A stretch of 10,422 bases of DNA from Oligoflexales bacterium. GTDB taxonomy: Bacteria; Bdellovibrionota_B; Oligoflexia; Oligoflexales; Bog-1112. The notes beneath the pieces were generated by a model that had not been told where the DNA came from, made no database searches, and saw nothing but the letters and a program-made list of their open reading frames with translations. The stretch is from NCBI GenBank assembly GCA_045105515.1, contig JBGCDR010000218.1:1-10422 (forward strand), in the 5' to 3' direction. A program made the position numbers and the translations under genes. This document shows positions 1-10,422 of this stretch, one piece after another; the first letter of the stretch is position 1; each line of letters begins with the position of its first letter.

Positions 1-35
1 TTCACTTGTCTTTCCGGTAACATGAAAATAAACAT
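1..35 (-). CDS. Possible 5' end of a gene running off the left edge (MFIFMLPERQV...)
   Basis: On the minus strand GGAGG (47-43) lies 7 nt upstream of an ATG at 35-33, and the frame stays open to the window edge. Only 11 codons are visible. Confidence 0.3.
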   Translation of the reverse strand, partial: MFIFMLPERQV

Positions 36-124
36 ATCAAGCCCTCCCAGAATTACGTTTGGGATCAGCTTATCAATATTTACATAATAATCATATAAAA
101 TAATAATATTAGCTGGTTAAAAAA

Positions 125-322
125 TTAGACAACTCTAATTAGCCAAGGATGTTTGTCAGCGTGCAACATAAACTGCTGATACAAATTCTTTACACCTGCA
201 AAGCCCTCATTGACCTGTCTAGGAAATTTTCCAGTTAGTACATTAAGCACTTTATCAACCTTATCCAAAGATTCAGACTTTGCTGCGACTATTTTTTCTA
301 GACTTATGCTTAGTTTTGTCAT
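125..322 (-). CDS. Small hypothetical protein (65 aa), possibly a gene remnant
   Basis: ATG-started ORF with protein-like composition, co-oriented with its neighbours. No clear motif and no clear SD. Confidence 0.35.
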   Translation of the reverse strand: MTKLSISLEKIVAAKSESLDKVDKVLNVLTGKFPRQVNEGFAGVKNLYQQFMLHADKHPWLIRVV

Positions 323-478
323 TTAAACTACCAATTTAGTATATCAATCTCGCACCTAGAACTCTTATCGTCATATCCACACGAAAAAGTTACCCTGGTG
401 GCTTTTAATTTATATATACATAATGTTATGGGAACTATAAGATTCTCAATAAGATGCACGAAACTGGGTTTTTACCGA

Positions 479-1090
479 CTACAATTTATAAAGGCCCCAT
501 AGATCTCCACATTCACTCCTCACATCCAATGGCTGAAAACGGGACCCAAACTCTTCCCGAAAATTAGATAGGTAGAAATTCCAACCCTGCTCTGATTTGA
601 TTTCTTGCGTATGATAATCAACCTCGATCACGAACAAAAACCTTGATACCCGTTTAAATTCATCATAGAGACTATTGCGGTCTTCATAAGGTATACGTTT
701 AATGACTGCAGAGGTAAAAATTAAATCGAAGTAATTATCTTCAAATGGAATCTTCATACCATCGTACAACCTAAACTCGCAACTAGGTACTTTATCACTC
801 GCTTCTTCAATAGACCTAGGATTAATATCAACTCCAAACCCTTCAACATCGGTAAATTCATTGCAAATGAAATTTAGTATCAAGCCATTATCGCAGCCAA
901 AATCTAAGATACGTTTTCGCTCCCAAATAACCTGAGCAAGTACCCTAGTAAAAGAAGCTACGGGAGCCTGATATCCGCATTCCTTATAGAAATTCCAAAC
1001 TTCACCCAGTTCTTGTGGGCTTGAATAGTCTTTTTCCAAATTTTTCTTCATTGTTTTATAATCTGATTTTTTCACTTTTAACAAGCCCAA
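479..1090 (-). CDS. Class I SAM-dependent methyltransferase (Methyltransf_11/25-like)
   Basis: Motif I RILDFGCDNG, acidic residue at the end of beta2 (GVDIN), and the IPFEDNYFDLIF motif typical of UbiE/Methyltransf_11-type enzymes. The ORF start is TTG at 1090; an in-frame ATG at 1051 (MKKNLEK) is an alternative start. Confidence 0.85.
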   Translation of the reverse strand: MGLLKVKKSDYKTMKKNLEKDYSSPQELGEVWNFYKECGYQAPVASFTRVLAQVIWERKRILDFGCDNGLILNFICNEFTDVEGFGVDINPRSIEEASDKVPSCEFRLYDGMKIPFEDNYFDLIFTSAVIKRIPYEDRNSLYDEFKRVSRFLFVIEVDYHTQEIKSEQGWNFYLSNFREEFGSRFQPLDVRSECGDLWGLYKL

Positions 1091-1148
1091 TCATCTAAAT
1101 GTATTACTGTTTTTTCCCTGCAACGATACCGCAATTTGCGAGATTAAT

Positions 1149-2078
1149 CTATGGGATTTTTTCGCCAAGCTTCAAGAATTCAAGTTTCTCCGCCACCTGC
1201 GCAGCAACAATTTTATTGTGATCGAAAACAAAATCATGAGGGACTTCCTCAGAAGCTAAGTCTATATCTATATCTGGATAGGTTTCCTGCATTTGCTGGC
1301 AGAAATGTAAAGGTACATAAGGATCCTTATGAGAAAATATCAATGAGATCTTATCTGAATGGTAGTTTAGAAATTGATGGCATTCGTCATCAATTTTTCT
1401 GATAAATTTAATTTCATCCCAGGCAAGTGACAACACATTATTTATTAGCCTAAATTGATGGATATTATCTTCGAGAAGGTACTTGACTTCTTCAGACTGT
1501 CCGCAATACCATTTAAGAATTGACTCTCTTACCTTCTTTGGTAAAGCATGGACTAAACCAGCTAAGCCTTGCCTCAATATGGGTCGAGCTGACAAGCGAA
1601 TAGCTAAAGGTATTCCGATACGTAAGTGCTGAATAGTAGGAAACAATCCAATAAGTTTGAAGACTTTTAAATCCGGAACCCTAGCGAGGGATTTGAAACT
1701 AAGATATGAGCCAAGACTATGACTTAAGACCACAAGCTGTTTTACACTATTGGGAGGTAAACCTAAGCTTGTTGGATGACTTAAAACCAGGTTAAAAAAA
1801 TTTACTTTGTGATCTATTTGAGCTTCTAAACTCACTTCTTCAACTGAACAACTACCACAATGTCCTGCTTGGCTAAGACCTAGAACACCGACTCTCCCAC
1901 AAGATCGACTTAAGATATCATATAGAAATGGACGGTAAAAATGAATTATACCAGGATTCCCAGGAATGAAGATTAGCAGTTTTTCAAGTATCCCACCTTT
2001 AGGTAAGATACTTAAAACTTGTGTCGAAGTCTGTTTTTGACCTACCCTTACCTGATAAGTTTTTTCTATTAAACACAT
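1149..2078 (-). CDS. Alpha/beta hydrolase of the lipid droplet-associated hydrolase (LDAH/DUF2305, yeast YPR147C-like) family
   Basis: Family motifs occur in the expected order: IFIPGNPGxxxFY, GLSQAGH, SLEAQIDHK, nucleophile elbow SHSLG (S121), LFPTI, KDPYVP (D252), VPHDF (H281). Upstream AGGGAG is a possible SD. Confidence 0.85.
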   Translation of the reverse strand: MCLIEKTYQVRVGQKQTSTQVLSILPKGGILEKLLIFIPGNPGIIHFYRPFLYDILSRSCGRVGVLGLSQAGHCGSCSVEEVSLEAQIDHKVNFFNLVLSHPTSLGLPPNSVKQLVVLSHSLGSYLSFKSLARVPDLKVFKLIGLFPTIQHLRIGIPLAIRLSARPILRQGLAGLVHALPKKVRESILKWYCGQSEEVKYLLEDNIHQFRLINNVLSLAWDEIKFIRKIDDECHQFLNYHSDKISLIFSHKDPYVPLHFCQQMQETYPDIDIDLASEEVPHDFVFDHNKIVAAQVAEKLEFLKLGEKIP

Positions 2079-2311
2079 AAGCGAATAAGCTCCCTGAAAA
2101 AACTAGATCTATAATTAGTTTCTTATTTATTTACATGTTGAGTCTCACAATCATTGTACCAGCTAAATTTCCCTCATATTAAATTTGCTTTTGAATCTAC
2201 GTAAAAAAACCTAATATGTACAAAAATTATGGCAACTAAGCCTAGCTACTTTTATGAGTATTTTTCTTAATCATAGCACAGATTAAAAAGTCACACTTAA
2301 ATAAAAAAACC

Positions 2312-2336
2312 GATCAATAAGATATACTTATTGATC
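2312..2336. promoter_or_regulatory. Perfect 10-bp inverted repeat, candidate operator in the divergent intergenic region
   Basis: GATCAATAAG-ATATA-CTTATTGATC: the arms are exact reverse complements. It lies between the divergent LDAH-like gene and the AAA/vWA operon. Confidence 0.4.
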
Positions 2337-2390
2337 AAAGTAAAGATAGTTTTTGCCAAAATCCATCTAACACCATAAAAAATAACAAAA

Positions 2391-2576
2391 ATGGAAAATA
2401 AGAAAAAATGTTATTCTCAAGATTTCGTATTATATAATCCTAAAACATATTGTTTATTACCATTAATATTAATAATATTATTTATAATAGACTTTGCTAA
2501 ATTAACAAACAAACATGAAATAATAGAGTTTTTTTTCGGTTTTTTAATGATTTTATTTTTTTGGTTGGGTATATAG
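2391..2576 (+). CDS. Possible small membrane protein (61 aa, two hydrophobic segments)
   Basis: Hydrophobic stretches YCLLPLILIILFII and IIEFFFGFLMILFFWLGI. There is no SD and the DNA is extremely AT-rich, so it may be spurious. Confidence 0.25.
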   Translation: MENKKKCYSQDFVLYNPKTYCLLPLILIILFIIDFAKLTNKHEIIEFFFGFLMILFFWLGI

Positions 2577-2647
2577 GGTCGGCAGACGAGCCATAAATAT
2601 CTTAATCGATCAAAGGTTTGTTCAAGATCAAATCAATCTGCCTAATG

Positions 2648-2653
2648 AAGGAG
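2648..2653 (+). promoter_or_regulatory. Shine-Dalgarno site of the AAA gene
   Basis: AAGGAG 8 nt upstream of ATG 2662. Confidence 0.8.
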
Positions 2654-2661
2654 TTTTACTA

Positions 2662-5600
2662 ATGCAACTCTTCAGCCTATTATCTGCAATTTCTTTAACA
2701 TCAGCTTTCATCACACCTCAACCTGGGGTATATAAGACCAAGAATAGCTTTATAAAAAGAAACCCAGAACAAACTTTTTTTCATCAAAAACACAACAATA
2801 AATTTGATTCTCGATTGATCTTTAACCAACCTTTCCGTCCTGATGTAGGATTAAACTCTTTTTCTTCTTTTGAAGGAGAGTATTGGTTTAAGCGTTATGA
2901 TTCAGTTTTTGCAAGCCCTTACAGTGAGTATAGCCATATCATTCACATCATTGAAGGAGTTCTGCAAAAAAGATCTCTAAACACAGATGAAACCGCATAC
3001 TTGGTTAAATTATTTTCAGATGTGGGACTTCCTAAAGAGTTTGAAGAGTATTTAACAAGCCAAAATAATGAAGATTCCGAGGCTCATGAGACAAAAGAAT
3101 ATACAAACCCAGTGTTCCCAAAAGATGGCACCCCATCTATGACGACTCGCTATCCAGATATTCCTTCTCAACGTTATAGAGACGACATCCCTCGAGAATA
3201 TCGTTTACTTAAAGATCCACGCAGCATTCTCAATAGAAGAAGCGTGGAAGACTTTATAGAAAATAGTAGATTTTCGCTTCAAGATATAAAATATCTCGGC
3301 AAAATGGTAAGAGAAGATTATGAATTTAGATCTAAAGTAAAAAAATACTTGAGCACACCAATCCACCAAAAATTAATTAGTGATGAATTTCTTCCATACT
3401 TTATCGATATCATGAAGTCAATTTATTCGCACTCCACTGATCATGAATTTTATGGAAAGATTCATCATCTCCAAATTAAAACTGAAAATGAAGAAGTGGT
3501 CTCCTTTTATGACTATTTTGCCAGCTCAAAAAGCAAATTAGTAGACCTAAAAAGCCAATTAGAAGATCCAAACCTTACAAATTTAAATAAAATTCATCAT
3601 ATCCTTGGAATTCTTGAATTAAATTATAAAAATGGCAGCCCTATTTCACCTGCAGATCTATGCAGTGTCTTATTGGAAACTCGCAAAAATTATCCAATTG
3701 TATTGATGCATCCTGATATGATTACTGAATTCACCCAAGTTGTTAGCGACCTAAAACATCCTCTAGAAATTATCATTATTGCTAGCTTAGTTGGAGTACC
3801 TCAAGATTATCAGGCAACGATGCTCGAAAAATTTGACCTTGAACAGTCGGAAAAAGAAATTTACCAATGGCTCGGCCATCAAATCGCCAATCTAGATTCC
3901 GACAATCTTGTATGGGTTCTTGATGAATTCTTAACACACCATGTTATTTCAGAGCAATCCATAGCATTTAAACTTGATTTATTATCTAGTAGCAGACACA
4001 GCGAAGCTATCGATAAACACTGGCAAAAATTTGAAAATAACCAAGATTTTGAGTGGTTCGTTAAAATTCTTGTCGACTACTCAGGATTACTAAATAAGCA
4101 AAAACAAGAAAAGTTTACAGCAGAAATTCTCGCATACATAGGTAAAACGAAGCCTATTGATGATAAACGGGACCTAGTTTTAAAAGGCTTAAGAGCTATG
4201 AAGCTTGGTGGATCGTCTAACGTTATAGAGGGAATGATCAAGCAAATTAAAGACGCATGCAACCAAGCATCTCCTGACAAAGATCAAATCATGGTAATGG
4301 TTAACCAATTAATGCTTGAAATGCACCACTGGGAAACAAAAGAATTATTAGACTACATTGTAAACGAGCATGGTGATTCTCGTGCACGCAAACATCAACA
4401 AAATTTAAGCAAGTGGCTAGACAAAAAAACGCATGCCAATTCTATTGATATACAAGGCATTGCCCTTCAAGTTAATGATGATCCTGTTTACCCTCAGATG
4501 GTCCCAGAAAAAGCCAGTGCTGCTCTTGTTATGACTAAAACAGCTAAAAGAGTTCTTAAAAACCTTGCTGGACAGTGGCGAACAGGGAGTGTGACTCTAT
4601 TAGAAGGACCAACCAGCGCAGGAAAAACAAGCTATGTAAAATATATGTCCTATTTAAGCAACTCTCCATATATGCGCATCAACTTATCAGCAAACACAGA
4701 TGTTCGTGACCTTATTGGTCGCTGGGTTGGTGGAGAAGAAAGGTTCCAACCAGACGAACTTAAGGGCTTCTCTGATCGACAACTTAACACCATTGCAAAA
4801 AACATGGGGATATTTGGGGCTAAGGTTAACCGAAATAAAATTATTGAACAGATTTTGTTAACTCAAAAAGAAGCTCATTGGGAAGATGGTCCGGTAGTTC
4901 AAGCAATGCGCCAGGGTATGGTTTTGCTTCTTGATGAACTTAATCTAGCTAAACCTCAAGTAATCGAAGCCTTAAATAGCCTCTTTGATTCAGGGCGCCT
5001 AACCATCGATGATCATGGAGGTGAGGTAGTGCAACTCCACCCAAAGACACATATATTTGCCACGATGAATCCTAGTACTTATGTTGGTCGCAACTCTATG
5101 TCTGAGGCTTTTTTGTCTCGTTGCAACAAACTATGGGTTGAGGCTCCTGACACAGAGGATGTGGTGCAAATTGTTGAAACCCTTTACCCAGGTGTCATAC
5201 CTCAATTAGAACTGGCAAAACTAGTTTCTACTCATGAAGCTCTAACTAACTTAGCTGATCAAGGTCATATAGGTAAAACTCTGGGAGGGATTGCTTACAC
5301 CCTGAGAAACCTATTTAGAGTGGTAGAACGTTATAAATACTTTCATGGAAATACAAACTTAAGTGCAGAGCAGTTACTCCTAAGGGAATTCCGGGAAGTC
5401 TACCTCAGCACAATCACTGATGAAGATGAGCTTAAAATCATAAACGATATTCTATTGCTCAATATGCCTGTTGATGAATCTGATTTCTATACTGACCTGA
5501 ATTTTACCATTAATGCTGATGGCTTCACTATTGGTGATGTAAGGGTTAAGGGCTTAAATTTAAGGCAAAGCGACCTCACACCTGATTTAAGGGATAGTGA

Positions 5601-6447
5601 GGTTGTCATGACTGACCGGACCAAAAAAATCTTTTATAAAATGGTTAAAGCTCTTGAACTCGGAGAACATGTTGCACTTGTAGGGGAACGAGCAAGCGGC
5701 AAAACTATCCTTGCTGAATACTATGCAGCATTGCGAGGTCAGCCATTCTATCGACAAGTTTTTTCTGCGAAATCGGACAATATGGAACTCATCGGTATGT
5801 ACACACCCAATGGTTGGCAAAATGGCTTACTTGTGAGAGCTGGGCTTTCTGAAGAACAAGGTAAAGGTGATTCTCCTGGAGTTTTTTTAGCAGATGAGTT
5901 CAACCAGGCGAATGATGCTGTTCAAGAACGCTTAAACTCATTATTAGATAAGGATCGCACTCTGTTTTTATCCGAAAAAGGTGGCGGAGAAAAAGTCACT
6001 TTCGCCGATGATTTCCGATTTATTGCAGCATTTAACCCCCCAAGTTACGCAGGAAGAAAACGCCTTTCAAAGGCAATGCAAAGTCGTCTCTCAGTACAGT
6101 TCGTTCCTAATTTAGAAAATAAAGAGGAATACCAAATTATTTTCTCTATTATCGCAAAGAAAAAGGGTGTTAGCCAAGGGATCGTTAGACGACTTGTTGA
6201 CCTGCACTTTTGGGTCAAAGAACAGATTGAAGCCAGAGAACTGGGCGATCAATTGATCAAAAATAAATATATTTTCTCCATCAGGCAATTAAGAAATGCT
6301 GTGAAAAGTTTAAGAGTCTTAACCGGTGAACAAGGTGATGTTGTAGATGGGTTTAAACTAGCTGCTGAACTAGTTTACGAGTCCGTATTTGAAAGCGAAG
6401 AGGATAAGGAAAAAGTCAGGACTAAAGTCAAGGAGCTTTGCAGATGA
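2662..6447 (+). CDS. Tandem double AAA+ ATPase (MoxR/dynein-related AAA_5, midasin-like) with signal-peptide-like leader and ~600 aa unknown N-terminal region
   Basis: Module 1: Walker A GPTSAGKT (4606-4629), RINLS..TD..DLIG, Walker B LLLDE (4924-4938), sensor I ATMNP, Arg-finger region AFLSR, sensor II TLRNL. Module 2: Walker A GERASGKT (5683-5706), Walker B FLADE (5884-5898), AAFNP, AMQSR, SIRQL. Strong SD. Confidence 0.92.
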   Translation: MQLFSLLSAISLTSAFITPQPGVYKTKNSFIKRNPEQTFFHQKHNNKFDSRLIFNQPFRPDVGLNSFSSFEGEYWFKRYDSVFASPYSEYSHIIHIIEGVLQKRSLNTDETAYLVKLFSDVGLPKEFEEYLTSQNNEDSEAHETKEYTNPVFPKDGTPSMTTRYPDIPSQRYRDDIPREYRLLKDPRSILNRRSVEDFIENSRFSLQDIKYLGKMVREDYEFRSKVKKYLSTPIHQKLISDEFLPYFIDIMKSIYSHSTDHEFYGKIHHLQIKTENEEVVSFYDYFASSKSKLVDLKSQLEDPNLTNLNKIHHILGILELNYKNGSPISPADLCSVLLETRKNYPIVLMHPDMITEFTQVVSDLKHPLEIIIIASLVGVPQDYQATMLEKFDLEQSEKEIYQWLGHQIANLDSDNLVWVLDEFLTHHVISEQSIAFKLDLLSSSRHSEAIDKHWQKFENNQDFEWFVKILVDYSGLLNKQKQEKFTAEILAYIGKTKPIDDKRDLVLKGLRAMKLGGSSNVIEGMIKQIKDACNQASPDKDQIMVMVNQLMLEMHHWETKELLDYIVNEHGDSRARKHQQNLSKWLDKKTHANSIDIQGIALQVNDDPVYPQMVPEKASAALVMTKTAKRVLKNLAGQWRTGSVTLLEGPTSAGKTSYVKYMSYLSNSPYMRINLSANTDVRDLIGRWVGGEERFQPDELKGFSDRQLNTIAKNMGIFGAKVNRNKIIEQILLTQKEAHWEDGPVVQAMRQGMVLLLDELNLAKPQVIEALNSLFDSGRLTIDDHGGEVVQLHPKTHIFATMNPSTYVGRNSMSEAFLSRCNKLWVEAPDTEDVVQIVETLYPGVIPQLELAKLVSTHEALTNLADQGHIGKTLGGIAYTLRNLFRVVERYKYFHGNTNLSAEQLLLREFREVYLSTITDEDELKIINDILLLNMPVDESDFYTDLNFTINADGFTIGDVRVKGLNLRQSDLTPDLRDSEVVMTDRTKKIFYKMVKALELGEHVALVGERASGKTILAEYYAALRGQPFYRQVFSAKSDNMELIGMYTPNGWQNGLLVRAGLSEEQGKGDSPGVFLADEFNQANDAVQERLNSLLDKDRTLFLSEKGGGEKVTFADDFRFIAAFNPPSYAGRKRLSKAMQSRLSVQFVPNLENKEEYQIIFSIIAKKKGVSQGIVRRLVDLHFWVKEQIEARELGDQLIKNKYIFSIRQLRNAVKSLRVLTGEQGDVVDGFKLAAELVYESVFESEEDKEKVRTKVKELCR
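6430..6447 (+). promoter_or_regulatory. SD and ATGA start/stop overlap (translational coupling)
   Basis: AAGGAG (6430-6435) lies 8 nt before ATG 6444-6446, which overlaps the upstream TGA (6445-6447). This places the start at 6444 rather than TTG 6438. Confidence 0.85.
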
Positions 6448-9110
6448 AATTAACTTTACTGAGCTTAGGTCTTCACTTAGTCAGCGGATTCATGGGTCCT
6501 AACCCAAAGCTTATGAATCGGTTTGTAAACCCTATAACAGTAGACAGAAGTACTACGCCATCATTCCAACATTCAGAAAAAAATCAAGTGCTGAGCATTT
6601 TTTCTTTTAAAGAATCTCATATACCTCTATTTGGAGATGCTAGATCAGATAATTTCGCCCATGAACTAACAGATGAAGAGCTTAGGAAAAAGCTTAATAG
6701 GTTGGAAAGTCTTGCAAAAACTCTTACCGGAGACAAAACCCTAAGCTTAGAATCTGGCGATTCTTGGGCATATAAATCAGACACAAATACTCTTGTTTTT
6801 CCCCGAGCAGATTTGGACTCCATTTCGGAGGAAGCAGCAATTGCTCTCATCGCTCGCGAATCCGGTCATCGTCAATACACTAGCTATCCTCCTGAGGTAG
6901 CTCACAACCCAGCTTTTAAACTTCTTTTCAATACTATTGAGCAAATCAGAATTAATCGATATATGTCAGGTCGCCACCTTGGCTATCATCCTCTAGCATT
7001 CCTTGCTTTCAGACAGTTTCAGGCTGCGGCCAATCAAGTGCCACAAGCAAATGAGCCGCCTCATAAGCAGTTTTGCCTTGGACTCATTGATCAAAGTTTC
7101 GGTCAAAAAAATACACGATGGGCTCAATCTCCACGAGTTAAAAATGCACTTCAGCAAGTTAGAAGTTACGTTGAAGAAGCTACCGAACTTCCCATAGATC
7201 CTAGGGAGATGTTAATAAAAGGTCTATCACCTGAACAAATCATCTCCAGCTCGGAAACAAGCTATGAAATCATCAAAAATAAGATATGGCCAGTTTTCCA
7301 AAGCCTACTAGAGTCAGAATCACAACAAAAGCCTGAGCAGAATTCGGCTAATAGCAACCCTAGTGATGGAAGCCCTGGTGATGGAAGTCCTAGTGATGGA
7401 AGTCCCAGTGATGGAAGTCCCAGTGATGGAAGTCCCAGTGATGGAAGTCCCAGTGATGGAAGCCCTAGTGATGGAAGCCCTAATGATGGAAGCCCTAATG
7501 ATGGAAGTCCTAGTGGTGGAAGTCCCAGTGATGGAAGCCCTAGTGATGGAAGCCCTAGTGGTGGAAGTCCTAGTGGTGGAAGTCCCAGTGATGGAAGCCC
7601 TAGTGATGGAAGCCCTAGTGATGGAAGCCCTAGTGGTGGAAGTCCTAGTGGTGGAAGTCCCAGTGATGGAAGCCCAAGCGAGAGAAGCTCTCAAGGTTCT
7701 AATTCACCTGGGCAGGTAGCTAACAATGAGCAAAATCAGGATTTGGGAGAAATTGCTAAGGAATTACAGCAACAATGGGATCAACTTAGCTCTGAGCAAC
7801 AAAGACAAATTGAAGATCTCGCAAGAGAGTTAGAGAGCAAACTTGGAGAGGCGGATCCCAATAACCTTGAAAATCCTCAACAAAATAGTCAGTCAGAAAA
7901 TAAGCCAACACAGGCAGAAAGTAGCAATCAACCTGCTAGTCCATCAGATGGAGACCAGCCCGAGGATACCCAGGCTGGTGAGGGACAAGACAGTGACAAT
8001 AGCGAACAAGCGGGTGAGGGTGATGGACAGCCAGGTGAGGGTGATGGGCAGCCAGGTGAGGGAGATGGGCAGCCAGGTGAGGGTGATGGACAGCCAGGTG
8101 AGGGTGATGGGCAGCCAGGTGAGGGAGATGGGCAGCCAGGTGAGGGAGATGGGCAGCCAGGTGAGGGAGATGGGCAGCCAGGTGATGGACAAAGTTCAGC
8201 AAGCGATGGTGAAAGAATCAACACTGACTCCATTTCTATTGTAGATTCTGATGAAGGTGCTGGCGGTAATGAAGAAGGCTATCAGCAACACGCAGATAAC
8301 CATCAAAAACTCATGGAAATGATCGAAGAATTCAAACGCCGCAATAACATGCAAAATATCCCAGACTCTTACGAATCCCTTAAAATGCGCAATAAGCAGT
8401 TAATTGACGAGTTAAGTGAAGAGGTTCGTCATATATTCGAAGATGACTCTGAACCCCAATTAGAAGGAGACTACCGTTCAGGCATCTATAATCTCCAAAA
8501 AGCCATTGAATCAAAGGCTCGATCCCAAGCAACCGGTCACAAAGACGACAAAATTTTCTTAAGAAAAAATCATCCCGAGGAAAAAAGTGTAGAGCTTGTC
8601 ATTTGTCTCGATACTTCTGGAAGCATGAGTGGAGAATGCATAACTTACGCTAAGGATGCTGTGGTAGTAGTAGCGGAGATGGCGAATGAGCTCAAGTTTC
8701 CTTGGGGTCTCCTAACCTTTTCAAATAGTGTGGACCTGCTCAAAGAACTCCAAAAATCTGAGAAAGAACATAACTGGGAGCAGGCCCTCGTGGATGCTGA
8801 TGCCAGTGGTGGAACCGATGATTTTGCCGCTCTGGAAAAAGCGGTAGAAATGTTCACAGAATCAGATTCTGAAGCAGAAAAGAAAATAATTCTCTTTATG
8901 ACTGACGGTTCAGGAAACAACAGGCAAAAAGAATATGTAAAACAAATGCAAGAGGAAGGGTATTGGGTAATTGGTATAGGTATTGGCCAGGGGACATCGT
9001 ACGTTGCTGAAACCTATGACCGCTCTGTATATGTTCCAAAAGTGGAAGAACTCCCTTTAGAATTAGCACAGCTTATGCTTGAGCTGCTTAGGGAAGGTAC
9101 TCATAAATGA
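6444..9110 (+). CDS. vWA (MIDAS) domain protein with CobT/midasin-tail-like architecture: leader, degenerate zincin-like N-domain, acidic repeat linker, C-terminal vWA
   Basis: MIDAS DTSGS (8610-8624), Thr in GGTDD (8814-8816) and Asp in MTDG (8904-8906). Long D/E/S/G/P/Q-rich linker from about 7305 to 8330. N-domain motifs RESGH and NTIEQIRIN. Coupled to an AAA gene, as in MoxR-vWA operons. Confidence 0.9.
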   Translation: MKLTLLSLGLHLVSGFMGPNPKLMNRFVNPITVDRSTTPSFQHSEKNQVLSIFSFKESHIPLFGDARSDNFAHELTDEELRKKLNRLESLAKTLTGDKTLSLESGDSWAYKSDTNTLVFPRADLDSISEEAAIALIARESGHRQYTSYPPEVAHNPAFKLLFNTIEQIRINRYMSGRHLGYHPLAFLAFRQFQAAANQVPQANEPPHKQFCLGLIDQSFGQKNTRWAQSPRVKNALQQVRSYVEEATELPIDPREMLIKGLSPEQIISSSETSYEIIKNKIWPVFQSLLESESQQKPEQNSANSNPSDGSPGDGSPSDGSPSDGSPSDGSPSDGSPSDGSPSDGSPNDGSPNDGSPSGGSPSDGSPSDGSPSGGSPSGGSPSDGSPSDGSPSDGSPSGGSPSGGSPSDGSPSERSSQGSNSPGQVANNEQNQDLGEIAKELQQQWDQLSSEQQRQIEDLARELESKLGEADPNNLENPQQNSQSENKPTQAESSNQPASPSDGDQPEDTQAGEGQDSDNSEQAGEGDGQPGEGDGQPGEGDGQPGEGDGQPGEGDGQPGEGDGQPGEGDGQPGEGDGQPGDGQSSASDGERINTDSISIVDSDEGAGGNEEGYQQHADNHQKLMEMIEEFKRRNNMQNIPDSYESLKMRNKQLIDELSEEVRHIFEDDSEPQLEGDYRSGIYNLQKAIESKARSQATGHKDDKIFLRKNHPEEKSVELVICLDTSGSMSGECITYAKDAVVVVAEMANELKFPWGLLTFSNSVDLLKELQKSEKEHNWEQALVDADASGGTDDFAALEKAVEMFTESDSEAEKKIILFMTDGSGNNRQKEYVKQMQEEGYWVIGIGIGQGTSYVAETYDRSVYVPKVEELPLELAQLMLELLREGTHK
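7359..7673 (+). repeat. Coding VNTR, 21 x 15 bp (CCYAGTGATGGAAGY consensus; PSDGS/PSGGS/PNDGS/PGDGS)
   Basis: 315 bp counted as 21 units, in frame within the vWA gene. Confidence 0.97.
8013..8180 (+). repeat. Coding VNTR, 8 x 21 bp (GGTGAGGGWGATGGRCAGCCA; GEGDGQP)
   Basis: 168 bp counted as 8 units that differ only at synonymous positions. Confidence 0.97.
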
Positions 9111-9121
9111 TGGCTTCATTT

Positions 9122-9883
9122 TCAATCCCCTATACCCCTATCGGAGCTTGGCAGTGTTAAAGTCAGAACTAAAGGTGGCTCTATCCCAAAATCTAAGGGT
9201 ATTCTGGGAACATCATCGCAAATGATTCCCAGTCCCTGCTTTTGCAATGGTTGGGCCATGGAATCTAAGTATTTACCAAGCTTTATTCCCCAGATTTGTA
9301 GCCTTAGAAACTTCTTTATAAGGAAAGTCGGGGCTTTTATCCCCTTTTCTAAAGACATTTTTTCATAGACTGGAGCGAGCTTTGCAGAGCGGCCTATAGA
9401 CTCGAGCAAATGTCGCTGCATACAATGATAGTGAGGCTCTGATTCTATCTCTCTTATTGCGAGGATTACCGTATTTAATAATTCTGAATAACTGTTGCTA
9501 AGATTAGCATTAAGCGAACTAATCAAACCGTATGTATCTAAACTCTGTTTTGGATCACCATGTGGAACCAAGGAATCAGACAGACTCGGGCTTAGAGCCA
9601 TGGAAACAAATTCAGAGCACATCAATGGAACCCCTTGTTCTTGCCATAATTTTGCCCGCCAATCAAACCACTTAGCACTGACCCATGTCAAACGCTCAAA
9701 CCAAATAAGTGTATTTGAAACCTTCCTAGATGTACCTCCTGACTGCTGTGCATACAATTCACGCCTGTCTTTATTTAGATCAATCGCTTCTCTAAGATGT
9801 TTGGTAAAACAGTCTCGCTGTCCTGTTTCTGCATAACTTGAGCTCGCCAATACAAAATATAGATATAGAATAAATAACTTCAT
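9122..9883 (-). CDS. Secreted hypothetical protein with a two-fold internal repeat and 4 Cys
   Basis: Sec-type leader MKLFILYLYFVLASSSYA|E. Repeated CxxxHLxExI ... DxxAxxxQxQGxxxxC units. Confidence 0.8.
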   Translation of the reverse strand: MKLFILYLYFVLASSSYAETGQRDCFTKHLREAIDLNKDRRELYAQQSGGTSRKVSNTLIWFERLTWVSAKWFDWRAKLWQEQGVPLMCSEFVSMALSPSLSDSLVPHGDPKQSLDTYGLISSLNANLSNSYSELLNTVILAIREIESEPHYHCMQRHLLESIGRSAKLAPVYEKMSLEKGIKAPTFLIKKFLRLQIWGIKLGKYLDSMAQPLQKQGLGIICDDVPRIPLDFGIEPPLVLTLTLPSSDRGIGD

Positions 9884-9960
9884 AAACTACCCATAAGTGA
9901 AAATCCCTTTCAAGAAGGATGTAAGAGAAGGTAGGGTGTATTCTATTTAAAATTAAGCAT

Positions 9961-10242
9961 TCATCGTTCTACAACAAATTCATCAAAGCCTTTTAGCTTA
10001 TTTTCACTCACCTCAATGGAAACAATATTTTCCGACATCTGTGTTTTCAATTTACTTATAAATGCCTCTATTTCAGAGCGCTTCCCTTCCACCTCAAGCC
10101 ATACAGAACCATCAGGTTCATTCCGCACAAATCCAGCTACCGCATGTTCTTTCGCAATTTGAACGCTGGTAAAACGAAAACCAACTCCCTGAACTCTCCC
10201 TTTAAACTTATAAGAATGGTGGATAAACTCCAGCGCTTTCAT
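9961..10242 (-). CDS. acyP: Acylphosphatase
   Basis: Signatures GRVQGVGFR and GFVRNEPDGSVWLEVEG, 93 aa. SD GAGGAG (10253-10248) lies 5 nt before ATG 10242; the ORF track start is TTG 10245. Confidence 0.95.
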   Translation of the reverse strand: MKALEFIHHSYKFKGRVQGVGFRFTSVQIAKEHAVAGFVRNEPDGSVWLEVEGKRSEIEAFISKLKTQMSENIVSIEVSENKLKGFDEFVVER

Positions 10243-10422
10243 CAATACTCCTCATACTTTATAAAGCTACCATATTCTTTCCTATATAGTGTCTGGTCGG
10301 AAACTAAATTCTTGCCTTTGCAACTCAGTTTTTTTTATCGCGGTTGAAATTAATTTTAAAAAATCTTCTTATTTTCCAGTGATAAGTGAAAAATACCATA
10401 TTTTCGGCAATTAAATATCTTC

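Follow-up and report, generated by a model that had tools for sequence, protein, structure and literature searches.

A two-gene, midasin-type AAA+ ATPase and MIDAS protein pair in an Oligoflexales bacterium

Midasin (Rea1/Mdn1) is a protein of some 5000 residues that carries six AAA modules, a linker, a D/E-rich tail and a MIDAS domain in one chain, and which serves to remove UBL-domain assembly factors (Rsa4, Ytm1) from pre-60S particles. In an excerpt of one article (PMC3495828), MoxR-like single-module ATPases are held to have produced the six-module chain early in eukaryotic evolution; a passage of another (PMC7973254) gives the canonical large/small subdomain arrangement as common to NorQ/CbbQ-type ATPases and midasin. 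Here, we describe a gene pair from an Oligoflexales bacterium, found within a window of 10,422 nucleotides (the whole stretch of DNA that was analysed; contig JBGCDR010000218.1), that would belong among the AAA+/vWA remodellers. It consists of an ATPase (gene A) and a MIDAS/vWA partner (gene B), with the following features:

2646..2651, + strand: AAGGAG Shine-Dalgarno box of gene A, 8 nt 5' of the ATG (read from the sequence)
2662..6447, + strand: gene A (P0001), 1261 aa, two-module midasin-type AAA+ ATPase (ORF; Pfam; PDB midasin at 1.9e-82)
2662..2712, + strand: signal-like short hydrophobic N-terminal peptide, gene A aa 1-17 (kept in 50-90% relatives; modelled as a helix at 2-13, then disorder to aa 71)
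2875..4431, + strand: predicted all-helical, alpha-solenoid-like N-terminal domain, gene A aa ~72-590 (AF2 model)
4489..5463, + strand: AAA module 1 (odd-type) with lid, aa 610-934 (HMM envelope, invariant residues, tree)
5566..6375, + strand: AAA module 2 (even-type) with lid, aa 969-1238 (HMM envelope, invariant residues, tree)
6444..9110, + strand: gene B (P0122), 888 aa, MIDAS/vWA partner (ORF 6438/6444-9110; Pfam)
6444..6494, + strand: signal-like short hydrophobic N-terminal peptide, gene B aa 1-17 (read from the sequence)
6651..7328, + strand: CobT-like conserved N-terminal domain, gene B aa ~70-295 (conserved in 32 partner sequences)
7329..8363, + strand: acidic low-complexity linker, gene B aa 296-640 (345 residues; net charge -58)
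8364..9107, + strand: pre-MIDAS segment and MIDAS/vWA domain, gene B aa 641-888 (Pfam VWA at E 3.3e-14)

The two genes meet in an ATGA overlap (6444-6447), where the AGA TGA end of gene A contains the ATG of gene B, itself likewise preceded by an AAGGAG Shine-Dalgarno box 8 nt upstream; the encoded proteins are estimated from their lengths at ~145 and 97 kDa. Promoter and terminator scans showed nothing above chance (14 promoter sites where 16.9 would be expected, and 6 terminator sites where 6.4 would be), and no RNA sequencing runs containing this DNA are listed, the DNA being found in 3 runs of one study, two of which may be its source. Eukaryotic or giant-virus DNA that had been mis-binned is excluded as the origin of the pair: the GC content of the contig is 0.388 versus 0.383 for the genome, and its tetranucleotide correlation 0.969 versus a median of 0.970 (92 genome contigs of 8-15 kb), and the Shine-Dalgarno boxes on both genes, together with the ATGA overlap, counter it further.

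Within the gene A protein, the model of the N-terminal domain has a mean pLDDT of 67.9 (about 80-90 for aa 200-510; AF2), with homologues of the domain confined to the near clade; it has no Pfam match. A Foldseek search with the model gave nothing from the PDB at E<=0.001, with HEAT/ARM solenoids making up the weak rows, whilst an ESM Atlas structure search returned no usable match. Further along the chain, Pfam recognises AAA_5 (E 2.1e-42) in three stretches, corresponding to module 1, which is split by an insert (helical, and placed after strand 2), and to module 2, along with the midasin lid AAA_lid_7 at 6e-6; the C-terminus lies just 23 aa past the envelope of module 2. Module 1 has a Walker A of GPTSAGKT (aa 649-656, 4606-4629), a Walker B of LLLDELN (4924-4944) and TLRNLFR at 5299-5319, and module 2 has GERASGKT (aa 1008-1015, 5683-5706) and FLADEFN (5884-5904) in the equivalent Walker positions. 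For each module, 49 out of 49 sequences keep Walker A, Walker B, the sensor-1 Asn and two Arg; judged by these residues, both ATP sites are complete and conserved. The invariant Arg pair of module 1, which would go unpartnered in the module order of a single chain, would fit a closed oligomer.

The acidic linker of gene B is rich in Asp and Glu (D+E 20.3%, K+R 3.5%), and part of it is encoded by two tandem arrays, one at 7358-7675 with a 15-nt unit in 21.2 copies and the other at 8013-8189 with a 21-nt unit in 8.4 copies. In the domain that follows, the MIDAS DxSxS motif is D723-x-S725-x-S727 (8610-8624), with GGTDD at aa 789-793 (8808-8822) and MTDGSG at aa 819-824 (8898-8915), and D723, S725, S727 and D821 are invariant in the alignment of the partner family. 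The N-terminal domain resembles the N-terminal parts of CobT/vWA proteins (TM 0.55-0.70, Atlas structure search). A preliminary description of this DNA had proposed ATGA-coupled genes encoding two intact AAA modules, followed by an acidic linker and a C-terminal MIDAS, all of which is borne out by the ORFs, Pfam and motifs; two of the motifs that it quoted, TLRNLFR and VQERLNSLLDKDRTLFLSEKG, are both found in gene A as quoted.

Searched against PDB sequences at E<=1e-3, gene A returns ten: five midasins (1.9e-82 to 7e-80), two CbbQ, two NorQ and one CobS. The preference for midasin holds for the whole AAA part (1.9e-82 versus 1.5e-10 for CbbQ), for module 1 alone (1.1e-88 versus 2.1e-12 for CbbQ) and for module 2 alone (8.6e-58, with NorQ at 2.1e-3 the sole other PDB match). 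As a single sequence, gene B finds the Rea1 MIDAS (6qt8) at 4.9e-5; with a profile of the partner family the Rea1 MIDAS again comes out best at 9.3e-19, ahead of CobT (4.5e-15) and NorD (8.7e-8). At the level of sequence, then, no other solved family comes as near to either gene as midasin does. Gene A is also set apart from MoxR proper: AAA_3 matches at 8.8e-9 over a partial stretch only, and without AAA_lid_2 (Pfam), and in the trees the three MoxR (AAA_3) proteins of the same genome are separated from it by a branch of 2.1-2.5 substitutions per site. A search of the 7,797 ORFs of this bacterium with the modules recovers gene A and a paralogue alone, the next match lying at 1.2e-4.

A more conventional explanation would be that the pair is an ordinary maturation chaperone of the MoxR/CGN type (compare NorQ-NorD, CbbQ-CbbO and CobS-CobT), performing metal insertion into, or activation of, one enzyme, with an ATPase that is merely internally duplicated and a midasin likeness that is functionally meaningless. 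Taken singly, the modules do superpose on CbbQ over 261 aa at Z 21.7 and on NorQ over about 250 aa at Z 20-21, the partner has the layout of CobT as well as the CobT score given above, and the trees place CbbQ among the odd-type modules. Set against this, midasin scores tens of orders of magnitude above CbbQ and NorQ; CbbQ_C (PF08406) has no match in gene A at E<=0.01 (Pfam), and the scores for GvpN (TIGR02640, 86.6 versus a cut-off of 266.8 bits) and CobS (TIGR01650, 17 versus 558.55) fall far below their family cut-offs. No candidate client enzyme adjoins the pair, whether in the window, at the paralogous locus or at the loci of genome G054, and the window contains neither cobN nor cobalamin genes; its neighbouring genes encode an LDAH-like hydrolase, a methyltransferase, an acylphosphatase and a secreted protein of unknown family, with no evident substrate gene among them. 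Moreover, the N-terminal domains of relatives differ (LRR+MORN, HEAT, F5/8 type C, an ankyrin neighbour), which suggests protein targets that change. Taking both sides together, we think a maturation chaperone unlikely.

A structural model of the module pair (pLDDT 90.5, pTM 0.87) superposes best, as a single body, on AAA3-AAA4 of Mdn1 (residues 859-1498; Z 25.2, rmsd 4.1 A over 501 residues, 26% identity), and on neighbouring module pairs of dynein with Z 20-25 over about 530 residues at 14-18% identity; the geometry of the modelled pair is compatible with a ring. For the AAA pair together with gene B aa 600-888, complex prediction gave a score of 0.40, with one of the three runs at 0.01 and the best of three controls at 0.00; the runs share at least 13% of contacts, and partner pLDDT is at least 72. 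In calibration, 116 of 157 solved complexes attained the mark, as did 2 of 215 mismatched pairs, with scores at or under 0.60 accounting for only 18 of the 157 together with both of the passing mismatches. The prediction thus lends weak support to a contact between the products of genes A and B, and its pass may reflect likeness, because NorQ-NorD complexes are among those solved.

Multi-module proteins provided 88 modules for a tree, in which a single branch parts 45 odd-position from 43 even-position modules with zero mismatch, those of midasin included, where the sole module found in P0221 was assigned as even after its tree position was seen. In the pruned tree this 'parity' branch has supports of UFBoot 88 and SH-aLRT 90, with module 1 grouping with the odd midasin modules and module 2 with the even ones. 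Adding the single-module CbbQ, MoxR, a 725-aa family and P0234 (103 rows) leaves backbone supports of only 6-18 (UFBoot) and 72-92 (SH-aLRT), with module 2 of P0234 outside the even group; support for the parity branch is therefore good in the pruned data set only. The tree sets exclude dynein modules, and the ~600-aa 'midasin' matches (P0278, P0282, P0283, P0289 and others) were treated as fragments of eukaryotic midasin, because they lie inside its AAA3, AAA4 and AAA5 clades, and dropped from later trees. Lineage-specific duplication of one module is rejected by the AU test (p-AU 0.021). Specific pairing of module 1 with the AAA3 clade (p-AU 0.28) and of module 2 with the AAA4 clade (p-AU 0.098) is neither shown nor rejected, the ML tree instead uniting midasin AAA2/4/6 (93/85), with no bacterial module nested inside any one midasin module. 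Two earlier proposals find support in these comparisons: that the modules are midasin-like rather than ordinary MoxR modules agrees with the per-module PDB searches and the long branch to MoxR, and that they track consecutive positions of the Rea1 ring agrees with the AAA3-AAA4 superposition and the odd/even placement.

Signal-like N-termini are present in the proteins of both genes, in their paralogues and in the 50-90% relatives, and suggest a machine that may work at the membrane or beyond. If these peptides are cleaved Sec signals, the ATPase would be sited where there is no ATP, which a remodeller model leaves unexplained. An S-[AG]-F ending is not a genome-wide feature of signal peptides, occurring in 166 of 1195 signal-like ORFs and in 383 of 3269 others. 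We also dismissed a link to the Bdellovibrio MIDAS adhesin Bd0875, a ~380-aa lipoprotein for which the excerpted text of its source (PMC11003981) mentions no AAA partner.

The same N-termini would suit a pair of secreted or injected effectors that came from eukaryotic midasin through ancient gene transfer (an AAA3-AAA4 piece plus the MIDAS) and that act in cells of a eukaryotic host or prey, with their supply of ATP. This idea would also draw on the F5/8 type C domain of one relative, on the neighbouring LDAH-like hydrolase, whose family is typical of eukaryotes, and on the AAA3 and AAA4 pairings left unrejected by the AU tests. The ML trees speak against it, in keeping midasin AAA2/4/6 apart from un-nested bacterial modules, as do the identity to midasin, at only 23-33%, and the relatives without such N-termini that occur across Myxococcota, Margulisiibacteriota, Elusimicrobiota and Thermoproteota; a link to a secretion system was not seen. 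We hold such an origin to be very improbable.

A vWA gene follows the gene A homologue in all five of the loci that could be judged (the window, L009, L010, L035 and L037; L036 ends at a contig edge), so that the A-then-B order, for which a check of neighbourhood conservation had been proposed, is conserved; a related-locus search of the genome contigs returned one locus only. The pair belongs to a group in which an odd and then an even AAA_5 module lie in one chain, with ATP sites intact and the MIDAS adjoining or fused. Fused bacterial relatives (by NCBI names) include HEAT-AAA-AAA-vWA (P0161), AAA-AAA-vWA (P0229) and vWA-HEAT-AAA-AAA (P0258, P0263) arrangements. Beyond these are 'giants' (P0397, P0183, P0195 and P0188, the last named as from a Thermoproteota archaeon) that have three tandem module pairs each, with one C-terminal vWA apiece in P0397 and P0183 (Pfam) and probably a C-terminal MIDAS in P0188 and P0195, where gene B matches their C-terminal ends. 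The odd and even modules of each giant cluster by protein, and the triplications are therefore independent. No literature on prokaryotic two- or six-module midasin-like proteins was found, although Iyer et al. 2004 and Snider & Houry 2006 may mention bacterial relatives; the expectation that this architecture was not a characterised family thus stands for the literature searched.

The pair has a patchy distribution, occurring in 3 of 131 genomes of the phylum (two copies in this genome and three in G054), as might be expected if it were a MoxR-vWA type of counter-invader or conflict system (Kaur et al. 2020, PMC7159879), in which the variable N-terminal domain would recognise a protein of the invader and the AAA-MIDAS core would set off a response. 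The N-terminal repeat domains that differ among relatives would fit such a role, as would the expandable tandem repeats of the linker, the gene B protein having 888 aa versus 797 aa in an 87% relative. Against it, neither gene, nor any conserved neighbour, has an effector domain (nuclease, protease, TIR or similar), a third core component like that of the ternary systems was not seen, and PADLOC yielded no more than two AAA matches, both below threshold (1.8e-5 and 7.3e-5) and neither with a stretch that passed alone; we regard a conflict role as quite improbable.

Synthesising these observations, we consider it fairly probable that genes A and B encode the two parts of a midasin-type machine that remodels proteins, driven by ATP. 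Gene A would provide a covalent pair of odd-type and even-type AAA+ modules behind an alpha-solenoid N-terminal domain, and three copies would most likely close as a six-module ring, an arrangement that is supported, if unproven, by the natural single chains having three pairs and one MIDAS. Gene B would act as a detached 'tail', in which a CobT-like N-terminal domain is joined by a flexible acidic tether of ~345 residues to the MIDAS domain, whose metal site would take an acidic residue of the target as its sixth ligand. By analogy with midasin and NorQ-NorD, the MIDAS domain may then dock on or in the ring, such that ATP hydrolysis would pull on the bound target; both the A-B contact and the pulling mechanism are inferred from these systems.

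We also put forward, as a real possibility that we nonetheless lean slightly against, that midasin-type rings go back to an ancestral prokaryotic block, namely the odd/even AAA pair together with its MIDAS partner, working as A3 plus B. The six-module midasin of eukaryotes would have arisen through triplication of the pair and fusion with its partner, a course of events repeated independently at least four times in prokaryotes, and the window would hold the unfused, ancestor-like state, which in this Oligoflexales clade would also have been sent to the membrane or exported. Were this so, the window would contain an ancestor-like form that is experimentally tractable. A prokaryotic two-module unit, whose halves correspond to odd and to even positions of midasin and which has been triplicated repeatedly, offers a concrete intermediate through which the origin of single-chain AAA rings can be tested. 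Consisting of two genes, the bacterial pair is also a small model for the coupling of a MIDAS on an acidic tether to an AAA ring, something that is hard to study in a midasin of 5000 residues.

In comparison with midasin itself, gene A shares AAA_5 modules with a midasin-type lid, of odd and even types that match AAA1/3/5 and AAA2/4/6, and gene B shares an acidic tract followed by a MIDAS, though on a separate chain. The pair differs in having two modules rather than six and two chains rather than one, in missing the ~1700-aa linker domain (gene B has only a CobT-like domain of ~225 aa before its acidic tract), in adding an alpha-solenoid N-terminal domain to gene A and a CobT-like one to gene B, and in having a bacterial host without pre-60S particles, Rsa4 or Ytm1. 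NorQ-NorD and CbbQ-CbbO likewise consist of a separate ATPase gene and then a vWA/MIDAS partner gene, and their single-module folds match with Z 20-22; those ATPases, however, have one module per chain and form homohexamers, whereas gene A has two modules, lacks CbbQ_C, scores far more weakly to them than to midasin, and has no client enzyme gene nearby. CobS-CobT provides the layout of gene B, with a helical N-terminal domain, an acidic linker and a C-terminal vWA, but CobS is single-module. Compared with the dynein ring, the gene A pair has no stalk, microtubule-binding domain or linker, and dynein for its part has no vWA partner. The six-module AAA-MIDAS giants have the same odd/even pair and the same MIDAS tail; relative to these, the gene A pair stands alone with its MIDAS in a separate gene, and so represents the unfused form.

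The window spans an entire contig (C218, 10,422 bp), and the gene pair on it lies in DNA whose GC and tetranucleotide make-up is typical of its genome (6.29 Mb in 461 contigs, 90.9% complete), the closest named relative of the window being an Oligoflexales MAG with 87% protein identity. From 2662 to 9110 the plus strand is occupied by two ORFs sharing an ATGA overlap, each with an AAGGAG box 8 nt before its ATG:

479-1090, minus strand: ordinary class I SAM methyltransferase (Methyltransf_25, 3.4e-13)
1149-2078, minus strand: LDAH-like hydrolase, 309 aa (PF10230, E 9.5e-44)
2662-6447, plus strand: gene A, ORF of 1261 aa
6444-9110, plus strand: gene B, ORF of 888 aa counted from ATG
7358-7675, plus strand: tandem array in the gene B linker, 15 nt x 21.2, in frame
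8013-8189, plus strand: tandem array in the gene B linker, 21 nt x 8.4, in frame
9122-9883, minus strand: product of 253 aa carrying a classical signal peptide, conserved in the locus of the 87% relative (L010, 12383-13153)
9961-10245, minus strand: acylphosphatase (E 1.6e-19)

Walker A and Walker B each occur twice in gene A, which matches AAA_5 in three stretches (E 2.1e-42), together with the midasin lid AAA_lid_7; Pfam recognises no domain in its first ~600 residues. Gene B ends in a vWA domain (Pfam, E 3.3e-14) with a complete MIDAS motif, preceded by a low-complexity linker of 345 residues and net charge -58, in which the two arrays encode SPSDG-like and GEGDGQP repeats. This tether seems to vary in length, as the partner has 888 aa here versus 797 aa in the 87% relative. 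ORFs, Pfam matches, motifs and linker charge thus bear out the preliminary description of an ATGA-coupled pair encoding two AAA modules, an acidic linker and a MIDAS.

Compared with all PDB sequences, the whole of gene A matches five midasin sequences (E 1.9e-82 to 7e-80), CbbQ (1.5e-10), NorQ (4.2e-8) and CobS (6e-4). Midasin is also far ahead for each module searched separately, an affinity that the preliminary description had anticipated: module 1 gives 1.1e-88 (CbbQ, 2.1e-12), and module 2 gives 8.6e-58, its sole other match being NorQ at 2.1e-3. Among the 7,797 ORFs of the same genome the modules find gene A and one paralogue only (next match 1.2e-4), and the three canonical MoxR (AAA_3) proteins encoded there are remote from them. 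A profile of 32 partner sequences, run against PDB sequences, matches the Rea1 MIDAS domain (E 9.3e-19), CobT (4.5e-15), full-length midasins (~3e-12) and NorD (8.7e-8). The N-terminal domain of gene B (aa ~70-295) is conserved throughout these 32 partners, and its closest likeness in the Atlas structure search is to the N-terminal region of vWA proteins of the CobT kind (TM 0.55-0.70).

In both modules an alignment of 49 sequences shows strict conservation of Walker A, Walker B, the sensor-1 Asn and two Arg. An AlphaFold2 model of residues 601-1261 of gene A (pLDDT 90.5, pTM 0.87) was used as a Foldseek query, the first 50 rows of which are all dynein motors (TMq 0.56-0.64). On re-alignment with VIA-align the S. 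pombe Mdn1 ring ranks first (Z 25.2, rmsd 4.1 Å over 501 residues, 26% identity), the matched stretch being chain 859-1498, that is AAA3-AAA4; dynein module pairs follow (Z 20-25, 14-18% identity), and CbbQ and NorQ match single modules (Z 20-22). This best superposition indicates that the modules are modelled in the arrangement of two neighbouring ring positions. The N-domain of gene A is an α-solenoid in its model (pLDDT 67.9), for which no significant match was found in the PDB; it is a candidate target-binding unit, a role that HEAT, LRR or ankyrin units might play in relatives.

Modules excised with an HMM from Walker-A-anchored seeds were placed in four trees (FastTree, 123 rows; IQ-TREE fast, 136 rows; IQ-TREE with UFBoot, 103 rows after thinning and 88 rows from multi-module proteins only), all built without dynein, RavA, CobS and GvpN sequences. 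In all four, the first modules of the pairs group with midasin AAA1/3/5 and the second with AAA2/4/6. In the 88-row tree all 45 odd-position modules lie on one side of a single branch and all 43 even-position modules on the other (UFBoot 88, SH-aLRT 90), and midasin AAA2/4/6 form a clade (93/85). The 103-row tree, which retains CbbQ, MoxR, a ~725-aa family, two single-module proteins and the long-branched P0234, leaves the grouping unchanged with a backbone UFBoot of only 6-18 and module 2 of P0234 misplaced. CbbQ falls among the odd-type modules; the sole module found in P0221 was assigned to the even type after the fact. The match to two consecutive Rea1 modules put forward in the preliminary description, taken as AAA3 and AAA4, is not rejected (AU p 0.28 for module 1 with AAA3, 0.098 for module 2 with AAA4), but is not the maximum-likelihood result. 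A private duplication, with modules 1 and 2 as one clade, is rejected (AU p 0.021, delta lnL 56).

A word-based search of 8,000 candidates returned 728 proteins at E<=1e-3. Among the best 120 of these are four close relatives (84-90% identity), eight proteins at 50-55%, some without the N-domain (721-745 aa), about 25 at 37-45%, from 'Deltaproteobacteria' or Archangiaceae where a source is named and with very different N-termini (LRR+MORN, PF20030 or none), and eukaryotic midasins at 23-33%. The family is rare in the phylum (3/131 genomes): the source genome has two copies, its congener is another carrier, and a further genome of the order (G054) has three distant ones. Gene order is conserved, with the ATPase followed by the vWA gene in all five judgeable loci, and one more locus stopping at a contig edge. 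The second, paralogous pair of the source genome (L009, contig C231, 3746-7954 and 7945-10143) encodes an ATPase of 1402 aa, 51% identical in the AAA part, and a vWA partner of 732 aa, and has as neighbours secreted proteins of unknown type and one FGE-sulfatase-like protein. In G054 (L037, contig C185) a 952-aa ankyrin-repeat protein is encoded at 28-2883, directly upstream of a distant AAA-pair and vWA operon. The ~725-aa proteins (P0073, P0079, P0093, P0112; JGI label 'midasin', 30-35% identity) are another two-module family, found on contigs up to 7.6 Mb, whose first module falls, in the trees, where the odd and even groups meet.

When gene B was compared with 1.84 billion representatives and the matches were characterised by Pfam and by source name, two more kinds of relative emerged. 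Fused bacterial forms comprise P0161 (HEAT-AAA-AAA-vWA), P0229 from Margulisiibacteriota (AAA-AAA-vWA), and P0258 and P0263 (vWA-HEAT-AAA-AAA). The others are giants with the AAA pair three times in tandem: P0397 (4486 aa), P0183 (4471 aa), P0188 (4005 aa, named a Thermoproteota archaeon, with six modules as three odd/even pairs) and P0195 (7557 aa). Pfam places a single C-terminal vWA in P0397 and P0183; the MIDAS of P0188 (a MIDAS-like region, residues 3769-4003) and of P0195 is known solely from the gene B match at their C-terminal ends. P0397, which clusters with Margulisiibacteriota proteins, has three nearly identical repeats of N-domain plus AAA pair before its vWA, with one Walker A string common to the three odd-type modules, reflecting either a very recent triplication or a long-repeat assembly effect. 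Odd modules cluster by protein in all four giants, as separately do even modules; the triplications were hence independent.

Both products begin with a short hydrophobic, signal-like stretch, a trait shared with the paralogous pair and with relatives at 50-90%; Myxococcota relatives have none. Either of two readings may apply. The basic residues after the hydrophobic stretch fit a membrane tether, with the bulk of the protein cytoplasmic; a cleaved Sec signal would put the ATPase where ATP is absent, unless delivered into another cell. The window neighbours, which are common only with L010, give no clue to the substrate, and a look through sequencing runs turned up no RNA data for the window. 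The PF10230 (lipid-droplet-associated) hydrolase, of a family typical of eukaryotes, adjoins the pair also in L010 (4251-5156); the secreted 253-aa protein, whose gene is convergent with gene B and separated from it by 11 nt, has no match in Pfam, NCBIfam or PADLOC.

Taken together, these observations best support an A3B-type machine. In it, three chains of two modules would close into a six-module ring, on which the MIDAS protein, gripping its target through the metal site at the end of its acidic tether, would dock as in Rea1 and NorQ-NorD, such that ATP hydrolysis could then exert a pull; PMC13036017 reports Rea1 docking and a NorD finger within the NorQ pore. The ring is suggested by the natural occurrence of chains that combine three pairs with a single MIDAS, by the ring-like arrangement in which the pair is modelled, and by ATP sites and arginines that are intact in both modules. 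The fused relatives and conserved gene order suggest that A and B are in contact. Complex prediction lends weak support: A with B passes at 0.40 (best control 0.00), on a mark reached by 116/157 solved complexes and 2/215 mismatched pairs, though at scores of 0.60 or below by only 18/157 solved complexes and by both passing mismatches. Runs have at least 13% of contacts in common and the partner pLDDT is at least 72, with one of three runs scoring 0.01; the pass may be due to resemblance to NorQ-NorD complexes, which are already solved.

The preliminary description had allowed that this architecture might already be characterised; in the literature searched, in which older work is only partly covered, midasin-type proteins with two or six modules are not described from prokaryotes. 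PMC3495828 and PMC7159879 take MoxR as the closest prokaryotic relative and have the six-module chain arise early in eukaryotes. The gene A product stands outside the single-module CGN, MoxR and CobS families, and the pair is not midasin proper, since two features that define midasin, six modules in one chain and the ~1700-aa linker domain, are absent, and a third, the release of UBL-domain factors, acts on pre-60S particles, which a bacterial host does not have; it is a variant form of the AAA+/vWA remodellers.

Follow-up and report, generated by a model that had tools for sequence, protein, structure and literature searches.

Two overlapping genes of an Oligoflexales bacterium (genome 90.9% complete) raise the question of whether a bacterial AAA+ ATPase and its von Willebrand factor A (vWA) partner could both leave the cytoplasm. 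AAA+ motors are considered to act only in compartments that contain ATP, and ATP is presumed to be missing from the bacterial periplasm. To our knowledge, every characterised relative of the pair (CobS/CobT, the MoxR-vWA pairs and midasin) is cytoplasmic or nuclear. We have asked what the leader at the start of each protein may be, using the window (the whole 10,422-nucleotide stretch of DNA) together with its source genome and relatives. ORF calls, start choice and the cleavage-site matrix used below are in-house heuristics.

The ATPase ORF occupies 2662-6447 (+) and encodes 1261 aa, its N-terminus reading MQLFSLLSAISLTSAFITPQP, and the vWA ORF extends from the ATG at 6444 to 9110 (+), with 888 aa and the N-terminus MKLTLLSLGLHLVSGFMGPNP. 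The first-pass annotation had assigned an AAGGAG Shine-Dalgarno sequence to both starts, and we have found each of them 8 nt from its ATG. Since 2662 is the first start codon past the upstream stop, the ATPase has no alternative upstream start in frame; the vWA frame has an additional TTG at 6438, two codons upstream of the ATG. The ATGA overlap suggests that the two genes are translationally coupled. The features at the gene starts and downstream of the pair are as follows.

2648..2653, + strand: Shine-Dalgarno AAGGAG of the ATPase gene, ATG 8 nt downstream
2662..2706, + strand: ATPase leader, residues 1-15 (MQLFSLLSAISLTSA), with the best predicted cut before F16; kept in P0002-P0005
2707..2847, + strand: ATPase linker, residues 16-62, basic, poorly conserved and predicted to be disordered (from pLDDT, identity and charge)
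6430..6435, + strand: Shine-Dalgarno AAGGAG of the vWA gene, within the end of the ATPase gene, ATG 8 nt downstream
6444..6447, + strand: ATGA overlap of the vWA start (ATG 6444-6446) and the ATPase stop (TGA 6445-6447)
6444..6488, + strand: vWA-protein leader, residues 1-15 (MKLTLLSLGLHLVSG), then F16, read from the translation
9122..9883, - strand: neighbouring gene, conserved, family unknown; its leader is strongly export-like (matrix score 11.8)

The neighbour at 9122..9883 (-) gave no Pfam match and shares 58% identity with its counterpart at the same position in L002, the one locus found in a scan of genome contigs. Its functional link to the ATPase-vWA pair is unproven.

The leaders, taken as 21 residues, align without gaps with 8 of 21 positions identical (M1, L3, L6, L12, S14, F16, P19 and P21), as had been noticed from the letters alone. 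Both have a hydrophobic core, and the small residues at -3/-1 (T-S-A before F16 of the ATPase, V-S-G before F16 of the vWA protein) are present, although these count as weak evidence, Ser, Ala and Gly being abundant in family leaders. We have compared this likeness with that among 790 export-like N-termini drawn from the in-house ORF calls on the source genome, where 0.48% of all pairs reached at least 8/21. Two of the 101 adjacent same-strand leader pairs did so, one being the ATPase with its vWA protein and the other two lipoprotein paralogues. The likeness between the leaders is modestly above chance, and the 8/21 identity is largely generic, reflecting the leader grammar of this genome: a hydrophobic core, a small-then-F junction and Pro soon after. 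Phe at +1 is enriched in the genome's leaders (13%), and the pattern [SAG]F.{1,2}P is found within residues 10-26 in 74 of 5112 ORFs. One of the shared positions, P21, was lost from the pattern when the ATPase orthologues were considered.

Two unrelated hydrophobic N-termini without a common function could resemble each other by chance; the 0.48% of export-like pairs reaching 8/21 and the ~29% of the genome's ORFs that begin with a hydrophobic stretch are consistent with this. Against it, the leader is kept on both subunits across orthologues (69-83% identity), relatives (35-41%) and the paralogous operon, and the leader DNA is under purifying selection, with synonymous changes inside it and a diverged linker beside it. 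We consider a chance resemblance very improbable.

Homologues were examined for the leader, which was present in 12 of 13 ATPase relatives and in all four vWA partners (a count that leaves out the partners of P0002-P0005), including the second operon of the same genome. Judged from these sequences, the leader is a family trait. Both subunits bear it in both paralogous operons (contigs C218 and C231), and so does P0032, the only further vWA partner recovered; it was absent in 10/10 distant high-GC bacterial relatives. The small-small-Phe junction recurs in the otherwise diverged leaders of both subunits. The ATPase-vWA family is rare. Order- and phylum-level searches (95 and 131 genomes) found it only in G000 and G012, and G052 gave distant leaderless forms. 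A search of 1.84 billion proteins with the N-terminal domain of the ATPase gave just 5 representative clusters, and searching with that of the vWA protein returned the query itself only. With the C-terminal part of the vWA protein, one true relative (P0032) was obtained among 23 matches, and two metagenome scans (alignment A1; P0006) found nothing. An ankyrin-like stretch read by eye in a G052 relative was discarded, being without Pfam support at E<=0.001.

We have then considered how strongly the leaders are conserved. Relative to the G012/L002 orthologue, the ATPase is 79% identical in the leader, 29% in the linker and 75% in the rest; for the vWA protein of the same two genomes, the values are 71% for the leader, 29% for the linker and 71% for the N-domain. 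In 17 ordinary leader-bearing orthologue pairs from these genomes, a few of them with doubtful starts, the difference between leader and mature identity averaged -0.25 (sd 0.19) and reached +0.23 at most, and that between the leader and the 45 residues after it was never above +0.22. Both leaders are thus unusually conserved, to a degree comparable to folded domains.

Such conservation, far above that of the linker and unlike 17/17 ordinary leaders, would be expected of an uncleaved N-terminal membrane tether. The leader would then be a short hydrophobic helix lodged in the inner membrane or just spanning it, its N-end facing outward, with the Pro-rich turn and the basic linker on the cytoplasmic side. 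The subunits, kept together at the membrane, would stay in the cytoplasm to remodel a membrane complex, which would remove the ATP problem. The charges are compatible with this arrangement. Sec signal peptides begin with a positively charged n-region; that of the ATPase leader has a charge of 0, and the vWA leader has K2. A neutral or acidic beginning would be expected of the mature protein, and the first 18 post-leader residues of the ATPase carry a net +4, reached by 2.9% of the 175 confident leaders of the genome, so that the charge pattern is reversed (n-region 0, then +4). The combination of no n-region charge with at least +4 after the leader is found in 0.6% of these 175, among which 87% have an n-region of +1 or more and 13% are uncharged or negative. 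The ATPase orthologues keep the tendency (n-region 0, next 18 residues +1 to +4), as the positive-inside rule would predict for an N-out/C-in orientation. This charge test is weak here, the genome's leaders being barely depleted of post-leader positive charge (mean -0.09 vs. -0.03 in random windows). A modelled disordered linker of ~60 residues past the helix would also suit tethering, and there are known MoxR-vWA pairs that act on membrane complexes, such as NorQ/NorD (PMC9976466) and RavA/ViaA with Nuo (PMC3893208).

The charge pattern is less uniform across the family: the n-region is uncharged in 12/17 family leaders and the N-end positive in 5/17, and several lack net positive charge afterwards, including P0011 (0) and P0032 (-1). 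A hydrophobic core, ~7-15 residues long in Sec signal peptides, is present in both leaders and in 15 further family leaders, yet it is short and polar for an anchor. The family set comprises the leaders of the window pair, L002, the C231 pair, P0002-P0012, P0031 and P0032. The best 19-residue Kyte-Doolittle window lies below 1.6 in 14/17 family leaders (median 1.35; ATPase 1.35, vWA protein 1.13), whereas the genome's lipobox leaders have a median of 1.62 and its multi-pass proteins one of 2.18 in their first helix, the latter comparison being partly circular as this class was preselected at >=1.8. Both leaders fall short of a membrane anchor as we defined it (a helix of ~19 or more residues with a 19-residue window of ~1.6 or more), and P0009 and P0011 have only ~12 hydrophobic residues ahead of NLEQ. 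Within the limits of this partly circular comparison, the leaders lack the length and the hydrophobicity that a helix would need to span the membrane. Moreover, a single anchored subunit would suffice for tethering, yet both subunits bear a leader in every operon seen. An F5/8 type C (discoidin) domain (30.1 bits vs. cut-off 28.2) occurs in one relative, P0007; in bacteria such a domain is mostly extracellular, and it fits a cytoplasmic site poorly. We regard a membrane tether as possible but rather unlikely.

Short signal peptides directing both subunits to Sec-type export are the alternative that we tentatively favour, with a confidence just short of an even chance. The presence of the leader on both subunits favours export, because export needs a signal on every subunit and a tether does not. 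The leaders match the signal-peptide grammar of the genome. With a cleavage-site matrix trained on the source genome's own leaders (cuts at 12-24, mostly 15-18), 12/13 ATPase-family N-termini and 4/4 vWA partners fell in the top 7% of the internal-window control, with predicted cuts at residues 13-19. The ATPase and vWA leaders scored 6.5 and 4.8; 2.2% and 3.6% of internal windows score as high, and the matrix is only about half specific in this range. Indeed, 14 random ORFs scoring 4-8 comprised 4 exported families, 3 membrane proteins, 4 cytoplasmic enzymes, 1 patatin and 2 without family. The top cut of the matrix lay after F16 in the vWA protein of the window and after G15 in its L002 orthologue, whose leader reads MKIALLSIGLNLVSG-F. 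Some features are atypical of an exported protein and count against this reading, namely the uncharged N-end of the ATPase, the basic stretch after it and the domain-like conservation of both leaders.

The same conservation above ordinary leaders could also point to a specific non-Sec element, either a recognition peptide for dedicated export or compartment loading, or paired helices joining the subunits. The small-small-Phe-x-x-Pro junction would fit such an element, as it is family-specific, common to two non-homologous proteins and rare in the genome (the 74 ORFs mentioned above). However, ordinary leaders of the genome also end in this junction motif, and the ATPase model shows the leader helix, at low confidence, standing clear of the domain. 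The first-pass annotation had suggested scanning the genome for a family of co-targeted proteins, and no such set emerged: a scan of the genome with a leader HMM retrieved only the ATPase and the vWA protein (E ~1e-7), the next match being at E 0.0075. A dedicated route would hence serve these operons alone, and neither operon (C218, C231) adjoins secretion or shell genes. We find a non-Sec element improbable.

We have next examined what the two proteins are likely to do, based on the following features.

2887..4386, + strand: predicted all-alpha N-terminal domain of the ATPase, ~residues 76-575 (predicted model, pLDDT)
4579..5151, + strand: first AAA_5 module, with Walker A GPTSAGKT and Walker B D758 E759 (Pfam, invariant columns)
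5158..5451, + strand: midasin-type AAA lid, AAA_lid_7, residues 833-930 (Pfam)
5659..6171, + strand: second AAA_5 module, with Walker A G1008-T1015 and Walker B D1078 E1079 (Pfam, invariant columns)
6651..7343, + strand: CobT-N-like domain of the vWA protein, ~residues 70-300 (ESM Atlas structure rows)
7358..7675, + strand: 15-nt tandem repeat, 21.2 copies, encoding a GDGSPS-type low-complexity linker (repeat scan, translation)
8013..8189, + strand: 21-nt tandem repeat, 8.4 copies, encoding a GEGDGQP acidic linker (repeat scan, translation)
8595..8996, + strand: vWA domain, residues 718-851 (Pfam VWA, E 3.3e-14)

By sequence, the pair combines an AAA_5 ATPase of two modules with a CobT-like vWA protein whose MIDAS residues are intact. 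Pfam assigned AAA_5 to the ATPase in 3 stretches (E 2.1e-42) and AAA_lid_7 with E 6e-06 (26.9 bits vs. cut-off 22.7). The ATPase is presumably active, because its Walker A and B residues do not vary in any of the 11 aligned sequences. In the ATPase model, pLDDT was below 50 over residues 10-75 and mostly ~75-90, in blocks, from residue 190 onward. For the fold of its N-terminal domain, nothing in the PDB matched at E<=0.001. The PDB search yielded weak alpha-solenoid rows with a TM of 0.22 or less, and a feature-based search of the ESM Atlas had no usable match. The vWA N-domain reached a TM of 0.65-0.69 (by query) to ESM Atlas clusters with CobT_C/VWA and is 32% identical to the paralogue; the vWA protein had no Pfam CobT match. 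As read from the alignment with the paralogue, the MIDAS residues of the vWA domain are D723-x-S725-x-S727, T791 and D821. Operon structure and family precedent suggest that the ATPase and the vWA protein bind each other.

The nearest familiar arrangement is CobS-CobT, the motor/adaptor of the aerobic cobaltochelatase CobNST, in which an AAA_5-class ATPase likewise adjoins a vWA protein. The vWA protein resembles CobT in having an N-domain, an acidic low-complexity linker and a C-terminal vWA domain, and the Atlas places its N-domain nearest CobT-like clusters. The ATPase differs from CobS, the CobS model giving it 17 bits vs. a cut-off of 558.55, and it has two AAA_5 modules plus a domain of about 620 residues with almost no relatives; leaders on both proteins are a further difference from CobS-CobT. 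A CobN-Mg_chel search found no CobN/BchH-type subunit in the 90.9% complete genome. Identity with CobNST was rejected on these grounds, CobS being below the cut-off and no CobN match having been found.

The operon also resembles those of RavA-ViaA, NorQ-NorD and CbbQ-CbbO, each combining a MoxR-clade AAA+ ATPase with a MIDAS-bearing vWA partner. RavA, NorQ and CbbQ have a single AAA module, are cytoplasmic and are not known to carry an N-terminal leader, whereas the present pair has tandem AAA_5 modules, a midasin-type lid and leaders on both subunits. ATP-driven remodelling of a MIDAS-held target is the mechanism to be expected of MoxR-vWA pairs (PMC7159879, PMC9976466). AAA_5 modules with AAA_lid_7 and an acidic low-complexity stretch ahead of the MIDAS domain are shared with midasin (Rea1/MDN1). 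The best ATPase matches outside bacteria are eukaryotic midasins (E 1.7e-86 to 2.4e-69, 25-27% identity; two named midasin by their source), and bacterial relatives are closer (35-44% identity). Midasin differs in uniting six AAA modules and MIDAS in one nuclear polypeptide, while the present ATPase has two modules and leaves the MIDAS to a separate protein. A known anti-phage defence system was also considered and dismissed, PADLOC giving the ATPase two weak partial matches only (22.2 and 20.4 bits) and no match for the vWA protein or the 9122..9883 neighbour.

TorsinA (in the ER) and Plasmodium HSP101 (in the PTEX translocon) are eukaryotic AAA+ rings with secretory signals, working in ATP-supplied compartments beyond the cytosol. 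They differ from the present ATPase in belonging to other AAA+ clades and in having no vWA partner. A MoxR-vWA pair with an extracellular role has been described for Acidianus two-tailed virus, whose MoxR-type ATPase p618 is a major virion component stimulated by the vWA protein p892 and the proposed driver of extracellular tail growth (PMC4124505). That pair belongs to an archaeal virus and is delivered by the virion without a signal peptide, and we liken it by description, not by sequence. An exported vWA/MIDAS protein from a related predatory lineage is Bd0875 of Bdellovibrio bacteriovorus, a MIDAS-family adhesin whose residues 1-22 comprise a signal peptide and a lipobox (PMC11003981). It differs in being a lipoprotein adhesin, and that article mentions no ATPase partner, with 0 occurrences of "ATPase" or "MoxR".

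Genome context favours export, because ATP/nucleotide importers (TLC) occur in 16/16 genomes of the family, vs. 0/14 controls, three other AAA ATPases have export-like leaders, and one relative carries the discoidin domain. The source genome has six full-length TLC nucleotide-transporter genes, and three Cdc48/p97-like AAA proteins plus one AAA_28 protein with export-like leaders (scores 6.9-15.8). Signal peptidase I genes and three secretins were found as well. A kinase-motif scan returned 7 ORFs, 2 with a leader flag, and is too crude for use. The idea of an ATP-containing destination, advanced when the locus was first read, thus gained backing from the importers and the other leader-bearing AAA ATPases, whereas the export step itself is still a suggestion.

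Under Sec-type export, each subunit would start with a short signal peptide (13-16 residues), to be removed by signal peptidase I immediately ahead of the conserved Phe, and the two-gene machine would thereby be sent out of the cytoplasm. The machine would join a double AAA_5 ATPase, which would form rings and belongs to the CobS/MoxR/midasin class, with a CobT-like vWA partner that may grip a target via its MIDAS site. By analogy with the relatives, ATP would be spent on pulling or remodelling this target. The tandem AAA modules would be expected to assemble as a trimer. Several ATP/nucleotide importers in the lineage point to a probable life in surroundings that contain ATP, in a host or prey. 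Imported host or prey ATP must cross the outer membrane, so it would be present in the periplasm and around the cell; the exported machine would either receive it in the periplasm or be passed on into the host. We put forward, as a proposal with somewhat less than an even chance, that a nucleotide-parasitic Oligoflexales lineage Sec-exports a whole AAA+-MIDAS pulling machine run on host-derived ATP, be it in the periplasm, at the surface or inside the host, and that this machine belongs to a wider set of exported ATPases that includes the three Cdc48-like AAA proteins.

If the leaders are tethers, the pair would be a doubly membrane-anchored MoxR-type remodeller, which is unusual but less surprising. 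If they are true export signals, this family would possess an ATP-driven protein-remodelling machine outside the bacterial cytoplasm, and the rule that strictly confines bacterial AAA+ motors to the cytoplasm would be overturned.

The genes under study lie on contig C218 (full length, 10,422 bp) of a draft genome of 6.29 Mb in 461 contigs (38% G+C, completeness 90.9%, contamination 4.8%).

2662-6447, + strand: ATPase gene, 1261 aa, two AAA_5 modules and a midasin-type lid (Pfam AAA_5, E 2.1e-42; AAA_lid_7, E 6e-06)
6444-9110, + strand: vWA gene, 888 aa, C-terminal vWA domain (Pfam, E 3.3e-14)
7358-7675: 15-nt repeat, 21.2 copies, vWA-protein linker
8013-8189: 21-nt repeat, 8.4 copies, vWA-protein linker

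The two genes, both on the + strand, form an operon in which the ATPase stop and the vWA start overlap (ATGA) and AAGGAG precedes each ATG by 8 nt. Translation and ungapped comparison bore out the leader sequences and the 8 of 21 shared positions described by the first-pass annotation. The nearest named relative was the Oligoflexales locus L002, whose ATPase is 74% identical. The non-coding DNA 5' of the ATPase gene (2605-2661, compared with L002 7364-7425) was well conserved across both species and includes ATCGATCAAAGG and AAATCAATCTGC; it may be a common promoter or regulatory site. A gene for a lipid-droplet-associated hydrolase (1149-2078, - strand; PF10230, E 9.5e-44), a family known mainly from eukaryotes, has a counterpart adjoining the operon in L002 (E 4e-46). 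On the other side, 9122-9883 (- strand) encodes a 253-residue protein of no known family with a strong export-like leader. Its position and orientation are conserved in L002, with 58% identity overall and only 27% in the leader, as is typical of ordinary leaders; no paralogue was found near the second operon of this genome (contig C231).

Judged by sequence comparison, the leader is a family trait of the ATPase and its vWA partner. Four close ATPase orthologues (69-83% identity) start with MQ[LI]F[ST][LI]L, after which come two small residues and Phe, and the relatives at 35-41% identity have N-termini that differ in sequence and are equally short and hydrophobic. The vWA orthologue of L002 begins MKIALLSIGLNLVSG-F (numbered from the second Met), and the one further partner recovered, P0032, whose contig equals that of P0009 in length, begins MNIMLLLFLQAIISG-F. 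Both proteins of the C231 operon begin with a hydrophobic leader as well; identity to the window proteins is 38% for the ATPase and, for its partner, 43% across the vWA part and 32% across the N-domain. A cleavage-site matrix trained on leaders of the genome itself placed 12 of the 13 ATPase leaders and all four partner leaders in the score range reached by the highest 7% of internal control windows. At these scores the matrix is only about half specific, which counts against a signal peptide. The ATPase relative P0012 has a hydrophobic N-terminus, yet scored low (-0.6), and P0013 lacks a hydrophobic N-terminus. The leader was absent in 10 of 10 distant relatives and in the two relatives read from genome G052.

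The G052 proteins (contigs C211 and C87, loci L005 and L020) come from another family of the order and, at 30-31% identity, are distant AAA_5 proteins with two modules; their long N-termini are rich in Ser, Thr and Pro and lack a hydrophobic leader. Reading by eye suggested an ankyrin-like stretch in one of them, which Pfam did not confirm. P0010, P0012 and P0013 are three paralogous ATPases of the family (1260, 745 and 721 residues), probably on one 19,841-bp contig; the long N-domain is missing from two of them, the leader from P0013. Genes around the paralogous operon (C231:173-3346 and 10237-11412, locus L056) encode products whose N-termini also look export-like or membrane-like (scores 21.2, 13.5, 4.6 and 11.1), which suggests that the region is an island encoding envelope proteins or secreted ones.

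The likeness between the two leaders is only mildly special. Among 790 export-like N-termini from our own ORF calls, 0.48% of pairs reached 8 of 21 identities, as did 2 of 101 adjacent pairs of export-like leaders. The common positions fall in the hydrophobic core and at the junction, where a small residue precedes Phe at +1 and a Pro comes shortly afterwards; Phe at +1 is already common in leaders of this genome (13% of 475), and these leaders show an excess of Pro at +3 and +4. We consider a chance resemblance very improbable. A genome-wide family of co-targeted proteins did not emerge: an HMM built from 12 family leaders, which the window pair matches by construction, gave E ~1e-7 for these two proteins and 0.0075 for the next best, and a strict leader pattern matched only the two. 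Therefore, there is no genome-wide co-targeted set.

The leader on both subunits is real, conserved and functional. The likeliest of the readings, though still a tentative one, is that a Sec-type route exports the entire machine to a space supplied with ATP. In length and in the place of the predicted cut, the leaders agree with those of the genome at large, where the cuts used for training span 12-24 with the majority at 15-18, and the small-small-Phe junction is kept where the remaining leader sequence diverged. One relative carries a discoidin domain above the Pfam cut-off. The hydrophobicity resembles that of cleavable leaders rather than membrane helices, with median best 19-residue windows of 1.35 for family leaders, 1.62 for lipobox leaders and 2.18 for multi-pass first helices, a class preselected at >=1.8, so that the contrast is partly built in. 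This also speaks against a cytoplasmic, membrane-tethered machine. In addition, a leader is present on each of the two subunits in all operons examined; export would need this, tethering would not.

On the other hand, the n-region of the ATPase leader lacks positive charge, and the 18 residues after the leader carry +4; these two features coincide in 0.6% of 175 confident leaders of the genome. Moreover, between this genome and its congener both leaders are as conserved as folded domains (ATPase: leader 79%, linker 29%, rest 75%; vWA protein: leader 71%, linker 29%, N-domain 71%), whereas in 17 ordinary leaders identity lay a mean of 25 points below that of the mature protein. This pattern suggests a sequence-specific role and keeps in play both the membrane tether, which we regard as rather unlikely, and a specific non-Sec element, which seems less likely still.

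In both AAA modules the Walker A and B residues were invariant across all 11 aligned relatives, and the vWA domain retains D-x-S-x-S, T and D, which we take to be the MIDAS motif. In the vWA protein, the leader is followed by a variable linker, a ~230-residue domain, a long acidic low-complexity stretch encoded by the in-frame 15-nt and 21-nt tandem repeats, and the vWA domain. At the repeat position, the L002 orthologue instead carries another low-complexity sequence, including a Ser run; hence, the linker evolves fast. Assemblies may break at such repeats, a possible reason why the partners of close relatives went undetected. An Atlas structure search placed the ~230-residue domain nearest to CobT-like clusters (TM 0.65-0.69 by query). 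Cobaltochelatase identity was rejected (CobS model, 17 bits against a cut-off of 558.55), and no CobN-type subunit was found in the 90.9% complete draft. The first 620 ATPase residues are rare: a search covering 1.84 billion proteins gave only 5 matching representative clusters (E<=0.001). The AlphaFold model (mean pLDDT 71) predicts a short N-terminal helix at residues 2-13, a disordered stretch (pLDDT <50 over residues 10-75) and an all-alpha domain without a solved-structure match at E<=0.001. Outside the small family, relatives of the ATPase are leaderless, visibly Ala/Gly/Arg-rich proteins of 1400-1900 residues at 35-44% identity, two of them source-named "Deltaproteobacteria bacterium", and eukaryotic midasins at 25-27%.

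Within the open-access library searched, we found no paper on a signal-peptide-bearing MoxR-type ATPase. For Acidianus two-tailed virus, a MoxR-vWA pair with an extracellular role has been described (PMC4124505). In Bdellovibrio, a MIDAS adhesin is described that is exported and has no ATPase (PMC11003981).

The genome has signal peptidase I genes, three secretins and one T2SS-L match, below the model cut-off. It also encodes AAA proteins with export-like leaders.

C66:6252-7670 (-), C305:197-1447 (+), C452:122-1642 (-): classical AAA (PF00004) proteins (L023, L027, L028), 416-505 residues, strong leaders (scores 12.1-15.8)
C105:3556-4581: AAA_28 protein (L024), leader score 6.9

In a PDB search with the C452 and C305 proteins, the best solved relative was Cdc48/p97 (E 8.3e-81 and 4.1e-31, respectively). 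A predicted lipoprotein (C179:6223-7212, - strand, L025) carries a dermatopontin domain (PF14704, E 1.7e-20), a family known from animal extracellular matrix. Six full-length TLC-type ATP/nucleotide transporter genes are present (C74, C181, C166, C40, C393 and C190; L043-L048), and such transporters occurred in all 16 genomes of the family to which this genome belongs (1-6 copies each), most of them small (1.8-3.5 Mb), against 0 of 14 control genomes. Since the lineage carries these transporters, the premise of no ATP beyond the cytoplasm is weak for it.
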